Positions 1 to 64,000 are shown, numbered from the stretch's first letter. The stretch: 64,000 nucleotides of DNA from Tetramitus jugosus (GCA_937625935.1 OW569382.1:62001-126000); one strand, 5' to 3'. The notes: a model not told the origin generated them from the letters alone. Translations and numbers: made by a program.

Positions 1-2
1 CC

Positions 3-1076
3 GAAGTTGTAGAGGAGATAGAGATGAATTCTTCGCCATTCGATGGATATACTCAAGAAACAGACACAGACTTTGATTTCAATCGGAAGAAGAGTCGATC
101 TATTGCCATTCAAAAGTTTCTCTTCTCCAATCGGTTCTTAGTATCTGTGCTTGTGGCGGTGATGATTATACATTTCCTCATTTGGTTTTTTGCTCTGTTT
201 ATCCCGTATCCCAATCAACAGAATCTCAAGGAGATGTTTGCGTTTCGATTCACATGTGGGTCTGATGTGCCTCGTTCCGTTATCATTGGTGTTCAGATTA
301 TTTTCTACCTTTGTATCCAAGCAACGTTTTTGGCAACGTTGTATATATTCAAGATCAGGGACAAGTGGGGAGTGCGTTTGGAGCTTACAGTGTCATTGCT
401 TATTATTTCCGTGACATTTGCAGCCACACTACTGTTAACGAGTATGGGTGATCTCATTTACTTGAAACCTGAAGCTGCTTTTCCTGCAGTTTTCTACGGT
501 TTATTTGGACTTTCTATTGACTTGGTTTGGAGTTGTATGTGGCCTATCATCCAATCATTCTTCCCCAAGAACAATAAGCAACTAGATGAGGAACCAGATT
601 CATTACTCATGGAGGTGCTAGAAGATGAAAACTTTCGGGCAGTCTTTAAACAGTATTGTGCGGCTTCTCTCGTTGTAGAACCAGTATGTTTCTATGAGGA
701 TAATTGTGAATTCGCTGATCCAAGCAACATGAGCAACAAGAGGCTAATTCGCGAGGCGAAACAAATGATTGAAAAGTACTGTAGAGATAATTCTCCCTTA
801 TTGCTCAATTTGCCAAACAAGGACAAAATGCTGGAGCCAATCGAGTCCAAGATTAAGGAATACGAAGCAAGGTTGATTCACGAAGCCCAGAACAAGTCGA
901 ACGACACGCCACAAGAGAGATGGGTCGATCCTAACTTATTCATCAGGATCAATAACGTTTGTCTGAGTGATATGAACAATGATACATTTGTTAGGTTCAG
1001 ATTAGATTCTGCATATGAAACCTACTTGAAGGAGAAACAGAAGCTAGTGAAACAGCAGCAACAATTCGGAATTTGA
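3..1076 (+). CDS. Multi-pass membrane protein with C-terminal RGS domain (7TM-RGS-like), probably 5'-partial
   Basis: Several hydrophobic helices, a 'KIRDKWGVRLEL' loop, then RGS-like 'VLEDENFRAVFKQYC...EPVCFYED...IEKYC...SPLLLNL...NDTFVRF'. The frame is open upstream of ATG 24 to the window edge. Confidence 0.75.
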   Translation, partial: EVVEEIEMNSSPFDGYTQETDTDFDFNRKKSRSIAIQKFLFSNRFLVSVLVAVMIIHFLIWFFALFIPYPNQQNLKEMFAFRFTCGSDVPRSVIIGVQIIFYLCIQATFLATLYIFKIRDKWGVRLELTVSLLIISVTFAATLLLTSMGDLIYLKPEAAFPAVFYGLFGLSIDLVWSCMWPIIQSFFPKNNKQLDEEPDSLLMEVLEDENFRAVFKQYCAASLVVEPVCFYEDNCEFADPSNMSNKRLIREAKQMIEKYCRDNSPLLLNLPNKDKMLEPIESKIKEYEARLIHEAQNKSNDTPQERWVDPNLFIRINNVCLSDMNNDTFVRFRLDSAYETYLKEKQKLVKQQQQFGI

Positions 1077-1222
1077 TTCAGTGTTGATAAACAATCCAGC
1101 ACAATTTTTGTTGTTAGGTTTCTGACAGATGTATGTCTCAACAACATTGTTCTTTTCATTTGCGGACATTGTTCGTTGACCTCGAATTTGATTTCAATTG
1201 CAACATGCAATATTCAGTTTTA

Positions 1223-2737
1223 TTATGATGCTTCTTCACTAGCAGGTGTTGAGCGCCTCTTAAGAATTAGATGTTCTTTCTGAATCTTGGCAGTCACTAA
1301 GGTTTCTACAACAGGTTCATGTGTCAGCGGGTCAATGTTAGATGGGAATTCAAATCGATAGTTTTGCAAAAATCTGACCACAATAGCTGTGATCTCAGTC
1401 ATGGCAAATTTCTTTCCCACACAAGTGCGAGTACCATAACTGAATGCCTGAAAAGCAGTAGTTTCATACTTCTTAGTGGAGCGATCAGGGTCGAAAACGA
1501 GAGGTGCTTCCCAGATTTTCTCATTCATGTGAGCAATGTACGTATTCACCAAGATGTTGGTGCCTCGAGGAATGTTGAATCCTCCCAAAGTATCATCTCC
1601 TTTTGCCACCTTTGGCACTGCGACGATCGGACTATGCATTCTTAGACACTCATTAATACATTTCTGAACATAGGGCAATGAAGAATCATATGAAAAACTT
1701 CTACCCTCCAGTTCTCTATCAATTTCATCAATACACTTTGTCTGGATATGAGGATTCTTGGCCAGTTCGCAGAATAGATGTCCCATGACAGTAGCCGATG
1801 TCTCATGACCTGCAAAAAGAAAGATAAAGGTATTGGATAGAATCTCTTGATCAGTCAGCCTTGACTCTCCCTCACCAAGCTCATTCGACTTCAACAACAG
1901 ACTGATCAGATCTGAGCGAGCTTCAAAACCTTTCTTTCTCCTTTGATTCAAGAGATCAAGGATATAGTTCTGAACTGCTGTCTTGGCATTCCAAATCGGA
2001 CGATGCAATCTTATTAAGGAAGGAGGAAAGACCGACCACAACACTACTGCCCAGGTGCTTGTAGTTGCTAGAGCCTCGTAGAAGGATAGTGTTTGATCGG
2101 ACTTATCTAGTATACTCAGAGTATCATCCTCTGTATCGGCACTCTCGAACACACCCAAATCAACTCCAAAGTTTGATTTGCCAATAATATCCACTGTTAC
2201 ATCGGTCATATCCTTGTTCACCTCCATTGTTCCACCATTTGCGATTATCCTTTCCATCAAAAGATCAGTGGAGCGATTAGAAACCCTCGCCAAGTACTTC
2301 AAGTTACTGGGAAAGAATGCAGGATTAACCACCTTGTGATGTCTTCTATGGGCATGTCCTCCAGCTGCAGTAACAATATTATCACCAAATATCGTTAGAC
2401 CGCTGTACAAAATTGTGGGCTTGTGGTAATTGTTGCTAGTCATGACCCTCTTTGCTACTTTCGGGCTGTTCGAGAAGACATAGGTTGACCAACCAGCAGT
2501 GACCTGAAACACTTCATGGTCCCTAAATTGATGACTCAGTTCAACCATCGTTTTGTAGTTTCCTCGGAAGAGATAAGGTCCTAGATATGGAATAGGGAAA
2601 GCGAAAGGTGACTCTGGAAGAATTTGACGCACACCTGGAATGTGCTTGTACTTGTTCCATTGCTGTATGTGCTTGAGAACGAAGCCCAAAATGCCAATGC
2701 CCACCACCACAATTGTCTGTAGAATTAAGTCTCCCAT
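1223..2737 (-). CDS. Cytochrome P450
   Basis: N-terminal TM anchor, I-helix AGHETS, K-helix ECLR, FDPDR, haem motif FSYGTRTCVG. Confidence 0.97.
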   Translation of the reverse strand: MGDLILQTIVVVGIGILGFVLKHIQQWNKYKHIPGVRQILPESPFAFPIPYLGPYLFRGNYKTMVELSHQFRDHEVFQVTAGWSTYVFSNSPKVAKRVMTSNNYHKPTILYSGLTIFGDNIVTAAGGHAHRRHHKVVNPAFFPSNLKYLARVSNRSTDLLMERIIANGGTMEVNKDMTDVTVDIIGKSNFGVDLGVFESADTEDDTLSILDKSDQTLSFYEALATTSTWAVVLWSVFPPSLIRLHRPIWNAKTAVQNYILDLLNQRRKKGFEARSDLISLLLKSNELGEGESRLTDQEILSNTFIFLFAGHETSATVMGHLFCELAKNPHIQTKCIDEIDRELEGRSFSYDSSLPYVQKCINECLRMHSPIVAVPKVAKGDDTLGGFNIPRGTNILVNTYIAHMNEKIWEAPLVFDPDRSTKKYETTAFQAFSYGTRTCVGKKFAMTEITAIVVRFLQNYRFEFPSNIDPLTHEPVVETLVTAKIQKEHLILKRRSTPASEEAS

Positions 2738-2922
2738 GTTAAAGTTCTTTGTTAGGTATAGCTGTTGATACTGTTTTGACTATTCGTTGGAATGATTGCG
2801 AAACGAAATATGACTCTTTTGAAGGCCAGTGATGTTGCGGGAGCCTCCTTCTTATACCCTTTCCTTCCCGTAGCCGATTTTTCCGCCTCCGATGTAAGTC
2901 CGCGACGACAAAATTTCAGCGA

Positions 2923-4611
2923 TCATCTGACTATAAAGACGTTTGATGCGGGAGCATACCTCTCCAATGCCTGATATACATCTGCTTTTCTGACAGGCTT
3001 AATTAGATAGTTGTCCATACCTGCTTCCAAAGCAGCCGCTCGATCAATCTCTTGGGCATCACCTGATAAGCCGATAATGGGAATGTGGATCAATCGTTGT
3101 TCCGTTTCAAGTCTGCGTATCTGTTTGGTAGCAAGTAGACCATTCATAACAGGCATATTGACATCCATGAAGATAATATCAAAAGTGTGTTCCTGGAAGC
3201 ATTTTACTGCTTCAAGACCGTTGTTTGCAATTGTACAGGTATGTCCCACTTGTTGCAAATAAGCCTTCAACACCCTCTGATTAATAATGTTATCTTCGAC
3301 GACCAAGACTGAGAAACTATTAGGGGCACTGCTGGGTAAAGTTTGTGTTGCTGCCTCCTCTTGTTGGAAGGACAATTGTTCTTCGAGAGAGAGGGGTTTG
3401 GAGCGAATCACACAGTTAAATGTTGTGCCCTTTCCTTTTTCACTTTCAACTTGGATAGAACCCTTCATTAGTTGAACTAACTTTTTGGTAATATACAGAC
3501 CTAAGCCTGTACTTTCGACTGAAGGAGATAGTGATCTAGTCACTTGAGAGAATTGATTGAACAAACGACTTTTCTCTTCAGAAGTCATACCAGGACCTGT
3601 ATCTTGAACAATCAAGGAAAAGTAGGTATGTGTTGCTGTTTTTTGACTCACATCCATACTGAGAGTAATTGTGCCCTGCTTCGTGAATTTAATGGCATTA
3701 CTGAGAAGATTGATAACAACTTGTCGGATTCGAAATACATCACCCTTGCACCATTGGGCTTCTTCAGGGAGAATGCTCCGGATAGTAAGACCTTTTTGCT
3801 CTGCTTGCGGTTTTAGCATCGCGATAGCGTCGAGAAGCGGCTTTTTGATGTCCATGGGAGATTTGGTTAATCGTAATCGACCTGCCTTTAGTTTGGTTGC
3901 ATCAATAAAGTCATCCAGAATCACCTTTTGATGATCAGCACATAGGTGTATCGTGTCCTATGAGTCATTGATATCACTAATTCTCGTGTTCAATCGCTCG
4001 TCCTTAATTCTTAAGCCTTCAATCTCTTTGACGTTTCCTTTCGCAACGTCGGTCGTACCATAAATGACAAACAATGGATTTCGAACCTCATGACACACTT
4101 CGGCGACTAAATTGGCTTGCATTTGAAGCAAATTATCCCGTTGTTTAATCTTTTGCTCATATGATTCCTGAATGGCAGCCAGATGTGCTTCCTCTAGTTT
4201 ACGTATTCTCTCCTCTGTTTGTTTTCGCTCTGTTAAGTCTCTTGTGACTTTGATAAAGCCAATATGCTTCTGATTATAGATAATAGGAGTAATGACAACA
4301 TTGGCCCAAAATTTTGTCCCATCTTTTTGAACTCTCCAATTTTCATCTTCAAATCGACCTTGTTCTTTTGCCTTTGCTAGTTCATAGTCAGGATAGTGGT
4401 CTTCAACTGCTTGCGCAGGATAAAATTTCTTGAAGTTTTGACCAATTATTTCATTCAGCGTATAACCTTTAATTGCTTCTGCACCCTTGTTCCAAGTTTT
4501 GACATAACCTTCTGGATCCAGAACGATGATGGCATAGTCTTTAATGGAATCGATGCTCAATTCCAAAATTTTCATTTTCTCTTCATTGCAAATCTCTGAA
4601 AGGTTCTTCAT
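2923..4611 (-). pseudogene. Hybrid sensor histidine kinase (PAS-HisKA-HATPase_c-REC) interrupted by one in-frame TAG at 3958-3960
   Basis: PAS/PAC (DYAIIVLDPEG...WNKGAE...KDGTKFWANV...TRDLTERK), H-box HEVRNPL, N-box NLLSNAIKFT, G1 DTGPGM, G2 GLGL, and REC (VVEDN, DVNMPVMNG, KP). The two track ORFs share one frame: INDS*DTIHLCADHQKVILDDFID. Confidence 0.85.
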
Positions 4612-5058
4612 TGTATTGACCTACTTCGATAAGTGACGACTGCTGTTGGTTTGCTTTTTGTTAGTCCGATCAGTTTTCATGAAATGCTGGATCGACCGAT
4701 TTTACAATTATTTTTAACCATTGGTCACAATGTAAACTATTTAGCTTGCTCTCTCCACCAAGGATTATCAAGTACTCTAGACACAACTGTTAAATGTGGA
4801 TGAAATTGTCACAGTACCCATTTCTCCTTTCTGTACTTTTCGCGCCAGTCAAGGTTACTCCGTGGAGCGAGAATCTTCCTTATTTCGCGAACAGGATACA
4901 CCATTTCTGGTTTGGTCCCTTGAAGCTTCAATAACACGCGAGTTTTTTGCTCCAACGTGTGCTTGTCAAGCAAGTCATCCTTCCTCCTATCCTACTTTAT
5001 GTTTTCCATTCTTTATTATTCCATATAGAGATAGAGAAAGCACACTTCACAAAAACCA

Positions 5059-7419
5059 ATGTTCTTTTTGAATCATGCTGATTCTACTACTAGTTTGAGT
5101 AGTACATCAGAAGCTGAGAACAATGATGAAGGATATGAGGCACAATTGGACGATTCGTTCAATCAACTTCCATCTCGCTCCGATACCCCACCACAAGAAG
5201 AAACAGCAAAGGACCAACAAGCTCATGAGCAGCAGCAAAATGAGGAGAAAAATCAAGATTTTAGCTTCGCTCCTTCCATTGCACAAAGCCATCCAGTAAC
5301 ACAAGAAGAAGAGATCGAAAGAGGTCACAATCACTTCTCTTCGACATCTGTGGCTCACACAGAGAAAGCAGAGAGAACTAGAGGTAGAGAACATCATAAG
5401 GATTTAGCAATCAAGATTGTTCGTTTTGCTGATGAGCTCGAAACACCTCTAACAGAGGTCTCGATATCACCATCCTCTCGTACTACAGTGTCGAGAGGTG
5501 AAGAACATTTTATTATACCCATGGGTGATGAACTTCTCACTCCCTCGATGGTATCGACATCTGCAGATTTAGACACGGAGGGAGATTTATCTCGTGTGGA
5601 CTCTGTGGCAACCATTCTGGAGATGGATGATGTGAGCATTGATTCACAGTATCCTCTACAAGATGATGATGATCAAGAGAAGGAAGAAACAAACGATACT
5701 ACTGTTGTTCATTCGCAACCTGGTGGTGAGAACAATACAGTGGCTTCGTTGGAGAACAAGACAAACTCGCATCATGCTCCCCTTAAGCGCCAGTCTTCAA
5801 TGAAACGAGTGAAATCGAAGTTTGATCTAACGGACGATATTTTACTGCCGAGTGATGAATTGAGTAAGCGAGAAGACGAATATCATCGACTCAAAGCAGG
5901 TTTATTATACAGAAAACAAGAGAAAGAGCTAAGAAAAGCGAGCAACCTTTCGATAGATCCGAAGAATGAACAAACCGATGGTAATTGGTTTCAACAAACG
6001 AAGAAATCAGTGAAAAGAGTGATAAAGCGAGCAAAGAGATTTTGTGTTGGAGCACCACCAAAGAAGATTTATGATTTGGATGTCCAGGACGCGAAACTTG
6101 TGAAAACTGTTATCATTGATTTGTTGTATGCTCTATTGTCATTTGGAATGCCTGTGTATCGAGTCGAGAATCACTGTCATCAGATATGCACATGTTATGG
6201 AGTGAATTGTTACTTGGACGCAACAAACTCTGGCTTTTTAATCACATTCGCGAACTCGTTCGATGAAGAGTACACTGATACGAGATTTATTAAAATACCG
6301 TCGACATATATCGATTTGAGCAAGCTATGTCTGTTGGATGACGTAGCTTATGACATTATCTCAAATCGAGTATCAATACACGACGCCAAGCAACGAATTA
6401 AGGATATCATATCGAAGCCTCCACTCTATGCCAGCTTTGTGTTCACAATATTTTCATACACGTTATCGAGCACATGTTTCTCTATATTTATTTACAGTTT
6501 GTGGCACGAGATTATAGCAGCAGTAGTGGTAGGATTCTTAGTAGGTGTGTGCACAGTTATTGTGAGAAAGTTTTTCCCTTCGTTACTCCCTGTGCTCCCG
6601 GCGGTCAATGCTTTGGTGTCTGGTCTCATTTCAGTTGCTTTTAAAGCAATCTATGCTCGGCACAGTATGCCCATGAAATCCACAAGTATTGCACTCGCAG
6701 GTATAATCACAATGATGCCTGGACTATCCATCACTACATCGATTCAAGAACTTACATCGAAACAATTGCGGAGTGGTGCACTAAGGCTTGTTGGTGCGTT
6801 AACGACATCAGTACAACTCGGTGCAGGCATCTATGTGGCCAGAGTGATTGAGTTAGCGAGTACGATACCGAACATACAGGCAAACACATTCTACTTCCCC
6901 AAGTGGGCTCTAGCTCTCGTCATTCCCTGCAGTTCAGTGAGTTATATGGTATCACTGAAAGCTCCTCAATATCCAATGGTTATTCTATTCATCATTGCCA
7001 ATGGTTATCAAGCATATTTTCTGACACAGTACATGTCAATCCTATTGACGCCAGAGCTGGGTTCAATGATTGGCGCTTTTTCAATACAGACAATCTCCAA
7101 GATTTATGGATGGTTGTCCAACCATCCTCCGGCTGTCATTACCAGTTGTGTCATTCTCAACCTCGTTCCTGGATCCATGTCCGTGAGAGGTATCAATGCC
7201 CTGTTGGACAATGATTTGGACAATGGAACTTGGTTGCTTGTACGAACACTTCAAGTGGCACTCGGTTTGGCTATCGGGCTCATTCTTGCAAACTTTTGCT
7301 TTGCTTGGATCAATCATCGACATGACCAGGTCACAAAGATTCATAAGCTGAAGAGAATTCGGCTCCCCATTTACCCTGACCTGGAAGGAATCATGGCAAA
7401 GGTTGGAAAGAGCGCGTGA
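5059..7419 (+). CDS. Prm10-like / ThrE-family (threonine/serine exporter domain) membrane protein
   Basis: Acidic disordered N-terminus, then 'ALLSFGMPVYRVE', 'IDLSKL', 'MPGLSITTSIQEL', 'LVPGSMSVRG' and about 10 TM helices. Confidence 0.85.
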   Translation: MFFLNHADSTTSLSSTSEAENNDEGYEAQLDDSFNQLPSRSDTPPQEETAKDQQAHEQQQNEEKNQDFSFAPSIAQSHPVTQEEEIERGHNHFSSTSVAHTEKAERTRGREHHKDLAIKIVRFADELETPLTEVSISPSSRTTVSRGEEHFIIPMGDELLTPSMVSTSADLDTEGDLSRVDSVATILEMDDVSIDSQYPLQDDDDQEKEETNDTTVVHSQPGGENNTVASLENKTNSHHAPLKRQSSMKRVKSKFDLTDDILLPSDELSKREDEYHRLKAGLLYRKQEKELRKASNLSIDPKNEQTDGNWFQQTKKSVKRVIKRAKRFCVGAPPKKIYDLDVQDAKLVKTVIIDLLYALLSFGMPVYRVENHCHQICTCYGVNCYLDATNSGFLITFANSFDEEYTDTRFIKIPSTYIDLSKLCLLDDVAYDIISNRVSIHDAKQRIKDIISKPPLYASFVFTIFSYTLSSTCFSIFIYSLWHEIIAAVVVGFLVGVCTVIVRKFFPSLLPVLPAVNALVSGLISVAFKAIYARHSMPMKSTSIALAGIITMMPGLSITTSIQELTSKQLRSGALRLVGALTTSVQLGAGIYVARVIELASTIPNIQANTFYFPKWALALVIPCSSVSYMVSLKAPQYPMVILFIIANGYQAYFLTQYMSILLTPELGSMIGAFSIQTISKIYGWLSNHPPAVITSCVILNLVPGSMSVRGINALLDNDLDNGTWLLVRTLQVALGLAIGLILANFCFAWINHRHDQVTKIHKLKRIRLPIYPDLEGIMAKVGKSA

Positions 7420-7507
7420 AACAAAATTATTATCAGAATGAAAGTTTACGACATTATTTATTTACATAATTACATGAGCAACAAACAACACTGTTGTACT
7501 AGTATTA

Positions 7508-8536
7508 TTACTGCTCGTTAGAAGTGCTTACTGATGGCGTGACGAGAGATACCTTATCTGGTGCGCGAACTGGCCGAGTGGCATTGAATTTTCTACTCGA
7601 AGTGAAGAAGGAAGATCCTTGTCGATCCAGAATCTCTCTTGCTCTTGAATTTGCCTTTCTGAACGAGCCAACGACACGATGGTTGACCGATGGACTCAAC
7701 ATGACAAAATGGTTCAAGAACAAGAGTGCCAACAGCAACCACACGAGATTGAACGACCATATTCGATCGACACGATCCCTGTCAGAGAAACCAACTCGCT
7801 GAGAATCAAAACCATAGTCGATGAATGTCGAAGCTATGCGAGCTGCACTGAACACTAGAAACGCCCAAATCATTTCCCAAGGCAACCAAATTCTCTTCTC
7901 ACTGGTCCTCCTGTGCACATAAATCGCACCAAACGACAGAGAGAAGATGAACAAACCAAGACAAACAACGATAAGAAAACTATCGTACAACAAGTCAATC
8001 ACAGTGTTTGCATTTCCCAAGCTACCATAGCTTCCTCCTCTTATGGCAACCATGAGGTTGACAATAAATTTCGCAATGGCCATCGGAATCAAAAACATAA
8101 TGCTACTCGCAACGAGCGCAAACTGACACATTTTGATTTTCCATTCCGTCACATATTTCCTGCATCGGTTGAACATGGAATTACAGTGAACAATAGCCAC
8201 AATAAGTAACAATAATTGAAGAATAATATCTCCAAATGTTTGTTGAATCAAACGATTGACATTGGTTCGGTTAGGATTCAATCCTGTTCGCAAGTATGCC
8301 GCTGATGCAATGATACGATTGATTAGCAGTCCCATGGCCACTCCAGCCGACAATAGTGTCATGAGACATGTGAAAGTACTAAATCTCTTGGAGAGAGCCA
8401 GTTGTTGATACCGAAAGTTCCACACTGTGATGAAAAAGCCGGCAATGAAGATGCCAGCGATCAACACGAGAGAAGCCCCAGAGACGCATATATCTGCAGT
8501 GCTCAACGTCTTTTCCAAATCTCCTACGATTGCCAT
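7508..8536 (-). CDS. Hypothetical ~7-TM membrane protein
   Basis: 342-aa ORF with about 7 hydrophobic segments and a basic C-terminal tail. Confidence 0.7.
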   Translation of the reverse strand: MAIVGDLEKTLSTADICVSGASLVLIAGIFIAGFFITVWNFRYQQLALSKRFSTFTCLMTLLSAGVAMGLLINRIIASAAYLRTGLNPNRTNVNRLIQQTFGDIILQLLLLIVAIVHCNSMFNRCRKYVTEWKIKMCQFALVASSIMFLIPMAIAKFIVNLMVAIRGGSYGSLGNANTVIDLLYDSFLIVVCLGLFIFSLSFGAIYVHRRTSEKRIWLPWEMIWAFLVFSAARIASTFIDYGFDSQRVGFSDRDRVDRIWSFNLVWLLLALLFLNHFVMLSPSVNHRVVGSFRKANSRAREILDRQGSSFFTSSRKFNATRPVRAPDKVSLVTPSVSTSNEQ

Positions 8537-9041
8537 TACTTACTCGTTTACAGTTCAGAAAGTGTTTCCGATGAGAGTGTGCTGATTGTATGAAGTTGTT
8601 AACCTCTCGGAGATTTTTTCGCTACTTACAAAAATAGTTTGATCCGATGTGGAGTTATTAGGGGATGATTGTATTCGAAGTTGTATTGGATGATACAGAA
8701 TATGGAGGAATACCGTCAATTCCAAATGGATTCTTCCATGATGATATTTTATCGGATGATCGGAGATCCGGGGCAAAATGCAATGGATATGATCCATCGT
8801 CGCCATGTTAAGTCGAACTCTCCGGCGGTACATTAGTTGAAATGGTTGCTCGGTCGTTGAGCGTAAGTACTTTCTCAATGATTTACATGAATGTTTATTA
8901 CCCGGATGAATGAATTCGAGGTGTGGCGTTCACACAAACACCTCCTACATAGCAAAAATACAGTCCGTTGTTTGTTGGCTTGAGCTTGTCCCAATCAACA
9001 TCAAATAAAGCATGATATTCACAGTGAGTTTTCAATGTCAA

Positions 9042-10157
9042 TTACAAGTCCTTCTTGGTCTGTTGTTCAGCAGAATTTGCATTGGACACATCTCCAGATG
9101 GTACGACATCTGTTCCGTTGGTACAGTCGTGTCCAGTGACCTTTGACTTGTGGAACACGGCTCTTCTTCCTTGATCGTGAGACTTTTTGGTTCTCTTGAC
9201 TCGGTCATAGGTACCATAACCATTGGTGAAAATGTACTCGTAAATTGTGTAAATGTAGCTCTTCTTGTACTCCAAATTCTCATAAAACTCTGGTGCAATC
9301 TTCTTCAACATTGGTAGTCTAGAACCTGGGATACGAGGGAAATCATGATGTTCATTATGATATCCAACATTCAACAGCAACAAATTGGCCAATCCATAGT
9401 AGGAATAAGTTTCTTGATTGTCAGACGATGTGACATAGTGCTCTTGAATGAAATGTCCAGTCAACGGATGCAACCCCAGTCCCAAGAACGTGGAGAGCAA
9501 AAAGTACAATAGTGCACTCCATCCCCAAAAGTAGACGACACTGACATTGAAAACGACTTGAATCGCCATGTTCACCAATTCCCATGCCGTTGGAGGCTTT
9601 GGTCTCACAAACAACGCTCTCAAGCTATAAAAAAAGCTCATGAAAATCACGTTAAAAAGCTTTGCAATCGTAGATTGAATATAATTGGCTTCGAACCACG
9701 TTCCAATATCCGTGTCCAATCCATCGACACCCTGATATTGATGATGTTCGTGGTGATACTTTTTGAATGACATGGCAGCAGGCACTCCCAACGGCAAATT
9801 GACAAAAATGGCCATCAAATAATTGGCCATTTGCGACTCAAAAACAACACAATGAGTCGTTTCATGAATCGCTGATGTACAACTGTGGTTCAACGTTCCA
9901 CCAATAGCATAAGCTACAAACAAATAGCTTAACCATGAAGTACTGTCCTTGATCATGTAGCAAGTCAATAGCTGAAGTGCAACAATCATGAAACAAAAGT
10001 ATTTCGTGTTGGGATCACTACCAAACAGTTCTTTGACTTGTGGGTACTTTTCAAGTATGGCAACCTTTCTTCTGAGATGAGGCTCATCTCTCTCATCCCA
10101 TATATAGTCATCTCTGTGGAGCAAGTGAGATGATAGTTTCTTGTTTGCTTCTGGCAT
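9042..10157 (-). CDS. DEGS1: Sphingolipid delta(4)-desaturase (DES1/DEGS family)
   Basis: N-terminal EPHLRRKVAILEKYPQVKELFG; histidine boxes HETTH, HHEHH and HNEHHDFP. Confidence 0.95.
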   Translation of the reverse strand: MPEANKKLSSHLLHRDDYIWDERDEPHLRRKVAILEKYPQVKELFGSDPNTKYFCFMIVALQLLTCYMIKDSTSWLSYLFVAYAIGGTLNHSCTSAIHETTHCVVFESQMANYLMAIFVNLPLGVPAAMSFKKYHHEHHQYQGVDGLDTDIGTWFEANYIQSTIAKLFNVIFMSFFYSLRALFVRPKPPTAWELVNMAIQVVFNVSVVYFWGWSALLYFLLSTFLGLGLHPLTGHFIQEHYVTSSDNQETYSYYGLANLLLLNVGYHNEHHDFPRIPGSRLPMLKKIAPEFYENLEYKKSYIYTIYEYIFTNGYGTYDRVKRTKKSHDQGRRAVFHKSKVTGHDCTNGTDVVPSGDVSNANSAEQQTKKDL

Positions 10158-11097
10158 CTTTCTTCTTCTTGTTCGTTATTGTTGTTCGTTATTGTTGTTA
10201 GTTGTTAGTTGTTGTTAATGTGAGATCTTTGTTTTGTGTATATATCTCTCTCTAGATTTGTGTGTGTGTGTTTAGCAAAATAAGCTATGTCGTCGGTCTC
10301 TCGTCTTGACAACAGCGTACAGGGTATTATTGTTGTTTATGTGAGTATATATTTAAAGATGCAGGAGGGAATTCAACAAAACGAAGGTACCAAGTTGAAA
10401 CTATCTATTTCAATAAATAATAATAATAGTGATCTTGTTGTAGGTCCAAGACTAGTTGTGAGAGAGAGTTGTTGTTTTGTTGTTGTTGTTGTGGGGAAGA
10501 GTTTGTGTGTGAGCTCGAAAGGGACATCACCGTTCAATTGCGAATGAGTCGTTCACAGAGGGACCTTGAGCAGTGGGGAGAATATGGGCGACACTTGCTA
10601 CGACTGGAGAATACGAAAAAATGAGGAACTTTAGATGGAGGAATTCGGGATTGGACGAATTTCTGCCTTCTCTTGGCGACCGGAGATTTGTTCTGGGGAA
10701 GAAATTCTATGCAATCTGCTCATGACAAAGTCATCAACGGACACAAACAAACAGCAACTGACAAATCCAGATGCAAAAAATATGAGATTGAAGTTTTTTA
10801 TTACATATACATGATTCATCCGAATCTAGGCGAAACACATCCGGAACAAATAAAATTCTCAATACGGCTCTTTGCTTGTCTGATTGGGATGTGAAGTGTG
10901 AAAGGAGGGAATATTTTGGTTGAGGTTTTGCTGGTTGTAGTCAGCCGATTGTTGCAGTTCAGAACAACAGTAACCATCGGTCGACCACATGCACAGGTGT
11001 CACTGGACCACACACAATCTGATAGATTTCTCCATACAGAGATTGCGCGCGAAGAAAACTGACACACTGTCAAAGGTTGTGTAATGGTTCTCATCAT

Positions 11098-12204
11098 TTA
11101 AGAGTTCATGATGTCAGTGCAGAGTTCAATGATTCTCTTGGAGCTCACCATCTCAGCAATCTTCTTAATATCACCAACATTCTCCTTGTTGATATTCTTC
11201 ATAATCATGGATTCGCATTCCACTTGCAAATCTTCCAACAAAAACTTGTGTGCCAGAATCCAGACACCAACAACATCATTGACATCGACATCGAATTCGC
11301 GAGTGTAGACGTACTTGAGAATAGCCAACATTTGCTCTTCAGTTGCATCATCAATCACAATTCTCATTGTTCTCTTTTCTTCATTGTCGACATCACCCAA
11401 CAACATACCATGGAAGTACTTGCATGCGGATGTCAAGATCACAGCGTGACACTTGACAAGTGATTCAGTGTCGTCACCTCTGCACACAAGAGTCAAATCA
11501 GTCATGTCAGAGTCTCCGGAACGCAAGTTTTCGAACGCATATTTCATGTTCTTCCACCAGGTGGACTCTGGAATGGCAAGATTCTTGGTCTTGTCCAAAT
11601 AAGTCTCAGCGATAATCTCAAGTCTCTTGAGACCGAGGTACTTTGCTGCTTCCTTGGTTTCCTTGATCACATCTGGGTCAGTGTCCTTATCCCAGCTAAA
11701 ATATTTGTTTGTTTTATTTGAACAGACAGAAAAAGAGAAAATTCAGTCAGTTGGTCATTCAATTGAAAGGATTGACAAATTTGATACAATCAAAATATTG
11801 TTATATCTGGTGATCATCAGAGGAGAAGTTGGAATACACTGGTGGTAGGAGGTGACCTGAAACATTGAACAAGCTCTTCACATTCAAGTATTGTGTGAAT
11901 AGAAGAAAAGGCTCATTCAACTGTCGTAGGATTACATATTGGACCAAAAATATATATTCATCAGTGACACCCACACCCACACGAGCTATCATATCTTCTC
12001 TTCTGTGATTTCGTCCAAATATCTCTTCCATTTTGTTGTGTGCTTTGGAAAATCTTACCTCACTTTGTCAGTGTACAAATATTCAAGAACTTCTTTGAAT
12101 GCCTTGTTGGTCACTCTCTTGTCAAGAACGATTTGAATTCTGCCCTCTGGTGTAGTTGTGATGCTGCTGCCACTGGTATTGATTGTAACTTCTTGTTCAG
12201 TCAT
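11098..12204 (-). CDS. BTB/POZ domain protein; exons 12204-12059 and 11695-11098, 363-nt intron 11696-12058
   Basis: 'AFKEVLEYLYTDK' splices (GTAAGA...TTTAG) in frame to 'VSWDKDTDPDVIKE'. Second BTB: 'TDLTLVC...KCHAVILTSACKYFHGML...ILKYVYT'. Spliced length 744 nt. Confidence 0.85.
11803..12022 (-). ncRNA. Candidate intronic structured RNA (long branched hairpin, unclassified)
   Basis: Manual pairing on the minus strand: ATATTTGG/CCAGATAT, CAGA-A-GAGAAG/CTTCTC-C-TCTG, GGTG/CACC, CTGA/TCAG, TTGAATGAGC/GCTTGTTCAA, TTCACA/TGTGAA. Contains two CTGATGA motifs. Confidence 0.35.
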
Positions 12205-12768
12205 TGTTGTTGTTGTTTTGATGGTGTTGATGATTCTTGCTTTTTTCGATGATGGGAGCTGATGATTCTCTCGTTGTTCTTCAAGCAATTTAGTTCAAAG
12301 TTGTATCTTGGTTTTGTTCCGCATCAAGTGTTCATCACGGTACCCATTCTTGCACCAACGGAGGTACCAGAACTAGATGCAAGAACATCGGGTTTTTTTG
12401 TTGTAATTTCAGTTGACTACTTTACAACAATATTTGCCCCAAAAATAACTGGAGGAGAAATAGATTTACAGTTGTATGGAGGCCTGAACACCAACATGGG
12501 TGGTTAGTTGGAAGAAAGATTGGCTCACTTTTCTTCTAGTGAAGAATAACTGAACTTGGAAGAAGTTGAGCCGGAATCTAAGGAAAAAGATGGAGGAATC
12601 AACATTCATTGGCCAATCCACACCTACAGCTCGAATAATTGATCAGTATTCTGTTTTTTTACCGCGCTTTTTCGGATTCATCTGTTCGGGAAAAAAGCTG
12701 ACGCAGAATTTTCTGGAATAAACGAAAAGCCTGAAACAACAAATCACACAAAGACCTGATTGATAACC

Positions 12769-12993
12769 ATGTCCAATGATCAACAGCAATCAGGGTTAGC
12801 TCCAACGAGCAGTCATGATCCCATGCAAGTTGATAACAATGATGCGACATTATCCAATGCAAGTGAAACAGCTGATCAACAACAAGAAGAACATAATACA
12901 GAAATTGAACACAACAGCGAAGAAGAAGAAGACGACGTTGACGACGAAGAAGAAAATAACAATGATGATGATGATGAAGCAGAAGAAGAAGGC

Positions 12994-13025
<32 letters not shown>

Positions 13026-16000
13026 TGATAGCGACCAAGAGTTCACACCAGATGATGAAATTGAACGGAAACAGAGAGTCAAAATTGACGAGATGAGAAA
13101 GGAGCAATTGAAACGATTACAAAAATTGAAGAGTGATCAGACTAGTGGTGGAAAGATGGGTGATCGTTTCAAGTACCTGCTGGAACAGACTGAAGTTTTT
13201 GCTCATTTTATGGCTTATGGTGGTGGAATGAATACTGGATCAAAGAATAAGCGTGGTGGTGCTCAACATCGAAAGGGAATGTTGGAGAAGGAGGAGGATG
13301 AAGAGTTGTTGAGAGAGACAGCAGCAGACTCACAAAAAATTCGGACTGTAACTGTTTCGCCTTCATGTATGTGCGCTCGCTCTTTTTTTGATTGTGTCAA
13401 TGAGTTGTGTTATGTACTAACGACATGTGATTCGTTTTAATATCAATGTAGTTATTGAAAATACGACCATGAGAAATTATCAGTTGGATGGTTTGAATTG
13501 GTTGATCAAGTTGTACGACAATGGAGTGAATGGAATTTTGGCTGATGAGATGGGTTTAGGAAAAACGTTGCAAACTATTGCCTTCTTGGCATATTTGAAA
13601 CATGTGAGAAAGATTAGTGGACCTCATCTGGTTATTGTACCAAAGAGTGTCATTCCAAATTGGGTCAATCAGATGAAGCAATGGTGTCCTTCTCTTTCAG
13701 TCCTCAAATTCCATGGTAATAAGGACGAGAGAAAGGAGATGATTGCTACGAAGCTCAAGAAGGGAAAGTTTGAAGTTTGTGTCACATCGTTTGAAGTAGC
13801 CATTCGCGAAAAGATGGCTTTGAATAGATTTAATTGGAGATATTTGATTATCGATGAAGCTCACAGAATTAAGAACGAGAATTCAATTTTGGCACAGTGC
13901 GTTAGATTCTTCTCTAGTCAGTATAGACTGTTGTTGACTGGTACTCCATTACAGAATAATTTGCATGAACTATGGGCTTTGTTGAACTTTTTGTTGCCCG
14001 AAGTATTTGATAATGCAGAGGATTTTGACGCATGGTTCAATTTGAAGGAGGGCGCAGCGGAAACCGAAATTATTGATCAATTGCATAAAGTTTTGAAGCC
14101 TTTCCTGCTGCGTCGTCTGAAGAATGAAGTCGAGGCTACCATTCCTCCAAAGAAGGAGATTTATGTGGAGTGTGGTATGTCCAAGATGCAGAGAACATGG
14201 TATAAGAGTATTCTGACAAAGGATATCAATACTCTGAAGGGAGGAGAAAATTTGAGATTGCTAAACATTGTTATGCAGTTGAGAAAGTGCTGCAATCATC
14301 CATACTTGTTTGATGGAGCCGAACCAGGACCCCCATTCGAGTTGGGAGACCATTTGATTGATAACTCTGGTAAGATGGTGTTGTTGCATCGTTTGCTGAA
14401 GAAATTGCAAGAACAAGGATCTAGAGTTTTGATTTTTAGTCAAATGACTAGAATGTTAGATATTTTAGAAGATTATTTATATTATATGGGTTACTTGTAT
14501 TGTAGAATCGATGGTCAAACCGATGCAGATCTTCGTGAACAGTACATGGACGATTTCAACCGACCAGGCAGCGACAAGTTTATATTCTTGCTTTCAACGA
14601 GAGCAGGTGGTTTGGGTATTAATCTTGCCACTGCTGACACTGTCATTATTTTCGACAGTGATTGGAATCCTCAGGCTGATTTGCAAGCGCAGGATCGTTG
14701 CCATCGTATCGGTCAAAAGAAGCCTGTGCGTGTCTTCCGTTTCATCACGAAGGACTCCATTGAGGAGAAGATTTATCAGAGAGCTGTCAAGAAATTGTAT
14801 CTAGATGCTGTTGTGATTCAACAAGGTCGTTTGGCAGAGCAAGAGAAAAAGTTATCAAAGACTGAACTCTTAGGCATGATTAAGTTTGGCGCTGAGGAGG
14901 TTTTTCGTTCTACCGAGAGTACCATCACTGATGAAGATATTGATCTCATTTTGGACAGAGGTGAGAAGAAGCAAGAGGAAATTGATAAGCTTTACAAACA
15001 GACATCTCAAAACAACTTGTTGAACTTTTCATTGGCTGAAGATGCAAACTTGTATGAATTTGAAGGATTGGATTACTCACTAAAACCAACAAAGAGTCTC
15101 GTGATTGATGGTATAACAGAAGAGACAACTGAGGAAACATTACAAAAGGAGGCTGGTGAACAGGCAAAGCTATTGGAGGATATTATTATATCCTATGGAA
15201 AGAAGAGTGCCATATTGTACTTTAAGAACAAATTGGCCGCATCAAAGACGATGGAGGCTCTGAAAGAACACAAAGGGTGGAAGGTCAAGTTCTGTAAAAG
15301 AAATGATCCTTTCATTCAACAGTTAGAGGCAATTGCAGAAGAGGAAGAACCGTCTCGTGTGGCTAGGCGAAGAACAACTCGAGGAGAGTCTGATTTTTTG
15401 GCTGACAAGAGAGGCAAGGGACCAAAGTATCATGATTATCAATTCTTGAATGCCAAGAGATTGGATGATATTGAGGCCAGGGAAGCTGAACTGAAGGAAA
15501 AGAACGAGAAAGAATCCGAAGCGGATGGTGAGTTAGACGTGAGCAGCGAACTGGAACAGTTGGAAAATGAAAAGAAGAAACTTCTAGAGGCTGGTTTTCC
15601 ACACTGGACAAGAAAGGACTTCCATGCGTTCTTGAAAGGATGCGAAAGATATGGTCGCAGAGAAATTAAAATGATCGCAACTGAGGTGGAAGGCAAGTCT
15701 GAGAAGCAAGTTCGTGCCTACTCGAAAGTCTTCTGGAAGAGATACAAGGAGATCCAAGAATATGATAAGATAGTGAAGAGAATCGAAAAGGGTGAAAGTG
15801 CCTTGCAAAAGGTCGGTAACAATAATCTGATGCTCAAATGGAAGACACAGCAATACAAGAACCCATGGGCCGAGATGCGGTTCCAGTATGGTAACAATAA
15901 GGGCAATTTCTCTGAAGATGAAGATCGTTATATTGTTTGCATGACTGCTAAGTTTGGATATGGTGCCTGGGATGAAGTAAAGACCGAAGTGAGAAACTGT

Positions 16001-16216
16001 TGGGAGTTCAGATTTGATTGGTTCTTTAGGTCTCGAACATCTGATGAAATTAAGAGACGTTGTGACACACTGATCCGATTGATCGAAAAGGAGTATAGAC
16101 CAGAGGCAGAAGTCGATGAAGGAGACTCTGACGATGAACTTCAAGCAAGTACAAGCAAGCGAAAGCGATCCTCTTCGGATGCTGGTTCAAATGGTGCCAA
16201 GAAGTTGAAAGTGTAA
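12769..16216 (+). CDS. ISWI: ISWI/SNF2H-family chromatin-remodelling ATPase; intron 13367-13451
   Basis: GILADEMGLGKT, DEAH, HELICc (LSTRAGGLGINL, QAQDRCHRIGQ) and HAND-SANT-SLIDE (FDWFFRSRT). The GTATGT...TACTAAC...TAG intron joins the two track ORFs. Confidence 0.96.
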
Positions 16217-16367
16217 ATAGGTATCACTTCATTATTGTTTCATATAAATATTTCTTCTCTTATGTTGCCCATTCTTCTATTATCACACAAACAACGTGAG
16301 TCGATTGAAGTTGGCGATTGCTTCCTGCTTTTTGGTGTTTGGTACATGTGGAGATGCAAGAATATGC

Positions 16368-17780
16368 TTAAGTCTGCGAGTTGCTGCCTTGAGTTGGTTC
16401 GGAACCTTCGGCGATGCTCGAAGGAGATGGCCTTGTCTCTGTGTACTGCTTAAAGGCGTAGTGATCGTTCAATAACTGAGTGAAGGTTGTACGAATATCA
16501 ATATTCTCAGTTCCTGATCTTTGTTCTTTCTCTGTTTCTTTGGCGTTGAACACAAGCTTCCAGTCTTGATCTTCATTTTGTTCGATTTCAGTTTGCTTCT
16601 CATCCTTTTGTTTTGTTGGTTGTCCTAGTTGTTGCACGTTTGCAAAATGTTCTTCGAGCATGGTCATGTACATGTCATGCCCTTGACCCAAAAGCTCATC
16701 ACGTGCCTGTCTTTTCTGCTGTTTGATGGTTGCAGTTTTAGCTATGGGTTGTGGTGCGCTTACCACAGACGCTGGGATGAACTCACCTCTTAAGAAAAAT
16801 AATTCATTTTGTACAATCTCCTGCATCAGACTATTCACTGTTCGTCCCTTAAAGTTTTTGAGCAAAGATACTGCGGCGAGCCAAATGATGTCCATTCGAG
16901 CTTCTTCATATGACGACTCACTATTCGTGTCGTTTTCCCTGGGAATACTACTCTGGTGAGTATCGCCACTGTCCGTACTATCAGGTTCTTGCTTGTTTTT
17001 GAGAGTGAGAAACGACATGTTCAAAAATTGATTCCACTCCCAATACTTGCTTTCCTCTTGCATTAGAGATTTCAATTGATTCAACTGAACAAAACAAGTG
17101 CACAGGTACTTTGGAAACATAAGTCTGTTCTGAATTGATTCTCTCATCAATTCATGATTCGTCATTCGCTTCTTAAACAAGGAGAGGCACTTGTGGTTCA
17201 AGTCAACGCACAGTGTTTGATCGAGAAACGGAAAGTAAACTTGACTCTGGTAATGAAGTTTTCTGTTGGATCCTCTTTTTTCGTCCAACGTATCAAACAA
17301 GTTCAATTGATAAGAATGAACGGATGATTGCTCTTGTGGTTCTGTTTCTTCTTTGTCAGTCTTCTCTTGATTCACCCAATTACTCTCAAAGGATTGAGTT
17401 TCATTGAGCATACTGATCAAGTAGTTATGACTCGTGATCAACAGAGTATAGTATTGAATGTGAACTTGCTCCAGGAGTTCATTCAATTCGTTGATCATTC
17501 TGTTTGTTTGTAAGCTTCGCATTACATTGGGTTCAAACACCTTATCAAACAGATTGACAAGGGCAATGTTATCAACAATGTCCAGTCTCGTTCGATACAA
17601 GGTTCTCTCAATTTGAGTTCTTTGTTTTTTGTAAAGAACTCCTGCATTTATTTTTTTCTTGACCTTCTTCTTTGTCTCCTTGATTTCTTGGTCATAAACA
17701 TCAAAGAACTGGAGATCATCACTTTGAGTGCATTGCTCACATACGCGAAAAAGAACCTCTTGCCAATTCTCCATCAACAT
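16368..17780 (-). CDS. Hypothetical protein (470 aa)
   Basis: Long ORF converging on ISWI; no family recognised. Confidence 0.7.
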   Translation of the reverse strand: MLMENWQEVLFRVCEQCTQSDDLQFFDVYDQEIKETKKKVKKKINAGVLYKKQRTQIERTLYRTRLDIVDNIALVNLFDKVFEPNVMRSLQTNRMINELNELLEQVHIQYYTLLITSHNYLISMLNETQSFESNWVNQEKTDKEETEPQEQSSVHSYQLNLFDTLDEKRGSNRKLHYQSQVYFPFLDQTLCVDLNHKCLSLFKKRMTNHELMRESIQNRLMFPKYLCTCFVQLNQLKSLMQEESKYWEWNQFLNMSFLTLKNKQEPDSTDSGDTHQSSIPRENDTNSESSYEEARMDIIWLAAVSLLKNFKGRTVNSLMQEIVQNELFFLRGEFIPASVVSAPQPIAKTATIKQQKRQARDELLGQGHDMYMTMLEEHFANVQQLGQPTKQKDEKQTEIEQNEDQDWKLVFNAKETEKEQRSGTENIDIRTTFTQLLNDHYAFKQYTETRPSPSSIAEGSEPTQGSNSQT

Positions 17781-17945
17781 GATTTGTTTACGATCTCATT
17801 GAGGTCGTTTTTTTTGTCACCACAACACATCGCAAAAAAACAAGAAATTTGTTCTCGCACACCCACTCACAAAAAAAAGTTTAAGAAAAATTGAGCAACC
17901 ACAAAGGTTGTTTCATTTTGCACAAACAATAATAAAAACTTTATT

Positions 17946-19044
17946 TCAGTTCTGCTCCTTTTCACAGTCGATTACAGTGAACTCGGAAACAACATTGAAA
18001 TCCTTGCTCCTTTCTAAACAAATTTCATGGTCTCCTTCAACGTAAAACAGTTTCACATCACCGTCAACAATCTCCTTCGCTTCAACGACGAGTTCATCAA
18101 ATGAACTACAAACAACTTTCCATTTTTTCTCGCCAAATCGAAGGAACAAGCATTTCTTATTCAATTCATCACCTATATCACCACTGCCTCTCTTGATCAA
18201 CTTTGTACAGAGTTGAATTAATGCTGCATATTCTTTTGTGACATTCATCATCTCTCTTTGGTTGCTAGCATAATTGATACACGATTTTGCTTGCTCCGAT
18301 GCGATAGAGTTATTTCTAAAAATCGATTCTTCATATCTTTTGTTTCTATTTAGTGCCTGGCTTGATTCTACAATATCGTCAGATAATTGAGAGACATCAG
18401 ACACCATTGTTGATGTACTATAACACAATACATTTTCGTCTTCAAGTAACAGGACAAAAGCTTCATCAAGAGTGGATTCACATTCACAAAAAATTCTCCA
18501 TTGATCGTGGGGCCAAGGAATAATCTCACCTTCACCTTCAATCCCCAGAGCATCCTTCGGTATGTTCAACGCTTTGACCGGTTTTGGTAATTTAGTAGTT
18601 TCCTCCCCACGCCCGAATATAGATTTCAGGGGGAAGAGAATATCTTGAATTTTTTCTCTTTGATCTTCGTACCTCGCCAGTTCAATGCTGCTAGAGCAAC
18701 GGCTTTGTTATTGATCATCAGTACAATCTCGTCCCCATTTTCAACATCATCTGCATCATTGGTGATGGTTTTTCTCCACGAAGAAAAAGCTGTAGATATC
18801 TTCTTCTTATAATCAGTCGCGTCTCTCTCTGGAAATCCCTTTTTAGCCATCTCTTCTCCAATACGGAACGTATGTCCCTTCACAACGGCTCTAATCGCAG
18901 CTTCAACCTCCGAGTGGTGTAGTTAGGGCCTCTTTTTCTTTTTTCTTCTTGTGAGGACTGGATAGTTGATTGTCTTTTCGAAGGACTCTTAGATGCTGTG
19001 TTGCTCTTCTCCTTCCCTTTCTCCTTGGTCTTCCCTTTGATCAT
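17946..19044 (-). pseudogene. Harbinger Myb/SANT (trihelix)-like DNA-binding gene with two apparent frameshifts (~18915, ~18652)
   Basis: Reconstructed: MIKGKTKEK...KRKRGPNYT / HSEVEAAIRAV...IGEEMAKKGFPERDATDYKKKI...WRK / KIQDILFPLK...WPHDQW...CEKEQN. The ATG overlaps the 3' end of the transposase gene. Confidence 0.65.
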
Positions 19045-20278
19045 CTATTGTGGTTGTTTGGTTTTCACAAACCCGGGAGAATTTTTGCCTGAGATGCTCA
19101 TCAAAATTCCCAACGGATTCGGGGGTGCGAATCGGATGTTGTTGTAAAAATCTATTCGTCAAACATGCACAAACCATTGCTACAACTGGCAATAATGCGA
19201 TATTATAACGAAACCGGGAGGCCAAAATCTCATAGCGCTTGATAAATCCGATTGTACATTCGACAATCACGTGCTCCACTTTTTGGAAATGTGAAAGTAA
19301 ATCGTCCTCCTTCAAGTCATCAGGCGTCACCAATGATAACCCAAGATCCTTCGCTCGGAATCCTCCGTCAGCACAAAGTTTTTTCCCTTCTGGTAAAAGG
19401 GATATGATGTTGGATAATGACAAGATTAGTTGGTCATTTGATGAGCCACGATAACCAACAGACATGTGAATAATATTACCACAGCGATCGACAGTGATTT
19501 GACCAATGATGGCGTGTCCCTTGTCTTTCCGATAATACCGACTTTGGTCATATCGTGTCCGACCAACCTTGAAATGTGAGTGATCCACAGATCCCACTGT
19601 ACCAAGAAGGGGATGTGGACTGTTCCAGTTCCGAGGAATTTTAATGGTGTCCCTTTCAGTAACAAAAATGGCCTTGGAGTACCCAAAGTTTACTTGAATG
19701 GCAGAAAGTTTACATGATTGCCTGAGGATCATTAAACATGCAAGTAGACGATTGGCTGGAGAGAGTCGGTTCGTATATGGTGTCTTTCTCTTTCTTTGGA
19801 TGGACTGAGATAAAAAATGAGCATTTTTTGGAGCCATTATTTTCTCCTTTGTTCTTTCAAGAAGTTCCAAGAAGTCTTGATGAGACATACCAGTGTATGG
19901 TATGAAAAGATGAGGTGTCTCACTCAAAATTGAATAGAAGTCCTTTCGAACGATCAATTTCTTCCTTTTTCTCAAGAAAGAATTGCCTTTGCCAATACCT
20001 GGTAATGTTGCCTTTTGAAACAACTTCTTTACTTTATTTGTTGGGTGTGGTAGTTGAATTAGTAGTGGTGGTGGTGTTCTTGATAAGATGTGAAGTATGT
20101 ATTTGGTATTTTTTGATAATGGTTGTCGTTGTTGTTGGATTAATTGTCGTAGATATTTCATGTCTTGTGATAATGAATGGAGTTGAAATGATATGATTGT
20201 GTCAGTATGAATGGATTCGCTGAATAGACTATTCGATGTTTGTGGTGGTGGAGGTAGATGTAAGAGTATATTTTCCAT
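18989..20278 (-). CDS. PIF/Harbinger (DDE_Tnp_4, HARBI1/ISL2EU-like) transposase
   Basis: HTH region 'YTGMSHQDFLELLE...LSPANRLLACLMILRQ'. Catalytic D (GSVDHSH), 'GSSND', D (LCADGGF) and E (VIVECTIGFIKRYEIL). First ATG at 20278; the track ORF opens at 20395. Confidence 0.9.
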   Translation of the reverse strand: MENILLHLPPPPQTSNSLFSESIHTDTIISFQLHSLSQDMKYLRQLIQQQRQPLSKNTKYILHILSRTPPPLLIQLPHPTNKVKKLFQKATLPGIGKGNSFLRKRKKLIVRKDFYSILSETPHLFIPYTGMSHQDFLELLERTKEKIMAPKNAHFLSQSIQRKRKTPYTNRLSPANRLLACLMILRQSCKLSAIQVNFGYSKAIFVTERDTIKIPRNWNSPHPLLGTVGSVDHSHFKVGRTRYDQSRYYRKDKGHAIIGQITVDRCGNIIHMSVGYRGSSNDQLILSLSNIISLLPEGKKLCADGGFRAKDLGLSLVTPDDLKEDDLLSHFQKVEHVIVECTIGFIKRYEILASRFRYNIALLPVVAMVCACLTNRFLQQHPIRTPESVGNFDEHLRQKFSRVCENQTTTIDDQREDQGEREGEEQHSI

Positions 20279-20375
20279 GTGGTGATGTTCTTCATTTTTG
20301 ATGGTCCTATTGTTGAGAATCTCCGTTGGACGATCCAATTTCTCCGATTTCACGAAAAGTCGTATTACACGAAAA

Positions 20376-20912
20376 ATGTCAGTTGCACCCAACACTGTTC
20401 ATGCCGATGGAGAGCACACCGAAAGATCAGATGATGAGATCAAAATGATCAACCTCATCTGTGAACAATTTATTACAAATATGCAGAGGTATTTTAATAT
20501 AGGTGTTGGTATCACTCTGTATTCAGAGTCACCAACATTCTATAACGTTTGCTGGTCAACAGCTGGTCAGAATCGCCAGCACAAATATCCTCTCTATCTG
20601 TTGCGCGAGATTGCCCCTCTTGACTATGATGAAGATACCAATAAAATAGTCTCGGTCGAAGGTGCAAAAAAATTTTTGGTCAGCGGGTTGAGTGATGGCG
20701 CCTCCTCCAGTCGGGACTTGAGGATTTTCATGGCGGTAAAATTTCTTGAAAGCAACGGTTATGATGCATCGTCTTTTATTGATTTGAATAGATATTGGCG
20801 ACTCCAGCAATTTCATTCATTTTGTTGCCATATTAACCAACTGGTTCTTGGTTGTTCCATTGGAAATCCGGGTACCTTTTTTTTACGAAAGTGTCGGCAT
20901 CCGTTTATGTGA
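20376..20912 (+). CDS. Unknown transposon-borne ORF3, divergent from the transposase
   Basis: Alignable along its length with the element-2 ORF (SESPxFYNxxWSTxGQxRxHKYPL; RDLR...FLE; WRLxQ...GxPGxFF). Confidence 0.75.
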   Translation: MSVAPNTVHADGEHTERSDDEIKMINLICEQFITNMQRYFNIGVGITLYSESPTFYNVCWSTAGQNRQHKYPLYLLREIAPLDYDEDTNKIVSVEGAKKFLVSGLSDGASSSRDLRIFMAVKFLESNGYDASSFIDLNRYWRLQQFHSFCCHINQLVLGCSIGNPGTFFLRKCRHPFM

Positions 20913-21681
20913 AGTACTACAGAGAAAGGGTGGTTGGTGATGATGGTTCGTTTGTTGATCAAGTTGTACGAGAGATTGTGTCAATGATAAAAAATCATAA
21001 TAAAATGTAATAAATTGTTTTATTGCTAAGTACTTGTGTTGTTGTGTGCGAATTGATCCCAATGAAACAAGTGACGATGATTTTGAACGGAGGATAGGTG
21101 TTCATCAGTGTAATATTTATTGTTCACCGTAATTTGTTGTGTCATCGTAATGTTGGTTGTGGTGACGATGTTGGCCGTTGTTGATGAATTTATCATTCAA
21201 TATTTCATCACATGAGTATTGCTCAATGTTGTGTCCACGTTAGTGTTTGTTTGTCGGTGGTGTGGTGGGAAATGTGATTATACAGGTCACGTTCGGTGGG
21301 GAAGAGATCTTTCTCCATCTACATGCTGTTAGTTCATGGTGTTGGTTGTTTCTTCTAGGTACTTCAGTATTGTTGGGTTGAATAGTTGATTCTGCAGCTG
21401 TCATTTTTGGTTGAGGATTTGTGGTTGTGATGTGTGAAGCTGTTTGTTGGTGTTTGATTTGGTTTGGTTTGGTGAAAATGGAACGGTTTTTGGGTGCGAC
21501 TCAAATGCCATACAAATTGTTTATTCTGTGTTGCTACCACAAAAAAACGACCTCATTGAGGGTTTTTCTTTTTACGACGAAGCACAAACCAAAAAAACAT
21601 CCTGGTTGTGTTTGCAAATTTTTTGATTTGTGATGCGCCAACAAAACACAAAAACTGTTTCCTTTTGACACAAACAAAACT

Positions 21682-22335
21682 TTATTTAATAAAAATGGTG
21701 CAATCCTCTTCAATTGTCTCAAAGTCTCTCTCATCTTGAACAACGATTTGAACACCATTTTTTTCGTAGTATAGGTCAACGAGCCCATCATCATTCATCC
21801 CACATGCCAAACATTCAAGATCACGAAAACTCTGCACCTTCACGTATTTTGTTAATGTTCCATTTTTCAGAAACACTTTCTTCTCATCCTGATAGTCCAA
21901 ATCAGTCAGTTTTGCCAATGCATGTCGACACATCTTGAGCAAGGATGCATATTCTTTAGTTTCATTTAACATCTGTACTTGATTCGAAGCGTAACTCACA
22001 TATGAAAACGCTTGTTCTTTGGCCACATCATTGTTTCTTGTAACGGCCATTGGATACTTATCATTCGAAGATAGAGACGATTGGCTTTCTTGAATACTTC
22101 CAGCAAGTTCATCTTCATCATTGGCGAGAACCGTACTGGTATTTGCGAGGATATTTTCGTCTTCGATTAACTTGAGGTATGCAGAAAATAATGGATTATC
22201 TTCTTCAATCCATGCTCTGACTTGATCATGTGGCCACGCAATAGGTATACGCTCACCTTCATCACCTTTAGCATCACCCAAAGTAACAACGTCTCCAGCA
22301 GGCTTGGGAATACAGGTACTATCTTTTCCATTCAT
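21682..22335 (-). CDS. C-terminal part of the Myb-partner protein, element-2 homologue of 17946-18569
   Basis: Shared WPHDQ, EDENxL, ESxxxLxxNxxY, NNxxAxEQA, YASNQ and TKEYA motifs. Confidence 0.65.
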   Translation of the reverse strand: MNGKDSTCIPKPAGDVVTLGDAKGDEGERIPIAWPHDQVRAWIEEDNPLFSAYLKLIEDENILANTSTVLANDEDELAGSIQESQSSLSSNDKYPMAVTRNNDVAKEQAFSYVSYASNQVQMLNETKEYASLLKMCRHALAKLTDLDYQDEKKVFLKNGTLTKYVKVQSFRDLECLACGMNDDGLVDLYYEKNGVQIVVQDERDFETIEEDCTIFIK

Positions 22336-22424
22336 ATAAATGGATTGTAACTAAACGGTCATAATGAGAGAAGTGATGAGGAAATAAATAATATTAATCA
22401 AATTTGTGAACTTTTTCCCATACA

Positions 22425-22856
22425 ATGCTGCAACGTTATCACATTGGTATCGAGATCAGATTTTTTTCCGAATCTCCGAATTTTTATAATCTTGTTTGGT
22501 CGACCTCCGGTCAGGATCGGAGTCACAAATATCCTCTTTCATTGTTGGAAGATGTTACTATTTTTAGTGTAAGGGAGTCCGCGCTATTTGTCGATGTCGC
22601 GGTTGCTGAGAAATTTGTCAAACGAACATTGGATGACGCGACAAATGCCGAGCGAGATCTGAGATTGGCAATTGCCCTTGACTTTTTGGAGAGAGAAGGA
22701 CGAGAAATATATGGTTTGGTCGACCAGAACAAGTGGTGGAGACTGTATCAATATTTCTCTTTTATGTGTGCATTGAATGATGCTACACACGGACTTGCTC
22801 TCGGTTCGCCAGGAAGCTTTTTCTGCCACAAGATAGGAGCTTCTGTCTTTGCTTGA
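22425..22856 (+). CDS. ORF3 homologue in element 2 (5' end frameshifted or truncated)
   Basis: Homologous to 20376-20912. Upstream 'NERSDEEINNINQICE' (~22362) matches 'TERSDDEIKMINLICE' in another frame. Confidence 0.7.
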   Translation: MLQRYHIGIEIRFFSESPNFYNLVWSTSGQDRSHKYPLSLLEDVTIFSVRESALFVDVAVAEKFVKRTLDDATNAERDLRLAIALDFLEREGREIYGLVDQNKWWRLYQYFSFMCALNDATHGLALGSPGSFFCHKIGASVFA

Positions 22857-23933
22857 TATTATCGGAATAGACTGTTTGACAAGAGCCAAAAGCGATGGAA
22901 TAGAGAAACAATAGAAGAATTAGAAATAAAAATTCGACAAAAATTGTAATCATTTTTATTCTTTGTTTGTGTTGTTTTGTGTTGTTTTGTTTGTGTTTGT
23001 TTTGTTGAATCAGAAACAGTTTCTGTGCGCAACGTTTTTTTTGCACAAACACTCTTTGTTTGTGTTATGACAACAAAAAGAAAAACCCTCATTGAGGTTG
23101 TTTGATTTTCTTACTCAACAAAAAGAGAGAAAATTTGGTGGAACAAAAATTTCCAACAAACTGCTCTCAACACAACAAAAAAAAGAATGTAGCAAACAAC
23201 ATCTCTGGACAACAACCCATTTACTTTTAGGAGAACAATGTTTGGTCTGTCACCATCAACACTCCAAATAGTGTACAGTTCTCTACCTTCGAACACAACA
23301 CTCACACACCATGTCACACTATTGCCAGATATTGAGAGGAAAAACAATCTTGCATGCCATTTGTGTAACCAACAGCAAAAGAAAGAGTAGAACAAGAAAT
23401 AAATCTACACATCATTTAAGAACAGCTTTGATTTTTTCTTGTTCCAATCGATGTTTATTGAAAGAATTCTACAAGAACAACCAATCATATACACATTAAA
23501 GCTAGAGGGGCTATAGAGATTCCAAACTGGAACGTCCCTTCCTTGATACAATTGATATGAGACCCACATTAACGCTAGTTGTCGTATCGTGACACACAAA
23601 CAATCTGTAATTATTCCCAGTGGAACAGTCAGTGTCTGCTCTACGAGCATTCACAAATCGACATCAGACATTCTGCTTTTGAACTCCAGACATGCTCTTT
23701 TCTCCCACAGATCAAGTTACTAAACAGCAAATGGAGCAAAAAAAAGAACTGAGGTTTTCGTTTTTTACTGGTGGAATCACACACAAATACAAATCGGGCT
23801 AACTTTTGTGATTTTATGTTGGGTTGTTGTTCATTCCATTTCACGAGACACAACATTTTTTATGATTTGACGAGCTTATTTTCTTGGCGCGTAAAATGTT
23901 TTTTTGCCTTGAATTCTTTAAATAAATAACTTG

Positions 23934-24163
23934 CCTTATGACAATAGGTAATAACACTTGATCCGGTTGGAAGGCCTGATCTTTTTCCATGCTGGGTTGG
24001 GAGTTGATCTGGACTATTAATTGTGCTTGTTCTTGCTCTGTCCTTACGACAATAGGTAATCACTCTGGGTTCAACAGGTGCACCAGAAAGAGTGATACAT
24101 TGAGACTTGTCTGAATCATTTGTTATCCTTGTGTCCTTACTACAAAATGTAATCACGCTGGAT
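23934..24163. repeat. Three ~30-bp degenerate direct repeats (ccttaYgacaataggtaatMac)
   Basis: Copies at 23934, 24042 and 24135 (spacing 108 and 93 nt). They read VIT(Y/F)C(S/R/H)K in the minus-strand ORF 23860-24189. Confidence 0.55.
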
Positions 24164-24184
24164 ACGCTCTCCAGGTGTACAATT

Positions 24185-24560
24185 CCCAATATCGTGATAA
24201 GTCTTCCACTGTGTGACTTTAAGGATCCACATCCGATATTCGGAACATCCTTCTCAGTAGATCATACTCATATGCGTGTTGGTCAAGGTACGAACAAAAA
24301 AGGCTATATAGGGCAGACAAGGGACACGCCATTATCGGACAAATCAACTGGTCATTGCACGAACCACGATATCCTACACTCATATGAACGATATTCCCTT
24401 GCCTATCAACAGTGCAATGACCAGTTGATCCTCTCTCTTTCGGGTCTACTCTCATTATTACCTGAAAATGTAAAGATCTGTGCAGATGGAGGATTCTGAG
24501 CACCCAATAACTATTGTAGTTAATTCTGAGGATGACTTTGAAGTCATGACGACCGGAACT
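24185..24560 (+). pseudogene. Degenerate Harbinger transposase fragment with internal micro-inversion
   Basis: PHPIFGTSFSVDHTHMRVG, KGHAIIGQI, inverted TVDRQGNIVHMSVGYRGS and CNDQLILSLSGLLSLLPENVKICADGGF* all match the element-1 transposase. Confidence 0.85.
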
Positions 24561-24723
24561 CAACTGAATGTCCTCCTCCTCCTTGTGATCCTCTTTTTAT
24601 CAACAAATTTAAGTTGTGCAAAATAGAATGTCCAAAACACCATCCACAAATTTTATTCACATAAACTGCCAACGTAATTTTTATGATTGGCCAAAGCTCA
24701 AGACTTGAAAATCAAAAAGAGAG

Positions 24724-24797
24724 TACAGACGGCGGGACTCGAACCCGCAACCCCCGGCTCCGTAGGCCGATACTCTATCCAATTGAGCCACGCCTGC
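24724..24797 (-). tRNA. tRNA-Arg(ACG)
   Basis: GCAGGCG/CGTCTGT acceptor stem, TGGCTCAATTGG A box, TCGGC-CT-ACG-GA-GCCGG anticodon arm, GGTTCGAGTCC B box, downstream T tract. Confidence 0.95.
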
Positions 24798-24852
24798 TTG
24801 ATATGTTGGTAATTCGTCAATATGTTGCCACGCTATGCTCTCTAAAAAACGC

Positions 24853-25995
24853 GGTAAGAGGGACACGCTTGAGGAAATCAAGCACACACAAACATTCCAA
24901 CATGAGAATGTCTTCCAGTCAAGCAACCGCCTCGAGTACGTCAAGAACACTTACCTTAAGTGGTGTGCGCAAAGGATGCACACCCAAGGCATTACACTTA
25001 ACAATGGGAGCACCCACCGCAATTGTGACGATTGTAACATTGCCCGGTATGTTCCAACAACTATTCTCAAGAAGCTGTTCAAGGGTGGAATCACTAACAG
25101 AAATCAGCTGATGGTTGGTGTGAGAGTCATGAGTTTAAAGGAAATCAAAAACAAGTTCCCAGGATGCAAGATTGGACCAAGGTCTCATGAGTTGTTGACA
25201 ATAATGGTGTCACAAATGAATGAATGTGAGTGCACTTCGACGTTAGAAACTAACGCCAGAGTCTCTGTAGAGCAAACTTTGATGATAGGACAATATCCCG
25301 TCGAGAGCAGAGAGCAAATACAGTTGCGAATGGAGCATGAGAGACTCTGCAGGATTAGAGAGATTGGTGGTCTGTGGTGGTTACAAGTTGAAGCAATGGA
25401 TGGTGGGGTGGACTTTAGTTTTCTAAAGTACCCCCACAAGATTGACAGAAAGCTGGAGTGGTTCCATGCACAAGTGCGCAGTGGTACTTTGCACACTCGA
25501 GAAGTCATGAGGGTATTGTATGGAAAAAATGAAGCTCCAACCGTGTGTGAAAGATGTAACAAGGAGTCAGAGACTATTCTACATTGTCTCATTCGCTGTC
25601 CACGAGCCATATTGATTAGAAGAAGACTGGCTATGTCGGTCGGTGATGAACTGAGTGGTCTGGGAGTCCATCCAAAACACAAGATAGACCTATGGTTCGA
25701 CTCGGTGTGTTGGAAAGGAGGTAAGATGAGTGTGCAACCAAACCGAAAATCGAGCAAAGAGTTCCTCCTAGGTATGATGGGTGTAGAGAAGGAAGCAGTG
25801 GATCAAATTATGAGAGGGATGAGGAAGAACGGAATCAAGAAAGATATTGCGGAAAAGAGGAGCCAGCAAGTGAAAAGGAGGTGCGTCGAAACCCTTCACC
25901 AATTGTACACCTCCTATAAGGAAGGAACAAAACTTGATGCCCTACAGGCACCATTGTTAGAATTAAGAAGTAATGGAGGAGATAACGCTCTTTGA
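24853..25995 (+). pseudogene. C-terminal part of non-LTR retrotransposon ORF2 (post-RT region + CCHC zinc knuckle)
   Basis: 'LFKGGITNRNQL...MSLKEIKNKF' and 'CERCNKESETILHCLIRCP' resemble the zf-RVT region of L1/Tx1-clade ORF2. The RT core is lost by 5' truncation. Confidence 0.8.
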
Positions 25996-26069
25996 GCGTT
26001 ATCCATTGTAAATATTCAGATAATAAAACAGAGCAACCAGTTGGTTGTATTAAAAAAAAAAAAAAAAAA
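24853..26069 (+). mobile_element. 5'-truncated non-LTR retrotransposon inserted 55 bp upstream of tRNA-Arg
   Basis: 15-bp TSD CTCTCTAAAAAACGC at 24838-24852 and 26070-26084, A18 tail at 26052-26069, AATAAA, and an ORF2 C-terminal region. Confidence 0.92.
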
Positions 26070-26099
26070 CTCTCTAAAAAACGCCGGAAAAAAACGCCG

Positions 26100-27300
26100 A
26101 TGAAAAAACGAACACACACCTGTTGTTCGTGAGTATGAGAAGCGCGCCATGCTCGGCACAACAAAGGTCAAGAACGTGCTCAATAAGCATAACACCGCCT
26201 TTGTTGTGATGGAGAACGAAACGTATGCCGATGCTTTGCTTCGGGACGTTAAATCCATGCCAGCGCTTCCTTCCACGCCCACGTGATCCTGTCAAGGATG
26301 AATGCAAGAGGCCGACCAAGATGTGCCAAGAGCTCTTGGTTTTGGTGGAAGATCAGCGCCACCAAGTCAGTGAGTTGAAGGATATGACCGTCAACCGAAT
26401 TCCCTTCGAGTCCCCGTCCCCAAGGACACCGGAACGAATTCCCGAATTCGAACACTCGACTCCAGCTACGTCCGAAGACTGGGAGTCGATCTACCAGAGT
26501 TGCCTCCCGCCACTCCAACTACGTCACCCAAGTGCAAACCACCACAATGTTCTCATAAAGACAGGGTGCAAAAAGAAAAGGTCACAAAAACACTACGAGT
26601 CATTGATGGCACCAAGAAAGAGTGTGCTAAAGAACTGCACAAATTAGTCACCACGTCCAAGGAGCGATGGAGGGACACGATACTCTGCACCGTTCCGTTG
26701 CAAAGCAACAAAACATCAACTACGAATCCTCATAAACTTAACAAGATAATGGAAAGACCAAGGGCTCTGCACGGTGCAGAGCAGCATCATTCCCTGCAAC
26801 AAGGTGAAATGAATCAAGAGGCAATTCACGTTGTATGGAAAATAACAAAGATGCCCATTCTTCCAGCTGGAAAAACACATGAAAAAACGAAAACATTCCA
26901 TCCTCATTCTCGAGTGATACGAGGGAGTATTCACGAGATGGATACTCGGTGAAAAACGGTTCCATACAGGAATGAACCTGTGATAAAGGGTCGTGAGTGA
27001 AACAGGCCCTGTTATTGCAAGAACCATAGGAATGATAGCTGGGAATCTGTTATGAACCAGGAAAATACTCTACTCCCAGAGTCAGTTATGTTGAAGAACC
27101 CACAGAGACAGTCCAAACCCAACAATCATGTTGAGGGTGATATGGTACAATATTAATGACATCACAGGGAAAGCCAATGATGTCGTAAATTTGTGATGTA
27201 CCAAATTCTCGCTACAAAAGTTCCAATAAGCACAATCACGTTGGCCCATAGAAAAGATCCTACATACTAAGTGGCTGGAAACTATGTATTCGGGCAAGTT
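26100..27300 (+). pseudogene. Degenerate coding relic, possibly retroelement ORF1 (RRM-like fragment)
   Basis: Stop- and frameshift-ridden stretch including 'NKHNTAFVVMENETYADALL' (RNP1-like), directly behind the tRNA-Arg insertion. Confidence 0.25.
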
Positions 27301-27334
27301 AGTTTTTCTTCGAAATCAATTATCAAAAAATAGA

Positions 27335-27407
27335 TGCGGGTTGTGAGGATCGAACTCACGACCTTGGATTATGAGACCTACGCGACTACCAGCTGCGCCA
27401 AACCCGC
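27335..27407 (-). tRNA. tRNA-Met(CAT), elongator type, with D-stem and anticodon-stem defects
   Basis: GCGGGTT/AACCCGC acceptor stem, CTCATAA loop, GTGAG-TTCGATC-CTCAC T arm, T6 terminator. Apparent extra T in the D stem and missing T in the anticodon stem. Confidence 0.85.
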
Positions 27408-27453
27408 TTCTGATTAAAAGCGTTACTTTTAATTTCGATGATTTTCGCACTGT

Positions 27454-27803
27454 CCGAGATCCCGGAAGACCAGTCGGGAGTACCTCTCGGGAATGATGGG
27501 CATTGAGAGTGAAGCTCTTGACGAAGTTATCGATGCATTGGTGAAGAATGGAATGAAGTTAGAACTAGCCCATCGCAAGGCACGAAGCTTTGTCAGTTGG
27601 GTAAAGAGTCGCTGCATCGTTACTTTGCACAAACTCTACCAGCAATCAAAAGACTACAAACAGCAGTAACGCTCTCCGAGCGTTACTGAAAGGAAAGATA
27701 AGTGCCGCTCTTCGAGCGGCACAGTGAGAATGAGAGAAACTATTTGAAAGAATGATACACAATAAAGTGAGCAACTACGTGTTGTATAAAAAAAAACAAA
27801 AAA
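27454..27803 (+). mobile_element. 5'-truncated non-LTR retrotransposon copy A (350 bp), 46 bp upstream of tRNA-Met
   Basis: 16-bp TSD ATGATTTTCGCACTGT at 27438-27453 and 27804-27819. Encodes ORF2 end 'TSREYLSGMMGIE...VKSRCIVTLHKLY'. A-rich tail. Confidence 0.9.
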
Positions 27804-27828
27804 ATGATTTTCGCACTGTTGGTGGAAC

Positions 27829-28430
27829 AACTTCAAGTCAGAAGTGGAACTCTCCACACAGAGGAAGTTGTTAGAGGTCTTTACAACCCCCATGATGCGT
27901 CTATCATGTGCTCCTGGTGCAAAAAAGAACCCGAGAGTGTCTTACACTGCTTGGTACGTTGTCCCAGGTCTGTCCATGCTAGACGGTGTCTAGCACTGAT
28001 AGTGGGTAAGGAACTAATTAGCATGGGAGTGTCAGCTGACAGTTGTATCGACATATGGTTCGATAATGTCAGACTCAAGAACGGAAAGATTGAAAAAAGA
28101 GCACTACGGTGGACTAGCAGAGAGTATCTAACAGGTATGATGGGCATCGAAACGAGTGCCATCGAAGACATCACCAATGGATTGGTAGCCAGTGGAGTAA
28201 GAGTAGCAGTGGCCGTAAAAAAAGCAAGAATTTATGTGAATGGGGTGAAACGGAGATGTCTCACGACTCTCCTTCACCTCTTCACCACAACAAAAGCGAA
28301 ACAACAATGACGCTCTGCGAGCGTCATTGAGAATTAATCAGGTGACCAAGGGTCATCGCTCTTCGGGCGATGGCCGAAGAAAACAAAAGACAATAAAGCG
28401 AGCAACCGAAATGGTTGTATAAAAAAAAAA
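27829..28430 (+). mobile_element. 5'-truncated non-LTR retrotransposon copy B (602 bp)
   Basis: 16-bp TSD GCACTGTTGGTGGAAC at 27813-27828 and 28431-28446. 'QVRSGTLHT...CSWCKKEPESVLHCLVRCP...REYLTGMMG'. A10 tail. Confidence 0.92.
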
Positions 28431-28438
28431 GCACTGTT

Positions 28439-28944
28439 GGTGGAACCCTCCGAGGTGTTCAAGAAAGTCAAGAAAGAGATTGCTGCCCGAGCAATCATGG
28501 TGGACCGTGCAAGAAGCACAACCACCGAAGAAGATACAGTTGAGTTGGATCTCAGTAACCCCGACTGTGAGTTACAGAGTCCCCAACTCAACGAACACAA
28601 GAAGCGATCAGCACGTGTCACCGTTGGTGACACTGCTGCCAACAAGATCCCGGTCAGGTTGGCCAGTATCAAGTCAGGTGCTCTCCGTAGGTCCTACCAA
28701 CTGGCTAGGACGGAGCCATCTGACCTCCAGATGGTAGTGGAGGCCCTCGCAACGAATCCCTGAAGAAGGGATCAAAACAACATTCCAAGAAGAGAGTGAA
28801 TCCTGTTGCGTAGGCCTGCCACTCCACTGGGCAAGCACCACATCATGTTAGACAATTGAGAGCAGGCAAGCCTGCTCTCACACAAAAGAAAAATAAAAGT
28901 TCCGCAACGTGGTGCGTGAGCACCATTTGTTGTATTAAAAAAAA
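28439..28944 (+). mobile_element. Retroposed copy C with the family's 3' terminus but a non-ORF2 reading frame
   Basis: 15-bp TSD GATTTTCGCACTGTT at 27806-27820 and 28945-28959. Ends AATAAA...GCAAC...GTTGTATT-A8. Frame open to 28763. Confidence 0.8.
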
Positions 28945-28964
28945 GATTTTCGCACTGTTTACAT

Positions 28965-30323
28965 GTTCACCACCCGACTCCTTTTTGGTTGTCTCTCTGT
29001 GACTTTTGCCACGCTTGTTGACCCAGAAGTGGTTGGACAAAGTTAATACACTGGGTAGATCCTTAGTGAAGTTCGGGTCGAAAACAATGAAGATGTTCCC
29101 GGCTGAGTCTGTCGGCTTTGAGCTGAGGTCAGTAGGACTAAAAGACATAGAAGAGACAATTGCTACACAAACTGGATGGTTCGTGTTCTCAATGATCAAC
29201 AGTAAGAGACACTGAAGCTCGTAGTCTGTTTCTTGACACGCTTGCACTAAAAACTGAGATTGGCAGAGGATTCGGCCCAAAAAATTTATCAGGAGTTGAT
29301 ATCCACTGTCAAGGCAATGCCAGAATGTATGGGTAAGTATTTACATCCCTCAAAGGGAGTTTTTAACATAATCCGATGATATTGTACAGAGGCCCGGATG
29401 AGATATGTTCTTCGGGGAACGGCTACATTTGATCATTATCCGGTGATCAAACAAAATTGGTCATTACTGGCAACGGTAATGGTGTCTGTAGTCATCTTTG
29501 ATAAGAAAGTTAGGAGAGGAGTGCAGTGACTGGTTCACTCGAGTCCAAGTCATCAAAAAAAAATGTCAACAACGCTTTGTTGCATGGTCAAAAGTGACTG
29601 TATCTATGAGTTTGTTTGTTTTTTAAACAAAGAGAGGAGGACTGGTAATAGAACTGCACCAAAACGCAGTGTTGATTGCACAATAAAGGTGGTCATCCAC
29701 GGCATAAAGAACAAGTCTGAGGATGACATCAAGAAACTGGGACCTGAGAAGATTGCCAGTGCTCAACATACGTGACTCATGTATGAAATGAATGCATCAA
29801 CAGAGTGGGTTCTGATACCGGAACAAGAAGTTACCCAATCCACTGCTAGTATGGAAACTGCTCCTGAGTTAGTGGAGTAGAAGAACAGAGACAGTATCAA
29901 TGGTGGAAGTTGTTGCATTGATGCCAGCTGCTGCACGCAAAAGGTATGGTTTGACTGAAGACGAGTCAGTCATTGTGGATGTGAATGACGACAAGTTTCC
30001 ACCTCTGATAAAGTGTATCATCAAAAAAATTCACGAGGGATTCTTCCAAACCGTAGGTTCACCGGTCGGGGACAACAGAGAAGAAGAATGAATGCCATAC
30101 AACGATGAAATGTGAAGTGAACACCTGAAGGAACACTGGAGGGATTGATGAGAAAGGAAGGAAACTTCAAGGAAGAACTTCTGGAATGAAGCAGAGAAAA
30201 AGAGTCATAGATTCAATCAAGATGTCGTTCATCAAGACACTCCACAAGATATGTAACTCTCTGCTGAAACACTGCTGTTCACCTAACGGAATAAAGTGGC
30301 AACACTCGTTGTATTGAAAAAAA
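28965..30323 (+). mobile_element. Old degenerate non-LTR retrotransposon copy D (5' boundary approximate)
   Basis: Ends 'RVIDSIKMSFIKTLHKIC', similar to the ORF2 end of the other copies, followed by AATAAAGTGGCAACACTCGTTGTATTG-A7. Many stops; no TSD recognised. Confidence 0.6.
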
Positions 30324-30808
30324 GTGATACAAAATCTAAATCTGTGTAATTTAAACATGCTTAGACAGAGGAGCTCTGCCAACAATTTCTCATTCGGTGC
30401 AGCACCTAAATGCAGTTAATTTTTTCGCAGTGGATTATGTCTTTTGACCACTACCTTTAGTTTTCTTACCAACTTTCTTTGGTCGATCTTTTGCCCATAA
30501 GCAGCCACTACCTCCTTATCAATATCTTGAGCAGTTTGTCCACTTCACACCTCCATCTTTATTAAGCTTGGAATTGTCATACTGACTGGTGAAGGACTAA
30601 CTCTTTTTGATTGTTTAGACATTTCCATTACAACAGATGAGGTTTGTTTGGATACTGTATGTAGATGGGTGTTAAATGTTTTCCACTCGGAAGTTCAATA
30701 CAACTTATTTTTAGTTCGAATCTGATCCGATCAACTGAAACATACATGGCTTCATCGGTCCACTCAAGGCCACCACATCCAATAAAGAACCAACATCTCC
30801 TTGAGTGA

Positions 30809-31327
30809 TTGTCCAACTTTCAACCAGTTAACCACTTCCTAGTTGTATTCCAAATGTCATTCATCCTTGAAAAGCTGAAGGACGTGCGCCAGACCCTGTC
30901 CTTGTTGCTAACATTCTCCCAACCGGTAGAAAAACTTTGTGGTCAACCTACCTTTTACAGAGTATCGCCAGGGGACTACTACTATGGAGAGTCTGAACGA
31001 GAGGAAGCTGAGGGAGACTCAAATGGTGAAATTAAGAAGGAAAGAACGGATGGAAAACAACTGAATCGCATTGATATACCGGAGATTGCAACAACCATGA
31101 CCAAGATTGATCAATACTTGTCGCCACAGAGCAGCAACCGACAGAGTTTCCTCGAGAGAGACACACCTTTATCAAAGCATGAACTCTATACCGCTCACTT
31201 GAGTGAATGTCTGTGGAAAGACAAAGGAAAGGACGAGTACGAAGTCATGGAAGAAGAAGACATAGGAATGGCCTTTGACAGATGGTTCATTGAAAACACA
31301 ATGAGAGGAAATGCCATTGAAATGTGA
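30809..31327 (+). CDS. Hypothetical protein or degraded coding fragment
   Basis: 172-aa ORF at the island edge; no family recognised. Confidence 0.25.
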   Translation: MSNFQPVNHFLVVFQMSFILEKLKDVRQTLSLLLTFSQPVEKLCGQPTFYRVSPGDYYYGESEREEAEGDSNGEIKKERTDGKQLNRIDIPEIATTMTKIDQYLSPQSSNRQSFLERDTPLSKHELYTAHLSECLWKDKGKDEYEVMEEEDIGMAFDRWFIENTMRGNAIEM

Positions 31328-31471
31328 ATGTTCAAGTTAGAGATCACTGGAAAGTGCCGCACCAGGAGTGGCTACCTTGTATTTTAGGAGAGTGTTGTGA
31401 TAAAGAAGCTTCTCACATTGGAGGAATTTATTGTCATGAAAGGAATAAACACATTGAACACACATAGAGCT

Positions 31472-31941
31472 CTACTCAATCTTCAACAACTCAATCTCAA
31501 AGATCAAGGCCTGATTAGCAGGAATGCCCCAGGCAGGGAATCCTCTTGCTCCATACGCACTATTGGTCATTCAAAGAAACAACCAATCGAATTGTTAGAA
31601 CAATAATACTTCTTTGACTCAAACAAGCTTGCACAAGCAACCAAACAACAACAAAAAGCTTGCGCAACAATAACAAAACAACAAAAAGGAACTTACTAGT
31701 CAGATGTCATGAGCAACTTTGCCAATTCTCCCTGCTTCATAGTCAGCATTCCTTCATCCCATCCTCTAATCACCTTTCCCAAACCAACCATGAATGAGAA
31801 TGGCTTGTTGGTATCGTGAGTTGACCAAAACTTTTTTGGTGGCTCAGTGGCAAGGTATCCAGTGCAATGAACTGTAATGGTTTTGCCTGCGACTGGTGTG
31901 GGTCCAGTTCCTTCACGAATCACTTCCTTTGTCACTCCCAT
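31472..31941 (-). CDS. FKBP12: FKBP12-type peptidyl-prolyl isomerase (110 aa); intron 31560-31696
   Basis: MGVTKEVIREG...VHCTG...GKVIRGWDEG...TSDY|AYGARGFPAWGIPANQALIFEIELL. A GTAAGT...CTAAC...ATAG intron splits the Tyr codon. Confidence 0.96.
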
Positions 31942-32018
31942 TGTTTGTTGTTTGATCGATGTGGATGGAATTAATTGTTGTTTGATCGATTTATGAGGAT
32001 CAAAAAGAAAAATGTTTT

Positions 32019-32099
32019 TGCAAGCGGTGAGGTTCGAACTCACGAAGCTGATGCACTGGGTCTTAAGTCCAGCCCCTTTGACCACTCGGGAACGCTTGC
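32019..32099 (-). tRNA. tRNA-Leu(TAA)
   Basis: GCAAGCG/CGCTTGC acceptor stem, CCGAGTGGTCAAAGG D arm, CTTAAGA loop, long variable arm, GTTCGAACC. Confidence 0.92.
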
Positions 32100-32225
32100 T
32101 CATGTTTATTTGGCATTATTACTCCGAGTGGCTCCGAAAATTGAAAGGCAATTTTACGACTTGTTTTCGGCGGGATCCGCTGCTCTCGAGACCTGTTTCA
32201 CTTCACCGTCTTGAGAAAGAGTTAA

Positions 32226-33233
32226 ATGATCAATTCTGATCGGAACAAAGGTACGCTCAGTCCATCAAGAAACGCCTCTAGGAATCTCTCTCCCAAAGGT
32301 CAACACTCTCGGAACTCTAGAAGCAGCCCTTCGAGAAGACTTACCCCTTCAAGATCCAATGGCAACATCAAGAACCCAAATAATTTGTTGAATGAGTTCA
32401 TGCTATCAAAAAATCATACGAGAAAGAAAGTCAATAGACCAACATTCAAAATGGACATTGAAAATGCGAGATACGAGAGCGAAGACTATGAAGGAGGAGA
32501 TGAAAATGGAGAAGTAAATGTCTCTGATTCTGAAGCATTGGAAGAAGAAATTTTGACAAAGTTGGGAGAAGCTCTCAGATTAGAAGAGATAAAGCGAGAA
32601 GAAGAGAAGAAAGAGTTATCTCAAGACCTCGGATTGGATGATCAGTACCATGAAGATCACGGAGAAGACAAGTTGAGGGAGTTCATAGGAATAGAAGAAG
32701 GAAAGTTATCTCGCATAGAAAAGGATCAAAATATCAGTGAATCTATTGAATTTGAGCAACATGCACACAGACTCAACGATTCTGATGATGTACGAGATTT
32801 GATATCTCAACTGAAGCTGATTCGAAAACCTGAGGACGATTCTTTCCAACAATCACTTAACTTTGATGAATCAACAGTTCTGAGAGAGAAACCCAGCCCC
32901 GTAAAGAACGATAGTGTACAGAACCAAATCAATGAGATAGAGAAAATGATGAAGGAAAGAGATCGGAAGGAAGATGTATGGAGGAAGAAAGTAGATTCAC
33001 GGATAGAGAAATTACAAGAATGTATGATCCGACAATCTGAGGCATTAGAATCCCTTTCTCAAGTACTGAACAAGGAGATTGAGAACAGATTGGCAGGAGA
33101 GAACAAAGTTCAGAAATACATGACACTCCTGGCAGAAAAGGTTGCAACAGCGACCAAGAGTCACCTTACCAGCATGAACGAAATGCAAGATCTTGTATCA
33201 TCCACAAGGAGAAGTAGTAAACGGCCATTGTAA
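32226..33233 (+). CDS. Hypothetical coiled-coil protein
   Basis: 335-aa ORF with S/R-rich N-terminus and E/K-rich helical C-terminus. Confidence 0.7.
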   Translation: MINSDRNKGTLSPSRNASRNLSPKGQHSRNSRSSPSRRLTPSRSNGNIKNPNNLLNEFMLSKNHTRKKVNRPTFKMDIENARYESEDYEGGDENGEVNVSDSEALEEEILTKLGEALRLEEIKREEEKKELSQDLGLDDQYHEDHGEDKLREFIGIEEGKLSRIEKDQNISESIEFEQHAHRLNDSDDVRDLISQLKLIRKPEDDSFQQSLNFDESTVLREKPSPVKNDSVQNQINEIEKMMKERDRKEDVWRKKVDSRIEKLQECMIRQSEALESLSQVLNKEIENRLAGENKVQKYMTLLAEKVATATKSHLTSMNEMQDLVSSTRRSSKRPL

Positions 33234-33269
33234 TAAATAAAATGTATTGATTTTCAATTCCAAAACTTT

Positions 33270-36200
33270 CTAGGGCCATATGATGGGTCCCGAGTAACGT
33301 GCCTGAGCAACAAAAGCATGCTCTCGCAATTCTTTAGCGGTAGGCCTCTTCCGCCAATCTTTTATCCAACAAGCGAGTAGGAAATCACGACAGGTGTTCG
33401 ATAAGTTGGTGTTTTCGGGTATTGGTGGGTGTTCATCATTTACCATCCTATACATGGCAGATACTTGGTTCATCTCGTGATACGGGCGATGCCCAAACAG
33501 CATTTCGTACACGGAACATCCTAAACTCCAAATATCTGCTTGGAATGAGTATGGCAGTACTTGAATAACCTCTGGCGCAGAGTAGTGAGGAGTTCCGACA
33601 CAGCTTGTTCTCATACTCTCAATATTCAGAAGCTGGGCACTGACGCCAAAATCTGTAATCTTAACACCACCGGAGAGCGTGATAAGAATGTTCGCAGGTT
33701 TTAAATCTCGATGGATAATCTTCTTTGAGTGCAAGTAATCCAACCCTCGTAACGTTTGATAAACAACTTTGGATACGAGGGATTCTTTCAGAGAATCCTT
33801 TTTTTTGATCAGTTGCTCCAAGGATCCTCCATCGGCATACTCTAAAATCACGCTATACTCTTTAAGTTTGGAACTATATTTACATCCCATGTACTTCACC
33901 AAGTTTTTATGAGTCATCTGGCGTAAGATGTCAATCTCTAACTTAATAAACTTCTTTCCAATTTTCCCATTCTTTACAGGTATTCTTTTCACTGCAACCG
34001 TTTCCCCAGTATCGGACATAACTCCCCTGTATACCTTTCCATGACCTCCTGTTCCGACCAAATCATCTAACTCAACCACCAATTTTCTTGTCTTCTTTTT
34101 ACCGGCATCATCCAAAATAGCTACTTCTGCTTCGTCTTCCCAATCGTTTCGTATGGGAGGTTGATCTCGTTTTTTGCTCTTAACCTTTTCAGAGTGCTCG
34201 ATTTGCATCTGCAAATCCCCTAGTAATTGCGTAAACTGCAGCTTCTTCCTAGCATTCAGAGATGATTCTTTAGGCATCGCATCCTCATCATCCATTAATA
34301 CATTGTCGTCATCGTCGCCATTGTCAATTTTCTTTGACCAATCAATTGTCATGTCATGCTCCTCCTCTGAACCCTTATTTGGTTTCATTTGATTCGATGG
34401 TTCAGCATTTGCAAAGAGGGACTTATCAACAGCAGGAATATTTCGATTGTTTTTGGCATTGTCAACCTGTAGAGAAGTAAAATCTTCAAAGGATCGATTA
34501 GGTGTATCAGTTGGAAGATGTGGATCGTCACTAATCATCCTTGAATTGTATCTCTGGCCAATGCAAAACTGCTTCGATTCTGCAACATCTAATTTCACAA
34601 AGAACTTTACTCCTTCTTCTTCCAAACTCTTGAGTTCTTTAGATTTGTCCATCTTCTTCTTCATTTGATTCATTAGTTTGTCGCTATCAACCTGATATTG
34701 TTTTAGCATATCACTTAACATATTCTTTATCTGATCATCTGATTCTACTTCTCCGTCACTCTCTTCCTCGCCTGCTGTTGAACTTGTGAGGAAGAAACCT
34801 GAATCCAAAGTGTCAGCTATCCTATTTAAATCATTCATGATTACAACCTCAACTTCGTCATCAATAGGCACAGATATCGAATTACTAACTGATGATGCAA
34901 CAGAACTCAACAAATAGGAGGGAGATAAATGATTTTTGTGTGACGGTGAGGATTGCAAATCAGATGGATCCGCTTCTGCCGTACTCGATGAAAGGACCGA
35001 AGCTCTGCTCAAAACAGAAGCGCTCGGATCAGAAATAGACGCAACAGTAGATGAACTTGTTGGAGTCCATCTCTTCTGCCACCTAATAATTTCCTCGGTT
35101 AGTTTCTCTTTTTCTATCATCGGATCTATCTTTCTCCATCTCGATCCTAATCTACTATCCCTCATACTCTGAACCATTCTATCCACCATAGAATTTGCCG
35201 TCGACACAGCATTAACATTACTTATTGCTTCTCTTACTTTAACCGGAAGAGCAGCAGGACTACTCATTCTTGCTCTCCATCTCCTGAATTCTTCATCGAA
35301 ACGTTGGGCGTCTACCTTAAGTACCTCTGTTGCCTCTGTCGAACTCTTCTCGCCCTTTAACTCTGATTCTTCTCTTTGGGATCGGTAATCGCTCCAACTC
35401 TCCAAAGCACTAAACATTAGTTTTCTATAATATTTCAATCGACGCTTTCGTTTTTCCAAAACCTCCATCTGAGATTGGAGTTTTGTTCTGTCAGACGCTT
35501 TTCCACCCATGGCATCAAAATTTGTCGATGAAAGAGTAGCCTTTAGTAAATCTAGTTCTCTTGTGATAGACTTATACTCTTTCTCGATTATCATGGAGTT
35601 GAGATGAACATCCTTCTCTCTTTGGAACTTTATAGCTCGATTCTTGCCATCCAACTTGTTGGGAAACATTTCAATCATGCTAACATATCTTCCGGACTCT
35701 AATTTCTCTCGAATATCACCAATTGACTCTCCACTTTTTGTACTTGATAAAATTTCATGAATTGTTTGTTGGGTCGAACTTTGGTTCACAAGACTCGGTA
35801 TTCTCATGGTATCTTGTCTAGCAGTGTGCTTTGTTTCTTCATTGATAGTACTCCTATTGAAAATCAAGGGATTTCTTCTGTTCGCTACCATATCGTTTCC
35901 TTTCGTCATCACACTACTCCCTAGTTTCTGAACGCCCCCAGAAGGATTACTAACTACAAACTTTGGAGTAGGAAGTGTTAATAAATTATCAGCTTTTGTT
36001 TCAGTTGTCTTGATATTTGGAAGCAACATTTCATTCTCTTTCTTAGGTGATATCTCCAGATCCTCGGATGAGTTATCTATATCAGGTGTTCTCATCTCAA
36101 AGGTAGAATGAGATCTTCTTTTAGATCCGAAAACATCAGAAGTTCGAGGAGTGGTTGGTTGAGGAACTGGAGTCTTCGATCGTTGGTAATTGGATGGAGA

Positions 36201-36833
36201 AACGGCATTTTTATACCGACTGTCAGTACCTGATTGTGGACTGAAGCCAAAGTTAACAATGCTGTTCTGGGTTGATAATATTGATTTTCTAGTTAATGGA
36301 GGAGGTCGCTTCTGCTTGTGTGTTCGATTGGGAGAAGTTTCTGGTGAAGTTGGAATGTCCTCAGCCTTTGGTGAACTATTCTTCTTTTCAATTGTATCAC
36401 TCACTGAATAGAGAGATCCCGTCGCTAGTAACCCTCCAAAACCCGTTGGAGTATGGACCACTCTCTTAGTAGAAGCTCCAGGAACTCTCTTTTGAGCAAT
36501 CAGTGGTTGTTGTTGCAAGAATATGTTGGATTGAGTGGTCAATGTCTCCTTTTTCACTCGTTTCTTGCGCTTTTGTTTTGTACTTTCTTCTTCGACTTCG
36601 TTCATATCATTATTCGCCAAATAATTGGTGTTCTCTACACTATCATTCTTCATCGTATTCAATTTGGGCTCATTATTCGTCCTATACTTTTTCATGATAG
36701 ATGAATCTTCTCTTCTTGTTGAGTATTCCTGTTGGGTTTGTTGTAACAAGCTACTCGCTTCCTCGCTTGTCCTAACATCTTGTTTTTCATCCTGTGGTGG
36801 CCCTGATGTCTCAAAGGTCAAATTTTTGCTCAT
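33270..36833 (-). CDS. STE-group (MAP3K/Cdc15-like) Ser/Thr kinase with long N-terminal extension; start uncertain (frame open to 36977)
   Basis: GTGGHGKVY, VAVK, HRDLKPANIL, DFG, GTPHYSAPE, DIWSLGC. Confidence 0.92.
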   Translation of the reverse strand: MSKNLTFETSGPPQDEKQDVRTSEEASSLLQQTQQEYSTRREDSSIMKKYRTNNEPKLNTMKNDSVENTNYLANNDMNEVEEESTKQKRKKRVKKETLTTQSNIFLQQQPLIAQKRVPGASTKRVVHTPTGFGGLLATGSLYSVSDTIEKKNSSPKAEDIPTSPETSPNRTHKQKRPPPLTRKSILSTQNSIVNFGFSPQSGTDSRYKNAVSPSNYQRSKTPVPQPTTPRTSDVFGSKRRSHSTFEMRTPDIDNSSEDLEISPKKENEMLLPNIKTTETKADNLLTLPTPKFVVSNPSGGVQKLGSSVMTKGNDMVANRRNPLIFNRSTINEETKHTARQDTMRIPSLVNQSSTQQTIHEILSSTKSGESIGDIREKLESGRYVSMIEMFPNKLDGKNRAIKFQREKDVHLNSMIIEKEYKSITRELDLLKATLSSTNFDAMGGKASDRTKLQSQMEVLEKRKRRLKYYRKLMFSALESWSDYRSQREESELKGEKSSTEATEVLKVDAQRFDEEFRRWRARMSSPAALPVKVREAISNVNAVSTANSMVDRMVQSMRDSRLGSRWRKIDPMIEKEKLTEEIIRWQKRWTPTSSSTVASISDPSASVLSRASVLSSSTAEADPSDLQSSPSHKNHLSPSYLLSSVASSVSNSISVPIDDEVEVVIMNDLNRIADTLDSGFFLTSSTAGEEESDGEVESDDQIKNMLSDMLKQYQVDSDKLMNQMKKKMDKSKELKSLEEEGVKFFVKLDVAESKQFCIGQRYNSRMISDDPHLPTDTPNRSFEDFTSLQVDNAKNNRNIPAVDKSLFANAEPSNQMKPNKGSEEEHDMTIDWSKKIDNGDDDDNVLMDDEDAMPKESSLNARKKLQFTQLLGDLQMQIEHSEKVKSKKRDQPPIRNDWEDEAEVAILDDAGKKKTRKLVVELDDLVGTGGHGKVYRGVMSDTGETVAVKRIPVKNGKIGKKFIKLEIDILRQMTHKNLVKYMGCKYSSKLKEYSVILEYADGGSLEQLIKKKDSLKESLVSKVVYQTLRGLDYLHSKKIIHRDLKPANILITLSGGVKITDFGVSAQLLNIESMRTSCVGTPHYSAPEVIQVLPYSFQADIWSLGCSVYEMLFGHRPYHEMNQVSAMYRMVNDEHPPIPENTNLSNTCRDFLLACWIKDWRKRPTAKELREHAFVAQARYSGPIIWP

Positions 36834-37511
36834 TCGAATACTGCCTCCAACATTGTAAGTGGATTTTCGAATGGAAAGATGACTTTGCCTCTGTCCTTTA
36901 CCTATCACAGTCAAGAATGAAAATGTCAGCACAGTACACACAGAAAGAAAACAAATTCTCTGTGTTGAATCGAACAAAAAGAGAGTTTTTCAAGATGAGA
37001 TACCGTACGAATTAGCGGTTGACTCATGATTCTATGCTAACATAGGAACAGAGGTTATATTTACGCAAGGTGATGGAAGGTGGAATAGTACTTCTATTGT
37101 TCTCGTTGCTCAAGAGTTTCTCGTTCCTTCTAGTGCACCAGCAATCAAAAATATCGAGAGGTGTTCACTTGGGAAAATGAAAGAAACTGCGAACATCTGT
37201 AATTCCCAACAACGCTCGAGATATTTCTCCGCTGTATCGTCTCCAAATCTATGATAAAATTTGAAAAGTTATGATTTCATTTTCCCTGTGAGCAAACATG
37301 ATCATAATTGATTGTGGTATTACAAATTCATAACGCCTCTTCACAGCCGTACTATCGCTGTAGGTAATGTGTCATCTTGCTGTTCAACGTTTCACAAGGT
37401 CGGTGAAATTCGCCGAAAAATTTGACATTTGACGGGCTGCTAGAAACGAAAATTTCCACCGAAACCAACAAACAACAAAACGACTACACCAACAACAACA
37501 ACAATCGAGAA

Positions 37512-38324
37512 ATGACTCCAGACCCAACCAGTGCACCACTCGAACCAGACACTGAGAGTGGAGAAGAAAAACTACAACAACAGCCAACAACAAAAGAAGA
37601 AGAAGAGGCAACTACAACTACAATCACTACTTCTCCTTCCTTCTTAAATTGTATGTGTGAAAAAATTGTGTTGTGAACAAAATCATCGTTATCATGTTTA
37701 AAACTCACTCACTCACCAAAAAACTCCAACTTGAATTTTTTTTTTCCTGCTTTCAAAAAAACAACTTGAATTTACACACAAAAAAACAATCAACAAACAA
37801 CAAACAACAATGATAATGACAATTAGCAACCGATATTCTGTCCTCTATTTTTCGGTTCTTTTCCATCAAGGAACTATCAGAAGTATTGTCCAAGGTGTCT
37901 CGTCAATGGTGCATCGAAGCCACTAAAACCGAGAATGAATTTTGGAAGGATCCCAATTGTGTCATCACCTTTAGTAACATCATGTTTGATGCAAAGACTG
38001 GTGATGTGCTATTGGACTTTAATCGAACGGATTTTGTCTCATTTGTCTTTTCTCAAATTTTGAAGCATGATCTTCAATTTTCGATGCCTACTGTATCATC
38101 AACAACAACATCTCCACCATCATCACCTTCTTCCTCCTCTGCACCATCACCACTCACTATTCATAGTAACATGAACAATAATAACAACAACAATACTAAT
38201 ACTACTACTACTAATAATAGTAAGCTATTGACATTATTGTATACGAGCATACCATACGAGTATCAAAATTTGGACGTTGTGACCAACACCAAGAGAAACA
38301 ACAATAGACAATCAACCAAATATC

Positions 38325-38355
<31 letters not shown>

Positions 38356-40489
38356 TTCGTCATCACCAGCATCATCCAATCGAAATCGCGGCAACCATAA
38401 CAACAACAGCAATGGCCACAACAGCAATCATTATTCATCAACAATGGACAATAATCAACTTCAACAACACATTCGTGAGAGCATTAGCTCACAATATGGT
38501 GATACGAGTGATGATGATACTTCATCATCGACATCTTCAGTCGATGGTCAACTCATCAAAACTCACTTGTTTCCCGTAGCGCCCACCGATATGACTGCAG
38601 AGCTATCCTTTTCACAAACCAATTATTCGTTCCTGTACTTGCACGACGGTCGATTTATTTTTATATTATTGGGCAATAATGTGTCATGTTTCGACATGAT
38701 TGGCATGACTCAAATTTGGCACATTCATCTCTATGATAAGAGAACTCCAAAATTCCTGTTTGTCAACATGTTTTCTCAGAATAGTCGATACGTGTTTGTT
38801 GCACTGCCACAAGACGTGTTTTGTATTGAGAAGCGTCGTGGTACCAAATTCAATCTCATGTCCATGGTACTGTCACTTGATTATCAATCTACTGGTCGAT
38901 CCAATCAGAATAAGACTGGTGTGAAGAAGCGTGAGCGTGTCAAGGACTTGGAAGTTGATGATCACATGGTGGTGATTGTAACGGGTGATAATTTGATTGT
39001 GAATACGGGTATTGATTTTACGGACGTTCAAATCTATGCAAGACATCACATGGATATTCAAAAGGACAAGATTAGTGGTCTATCAGGAGGAGGTGGAGGT
39101 GGTGGTGGAGCTTCTCCCGTTCACAACAACAACATGGCTCACATGAGCATCATGTTCTCCAATTATCAACTATCGAGGAAAAAGACATTGTTGAACATGG
39201 GTCTGGACGCACCCAAATTACTATTGTTTGATGGTGATAACAACTTTTTGACCAGTGCCCTGTGCAAGAACAAGGATCGACACAATGTGCTCATGAAAAA
39301 ATCAGTGGGCAGTTTGCCGCCCTATTTCTGCCTAGTCAATGATTCGGAGCGTGAACTGCGAGTGATTAACAAGGATGGACAGCGTATTCACATTTTGAAT
39401 GTGCCAAGCACGAGTCCACCACCACCTGCCAGATCAACCATCAATGACAATTACAATGAACCCATTGATTTCACCTATCAGGCCAAGAGATATTTACTTC
39501 AAGGTGATTTTGGATCAGAGAGATGGTATTTGATTCATCCCGAGAGTGGTATTATCACTGATTTGTCTCATCTAGGTGTGAAGCATGACCGATTGTTTGT
39601 TGTGGAGAATGCAGAGGGATCATTGTTGGGACTGTTGAGTCTCAGTGTCAAGGGCAAAAAGATTGTCTATTGGGAACGAGTGGAGCCACAAGCCACAAAC
39701 AATGATGAGTCTTCTCAGCAGCAACAGCAACATGCCTGTGAGTTCAAAGTTAAATGGACCAGTGAGATGCTCTGGAAGGAATCCTTTTACAAGTTTGAGC
39801 TCGATGGTGCCTGTCGATTCTACTATGACAAGAGACGTCATTATTTCATCATTACCAGAACAGTTTCCGATTCGCGTCGTTTCCTGAGCAAGGAACAAAG
39901 ACTCGATGTTGAATTGTCTGTTTATGAGAGTGCTGGTGGAAAACTCCTATGGAAGAAGCAAGTGGAGTGCTATACGGGCAATGATCCATACGCTGAGAAG
40001 GGATTCCATATCAAGACAAATAACAAGCAGCTATTTGTCATGTCATACTTTGTCCCTGTTTCTCCAAAGAGGACGGTTGTGTCTCTGCTACCAACGACAC
40101 CCACTTCAACTGGTCCAAGCTCGCAACAACTAGGAGTTGCATCGCCAAGCAAGTCATCCAATTCGAGCAACAATGGAGGTACATCTGTCATTACGGCATT
40201 CAATATCGAAACTGGAAATTTGGACTTTACGCACAAGCACAAGAGAAAGGTTGATTTATTGGACCACGTGTTACAACATATTTTGTATCAGAATTTGAAC
40301 GGCGGTAACAAGACTTTTGGTCGATTAGTGGACAGTGGATCAGCACAAGACCTCAGAGCACTGATGGATACAGAACCAAGTGAAAACTCTCACACGGAGC
40401 TATCGCCTCGTGTCGATTCATCTCCGCGCAACAAGACAAAGAAGCCCACCAATCGGAAGGACAAGAAGGAAAAGTGTAACGTACAATAA
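37512..40489 (+). CDS. F-box protein with low-complexity inserts and probable beta-propeller; predicted intron 37651-37826
   Basis: Splicing at GTATGT...TTAG gives 'FLNSTDILSSIFRFFSIKELSEVLSKVSRQW' (F-box). PQQ-like segments 'GGKLLWKKQV' and 'AFNIETGNL'. Confidence 0.72.
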
Positions 40490-40764
40490 ACAACCAGTGC
40501 CTGAACAAGGAAAATTGAAGATAGCTGCATTTGAGATGAGTGACCTGTTGTTCTACTTTGTTTGACAGAATGGCTCTTCATTGATTCCTAAATGTTCAGC
40601 AAATTGCTCGGTTACGCTGAGAATATATTTCTTTGATTATTTGACGAATTCCTGGTCTTTATGTACAAAATGATGGTGATAAAAAGCTCTGTGTGGGTGT
40701 GTTGTAACCTAAGACGCAACCTCCTAAATGGCGCGCGAACAAAAATGGGAGAAAAAAGCGAAGC

Positions 40765-41394
40765 TTAGCTTTCTCTGACAATCTTCTTCAAGGCAGCAAC
40801 CCACTCATCTCTCTCAGCTTGATCCTTTGGTAGAATGTAGCAGGCTCTGCCTCTAGAATTGAATGAGAAGACATTTTCTCTTCCAACTTCAGCCACGTCT
40901 TCAAGGTCGACCAATGCTTGCTTGTACACCATGGAGCCCTCTGGCTTGCCTCCCATTTGAAAGTTGTTCATGCTCTTGAACCAAATGAACTTGTCTTCAC
41001 GTGCGACAAAAAATCTAGGCTTCCATTTCTTGAGAATGTCAGATCTCTTGAGCATTTCACCCATTTTAAGCACTCGTTTGCCATCCTTGTCCAGAGCTTT
41101 TGACAACTCGTCAATGTCCGTCGAAGCCAAATTTATGGTGTGTCTCTTGTTAAAGCCCGACTGTAGGCGCAGAGATTGAGCGGGAAGGAGCGACAACCTT
41201 TTTCGTGATTTTTCAGTTGGTGTGCCATCCCCGTTTGACTCGTCATTTTCCCGAATCGCACGTGTCAATTCCTCAAAACGTTGAAGTCGCTCGATTTCAC
41301 TTTCTTCCAACTTGTTCTTGCTGAGGTCGATACTCTTATGCCTAGACTCTCTCAAGTTTGTACTCATACGATTACTACTGTTTCTGTTGCTCAT
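40765..41394 (-). CDS. PH-domain protein
   Basis: 'LKMGEMLKRS...WKPRFFV...WFKS...PEGSM...ERDEWVAALKK'. Confidence 0.9.
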   Translation of the reverse strand: MSNRNSSNRMSTNLRESRHKSIDLSKNKLEESEIERLQRFEELTRAIRENDESNGDGTPTEKSRKRLSLLPAQSLRLQSGFNKRHTINLASTDIDELSKALDKDGKRVLKMGEMLKRSDILKKWKPRFFVAREDKFIWFKSMNNFQMGGKPEGSMVYKQALVDLEDVAEVGRENVFSFNSRGRACYILPKDQAERDEWVAALKKIVRES

Positions 41395-42032
41395 GTCTGT
41401 ATCCTATTGAATGAATGATGTTGCTCTTACTTAGTTTGGTTAGTGAACTTGGTTCTTGGTGATGTTTCGTTCTCTCAAAAAGAGGCTAGTTCTTTGTTGG
41501 AGGTAACAGTTGGGATGTTGTTAGCTCTGAGCTTAAGTGTATGTAGGTGGTGGTTAGTTGTTGTTTCGTTTCTTCGTGCGTGTGTGGGTTGGTCGTTGGA
41601 AGACAATGATGGAGGAAGCTGAAGGTGGAATGGGAGTGTGTGGATGAGACACTGTGTCGCGGGCCCTTTTTGGTTGTAAAAGGTGGTGTCAGAGCTACAG
41701 TTAGAAATCCGGATTTGTTGTTTCGAGAATTCAGGTGCTTTGGGAGGATTGTCAAGTGTCGCGCATACGGTCTTTTGTGATTGGGAGGTGTCTCACGTCA
41801 CCGAAGGGGTTTTTGACGCGCAAACCGGCAGAGCTCACATGGGTGAACTGGTCTACAGTTTTCATCCAGTGGTGATCGAGTGATTGGAAGATAGGTTTTA
41901 CAATTCTTTCTTGAACAATAAATTGAAGGAGACCTTCAACGAGAAGATCGAAAACATCAGCAGATCTTCAAAGAGGTTTCCAACATCAAATTCAAGAAAA
42001 AAAAGGAAGATAAAAAAACGAACAACAACGAA

Positions 42033-44036
42033 ATGACAATCCAAAAACAACTCGAGCAATGGAAGAGACAACACTCCCGTTTGCTCGCTGTGGATAACGA
42101 GTCAAGCTCACATGACGGCGGCGAAAATGAAGATGAACGATGGATCAAGAATCTCACATTTGACTCCAAACAGCAATCTGTTCACTTTCAAGCTGATCTC
42201 GACTTTTCAGAAGAGTTTTCGACCAGTGTCCTCATCATGACTCCACAACAATTGTCGTCATCGTCATCTCAAGACCTGTCTGTACAACCCTGTGATTATA
42301 AAGTCGTTTATCTAGATGTGTGCAAAAGTGTCAATGCTCCCTCCATTGACCGAGTTCTTTCCAGTGTCGTTGAGGAATTGGAAGCAAAGAGAATGAATTT
42401 TTTGGATGATGTAGATGATGAGAATGATGATGTCAATCAAAAGTATGATGATCCCATGTCACATGTATCCTATGATGATGATCGTAAGAATGAGGAAGAA
42501 GATGAACGAACTGATGAAGATGAAGAATTATCGGAGACGGTGATTGAGGGTTGGATGGATGACGATGATGAGATTGGAATTGATGATGTGGATGGAGGCA
42601 ACAATGTGCTGATGAAACAGATTGAATCAGATATCGAACAAGTGAATTCTCGAAAGTTGGGCTATTTTGCATTTTACAAGGCGAACAAGGAAGAAATTCG
42701 CATTTACTTGTTGATGGAACCGAGAAAACATTTGGCGATTAATGATACGGTGGCGAGTGCTTGGGGTATTGATCTGGACAAGTATATTGTGATTGCAATT
42801 ACATTTTCATCTTATTATTTGAGTTCTGCTATGATTCCACAGGTTGATGCGTTCCAATCTGGAGACGTGGACATCAAGGATGTGGCCTTATTGTTGGAAG
42901 ATAGAGTTCCATTCGGCTTGTATTGGACAGTGCAAGACTCCCTCAAAAATCAATTTTTCAAACAGTATTGGCCGATACAGACCTATCAGGAAAAAGTTCA
43001 AAAGAATTCGGGTCAGAATTACATGTTGTATGTTCTGGATTTGACTCGAAATATTATAGAGGACAGTCCAGGAAAGTGTATTATTTGTAACAGTAAGTTG
43101 TCTTATGAGGGCTTGAAACCGACAGTGTGCGATTCTCCCTTGTGTGTATTTTCTCATGAACAATACGGATTGGGCATCAACTTGGAGACTACGATCAAAA
43201 AAGACCCCGAGATTGTTGACTTGTTGATCACATTGACTTATGCCGCAGCAGTGGCTCCATTATCGAGATTCAATCCATTCAATCCATTCCCTAGTGGATT
43301 AGAAGCCAAGACAAAAGACTTGAGGGGCAATATAGTTACTCTTAACTTCTTAAATCCCATTAATGGAGAGAGGGATAATACCAAGGTGGCAGAAGTGATG
43401 AATCTGATACCACCTGTAAATGAATTGAGTTCCTGGGTAGACGCAGGTATTTTGAAGGATAAATGTGATGAGCGACACACTCTAATGTATCCGTTGATAA
43501 GGTGGATTCTTGCATCCAACAGATGTCACTTGAAGAAACTGAAAGAAGAGGAGCAAATTCAACAAATGGGTACACCTCATCAATACGTACTATTGAGTTC
43601 CACTCCATCTCGGGAGCGAGAATTCCAAGACTTGAAGGGCAAATATCCCTCAGTGTATGCCTTCCATGGTTCTCCATTAGGTAATTGGCACGCCATCATG
43701 AGAAACGGATTAGAAAACATGTCGGGTAAGACAGGGCAACTTCACGGTGCAGCTTATGGTTCGGGAGTGTATCTCGCACCATCATCAGGAACTAGTTTTT
43801 CCTACATGAAACTAAATCAAACATGGAAGCATTCCATGTTTAATAGTGGGTCGTTGGGTTGTATGGCCATGTGTGAAGTGTTGGCCAAACATCCTTCACT
43901 AGCGGGTCAACCAAAGCCGTTTTATGTTGTTGCAAACGAGAAGTTATTGGCCACACGTTACTTCTTTATTTACACAACAATCAATCACATCAATGTAGAT
44001 GGAAAACGTGTGAAGGTTCCTCCAGTGAAGTTGTAA
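42033..44036 (+). CDS. PARP6/PARP8-like mono-ADP-ribosyltransferase
   Basis: CIIC...KPTVCDSPLCVF, 'WILASNRCHL', 'AFHGSPLGNWHAIMRNGL', 'HGAAYGSGVYLAP', 'TRYFFIY'. Confidence 0.9.
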   Translation: MTIQKQLEQWKRQHSRLLAVDNESSSHDGGENEDERWIKNLTFDSKQQSVHFQADLDFSEEFSTSVLIMTPQQLSSSSSQDLSVQPCDYKVVYLDVCKSVNAPSIDRVLSSVVEELEAKRMNFLDDVDDENDDVNQKYDDPMSHVSYDDDRKNEEEDERTDEDEELSETVIEGWMDDDDEIGIDDVDGGNNVLMKQIESDIEQVNSRKLGYFAFYKANKEEIRIYLLMEPRKHLAINDTVASAWGIDLDKYIVIAITFSSYYLSSAMIPQVDAFQSGDVDIKDVALLLEDRVPFGLYWTVQDSLKNQFFKQYWPIQTYQEKVQKNSGQNYMLYVLDLTRNIIEDSPGKCIICNSKLSYEGLKPTVCDSPLCVFSHEQYGLGINLETTIKKDPEIVDLLITLTYAAAVAPLSRFNPFNPFPSGLEAKTKDLRGNIVTLNFLNPINGERDNTKVAEVMNLIPPVNELSSWVDAGILKDKCDERHTLMYPLIRWILASNRCHLKKLKEEEQIQQMGTPHQYVLLSSTPSREREFQDLKGKYPSVYAFHGSPLGNWHAIMRNGLENMSGKTGQLHGAAYGSGVYLAPSSGTSFSYMKLNQTWKHSMFNSGSLGCMAMCEVLAKHPSLAGQPKPFYVVANEKLLATRYFFIYTTINHINVDGKRVKVPPVKL

Positions 44037-44312
44037 ATGTACATACCAAACAAGATTACTACGGCACCGTCGTATGATTGCTTATTCTCCACAAACACAA
44101 TAATAACCACAGCTGCTTCCATGCACACAACCTTTAGATAGTCCTCATCTGGCATATCAGCCAAAGACTTAACTCTCTCAATACACGGATTCCAAACAAC
44201 GCAGCCAACAAGTCCTCCTTGTTCTTCTTATTGGATTGAGGCAATTCAACTCTTCGTCTTGGCGCTCGAAGAATTTTCTTAACTTTACTGATAAAACAAA
44301 GAAAGCACAACG

Positions 44313-44885
44313 ATGTCTGAAAAGCTTCTAGGAACATTCATCTCCAGGGAATATCCTCTCAAGATAGCGTTGAGATTCGTGTCCAATGATAATGTACTTG
44401 TTGTTAGACTCAATGATGGGATCCCACCGAAGCGAGACCTCCTTAATATTAATGCTCAGATCTTGGAAGAAGCAAAACTTGCTAGACATCTCCAACAACA
44501 AGAGCAAGAGTTAGAAGCAGCTAACCAGGAACTACAAGCAACTCGTAGAGGGTTGAGAGAAGCGAACAAAGAACTTGAAGTTACTCGCAGAAGGTTGGGA
44601 GAAGCGAATAAAGAGCTTGAAGAAACTTGCAGAGGATTGAGCGAAGCTAATAAGGAGATAGAAGAAACTCGCAGAGGATTGGGAGAAGCGAACAACAAGA
44701 TCTTCTCTCAAAGACAAGAATTGAAGAAATTAAGTTTCTTGCTCGAAGAGAAAGACATGGGGATAGTCCACCTTGAAGCCATGAACTTCGTAGAGCATGA
44801 CCTGAGTGGTTTTACCATGAGTGATGTGAGTCTCAATACATCCATTGGCTCCGCAATGAGTGGCACTCATTCTGAGTCTTCTTAG
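44313..44885 (+). CDS. Hypothetical coiled-coil protein with 14-aa tandem repeats
   Basis: About 4 repeats of EANKELEETRRGLG. Confidence 0.6.
   Translation: MSEKLLGTFISREYPLKIALRFVSNDNVLVVRLNDGIPPKRDLLNINAQILEEAKLARHLQQQEQELEAANQELQATRRGLREANKELEVTRRRLGEANKELEETCRGLSEANKEIEETRRGLGEANNKIFSQRQELKKLSFLLEEKDMGIVHLEAMNFVEHDLSGFTMSDVSLNTSIGSAMSGTHSESS
44517..44696 (+). repeat. 42-bp coding tandem repeat, ~4.3 copies
   Basis: Consensus near GAAGCGAATAAAGAGCTTGAAGAAACTCGCAGAGGATTGGGA. Confidence 0.85.
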
Positions 44886-45035
44886 AGCAGCCAAAACTAC
44901 TGTTCATGCCGATATGAATTGACATGACAGATTTCAGAAGATGGATCGTTCGTGCTTGTTTTGGAAGGTTCTTTACTGGTCGAAATTACAGTGATGTCCT
45001 ACTAACTTGATTGTGGTCGTTGATATGAGTTTACT

Positions 45036-45416
45036 TTATTGCATATGGAACCGTTCTTGGAGACGTGCCAACGATTGTATCCACTCCTCATGAAAGACAC
45101 TCTTGAGTTCTGATGTATTGGTCAGTTCCAACTTTTCATTAAATTTTAGTTCGACGTTTCTTGTCATTTTCTCGTTCATGAATTGAATTTCTATCACGGC
45201 TCTGTTACGAGAATTTCTATGAGGCATGGTTAAGATGGATGCTCGCATGTGGACGATTGTCTTGGACACTGGTTGCTTCTGTGTTGGATTGGAAAACGCA
45301 ACCTTCCATTCGTGTTCCATAACCTCCTTAAAACTAAAAGTGTAGCATTTGAGATCAAAAGCTTCGAGCAACATTTGGATCACCTCATTCTCATTCAACT
45401 CACGCTGTTCCATCAT
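45036..45416 (-). CDS. Small protein, possibly AKAP28/AKAP14-like
   Basis: 'WKVAFSNPTQKQPVSKTIVHM' resembles the AKAP28-family S-x-P-T-x-x-x-P motif, recalled rather than searched. Confidence 0.45.
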   Translation of the reverse strand: MMEQRELNENEVIQMLLEAFDLKCYTFSFKEVMEHEWKVAFSNPTQKQPVSKTIVHMRASILTMPHRNSRNRAVIEIQFMNEKMTRNVELKFNEKLELTNTSELKSVFHEEWIQSLARLQERFHMQ

Positions 45417-45567
45417 TCACCAATCTCACGCTTCGTCGTAGATCTCCTCGCGGACAAACTTGAGAAATTCGGGAAAGAAATTTTCCCTCCAACAGCATGC
45501 AAAATTAAATCCAAACGAGAACAATTGGATCAAAAGCAACCATTTTCGTGATCGCAACACCTCATAC

Positions 45568-47220
45568 ATGACCTCATTGGCAACAACTAACAATAGAGCC
45601 ACACCATCACAAAAACGGCTCATTCTTGCTCTGTATCGTTCACTTCTCACAACATGCAAGCTCTATGATGAATCACCTCAACTCAAAGCTCACTTGATCA
45701 ATCCCAAGTACATTCACAATTTTTCTCATTGGAACGATAACAATGCTGAGTCATGGTCTGCCAAATCTAAATTTAGACGATCCATGCTAAAGCAAGCTTT
45801 TGGTAGTAGTAGTACGAATGGTGCAAGTGTTGGTGCAAATGGTCCTTCTTTGTTTTGTCTTCCCAATGCTCATTATGATTCATCCACTGCCAATATTGGT
45901 GGTGTTGGTAGTGGTTCATCCTTCTCACAAATCTTGAAAACAGAATTGCGGCGGAGTTTATCGGCGGAGAGTTTGAAAAAGGGGAAGAAACCAATGTCTC
46001 CAGAGGTGGAGATTGATCGGAGGATCAATGATATGATGGCAGCATTCAAGTTGTTGAATGATAATTGGTCACTTGCTGTCAAGGAAGGTGTTGCTCAACA
46101 TAATTTGAAGGAGAATGAAAATACTCCGATTCTCCGTGTCAAGGACCGAAGTTTACCTGGTGTGGGAGGTTTGTTGGTGGCACATCCAATGATTCGTGGA
46201 AGAATGGAACGAAAGGTCATTCTCATTGTACAAAGGGCAAAGGAGTCGTTGATTGGTGTTGTTTTGAATGGATGTGCAAGTGACAATTCAATGAGAGGCC
46301 ACAACTTGCAAACTCAAGAACAAGAGCTGCAAAAAACTTCGTCTCCAACGGTGGAAATGATTCAACGGGAAAACAATGGAGCGATGCCAATCATGTCATC
46401 TGACGAGGGAATGATACCAACATTTGTTGTTGGTGATGACTTTGATCCGAGTGAATTGGAAGCGGGAGATTACAATACCATTGCGATACCGATACCCATG
46501 GACATGGTCCAGCCACCAGTCGTAGAGAAAACGATTCTTGATTATGACTATGATCAGTTGAGAGAGGGAATGGCAGAGTATGAAGCGGTCAATGATGAAG
46601 AAATGTCCATTTCGATGAGGTACCATAAATGGTATCAATGGGATGGACCACGGTTAGATTCCGAGCCACGATTTCTCTATTCTCTAAAGCGCAATGATGA
46701 CAGTGCTGCTGGAGGTGATCCGTTCGGTGTTAATGCTTCAATTGGTTTTCAGATTGCAGACAACTTATTTATTGCAAAGGGAAAGCACATGTTTTCGATT
46801 GAAACAGCAGAAGAAGGGAACAGTCCATTCGAATATGGAAGAAATATTTCTGCTGTGTATCGGTGGTCCAAAATGTCACTCAGGCGAGAGATTGAAGCAG
46901 GATTCTGGTTTCCGATTGATCAGTCCGAGTTGCATCACTTTAAAGATTTAATCTTTCCAAAGCAGCAAACAGAGAGAGTGTACCACAAACCAAAGAGTTT
47001 GGACGAACGAGTAGAGGAAGTCATTTCATTGGATGAGCAAAAGAGTGAAGGCGAACATGAGGATGACATTGAGCACGAAGACGAAATGTGGAGTGAAGTC
47101 ATGAGGCGGATAGGAGGTGAGTTTGCTGCACTTGCATCATTTCCAAAACATTGTGATTCAACTAGCCTCGATGTGAATGGAGCAGGATCGAACAACGAGA
47201 ATAAAGCGAACACCGTGTGA
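45568..47220 (+). CDS. DUF179 (YqgE/AlgH-like) domain protein with N-terminal LYR-like motif
   Basis: 'ILALYRSLL', 'GGLLVAHPMI...ERKVILIV...IGVVLN' and 'YRWSKMSLRREIEAGFW'. Confidence 0.7.
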   Translation: MTSLATTNNRATPSQKRLILALYRSLLTTCKLYDESPQLKAHLINPKYIHNFSHWNDNNAESWSAKSKFRRSMLKQAFGSSSTNGASVGANGPSLFCLPNAHYDSSTANIGGVGSGSSFSQILKTELRRSLSAESLKKGKKPMSPEVEIDRRINDMMAAFKLLNDNWSLAVKEGVAQHNLKENENTPILRVKDRSLPGVGGLLVAHPMIRGRMERKVILIVQRAKESLIGVVLNGCASDNSMRGHNLQTQEQELQKTSSPTVEMIQRENNGAMPIMSSDEGMIPTFVVGDDFDPSELEAGDYNTIAIPIPMDMVQPPVVEKTILDYDYDQLREGMAEYEAVNDEEMSISMRYHKWYQWDGPRLDSEPRFLYSLKRNDDSAAGGDPFGVNASIGFQIADNLFIAKGKHMFSIETAEEGNSPFEYGRNISAVYRWSKMSLRREIEAGFWFPIDQSELHHFKDLIFPKQQTERVYHKPKSLDERVEEVISLDEQKSEGEHEDDIEHEDEMWSEVMRRIGGEFAALASFPKHCDSTSLDVNGAGSNNENKANTV

Positions 47221-47262
47221 ATATAATACAAGTATGTTTACAATTAAACAATGAATGTTCGG

Positions 47263-48735
47263 TTAGAACACATAAGGTATGATTCTGTATGGAACTCTTT
47301 TCCGGTACTCTTCCCAAGCTTTTCCATACTTCAAAGAGCATCTTTCATCATCTCTATAACCTCTCTGAACAAGCAATATCGTCATGTAGATTAGATAAAA
47401 GTGAGGCAAGAGATGTCTAGTTCCACAACACATGCAAAATGCAAAGCACATGAGTAAATCTCCCAGATAGTTAAAGTGTCGAGACAAGCCCCAGAACCCA
47501 CTGCACAGAATCTTTGTTTCATGTTCCTCTCCGTCACCAGAGATGTACACTGCAGGTATGTATTCTGGAAGCCGACCCCAAATCTTCTTTTGACCGTTTG
47601 TTTCTCTAAAGTAATCCTTTTGATTGTTCACAGCTCTGAATATGTAGTAACCGAGCAAACCAATACACAACAGACCACATGCTTCAAATTGACTCAATTC
47701 AACTGGATTCTTCACCAAGTAAAAGCTCTGTAGAGGATACATGAAAGGCAACCAACACAAGTCTCCCCAACTCAAATAGAAGCCCATTCGATCATGAATG
47801 ATATCAATTGTACCAATGTACCAAGCTTCATGATAGAAGAAATCGAGCACGTAAACAGCGTGCAACACATTGAGAATCACCATGGAGTTTGTCACATGAC
47901 CATACAGTTCATACTGCTTGAAAGCAAAGCTCAAGTTGATCAGAGTCCAAGCTACAATTCCCGGTCTTCCATTCATGAACAACTTAATATCGAACCAAGC
48001 ATTGTCCTTTGTTCCAGGAGTGAGTCTAGGATTCAACTCTGCGCCCCAGTACAAGTCATAAAAGAAATTGCCAGTGTATCTCGTGTCGGAACACGTTGGA
48101 TAGTAATGTCCCTTGAGATAAAACAGAAAAGTGAACAGGAAGCCCAGTGTTTGTGTAATGACCATCAGCTCTCCCCAATAATCATAAATGATGGTTGGTT
48201 TGAACAGACCGAGACCAACAGAGCATATCAAGAATGCTGCATGAGTGATGAGCCATGCGTACAAGCCATTGACGCACTCATACTCCATTCGATTACCAGC
48301 AAAGGTCACTCTACCAGTGTATCTCTTGGAAGGTAATGTGGCCATGAGAAAGGCTTGAAACAGGAACCACACGGCATAGATTTGTACAGACTTCAGGCTT
48401 ACACTGGGAACTTTGTCCCACAATTGATTCAATGTTAATTTTCCATCCAACATGTCGAGCAAAGGACCACTCAATGCACCATTGTATTGATCCAATGACA
48501 ACCAAAAGTAGAATACCATGAGAGGGCAAAGAGTCATGATACCAATGATGGACAGAATCCAAATTTGACTGGGCATTTTGTAGTGCTCATGAAGAGGCTT
48601 GACTTTTGCTTCTTCTCTTGGCAGTTCGGATATTTTAGTCTCTGGTTGACCGAGAAGAGCCTCAACATTCGGTTCTTTTTGATAGAGTGACATGTTTTCC
48701 AGGAGACCCCTGTTTCTAGTTTCGAATTCCACCAT
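47263..48735 (-). CDS. DHCR7: 7-dehydrocholesterol reductase (ERG4/ERG24 family)
   Basis: 'GAELNPR', 'KLFMNGRPGIVAWTLINLS', 'GFWGLSRHFNYLGD', 'RDDERCSLKYGKAWEEY..RVPYRIIP'. Confidence 0.92.
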   Translation of the reverse strand: MVEFETRNRGLLENMSLYQKEPNVEALLGQPETKISELPREEAKVKPLHEHYKMPSQIWILSIIGIMTLCPLMVFYFWLSLDQYNGALSGPLLDMLDGKLTLNQLWDKVPSVSLKSVQIYAVWFLFQAFLMATLPSKRYTGRVTFAGNRMEYECVNGLYAWLITHAAFLICSVGLGLFKPTIIYDYWGELMVITQTLGFLFTFLFYLKGHYYPTCSDTRYTGNFFYDLYWGAELNPRLTPGTKDNAWFDIKLFMNGRPGIVAWTLINLSFAFKQYELYGHVTNSMVILNVLHAVYVLDFFYHEAWYIGTIDIIHDRMGFYLSWGDLCWLPFMYPLQSFYLVKNPVELSQFEACGLLCIGLLGYYIFRAVNNQKDYFRETNGQKKIWGRLPEYIPAVYISGDGEEHETKILCSGFWGLSRHFNYLGDLLMCFAFCMCCGTRHLLPHFYLIYMTILLVQRGYRDDERCSLKYGKAWEEYRKRVPYRIIPYVF

Positions 48736-49293
48736 TGTTTAGTTACTTTCCTATATCAAATTTGTTGTGGACGAAGAGAAGGCCAAGTGCAATGCTATGT
48801 TGTTGTTTTCTAAACTGCTCCTGAAACACCTCCAAAGCAGTTCACTGACTCTAAGAGCTGAAAAAGAAATGTATTTACTCTCTCAGATCTGACAAACTAT
48901 TTCAGGAGTTAGTTACCCGACCTATTGAAGTTTCGCGTTCTTTCCATAGTGAGTATCAAACCGAGCGACTGATCGTCATACTCCGTTTTTCCTCTTCTAA
49001 ACGGTCGAACCAGAGGAACAATGCAAACTTTTTCGAGTCACGCCCAAGGTCATTTTGATTGAACGTTTTTCGGCAGCCAAAAATACACCTGAAAGCTTTT
49101 TTGGTTGGCTTACCAGACATCCGTTCTTTCGCTCTGGGCAAAGAGTGCACTTCAACTAAACAAGAGTATCAAGTTGTGCATTATCATTGACAGAAACCCC
49201 AGTTTGTTCCAGCGTTCTGATCATCCAACCAATCACTTTATACCACACACCCATCATCACCCTCACACATATTGAAGAAGATAAAAAACGGCA

Positions 49294-51535
49294 ATGGTTG
49301 CTCATAGCAAGGAAGTATGGTTTGAGAAGGAAGTGCAACAACTTGTAAGCAAGTTTAACTCCATTCAAAGAAACTTTGAATCACGAGTGTCCACTCACAA
49401 GTGGAAACTCATTTCTCTGGCAAGTTTATGCACGTTTGTTTGCTATCGACTGTATCAAAAGTATGTTGGCGGGGATCAATCAAGGTTACAAAAAATTACA
49501 AAAAATCAGACAAACCCTTCCAACGGAGAAGATCCTTCTCCTACAACGCACCAACGACACAGAACAAGAATTGATAGAGAATTCTTGGATAGATTATTGT
49601 ACTTGGTTCGAATTGCAATGCCTCATTGGTTTAGCAAGGAAATGGTCATTTGTATTTGCACGGGAATCACCGTCATTGCACAATCATTTCTCATTAATCT
49701 GTCAAACTCGATTGCAGGTGACCTCATGGTGGATCTCACTTCTCGAAACCAAAGACCATTCTTCAAGCACCTACTAATGTTGACTGGTGTTTTGACTTGC
49801 AATTCAGTTGTGTCTCCATTCATTCATTACTTGATTGGAAATTTGCATGTTTCAATGAGAAAGAACATGACTCTGCACATACACAAACTGTACTATAGAA
49901 ATATGATTTATTACAAGGCTCAGAACCTCGACCGTAGATTAGGCAATCCGTATGTTGTTCCTTAAGTTTGTTTTGGTTTTGTCATTCTGAACCATATTTT
50001 CTAATCCTGACTCGTTCAATGTATAGTGATCAGAGAATTACTCAAGATGTAGATGTAGTGTGCAAACAAATAACAAGTTTATTCTTGGATTTACTGTCGC
50101 CAGCAATAGATGTGATTTTGTACACATATCAATTGAATCATCTGATGGGTGTCGGGGGTCCATTGTCCATTCTCATTTACATGGCCATTGCGTTCTTTGC
50201 CCTTTCTTTTGTCACACCAAACTTTACGAGAATGGCAGCAGAAACGCAAAACAGAGAGGGAGAGTTCAGACATATCCATGCCAGAGCAAGGTTGAATGCA
50301 GAGTCAATCGCATTCTATGGTGGTGACGAAAAAGAACGGACCATCATTGAGCGATACTTTAAGAATCTGACAGATTACAGTATGGTTGTGATTCGCAAGA
50401 ATTTCATCTTTGGAGTTGTGAATGACTATTTTACAAAGTACGCACCATATGCAATCATGTCACTTGTGGCCGGTATTCCATTCTTCTATGGCGAGAAGAG
50501 AAAGTTATCGAGTCAAGAGGTTATGGGAAGCATGAGATACTTAGTTGCAGTTATAGCTTATGAGTTCTTTGCCGTAGGAAAACTGATTGAACTGTTCCGA
50601 AAGTTGTTGAAGTTGTCTGGATACACGAATCGTGTCCATCTTTTGTTCGAAGTCATGAACGACTTGGAACAAAGAGAAAAGAAGAAATCTGAAAAGATAA
50701 ATGGTGAGATCAAGAACTCAGAGGAGATTCGATTCGAGAATGTGAGTATCTATACCCCACATGAGGTTCTTCTTGCGAAACAACTGTCATTTGTGGTTAA
50801 GAAGGGAAAGAATGTCGTCATATCTGGTCCTAACGGTGCTGGAAAGGTTTGTATGAATTTCAACTGTTTATTCCAATTTACTTTTTTACTGACTCTGATA
50901 CCTCTATGCATGATGAATGCAAATAGTCATCTCTGTTCCGAGTTCTTGGTGGTCTGTGGCCATTGTACGAAGGTACAGTCTATAAACCAGGTACAGGAAA
51001 AGATGGATTGTCAAAGGAGATTTTCTACTTGCCTCAGAAACCCTATAATGTCATTGGTTCACTGAGAGATCAAATTGTATATCCAGACACGAGGAGTAGA
51101 AGTACAGACAAGGAGCTGAGACGTTTACTTGATATGTTTGGAATCAGGTATTTGAGCACCAGACACAATGAAGGATTCGATGGTTGTCAAGACTGGGACA
51201 AATTGTCGAGAGGAGAGCAACAAAGGCTCGCCATGGTTCGACTCTTCTATCACAAACCGTCATATGCCATTCTTGACGAGTGTACATCGTGTATCAACAA
51301 GGATGCCGAAACAGATCTGTACAATAACTGTGCGAAGAATGGAATCACCTGTATCACAATATCTCATCGACCTGCTCTCGAAAAGTTCCATCAGTACAAG
51401 TTGTGGTTCGATGGTGAGGGTGGGTGGTCGTTCGAGAAGAAATCAAAGAGTGGAAAGTGGACCAAACAAGATTCATTTTCCATCGAGCGATTCTCCAAAT
51501 TCAAGCATGATCCTCTCCAAAAATCGAAACACTAA
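49294..51535 (+). CDS. Peroxisomal ABCD half-transporter; introns 49950-50026 and 50847-50926
   Basis: NP|DQRITQD, EAA motif 'NAESIAFYGG', Walker A GPNGAGK|SSLFRVLGGLWP, 'LSRGEQQRLAMVRLFYHKP', ILDECTS. Confidence 0.95.
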
Positions 51536-51755
51536 GAAATTGTCCAATGCTCTATGTTTTTGTAAACTACTTGGATGTGATGTCTCGCTTCTTCCGTAGA
51601 TGTCGGATGTCGGACAAAGTCAAAAATAGCCCATAGAACTTTTCCACCACGAACATGCGTGTCACCCAACAATAAAAGATCAGTTTTTTCGCCTGAGAGG
51701 ACCACAACAAGCAACAAGCAACAAGCAACACACAAACAACAAAAGGCTCATTCAA

Positions 51756-51947
51756 ATGACTCGTTCAAGAAACTCCAGTGGCAAGAGGAGAAGACATGTC
51801 TCACTCAAGCAATGGCGCAAGGAAACCAACAGGAGACAGAGAACAGCCGTGAGAGGCATCATGTCAAAGATTGAGAGCAATCCCATCTATGGCATTGAGA
51901 ATTTGCCGAGTCGGCACGAGTTGTCCGACATGTGGGAAATGTTCTAG
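51756..51947 (+). CDS. Small basic hypothetical protein (63 aa)
   Basis: ATG follows a CAA-rich leader like those of neighbouring genes; K/R-rich sequence. Confidence 0.4.
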   Translation: MTRSRNSSGKRRRHVSLKQWRKETNRRQRTAVRGIMSKIESNPIYGIENLPSRHELSDMWEMF

Positions 51948-52428
51948 GAGAGCACCATTCACCTTTTGTGGTTCAAAACATGTAATAAATGTCGATCGCG
52001 GATGCCGAACAAGCCGGCACCACTGAGCATGAAGTCACCAGTGTGTCACTAAATAAATTGGGAACAGTATCTGATTGATCAGAAGTATGATCTTGTGATT
52101 AGTTCACTACTTTCAGATAGGTTATCGCTCAAAATTAGCCCTATATCCTATAATGTACTGTATCCGCGTGCCACAATAAATAATTTTGTAAATCGGATTG
52201 ATTAATTGGAGTTCCTTTTTATTTTCCCGATTCCTTTCTCGAAAAAATAATCTGTAAACAAGACCGCTCTCGTCGCAGTATTTTTTTTACCGACAGGTGA
52301 TAGGCTAACTCCTACAAGCAGCAAAAAACAAGAAAAACAAGAAAAAACGAACAACAACCCCTCCATCCATACAACAACAACAACGAAAAAAAAAATATTT
52401 CTCATACTGATACCAACGTGGAAAAAAA

Positions 52429-54459
52429 ATGACATCTTCCACCACCATTAGTAACACTAATAATAATAACTCAACCATTAGAGAAATTTTTTCCAATCTG
52501 AGTTCCTTTCAAAACTCGGTTTTTGATGACATTTCCGATGTCAAGCAAAGAATTAACATTGTCCAAGATTTGTTGGGTGATAAATCACCTTTATTGAAAC
52601 AACTTCAAAATGATAGAAAACGTTCGAGAGCTCTGTTATCCTTTTGTACTCAAACAGTGACTCAACTCGTTGAAATTAACAATGCAATTGAAGATGTGAT
52701 TGAACGTTACACTACTGATCACCACATTTCCAATATCAACAACAACAACAACAACAATAATAATAATAACAACACATGTACTACCACAACTACAAAAACA
52801 AACAATAATCGAATGATTACTGTCACTACAAAAGTTCCTTCATCAACAACAAACAGTAGCAATAGTGTGGGTAGTAGACAAACATCACCTAGCAATAACA
52901 ACAACAATAGCAATCATAGACCACTTCAACAACAACAACCAGTGGTTAAAAAATCAGCAACCATGGGTAATATTAGCAGTTACAATACCAACAACAACAA
53001 CAACAATAATAGTATGAGTAACAGTAACAGCACCAGTAATATTCCTGATGATTTAATAATGATGGGATTCAGTGATAATGAAACAGTGTCAACCAACAAT
53101 AATAACAACAACAACAATAATGGTTCCATTTCTCAAATTGTACAATCCATGAATAATGTTCAAACGAGAAAACCATCTTCGACCAATACTCCATTCTCTC
53201 AACAATTGGATTCCTTTTTTGATGATAACAACAACAATAATAACAATACTACTACTGCTAGTAGTAGTAGTAATGCAAGTGGTGGTAGTAGTAGTGGTAA
53301 TTCTGCATTGATGATGAGAAGAAGTGTGAGTAGTGCTGTCGGTATGACTTATACCAACAATAATAACAATACTAGTAGTGGTAGTGGTAGTAGTGGTAAG
53401 AGTATGAGTGGAGGGAATCACTCTGCACTGTTGAACAACAACAATCATAACAATACGAATTTTAAAAAGGGTATGAGTGGTGGTTTCACAGTCAACAACA
53501 ACAACAACAACAATAAGACACAACAACAAAATAACTTGAGTAATAACAGTAATAATAGTAGTAATAGTGCAAGTGCATCGACTACACCAACCAGTGCCTC
53601 TGTCAATCATCATCATCATCACAGCTCGAGTGATGACGATTTTTTCTCCACAACAACAACATCTACGACCACCACTACAACTCAAACAAAAGCACTCAAT
53701 CATTCTCATGGTCATCATGATTTCACTACTACTACTACTGCTGCCACCACTATCATGGACACCATCATGGATGACAGTGATTTATTACAAGCAAAACATC
53801 AAGTCCCATCTCCGTTGGACGATGATGAATCTGCTGATTTGTTGTCTGACATTTCCCTAGTCAGTAGCACTAGTGGTCAAACAGCAACAACTACAACTCA
53901 ATCATCGAACAAATTGTTGTTTGATGATGATGAGTTGTTTGGTGGTATGACTACACCGGTGAATCAACAGCCAACAAATGATTTTGATGACTTGTTGGGA
54001 TCACCTGTGACTACCACTACGACCGGCGCTACTACTACTACTACTACTACTGGTACGTCAACGAGTAACAACAACACTACGAATGCATCGACTCAATCGA
54101 ATGCTACGAAAACAAACTCGTCGTCGATATCTGCTTCTTCAAACGGAAATGGTAGCAGTGGTAGTAACAATGGTGGAGGAGCACAAAGAAAGAATTCAAG
54201 TGCCAATTCCAACTCGTCTCCCATGTCTCCATCTTCGAGTAATAGCAATAGTGGAAATGGTATGGACTCGATTGATGAATACTTGGGTAGTACGAAACCG
54301 AACAATGAGATTTTTATGGACTTTTCGGACAGTGGAAAGAAAAAGGTGGCAGCCAACAACATTCTGAGCATGTTTGACAAGACGACGGACTCTCAAAGCC
54401 ACTCAACTAAAACAGGAGCCAACAGTGTATCGAGTCCATTGGATGAATTTGATTTTTGA
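52429..54459 (+). CDS. Hypothetical Asn/Thr/Ser-rich low-complexity protein
   Basis: 676-aa ORF with a helical N-terminal domain, poly-N/T tracts and DLL/DDFF-type short motifs. Confidence 0.8.
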   Translation: MTSSTTISNTNNNNSTIREIFSNLSSFQNSVFDDISDVKQRINIVQDLLGDKSPLLKQLQNDRKRSRALLSFCTQTVTQLVEINNAIEDVIERYTTDHHISNINNNNNNNNNNNNTCTTTTTKTNNNRMITVTTKVPSSTTNSSNSVGSRQTSPSNNNNNSNHRPLQQQQPVVKKSATMGNISSYNTNNNNNNNSMSNSNSTSNIPDDLIMMGFSDNETVSTNNNNNNNNNGSISQIVQSMNNVQTRKPSSTNTPFSQQLDSFFDDNNNNNNNTTTASSSSNASGGSSSGNSALMMRRSVSSAVGMTYTNNNNNTSSGSGSSGKSMSGGNHSALLNNNNHNNTNFKKGMSGGFTVNNNNNNNKTQQQNNLSNNSNNSSNSASASTTPTSASVNHHHHHSSSDDDFFSTTTTSTTTTTTQTKALNHSHGHHDFTTTTTAATTIMDTIMDDSDLLQAKHQVPSPLDDDESADLLSDISLVSSTSGQTATTTTQSSNKLLFDDDELFGGMTTPVNQQPTNDFDDLLGSPVTTTTTGATTTTTTTGTSTSNNNTTNASTQSNATKTNSSSISASSNGNGSSGSNNGGGAQRKNSSANSNSSPMSPSSSNSNSGNGMDSIDEYLGSTKPNNEIFMDFSDSGKKKVAANNILSMFDKTTDSQSHSTKTGANSVSSPLDEFDF

Positions 54460-54702
54460 ATGTGAATAAACTCCCACGTATGCATAGTTTAATACATGGC
54501 ACCAATGTTGTACAGGTGAAAACGAAGAGTTTTCAGGGAAGAGGAATGGTCACGAACATTTAAAATTTTTATGTCGTAGAAATTTGATAGCTGAAATCTT
54601 TGACACATGACGCCAGTGACGAACCTTTGGATTTTCTCGCTTGGTGCCAATCCATAACATCCCAAACAACCATAAAGTGACACTAAACGCAAACAACAAA
54701 CA

Positions 54703-57405
54703 ATGTTTACTTCCACATCAGAAGATGCGTTTGTTGGTGCAGCACATCCTCACCACAACAACCCCAATCGAAACAACATGAACAATGACGATGCAAAATC
54801 ACCCTCGTCTTCATCCAACAACACAACCACAACAAGTAATAAGAGCGGTAGTAGTAGCGAAGGCAAGAAAAAAAAGAATCACGGAATTTCAATCAAGAAG
54901 AAGAAGAACAACAACAAGAAACATTTATCAGTTCATCATCAAGAAGAACAAAAACAAAATGTGGCCGATGATTTTGACGACTATGAAGATGCACAGCAAA
55001 TGATTGAAGAGTTGACACGGTACATGAACTCGTCCGATTCTCATCCCACTCAAATCATTCATCTCAATTACAACAATAGTAACAACAACAATGGCAGTCA
55101 CAACAATTCTATTTCTCCGTTCATGCAATCATCATCATCTCATATCAATAACATTGATATCGATGACAACAATGTAATTATACATCAACAACAATCTTCA
55201 CAACAATCACAAGTTGTTTCGAATAGTACAAGTACTTTTGCAACAACAACAACTACGAACAACAATAGTAATAATATAGAAAAGAGTAACAACAGTAGTA
55301 GCAGCAGCAGCAGCAGTAATGATCCAAGAGAAGTTTGGATTCAGTCACAACTGCAGCTACAGACCAATCAATTTACTGAGAATCGAACCTTGAAAGTGTT
55401 GGTTGGTTCATGGAATGTCAATTCTCGTGTTCCTGGTCCAGATCACTACTTGGGTGAGTGGTTACACGTTGATCCATCGTTAGCTGAGCAAGAGCTACCT
55501 GATGTGATTGTTGTTGGACTTCAAGAAGTGGACATGTCAGCACAAGCGATGCTCAAAAATGAGACGGAGCAATGTGCTTTATGGGCGGCAGAATTGGACG
55601 GAGTAATACAAAACGCGCCAATCAAGTACGACCGTTACTTGGCCAAGCAAATGGTGGGTTTGTGGTTGGGAGTGTACATTAGAGAGCAACACAGGCACAG
55701 AGTAAAGAATTTTAAGAGTGACATGTTGGGTCTTGGAGCGATGGGAAGAATGGGTAACAAGGGTGGCGTCGGTGCACGGTTTCAACTCTTTGAGAACACG
55801 TTTTGCTTCATTACGGCGCATTTCGCGCCACACATGGAAGCAACAGCCAAGAGAAACGCGCATTTTCACGAAATTTTTACGCGGTTGGATTTTGGCGGGC
55901 CTCATCTACCGGACTCTCATGACTACTTGTTTTGGTTTGGTGATTTGAATTATCGTATTGATCACGAGATTGATACGGTCAAGAGGTGCGTGGATCAGAC
56001 GGATCTAAAAACATTGCTCGCACATGATCAATTGACCATTGAGAAATTTGCTGGCAGAGTGTTCTATGGTTTCAAAGAAGGTCCCATTCACTTCCTTCCT
56101 ACGTACAAGTACGATCCAGGTACGTTGACGTTTGATACAAGTGCCAAGAGCCGTACACCTAGTTGGTGTGATCGTATTCTGTGGAAAGGTCAAAAGAGAG
56201 ACAAGGTGAAGCAGTTGGACTACAAGAGCTATGAGATTCTTACCTCGGATCATTTGCCTGTTGCTTCCATGCTTCATGCAGAGGTAACCACAGTGGTAGA
56301 TTACAAGTATCAAGCTTGCAAAACTCGATTGGCACGTGAGTATGATCAATCGAATCACTCTGAGGAAAATGTGCCCGATGTTGTGTTGAATGAGCAAAGA
56401 TTTGATTTTGGTCAAGTGTATTTTGATACACCTGTCACTAGGGTACTCAAATTGAAGAATGTTGGCAAATGTTTGGCCAGTTTCCAGTTTGTTCCACGTC
56501 CTAATGAAGATGCCATCTCGAAATCATGGATCAAGATTCATCCTGTTTCAGGTGAACTGGCACCTGGTTCATCTGAAGACGTGGTGCTGACTATTTATGT
56601 AGATCATACGACAGGTGCATATGATATGAACAATACTTTGGGTGTGGGATATGCTTCCACCTTACATGAGATCCTAACCTTGCATATCAATGGTGGCACA
56701 GATTACTTTGTTCACATTAATGGTCAATTCCAAAAGTCATGCTTTGCCAACTCGTTGCAACACCTCGTCACCTGTACAGATTCCATTCGATCCATTCAAC
56801 CCATGGGCAATGGTGAACAATCAAGCAAGTTCAGTGGAAGGGCAGCCTTGTTCGTGCCAAAGGAGTTGTGGAGACTCACAGACTACATATTCAAGTACGG
56901 CATGAGAGAAAGTGGGCTGTTCCAGGAGACTGGTGAACTGTTGGAGGTGGCTCAAATTAGAGAGATACTGGACAAGGGAGAATCATTAGACCAATTCACT
57001 GGTTCCATACACAGTGTGAGTGATGCGTTATTTGTATTTTTAGAGACTTTGAAGGACCCAATCATTCCTCTGAGGTATTACAAGAAGTGCATGGATGTGT
57101 ATCTCTCACCAAGCAAGATTCGGAAGGATGTGATCAGCCAATTATCACCTGTTCACACGAATGTGTTTGAATACTTGATGGCATTCTTGCGAGAAGTCTT
57201 ACTGAACAGTGATGTGAACAACCTGACACCTGATCAGTTGGCGCAAGGGTTCGCACCCTTGCTTTTCAGAAGTCCACCTCACATGCCAGAAGAACAGAAG
57301 GAGCTGGACAGAACGAAAAAGATTCGTATCGTTCTGCACTTCCTCAGGGAGGAAAAGAAATTTGTCAAGCTTCCAAGCAACAAGTTATTCAAGGAGATGC
57401 TCTGA
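54703..57405 (+). CDS. OCRL: OCRL/INPP5B-type inositol polyphosphate 5-phosphatase (IPPc-ASH-RhoGAP-like)
   Basis: SWNVN, GLQEVD, MGNKGGV, WFGDLNYRI, PSWCDRILW, SDHLPV, an ASH domain and RhoGAP-like 'VPKELWRLTDYI'. Confidence 0.93.
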   Translation: MFTSTSEDAFVGAAHPHHNNPNRNNMNNDDAKSPSSSSNNTTTTSNKSGSSSEGKKKKNHGISIKKKKNNNKKHLSVHHQEEQKQNVADDFDDYEDAQQMIEELTRYMNSSDSHPTQIIHLNYNNSNNNNGSHNNSISPFMQSSSSHINNIDIDDNNVIIHQQQSSQQSQVVSNSTSTFATTTTTNNNSNNIEKSNNSSSSSSSSNDPREVWIQSQLQLQTNQFTENRTLKVLVGSWNVNSRVPGPDHYLGEWLHVDPSLAEQELPDVIVVGLQEVDMSAQAMLKNETEQCALWAAELDGVIQNAPIKYDRYLAKQMVGLWLGVYIREQHRHRVKNFKSDMLGLGAMGRMGNKGGVGARFQLFENTFCFITAHFAPHMEATAKRNAHFHEIFTRLDFGGPHLPDSHDYLFWFGDLNYRIDHEIDTVKRCVDQTDLKTLLAHDQLTIEKFAGRVFYGFKEGPIHFLPTYKYDPGTLTFDTSAKSRTPSWCDRILWKGQKRDKVKQLDYKSYEILTSDHLPVASMLHAEVTTVVDYKYQACKTRLAREYDQSNHSEENVPDVVLNEQRFDFGQVYFDTPVTRVLKLKNVGKCLASFQFVPRPNEDAISKSWIKIHPVSGELAPGSSEDVVLTIYVDHTTGAYDMNNTLGVGYASTLHEILTLHINGGTDYFVHINGQFQKSCFANSLQHLVTCTDSIRSIQPMGNGEQSSKFSGRAALFVPKELWRLTDYIFKYGMRESGLFQETGELLEVAQIREILDKGESLDQFTGSIHSVSDALFVFLETLKDPIIPLRYYKKCMDVYLSPSKIRKDVISQLSPVHTNVFEYLMAFLREVLLNSDVNNLTPDQLAQGFAPLLFRSPPHMPEEQKELDRTKKIRIVLHFLREEKKFVKLPSNKLFKEML

Positions 57406-57448
57406 AGAAACATTAAAAGATAGTATCTAATACGTGTACATTAATTAC

Positions 57449-59084
57449 TTAGTGGTTTGCATGACCAGCCAGAGAGACCTTCATCAAAGAAGCAACAAAA
57501 GACAAGATCATCTTTGGCTTCACTTCAACAACGTCCTCCCACAATACAAAAACGACAGCACCAATCTTTCTGGCCACAGAAATGGCATACTTGGCGTTTT
57601 GTTCAGCTTCTTCGTCAGTCTCTCCAGCCAAGACCATTTCCATATTGCATGACTTTGGAGAGACGGCATGGCACAAGTTGCACAAGAATTGTCCAGTCTT
57701 GATGGAGGAGTCCTTGAAAGAATCAATCTTCATGTTTGGAACCTTCTCATTGGCCCAGTGAAGAATATCAGCCTCAGTCACTTCCTTGCCATTACCAATC
57801 TCCTTCAAAGTGTTCAACAAAGATTGTCTCATCAATTGCCAAACAATAGCCAAGACCAACTTTTCATTCTTCTCATAGATGTCAACACCTCCAATGTTGA
57901 CAACAGAAATCTTCAACTTCTTGGCCAATTCAATGACATAGTTGGTGTTCTCAAGACATTGATACTTGTTCTTTGGAGCCTTGGTCAATCTCTTTGGATC
58001 TACAAGTTCCTTTTGAACCTTGTCCATCAATCTCAATAGAACAGTACCATCCTTCAAGTCTTCAAAGAGATTTTGAATGTCTTCACCCATCGATTGAATC
58101 CAGAAGCTGAAAGCTCTTTCCTCTCTTGTTCCTTCGGTGTCAAAGTTCAACAAGTCAGCATAATCTTCGGCATTGACACTCTCGAGGGCTGGGAAGTTGT
58201 TGAACATATTGGCAACAAAGGCCAAGTTGAGCTTAGCGTTTCCTCGGACAACATCTCCTGGTTTGACAAAGGAGCGGCAACCAATCTTGTTAGCTTCTTG
58301 AAGCATCTTCTCAGCTCTTGCATTCATGTCAGACTCTTGCAAAGGAGAGAGATCGCATTCTCCATTTGGTGAAATTCTCTTCAACAAGATGGTGTACACC
58401 TCAGAGTCCTTGATATCACTAGAGAAGTTCTTGATTTCTCTGTTGCTTCCATATTCCTTCAAGTGATAGTTGACCCATCTAATCAGCAATTGTTCAGCAG
58501 GCATCTTGAGGATATCGGACAACTCTTCACCATCGTGAACCAATCTAACCAACTCTGGATGTTGTTTCAGATTGATATCTTGCAACAAACCAGTCTTGAT
58601 AATTTGCCAGACGAGACCAAGGACAATGTGAGGTCTTCCCTCGGACAGAGTAGTATTTACAATGTTAACAGTACTGCAACCAATACCCTTTGCAGAGTTA
58701 ATAGCCAATGACAAGTTCTCATTTTGTTGCCATGGATTCAACGGAGTCTTAATATTGATTACACGAGCATCAATGGTACCAGGGACAGCAACATTGATCA
58801 ATTTACTAGATTCCATCAGTGTTGTGAGTTAATACATAGGACAAAAGACCAAAGAGGATTTGATTGTAGTTGAGTACATACCACAAGACAATACCATCTT
58901 TGACAGCAGCAAACATGTTTTCCTTGGAGAGAGGCATGACATGAGCCAATTGTTCATCGTTTTGCAAATGGTCATTAATGTACTCAGCAAAGGCGACAGT
59001 CTCATCATCAGAATAAGAATGCATAGAGCTGTTGGTGTCTCCTGAAGTAGCAATCACATTTTGGGTCTTTAATCTATCACTCAT
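57449..59084 (-). CDS. Fimbrin/plastin (four CH domains); intron 58806-58881
   Basis: 'KDGIVLC|KLINVAVPGTIDAR', 'LGLVWQII', 'REERAF..WI', 'NAKYAISVARKIGA', 'EVKPKMILSFVASLM'. Confidence 0.95.
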
Positions 59085-59812
59085 GGTTGTTTGGATCTTG
59101 TTTGTTGTTGGTTGGATACTTAGATATTATAAACAGAGAAGGATTGTTGTTGGTTTTGGTTGCTCAACATCGAATCCCACTACTGTAGATCTCCTCGACC
59201 TCCACGAGGACAATTTTTGTCAAGTTCAATCGATTGGAGGATCATTATCGCTGAAAATCACTGTAGATCGAGTTGTAAACTCAAAAGGTAGCAACTGATT
59301 GAAGTTCAATTTCACGAGATACAAATCTCTGACATCCACAACGCCAATAAAGATACTTTTCAAGAGCTTATGATGAGTAAATGATATTACAAAATTTGCA
59401 TATTGTATTGTTGGGTTTTGTTTGGTAAGTTCTAATTTTACAATTTGAGCTAATTCTTCAAACAAAGGGAATGCGCAGCTTGGAATTCCCACCAAGATCA
59501 CACGCTCAACGAATGAAACACTTGACAGAGTATTCCTTTTTGAACAAGAAATCATCTTGTCCCTCCTTCTACGATACACAGACCAGAACACCAAGTATCT
59601 CTGCTTGGCCGATTTCACCACCACAGAGAATATGGAATCGATCCCTTCAGATGACTCAATCCGCAATGAAAACAATTGGCTTGTTGTATGGCATTGTCTC
59701 GAGTGGTCTCATTTTTGGACCACGTGGATTCTGTCTTGCTTCTGGTGCTACCGCGCTTCACTACTTTTACTCCTCCAATCGAAACAAAATAAAGAAGCAA
59801 TAAACAATCTCC

Positions 59813-60634
59813 CTAAAGATCTCCACTCAACCGACCGGTTTGTGAAATGAAAATGTATGTGACTGCGCCGAGCACAATAATCATCAAACACAAAAACATT
59901 AGCAAAACATTTGGCGTGGGACTCCCGGACACTTCCTCCTTAATCTTCTTAATCTCAACATTGCTTTTCGTTCGTTCGTCCTGATTGTGATCGCTCGTAG
60001 TCGTGGTTGTCTCATTCTTCTTATCATCATACAGAGCTACACGCTTAAACATACCACCAAACATTTGATTCTGTCTCATTGAACTCTCTTTTTGTGTTTT
60101 GTTCAAATTCTTGAGCATCTTGTGAGCGTCACCATTGTCAGAATCGAGCTCCAGCACTGCATCAAAATCACTTTTCGCTTCTTCGTACAAACCCTGTTCC
60201 ATATGAGCGATACCTCTTCTGTACAGTGACTTAATACTCTTTGGATCAATCTTGAGTGCTGCTTCACACCTCGTTATCGCTTGAGAATACTCTCCCATCC
60301 GAATATGACACAATGCAATATTCGTCTCTGCCAACACCTTTAATGGATCACTCAGATGCTTTTCTTCCTTTAATAGAATACCCATGTACTTTTCAAGCTT
60401 TTCATATTCTTCAATGGCTTTGGAGTACTCTCCCATTTGAAAGAATTTGTTGCCTTCTTTCTTGACAAGGTAACATGCACCCAGACGATTCAACTCTGAT
60501 GTAGAGTATTTTTCCTTGTCTGGAATTTCGTTTATAATGTCATTGTCTTTGTTGATCCTATTGGACTCTTCTGGCATGATGGTGTTTGTGACGTTGGAAG
60601 TTGTTCGCTCGTCGTTGTTGCTTGACGGGATCAT
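59813..60634 (-). CDS. TPR (Hsp70/Hsp90 clamp-type) protein with C-terminal membrane anchor
   Basis: 'KKEGNKFFQMGEYSKAIEEY', 'NIALCHIRMGEY', 'KSLYRRGIAH', and a hydrophobic tail LLMFLCLMIIVLGAVTYIFI. Confidence 0.88.
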   Translation of the reverse strand: MIPSSNNDERTTSNVTNTIMPEESNRINKDNDIINEIPDKEKYSTSELNRLGACYLVKKEGNKFFQMGEYSKAIEEYEKLEKYMGILLKEEKHLSDPLKVLAETNIALCHIRMGEYSQAITRCEAALKIDPKSIKSLYRRGIAHMEQGLYEEAKSDFDAVLELDSDNGDAHKMLKNLNKTQKESSMRQNQMFGGMFKRVALYDDKKNETTTTTSDHNQDERTKSNVEIKKIKEEVSGSPTPNVLLMFLCLMIIVLGAVTYIFISQTGRLSGDL

Positions 60635-60828
60635 TTTTTTGTCGCAACTTGATCAAACAAGAGGAAAAGCTGTAGTTCAATGATCGCGGTTTTTTTGTTT
60701 GCAATATTCCGATGAATTGTTCAACAAAAATTATGAACATTTGACTCGATGTGAAAAATTCCTTTTTCCACACAGCAGAGCAAAAAATCAAACACCTAAA
60801 CAACATTCATCATTCATTGTTCGCTAAA

Positions 60829-63675
60829 ATGTTTGCCCAAAAGAGAACCTCAAGGACGAAGAAACAGCAACAGGATGACCTCAAGCAACAACGCAGAGAC
60901 AAACTGGAGCAACAAGAACAAGAAACGATGCTTCAAGCGACTCTTGCACAAGAAGCTGAAGAAGAAGAGCGTCGCCAACAACAACAACAACAACAAAAAT
61001 TAAAACAACAACAACAAGCTCAACAACAACAACAAAAACCAACTGAAAATGACAAGAGACTCAAAGACTTGGAAAAGGCATATTTGAGTACGATACCTCA
61101 GGAGCTTGATGATGATTCTGATGATGAAAAGGTGACTTCTAAAAAAAATAGCAACAACAAGAAACAACAACCTAGTAAAAAGAAGAATAACAAGAATGTA
61201 GCAGAGTCTGATGATGATGCTTCAGATGATGAGAATGAGTCTGATGATGATGATGAAATGATGTCTGACAATTTTTCATTTTTCCAAGATGAATATGATG
61301 CGGATGATGACAGTAGAAAGAAGCGCCATCCATATCAATTGAGTGATGAAGAAGAAGAAGACAGTGATGATGATGAAAACAATGGTCATTCGCTAGCTGA
61401 CAGTGTCTTGAAGAGTATTATTGAAAATGACAACGATGATGATGAAGATGATGAAGACGACGAAGAAGAAAATGGAGAAGCCATGTCAGATGATGACGAT
61501 GAAGAAGGTATCGATGCTGAGGTCGATGGTGATGAAGAAGATGAAGACAATGATGAACAAGTTCCAGAGAGTGGTGATGAAGAGGAAGACGCTGAAGAAG
61601 GTGAAACAACGACAGCGGTCGAAGAAGAAGCCACACCATCAATGGCTGATGCAGAAGAAGAAGAAGACGATACGGAATTGCCTGATGATCAATTGAAAGA
61701 TTTTGATATGAAGGGAAGATCAAAGAAGCGCAAGTCATCAAAGAGTACTGATGATGACTCTGATGTTGAGAATGAGTTGGAAAAGGGTGATTATGACAAG
61801 AGTTTCTTTGCTGCTGATGATGAAGAAGCAGATGCACCTGAAATTGCAAAAGACATCACCTTCAATGAAATGTCACTTGCTCGTCCATTGAAGAAGGCAA
61901 TCGATGCAATGGGTTTCATTCATCCAACTCCAATTCAAGCCAAAACCATTCCAGTCCTGTTGAAGGGCAATGATATCTGTGCGAGTGCTGTCACTGGTTC
62001 TGGTAAGACTGCTGCCTTCTTGTTACCAACTCTTGAAAAGCTGCTGTACAGAAACAGAAACGAAAAGGCTGTACGTGCTCTCGTTTTGTTGCCTACTCGT
62101 GAGTTGGCCTCTCAGTGCTTCAGTGTTGCTGCAAAGCTTGCTCGATTTACCGATATTACCATGTGTTTGGTTGTTGGAGGTGACGTCAACCAGAAACAAC
62201 AAACAGATGCTCTCCGGAGGTGCCCAGATTTGGTGATTGCCACACCTGGACGTATTGTGGATCACTTGTTGAACACTGCCAACTTTGGATTGGAAGGCGT
62301 TGAGATTCTAGTGTTGGATGAAGCTGATCGTTTGCTTGAACTCGGTTTCCAGCCTCAATTGGAAGAAGTGATTAACAATATTCCAAAGGCAAGACAAACT
62401 ATGCTTTTCTCAGCTACCATGACTGACTCTGTTTCAGAGTTGATCAAACTCAGTTTGAAAAATCCTCGTCGTATCGCAATTGATAACAGAGCCGACGTTT
62501 CTACAACACTGGAGCAAGAATTTGTGAGAATTAGAGGTAGAAATGAAATTTGGAGAGAAGGTGTGCTCATGTCTCTGGTCACACGTACCTTTACCGAACA
62601 AGTCATCATCTTTGTGAACAGAAAGGACACTGCTCGCAGACTTGTCATCTTGTTCAAGGTCAAGAAATTGAAGGTGTCTGAACTTCACGGTAACTTGTCT
62701 CAAGCACAACGGTTGTCCGAGTTGAAGAAGTTTACTGTCGGAAAGACAAATTATATGATTTGTACGGATGTTGCTGCTCGTGGTCTCGATATTAAGAACG
62801 TGAAGACTGTGATCAATTATGAGATGCCTGCTGAGTTGAAGACATATATTCATCGTGTTGGTAGAACAGCCAGAGCTGGTCAATCAGGTACATCTGTCTC
62901 ACTGACTGGTGAAGAAGATCGTATTGTACTGAAGCAAATTGTGAAGAGAGCAAAGAGCAATGGGGAATCGATCAAACACAGAGTCGTTCCTAATGAAACC
63001 ATCTTGTACTGGACTCAAAAGATTGAAGATATGGCCAAGCAGATCAAGGACATTGAAATGAGTAACGAAGCAGAGAGAGAATTGGAGAGAGCTGAAATGA
63101 AGGCAAGCAAGATGAAGAATCTAGTAGAGTTTGCTGGTGAGATTGCAACTAGACCAAAGAAGGAGTGGGTCATGAGCAAAGTTGCAGAAAAGAAGCTCGG
63201 CAAGAGAGAAAGAGAAGAGAAGGGTGTTGATGCCACTGGTAAGCGAATGAAGAAGGAAGTGGGAGATGTTTCCCAAGCACAGCCTGTCAAGAAGGAGAAG
63301 GATAGAAAGAATATGACTAGGCGAGAACTCAGAAAGGACACAGAGAAGAAACTTGAACAACAAGCTCTGCAACAACACGGCATCAAGAATCTGGATAAGT
63401 TCATGAAGGGTAACAAGGCTAAGGCTAGAACAACTGAGAGACTCACTCAAAAGGGTATCAAGGTGCCAGAAATTGTTGAAGCAAAGAAGCAACAAGAAGC
63501 AAAGAAGGCTGAAAGAAGAGATATGAAGAAGGAGGCTCGTCGTGCAAAGAGAGAAGCCAAGCACAAGGACAAGTCTGCTGAAAAGAGAGAGACAGAGAAG
63601 ATTGAAAAAGAGTTGTACAAGAGCACGAAGCCAAAGAAGAGCGCAAAGACAAAGCAAAGATACAAGAGAAGATAA
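60829..63675 (+). CDS. DDX27: DEAD-box RNA helicase DDX27/Drs1
   Basis: Acidic N-terminus, Q motif PTPIQ, AVTGSGKT, PTRELA, DEAD, SAT, ARGLD, HRVGRTARAG, 'LEQEFVRIR'. Confidence 0.93.
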   Translation: MFAQKRTSRTKKQQQDDLKQQRRDKLEQQEQETMLQATLAQEAEEEERRQQQQQQQKLKQQQQAQQQQQKPTENDKRLKDLEKAYLSTIPQELDDDSDDEKVTSKKNSNNKKQQPSKKKNNKNVAESDDDASDDENESDDDDEMMSDNFSFFQDEYDADDDSRKKRHPYQLSDEEEEDSDDDENNGHSLADSVLKSIIENDNDDDEDDEDDEEENGEAMSDDDDEEGIDAEVDGDEEDEDNDEQVPESGDEEEDAEEGETTTAVEEEATPSMADAEEEEDDTELPDDQLKDFDMKGRSKKRKSSKSTDDDSDVENELEKGDYDKSFFAADDEEADAPEIAKDITFNEMSLARPLKKAIDAMGFIHPTPIQAKTIPVLLKGNDICASAVTGSGKTAAFLLPTLEKLLYRNRNEKAVRALVLLPTRELASQCFSVAAKLARFTDITMCLVVGGDVNQKQQTDALRRCPDLVIATPGRIVDHLLNTANFGLEGVEILVLDEADRLLELGFQPQLEEVINNIPKARQTMLFSATMTDSVSELIKLSLKNPRRIAIDNRADVSTTLEQEFVRIRGRNEIWREGVLMSLVTRTFTEQVIIFVNRKDTARRLVILFKVKKLKVSELHGNLSQAQRLSELKKFTVGKTNYMICTDVAARGLDIKNVKTVINYEMPAELKTYIHRVGRTARAGQSGTSVSLTGEEDRIVLKQIVKRAKSNGESIKHRVVPNETILYWTQKIEDMAKQIKDIEMSNEAERELERAEMKASKMKNLVEFAGEIATRPKKEWVMSKVAEKKLGKREREEKGVDATGKRMKKEVGDVSQAQPVKKEKDRKNMTRRELRKDTEKKLEQQALQQHGIKNLDKFMKGNKAKARTTERLTQKGIKVPEIVEAKKQQEAKKAERRDMKKEARRAKREAKHKDKSAEKRETEKIEKELYKSTKPKKSAKTKQRYKRR

Positions 63676-63826
63676 ACCATCAGATTTTGTGCATTTCCAA
63701 ACTCATCGATCCCAAAATATCCTCTAAGTTTTCATTTCACAACAAAAATACAATCACGTGTTTTTGCGAACCAGAACAGAAGCAGAAGAAAAGACCTGAC
63801 AAGAGTTTTGATCCAGAAACATAACA

Positions 63827-64000
63827 ATGGTAGAACCAACCGAACAATCTGATAACAAGAGAAGCTACAAGTTTGCTGGATATCCCACAAGGGGATTAAC
63901 TGACAAGGAGTTTGAAGAAAACATGAAGAAGATGAAACATCGTTGTAAATTGCCCAACCTAACAGGAATCCAACAAATTCCTGCGAAGGAAGGTGTTTCC
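63827..64000 (+). CDS. 5' end of a hypothetical protein running off the window
   Basis: MVEPTEQSDNKRSYKFAGYPTRGLTDKEFEENMKK..., open to the window end. Confidence 0.45.
   Translation, partial: MVEPTEQSDNKRSYKFAGYPTRGLTDKEFEENMKKMKHRCKLPNLTGIQQIPAKEGVS

Follow-up and report, generated by a model that had tools for sequence, protein, structure and literature searches.

Three decayed Pangu-like transposons joined at single ATT triplets in the genome of Tetramitus jugosus

The target motif of the maize transposons PIF and mPIF is said to have been given as CWCTTAGWG by Zhang and colleagues in 2001. A passage of PMC6327408 ascribes a 9-bp target preference to these elements, and NuwaII has the target C|TNA|G (PMC4482050). 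Within the same superfamily, PHIS (PIF/Harbinger-ISL2EU-Spy), the Pangu group has the target site duplication (TSD) 5'-ANT-3', with individual families listed as ATT or AWT, and terminal inverted repeats (TIRs) that usually begin with AG or GG (Han et al. 2015, PMC4482050); the description of Pangu mentions neither stacking in tandem nor a preference reaching into the flanks. Tandems are known from other transposons. For P element, hobo and R1, the junction left by a double insertion still contains the target, such that an insertion preserves the target while creating a new one (McGurk and Barbash, 10.1101/158386). The bacterial element IS30 inserts into a palindromic hot spot or beside a resident end, which likewise yields tandems (PMC9333248).

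Here we describe an array of three elements, E1, E2 and E3, within a window of 64,000 nucleotides (the whole stretch of DNA that was analysed, from whose first letter positions are counted). As in the double-insertion dimers (10.1101/158386), the elements are separated by precisely one duplicated target and the junction motif is particularly close to the preferred target. Unlike those dimers, the array joins members of different families, whose TIRs differ and whose open reading frames (ORFs) are 39–44% identical, their orientations are mixed, the TIR supplies part of the target, and the evidence consists of fossil copies in one genome rather than population data. The tandems also recall IS30, although IS30 belongs to another family and moves by copy-out-paste-in, and recognition of a resident end by a protein is conjectural here. 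With maize PIF/mPIF and NuwaII the elements share their superfamily and a 3-bp duplication lying centrally in a longer, palindromic preferred site, with C and G adjoining the triplet; they differ in that the triplet is AWT/ANT and not TWA/TNA, and in that the preferred flank recurs in the terminal bases of the element itself, which makes junctions good targets. Target regeneration through double insertion has already been published for other transposons (10.1101/158386). The novelty is modest: different families are joined in one tandem, and the flank that the elements prefer is repeated in their TIR termini. The case, which rests on decayed copies, extends known behaviour only modestly. It does illustrate cleanly, in a natural setting, how target preference and target duplication lead to stacked transposons, and it shows Pangu-like elements with A-N-T duplications and one additional conserved gene to be present in a seemingly small, gene-dense genome of 26 Mb.

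Layout of the array and its three members

The window contains exactly three copies of the motif CTCATTGAG (17795-17803, 21552-21560 and 23088-23096), with ATT triplets starting at 17798, 21555 and 23091. Chance alone would supply 1.29 occurrences, and at least three were found in 19 of 100 shuffles, so the count by itself is unremarkable; the motif is significant because all three copies coincide with TIR boundaries. Directly left of the array lies the host half-site CTC (17795..17797, plus strand), 15 bp away from the ATG start codon (17780) of a minus-strand ORF (16368-17780), and then the first ATT (17798..17800), a copy of the 3-bp target duplication. The second ATT (21555..21557) is common to the right end of E1 and the left end of E2, the junction reading CGACCTC-ATT-GAGGGTT with one TSD-length target copy between the ends and no added base. 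A single such copy, the third ATT (23091..23093), likewise separates E2 from E3 (AACCCTC-ATT-GAGGTTG). E1 and E2 lie on the plus strand and E3 on the minus strand. An earlier note had described two elements with different TIRs, opening GAG and closing CTC, that have the middle ATT in common, and this description is confirmed at these positions.

E1 (family F1; 17801..21554, plus strand; 3754 bp) is decayed and 80% identical to an intact sister, the C17 copy. Its TIR is GAGGTCGTTTTTTT, and its arms (17795-17814 and 21541-21560) are 95% complementary, extending to 17829 and 21527. Three genes are recognisable. The partner gene ORF A (17946..18883, minus strand) is split into 17946-18608 and 18626-18883 and, by reference to the 373-aa ORF of the C17 copy, is broken by 1-nt deletions at 18654 and 18915. 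It is followed by a DDE_Tnp_4 transposase (PF13359, E=5.7e-17; 18989..20395, minus strand), which lacks 36 nt at 19674, in a region where the C17 copy has a weak HTH_Tnp_4 match, and which has no hit in NCBIfam. The third gene, ORF C (20298..20912, plus strand), is cut short by the loss of one nucleotide at 20876, as comparison with the C17 copy shows. Neither ORF A nor ORF C of E1 contains a Pfam domain.

E2 (family F2; 21558..23090, plus strand; 1533 bp) has a perfect 16-bp TIR, GAGGGTTTTTCTTTTT; the arms at 21545-21573 and 23075-23103 are 93% complementary over their length, with all 16 of the 16 TIR bases paired. This element is an internal-deletion derivative without a transposase. It retains the C-terminal two thirds of ORF A (21682..22335, minus strand; 39% identical to ORF A of E1) and a remnant of ORF C (22425..22856, plus strand; 44% identical to that of E1).

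E3 (23094..24520, minus strand) is an eroded F3-like element in reverse orientation to the other two, recognised from a terminus match and a transposase relic. The segment 23094-23153, its terminus, aligns with the C-side end of an F3 element, the C4 copy, with a score of 48, against maxima of 39 among 5000 random window segments and 22 among 312 segments starting with GAGG, while the relic at 24215-24508 is colinear with the same C4 element. No relics of ORF A or ORF C were found in 23094-24200, and the window contains no right end for E3, which runs into a tRNA-Arg gene (24723-24797) and a stack of LINE insertions, 1.6 kb from the array. The empty site that the earlier note reconstructed around E1 and E2 is sound in its left half, which is host DNA; its right half, from 23094 onward, is the E3 terminus and not host sequence, and the array therefore counts three members.

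With all three elements decayed, the array is a fossil and is not growing. No joint precisely skipping E1, E2 or both was present among the reads examined, and no empty or polymorphic allele was found. A query of the host flank plus ATT across metagenomes returned 0 hits; one soil-metagenome contig runs along the host ORF but departs from the window sequence at 17781, short of the insertion site, and is uninformative on an empty allele.

Target sites of sister copies and group assignment

The intact C17 copy (3801 bp), reading TTCAGTGAG... at one end and ...CTCAGTGCG at the other, is flanked by TTC-AGT and AGT-GCG, and the C4 copy, reading ACCAATGAG... and ...CTCAATGAG, by ACC-AAT and AAT-GAG. 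Because these flanks differ, GAGG and CCTC are element termini and the duplication is of 3 bp, not 9. The 3-bp duplication proposed earlier stands, since both ends agree in all four elements: ATT/ATT in E1 and in E2, AGT/AGT in the C17 copy and AAT/AAT in the C4 copy. An A-N-T duplication is present in 14 of 16 host half-sites (p=1.5e-13). Eleven of the 16 have ATT/AAT and two more, both ends of the C17 copy, have AGT/ACT; none has TWA. Non-ANT flanks occur at three termini (AGG, TCT and TGT). For the copies on C23, C26, C28, C49, C1, C16, C20 and C34, the flanks are the 20-nt segments returned by anchored pattern searches; the anchored TIR pattern requires about eight T and misses some ends, for example the E1 right end and C20:158201.

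Outside the triplet the flank preference is modest. TC occupies positions -2/-1 in 7/16 host half-sites, against an expectation of about 7% (binomial 8e-5), a bias that also appears when 34 chance matches to the TIR pattern serve as the control (Fisher 0.003); C at -1 by itself shows no enrichment over the pattern-matched control (Fisher 0.19). The earlier note had claimed a CTC/GAG target preference. In its strict form this fails, with only two of the 16 half-sites conforming, but the shorter bias TC|AWT|GA holds in other copies (7/16, p about 1e-4), and the accompanying claim that each insertion regenerates the motif on both sides is borne out for (C)TC-AWT-GA(G). The fully readable host sites, TTC-AGT-GCG of the C17 copy and ACC-AAT-GAG of the C4 copy, each fit the preferred flank on one side only. 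The family is small, comprising about 15–20 copies, many of them within a few kb of contig ends. F1, F2 and F3 all open with GAGG and a T-rich run and close with its complement, and their terminal architecture is alike also in having CAACAC-like subterminal bases.

The elements carry the DDE_Tnp_4 / IS5-like transposase of PHIS (PF13359, E=7.1e-17 in the C17 copy, besides the value for E1 given above) and combine TIRs with a short (0–3 bp) target duplication, as that superfamily does. They lack the 5'-TWA-3' TSD of canonical PIF/Harbinger. Hence, the label 'Harbinger-type' given to them earlier is right for the superfamily and, given the A-N-T duplication, wrong for canonical Harbinger. A Myb/SANT partner like that of canonical PIF/Harbinger is not detectable: the intact 373-aa ORF A of the C17 copy has no Pfam hit at E<=1 beyond noise, and neither Myb/SANT nor MADF was seen with sequence profiles, which a divergent Myb-like fold could escape. 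Judged by published group features, the elements appear to fit the Pangu group of PHIS, both in duplicating A-N-T and in having a partner ORF with no detectable Myb domain. In common with Pangu (PMC4482050) they have a 3-bp A-N-T duplication, a transposase of the DDE_Tnp_4 type that has no further strong domain, another ORF in which no motif is recognisable, a comparable autonomous length (about 3.5 kb there, 3.75–3.8 kb here) and a TIR within 11–40 bp. Unlike Pangu, they possess a third conserved ORF (ORF C) and their TIRs open with GA (GAGG) rather than AG or GG, the latter being a weak criterion since Pangu TIRs only 'usually' begin so.

Recurrent junctions and the origin of the stack

Exact element-element junctions number three in the genome, at two loci: two in this array (C39:79.7-85.1 kb) and one on C35. 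The latter reads ...AAAACCTCCTC-ATT-GAGGTCGTG..., that is, CCTCCTC-ATT-GAGGTCG, followed by transposase and ORF A relics, its left partner being recognised from a TIR-like end only. CCTCAWTGAGG is found at 11 sites genome-wide against 8 for the control, an excess of 3 that equals the number of element junctions, while CCTCASTGAGG has 5 sites against 8, none of them at elements. The tandem arrays of different family members that were suggested earlier are real to the extent that exact junctions recur (3 of the 11 CCTCAWTGAGG sites); 'cassette-array-like growth' overstates the case, because E1, E2 and E3 are all decayed, the family is small and only two loci are concerned. The motif CTCATTGAGG occurs 56 times genome-wide against 28 in the control. 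This excess was rejected as an element signal, 29 of 30 readable sites being ordinary and mostly coding, and only the C4 site being an element end. Among unoccupied CTCATTGAGG sites, 24/30 lie within open frames of at least 150 codons, as do 78% of sampled positions in this gene-dense genome.

We hold with moderate confidence that three Pangu-like PHIS cut-and-paste elements from related families (F1, F2 and F3) were inserted successively into the same A-W-T. In host DNA the elements favour TC on the left of the duplicated triplet and GA on its right, giving the palindromic target (C)TC|AWT|GA(G). Because the outermost TIR bases are themselves the preferred flank, one target becomes two after insertion, each new one composed of a host or element half-site and an element terminus; with the palindrome completed by an element's own ends, one site is open to different families. 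E3 probably arrived first, at host ...GATCTC-ATT, and E2 and E1 may later have used the host/E3 junction or junctions of their own making. Other perfect sites being nearly all in ORFs, survival would have been favoured at neutral, transposon-borne sites. Multiplied together, the half-site enrichments predict 0.01–0.27 junction hits per ~20 insertions (P for at least three, at most 3e-3). Flank mimicry as measured is therefore not a full explanation of three hits. A further source of attraction is required, for example a longer motif that is recognised cooperatively, resident ends acting as targets, or confinement of insertion to transposon islands.

The excess of exact junctions over this prediction also gives some standing to a more tentative account, in which the insertion complex is drawn through a protein (the transposase or the ORF A partner) to a resident, cross-recognisable TIR with GAGG and a T-rich run and integrates beside it, the 9-bp look-alike being a consequence. 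It is consistent with the terminal architecture common to all three families, with an F1 end on C41 nested 72 bp inside an F3 end, which shows that insertion into or close to relatives is more general, and with the dual specificity of IS30 for hot spots and its own inverted repeats (PMC9333248). The copy-out-paste-in mechanism of IS30 weakens the parallel, however; the TC bias of host flanks is present away from resident elements, and transposon-island restriction could supply the missing factor, many copies lying within a few kb of contig ends. Slightly more doubtful still is the view that GAGG/CCTC ends are a built-in landing pad, to which elements of sister families are actively directed through cooperative CCTC-AWT-GAGG recognition or a TIR-bound protein. 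Were it true, it would produce harmless stacks in place of gene hits in a compact genome, a eukaryotic cut-and-paste counterpart of IS30 inverted-repeat targeting and a selected 'safe-harbour' strategy; such active targeting would be relevant to transposon biology and vector design.

It is unlikely that no extended preference exists, only A-W-T being needed, and that the shared ATTs are coincidental in a graveyard beside tRNA genes, insertions elsewhere having been purged. The tRNA-Arg gene and LINE stack near the array, the density of open frames and the clustering of copies toward contig ends would all suit such a graveyard. Yet AWT occurs dozens of times even within a few permissive kb, which makes it improbable that the terminal copy was hit in three cases, at two loci and with zero spacing; moreover, the TC flank bias is significant and the CCTCAWTGAGG excess matches the junction number. 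Very improbable is the reading of CTCATTGAG, an identical 9-mer at all three window junctions, as a 9-bp duplication or the core of a site-specific recombinase bounding integron- or island-like cassettes that begin GTCG... or GGTT...: the C17 and C4 copies, which duplicate 3 bp only while GAG and CTC travel with the element, refute it, and the sole enzyme is a DDE_Tnp_4 transposase, with no tyrosine or serine recombinase. An assembly artefact joining two elements at a shared short repeat is scarcely credible either. Contigs built from short reads do end at 17802, where E1 begins with a TIR that has further copies in the genome. Both inner junctions (21555 and 23091) are nevertheless crossed by Logan contigs of run X5, probably from the sample used for the assembly, which match it throughout 20322-21684 and 22519-23290. 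The TIR-3 bp-TIR layout, moreover, is as biology predicts and recurs on C35.

Beyond this genome, the F1 TIR signature had 14 hits in metagenomes, all due to chance and without a transposase or A-N-T flank, and a word search with the transposase returned three relatives only. A distant relative in another organism, with a transposase 34% identical, likewise ends AAT-GAGGTTTTTTTATTTT.

Organization of the array

E1 (17801-21554; family F1), bounded by imperfect terminal inverted repeats (TIRs) of about 29 bp beginning GAGGTCGTTTTTTT, and E2 (21558-23090; family F2), with the perfect 16-bp TIR GAGGGTTTTTCTTTTT, are separated by a single ATT and no additional bases. The array runs host-CTC / ATT / E1 / ATT / E2 / ATT / E3. 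Re-reading the window confirmed the junction sequences given by the earlier note, and both inner junctions are spanned without difference by contigs of an independent run, probably of the same sample. The 9-mer CTCATTGAG has just three copies in the 64-kb window (starting at 17795, 21552 and 23088), which is unremarkable by count (1.29 expected by chance; at least three in 19 of 100 shuffles); its weight lies in placement and not in number, every copy falling exactly at a TIR boundary.

Immediately right of the last ATT, a 60-base stretch (23094-23153) aligns with the C-side terminus of an F3 element on contig C4 (L059 5544-8057) with a score of 48, against maxima of 39 among 5000 random window segments and 22 among 312 segments starting with GAGG; the two were also compared by blastn. 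A plus-strand relic of a transposase (24215-24508) is likewise colinear with this C4 element. A third, eroded, F3-like element, E3, therefore begins at 23094 in the opposite orientation and peters out ahead of tRNA-Arg (24723-24797) and LINE insertions. Since the sequence from 23094 onward is a terminus of E3, what the earlier note had reconstructed as an 'empty site' is an old host/E3 junction; no empty allele or polymorphism at the array was found in reads or metagenomes. Within E3, positions 23742-23800 hold a further terminus-like sequence, AGA-ACT-GAGGTTTTCGTTTTTTACTGGTGG..CACACACAAA, preceded by an A-N-T triplet, which may be a fourth, nested relic owning the transposase fragment; a second end for it was not found. 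The stack stops 200 bp short of tRNA-Arg(ACG), which, with tRNA-Met(CAT) at 27335-27407, lies on the minus strand and adjoins LINE insertions.

Gene content and decay

E1 contains three genes. Its DDE_Tnp_4 transposase (E=5.7e-17) occupies 18989-20395 on the minus strand; the other two, the partner gene ORF A and a third, ORF C, have no Pfam match. ORF C (window 20298-20912 and 22425-22856; L056 7596-8282; L059 6037-6541; L067 218-802) is retained in elements of families F1, F2 and F3, and also in a metagenomic relative at 71% identity. A sister copy of E1 on contig C17 (L056 4971-8771 = G000:C17:202970-206770), 80% identical to it, is the only one observed in which all three genes are open (partner 373 aa, transposase 459 aa, third gene 228 aa); with good TIRs and AGT flanks, it is the candidate autonomous element of the clade. 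Relative to this copy, single nucleotides are missing from E1 in ORF A (at 18654 and 18915) and ORF C (at 20876), and 36 nt are missing from its transposase at 19674, the corresponding region of the C17 transposase giving a weak HTH_Tnp_4 match. E2 keeps only portions of ORF A and ORF C, with 39% and 44% identity to their E1 counterparts, and lacks the N-terminal part of ORF A, the entire transposase and the start of ORF C. E2 thus derives by internal deletion from an F2 element; an F2 copy that bears a transposase is present on C37. None of the elements in the window array is functional.

Target preference and stacking

Within the window itself, a 3-bp duplication with GAG/CTC termini and a 9-bp duplication look alike, and it is other copies that discriminate. 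The C17 copy reads TTC-AGT-GAGGTCG...CGACCTC-AGT-GCG and the C4 element ACC-AAT-GAGGTTG...CAACCTC-AAT-GAG; because of these flanks, GAGG/CCTC must travel with the element and the duplication is exactly 3 bp, a 9-bp duplication being ruled out. The 3-bp duplication was concordant in four of four elements with both ends readable.

The genome (26.35 Mb, 56 contigs) has approximately 15-20 members of the clade, relics included, at least eight of the copies known by coordinates or 20-nt flanks only. Fetched loci, together with anchored pattern searches, yielded 16 host half-sites, where the element abuts non-terminus DNA; 34 chance matches to the same TIR pattern served as a control. The duplication is A-N-T in 14 of 16 (p=1.5e-13; control 5/34, Fisher 1e-6) and A-W-T in 11 of 16 (p=2.3e-11 against base composition). 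A CTC/GAG bias in the flanks had been proposed, and it holds for TC directly outside the duplication (7/16, where about 7% is expected, binomial 8e-5; control 2/34, Fisher 0.003); the complete CTC is present at 2/16. The favoured target is thus loosely palindromic, (C)TC|AWT|GA(G), and its outer half is repeated by the element's first bases, GAGG. The same type of end, AAT-GAGGTTTTTTTATTTT, is seen in a distant relative from another organism (L066; GCA_037189345.1, JBBCKJ010079757.1, ~4210-4254) with 34% transposase identity, ORF A-like pieces and a differing gene order; terminus and duplication type are thus old in the clade.

When tandem junctions were counted genome-wide, as the earlier note had suggested, three of 11 CCTCAWTGAGG sites (control 8) proved to be exact element-to-element junctions, both inner ones of the window and another on C35. 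The C35 junction reads ...AAAACCTCCTC-ATT-GAGGTCGTG..., with relics of a transposase and of ORF A after it; its left partner is identified by a TIR-like end. The A-S-T version, CCTCASTGAGG, has five sites genome-wide, none at elements. On C41 (L061 6616-6700 = G000:C41:86615-86699) an F1 terminus, GAA-ATT-GAGGTCG, is embedded 72 bp within an F3 terminus, a nested and not a terminal insertion. Among unoccupied CTCATTGAGG sites, 24 of 30 readable ones fall within open frames of at least 150 codons, where insertions would probably be removed by selection.

With the enrichments measured at half-sites multiplied together (6-fold for TC, 10-fold for CTC), mimicry predicts 0.01-0.27 element-junction hits in about 20 insertions, with P(>=3) at most 3e-3, so that the measured preference alone falls slightly short of explaining the stacking. 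A longer palindrome read cooperatively could supply the remainder, as could decay of old flanks that lowered the measured bias, or genuine targeting of resident ends. Surviving insertions could also be confined to transposon-rich islands, which we propose because many of the copies are found no more than a few kb from a contig end (C11:4.5-6.3 kb and 582 kb; C35:6.1-6.6 kb and 449-450 kb; C40:4.2-4.7 kb; C1:5.6-6.6 kb; the last 4 kb of C4; C49:10.5 kb), a distribution that suggests islands at chromosome ends or centromeres.

Relation to known systems

The elements had been described as Harbinger-type; they differ from canonical PIF/Harbinger, which makes TWA duplications, in that theirs are A-N-T. 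By description, they resemble the Pangu group of the PHIS superfamily in A-N-T duplication, domain-less partner ORF, size and TIR length; target site duplications of Pangu families are listed as ANT, AWT or ATT (PMC4482050). Extended targets have precedents in the 9-bp preference described for PIF/mPIF (PMC6327408), and in the palindrome C|TNA|G of NuwaII (PMC4482050). McGurk and Barbash state that an insertion preserves its target and creates a second copy of it, so that tandems carrying the duplication at their junction form readily; in their data the preferred motif is matched better at tandem junctions than at single insertions (10.1101/158386). IS30 is documented to insert beside its own inverted repeats (PMC9333248). 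What is new here is limited to partners from different families, TIR ends that provide half of the target, and a host clade and three-gene structure new for the group.

Diverged copies of the elements also occur in groundwater and soil metagenomes. A soil contig (run X4) tracks the host ORF at 16368-17780 over window 17500-17781 at ~96% identity and diverges directly after its ATG. Relatives of both organism and transposons therefore occur in soil and groundwater habitats.
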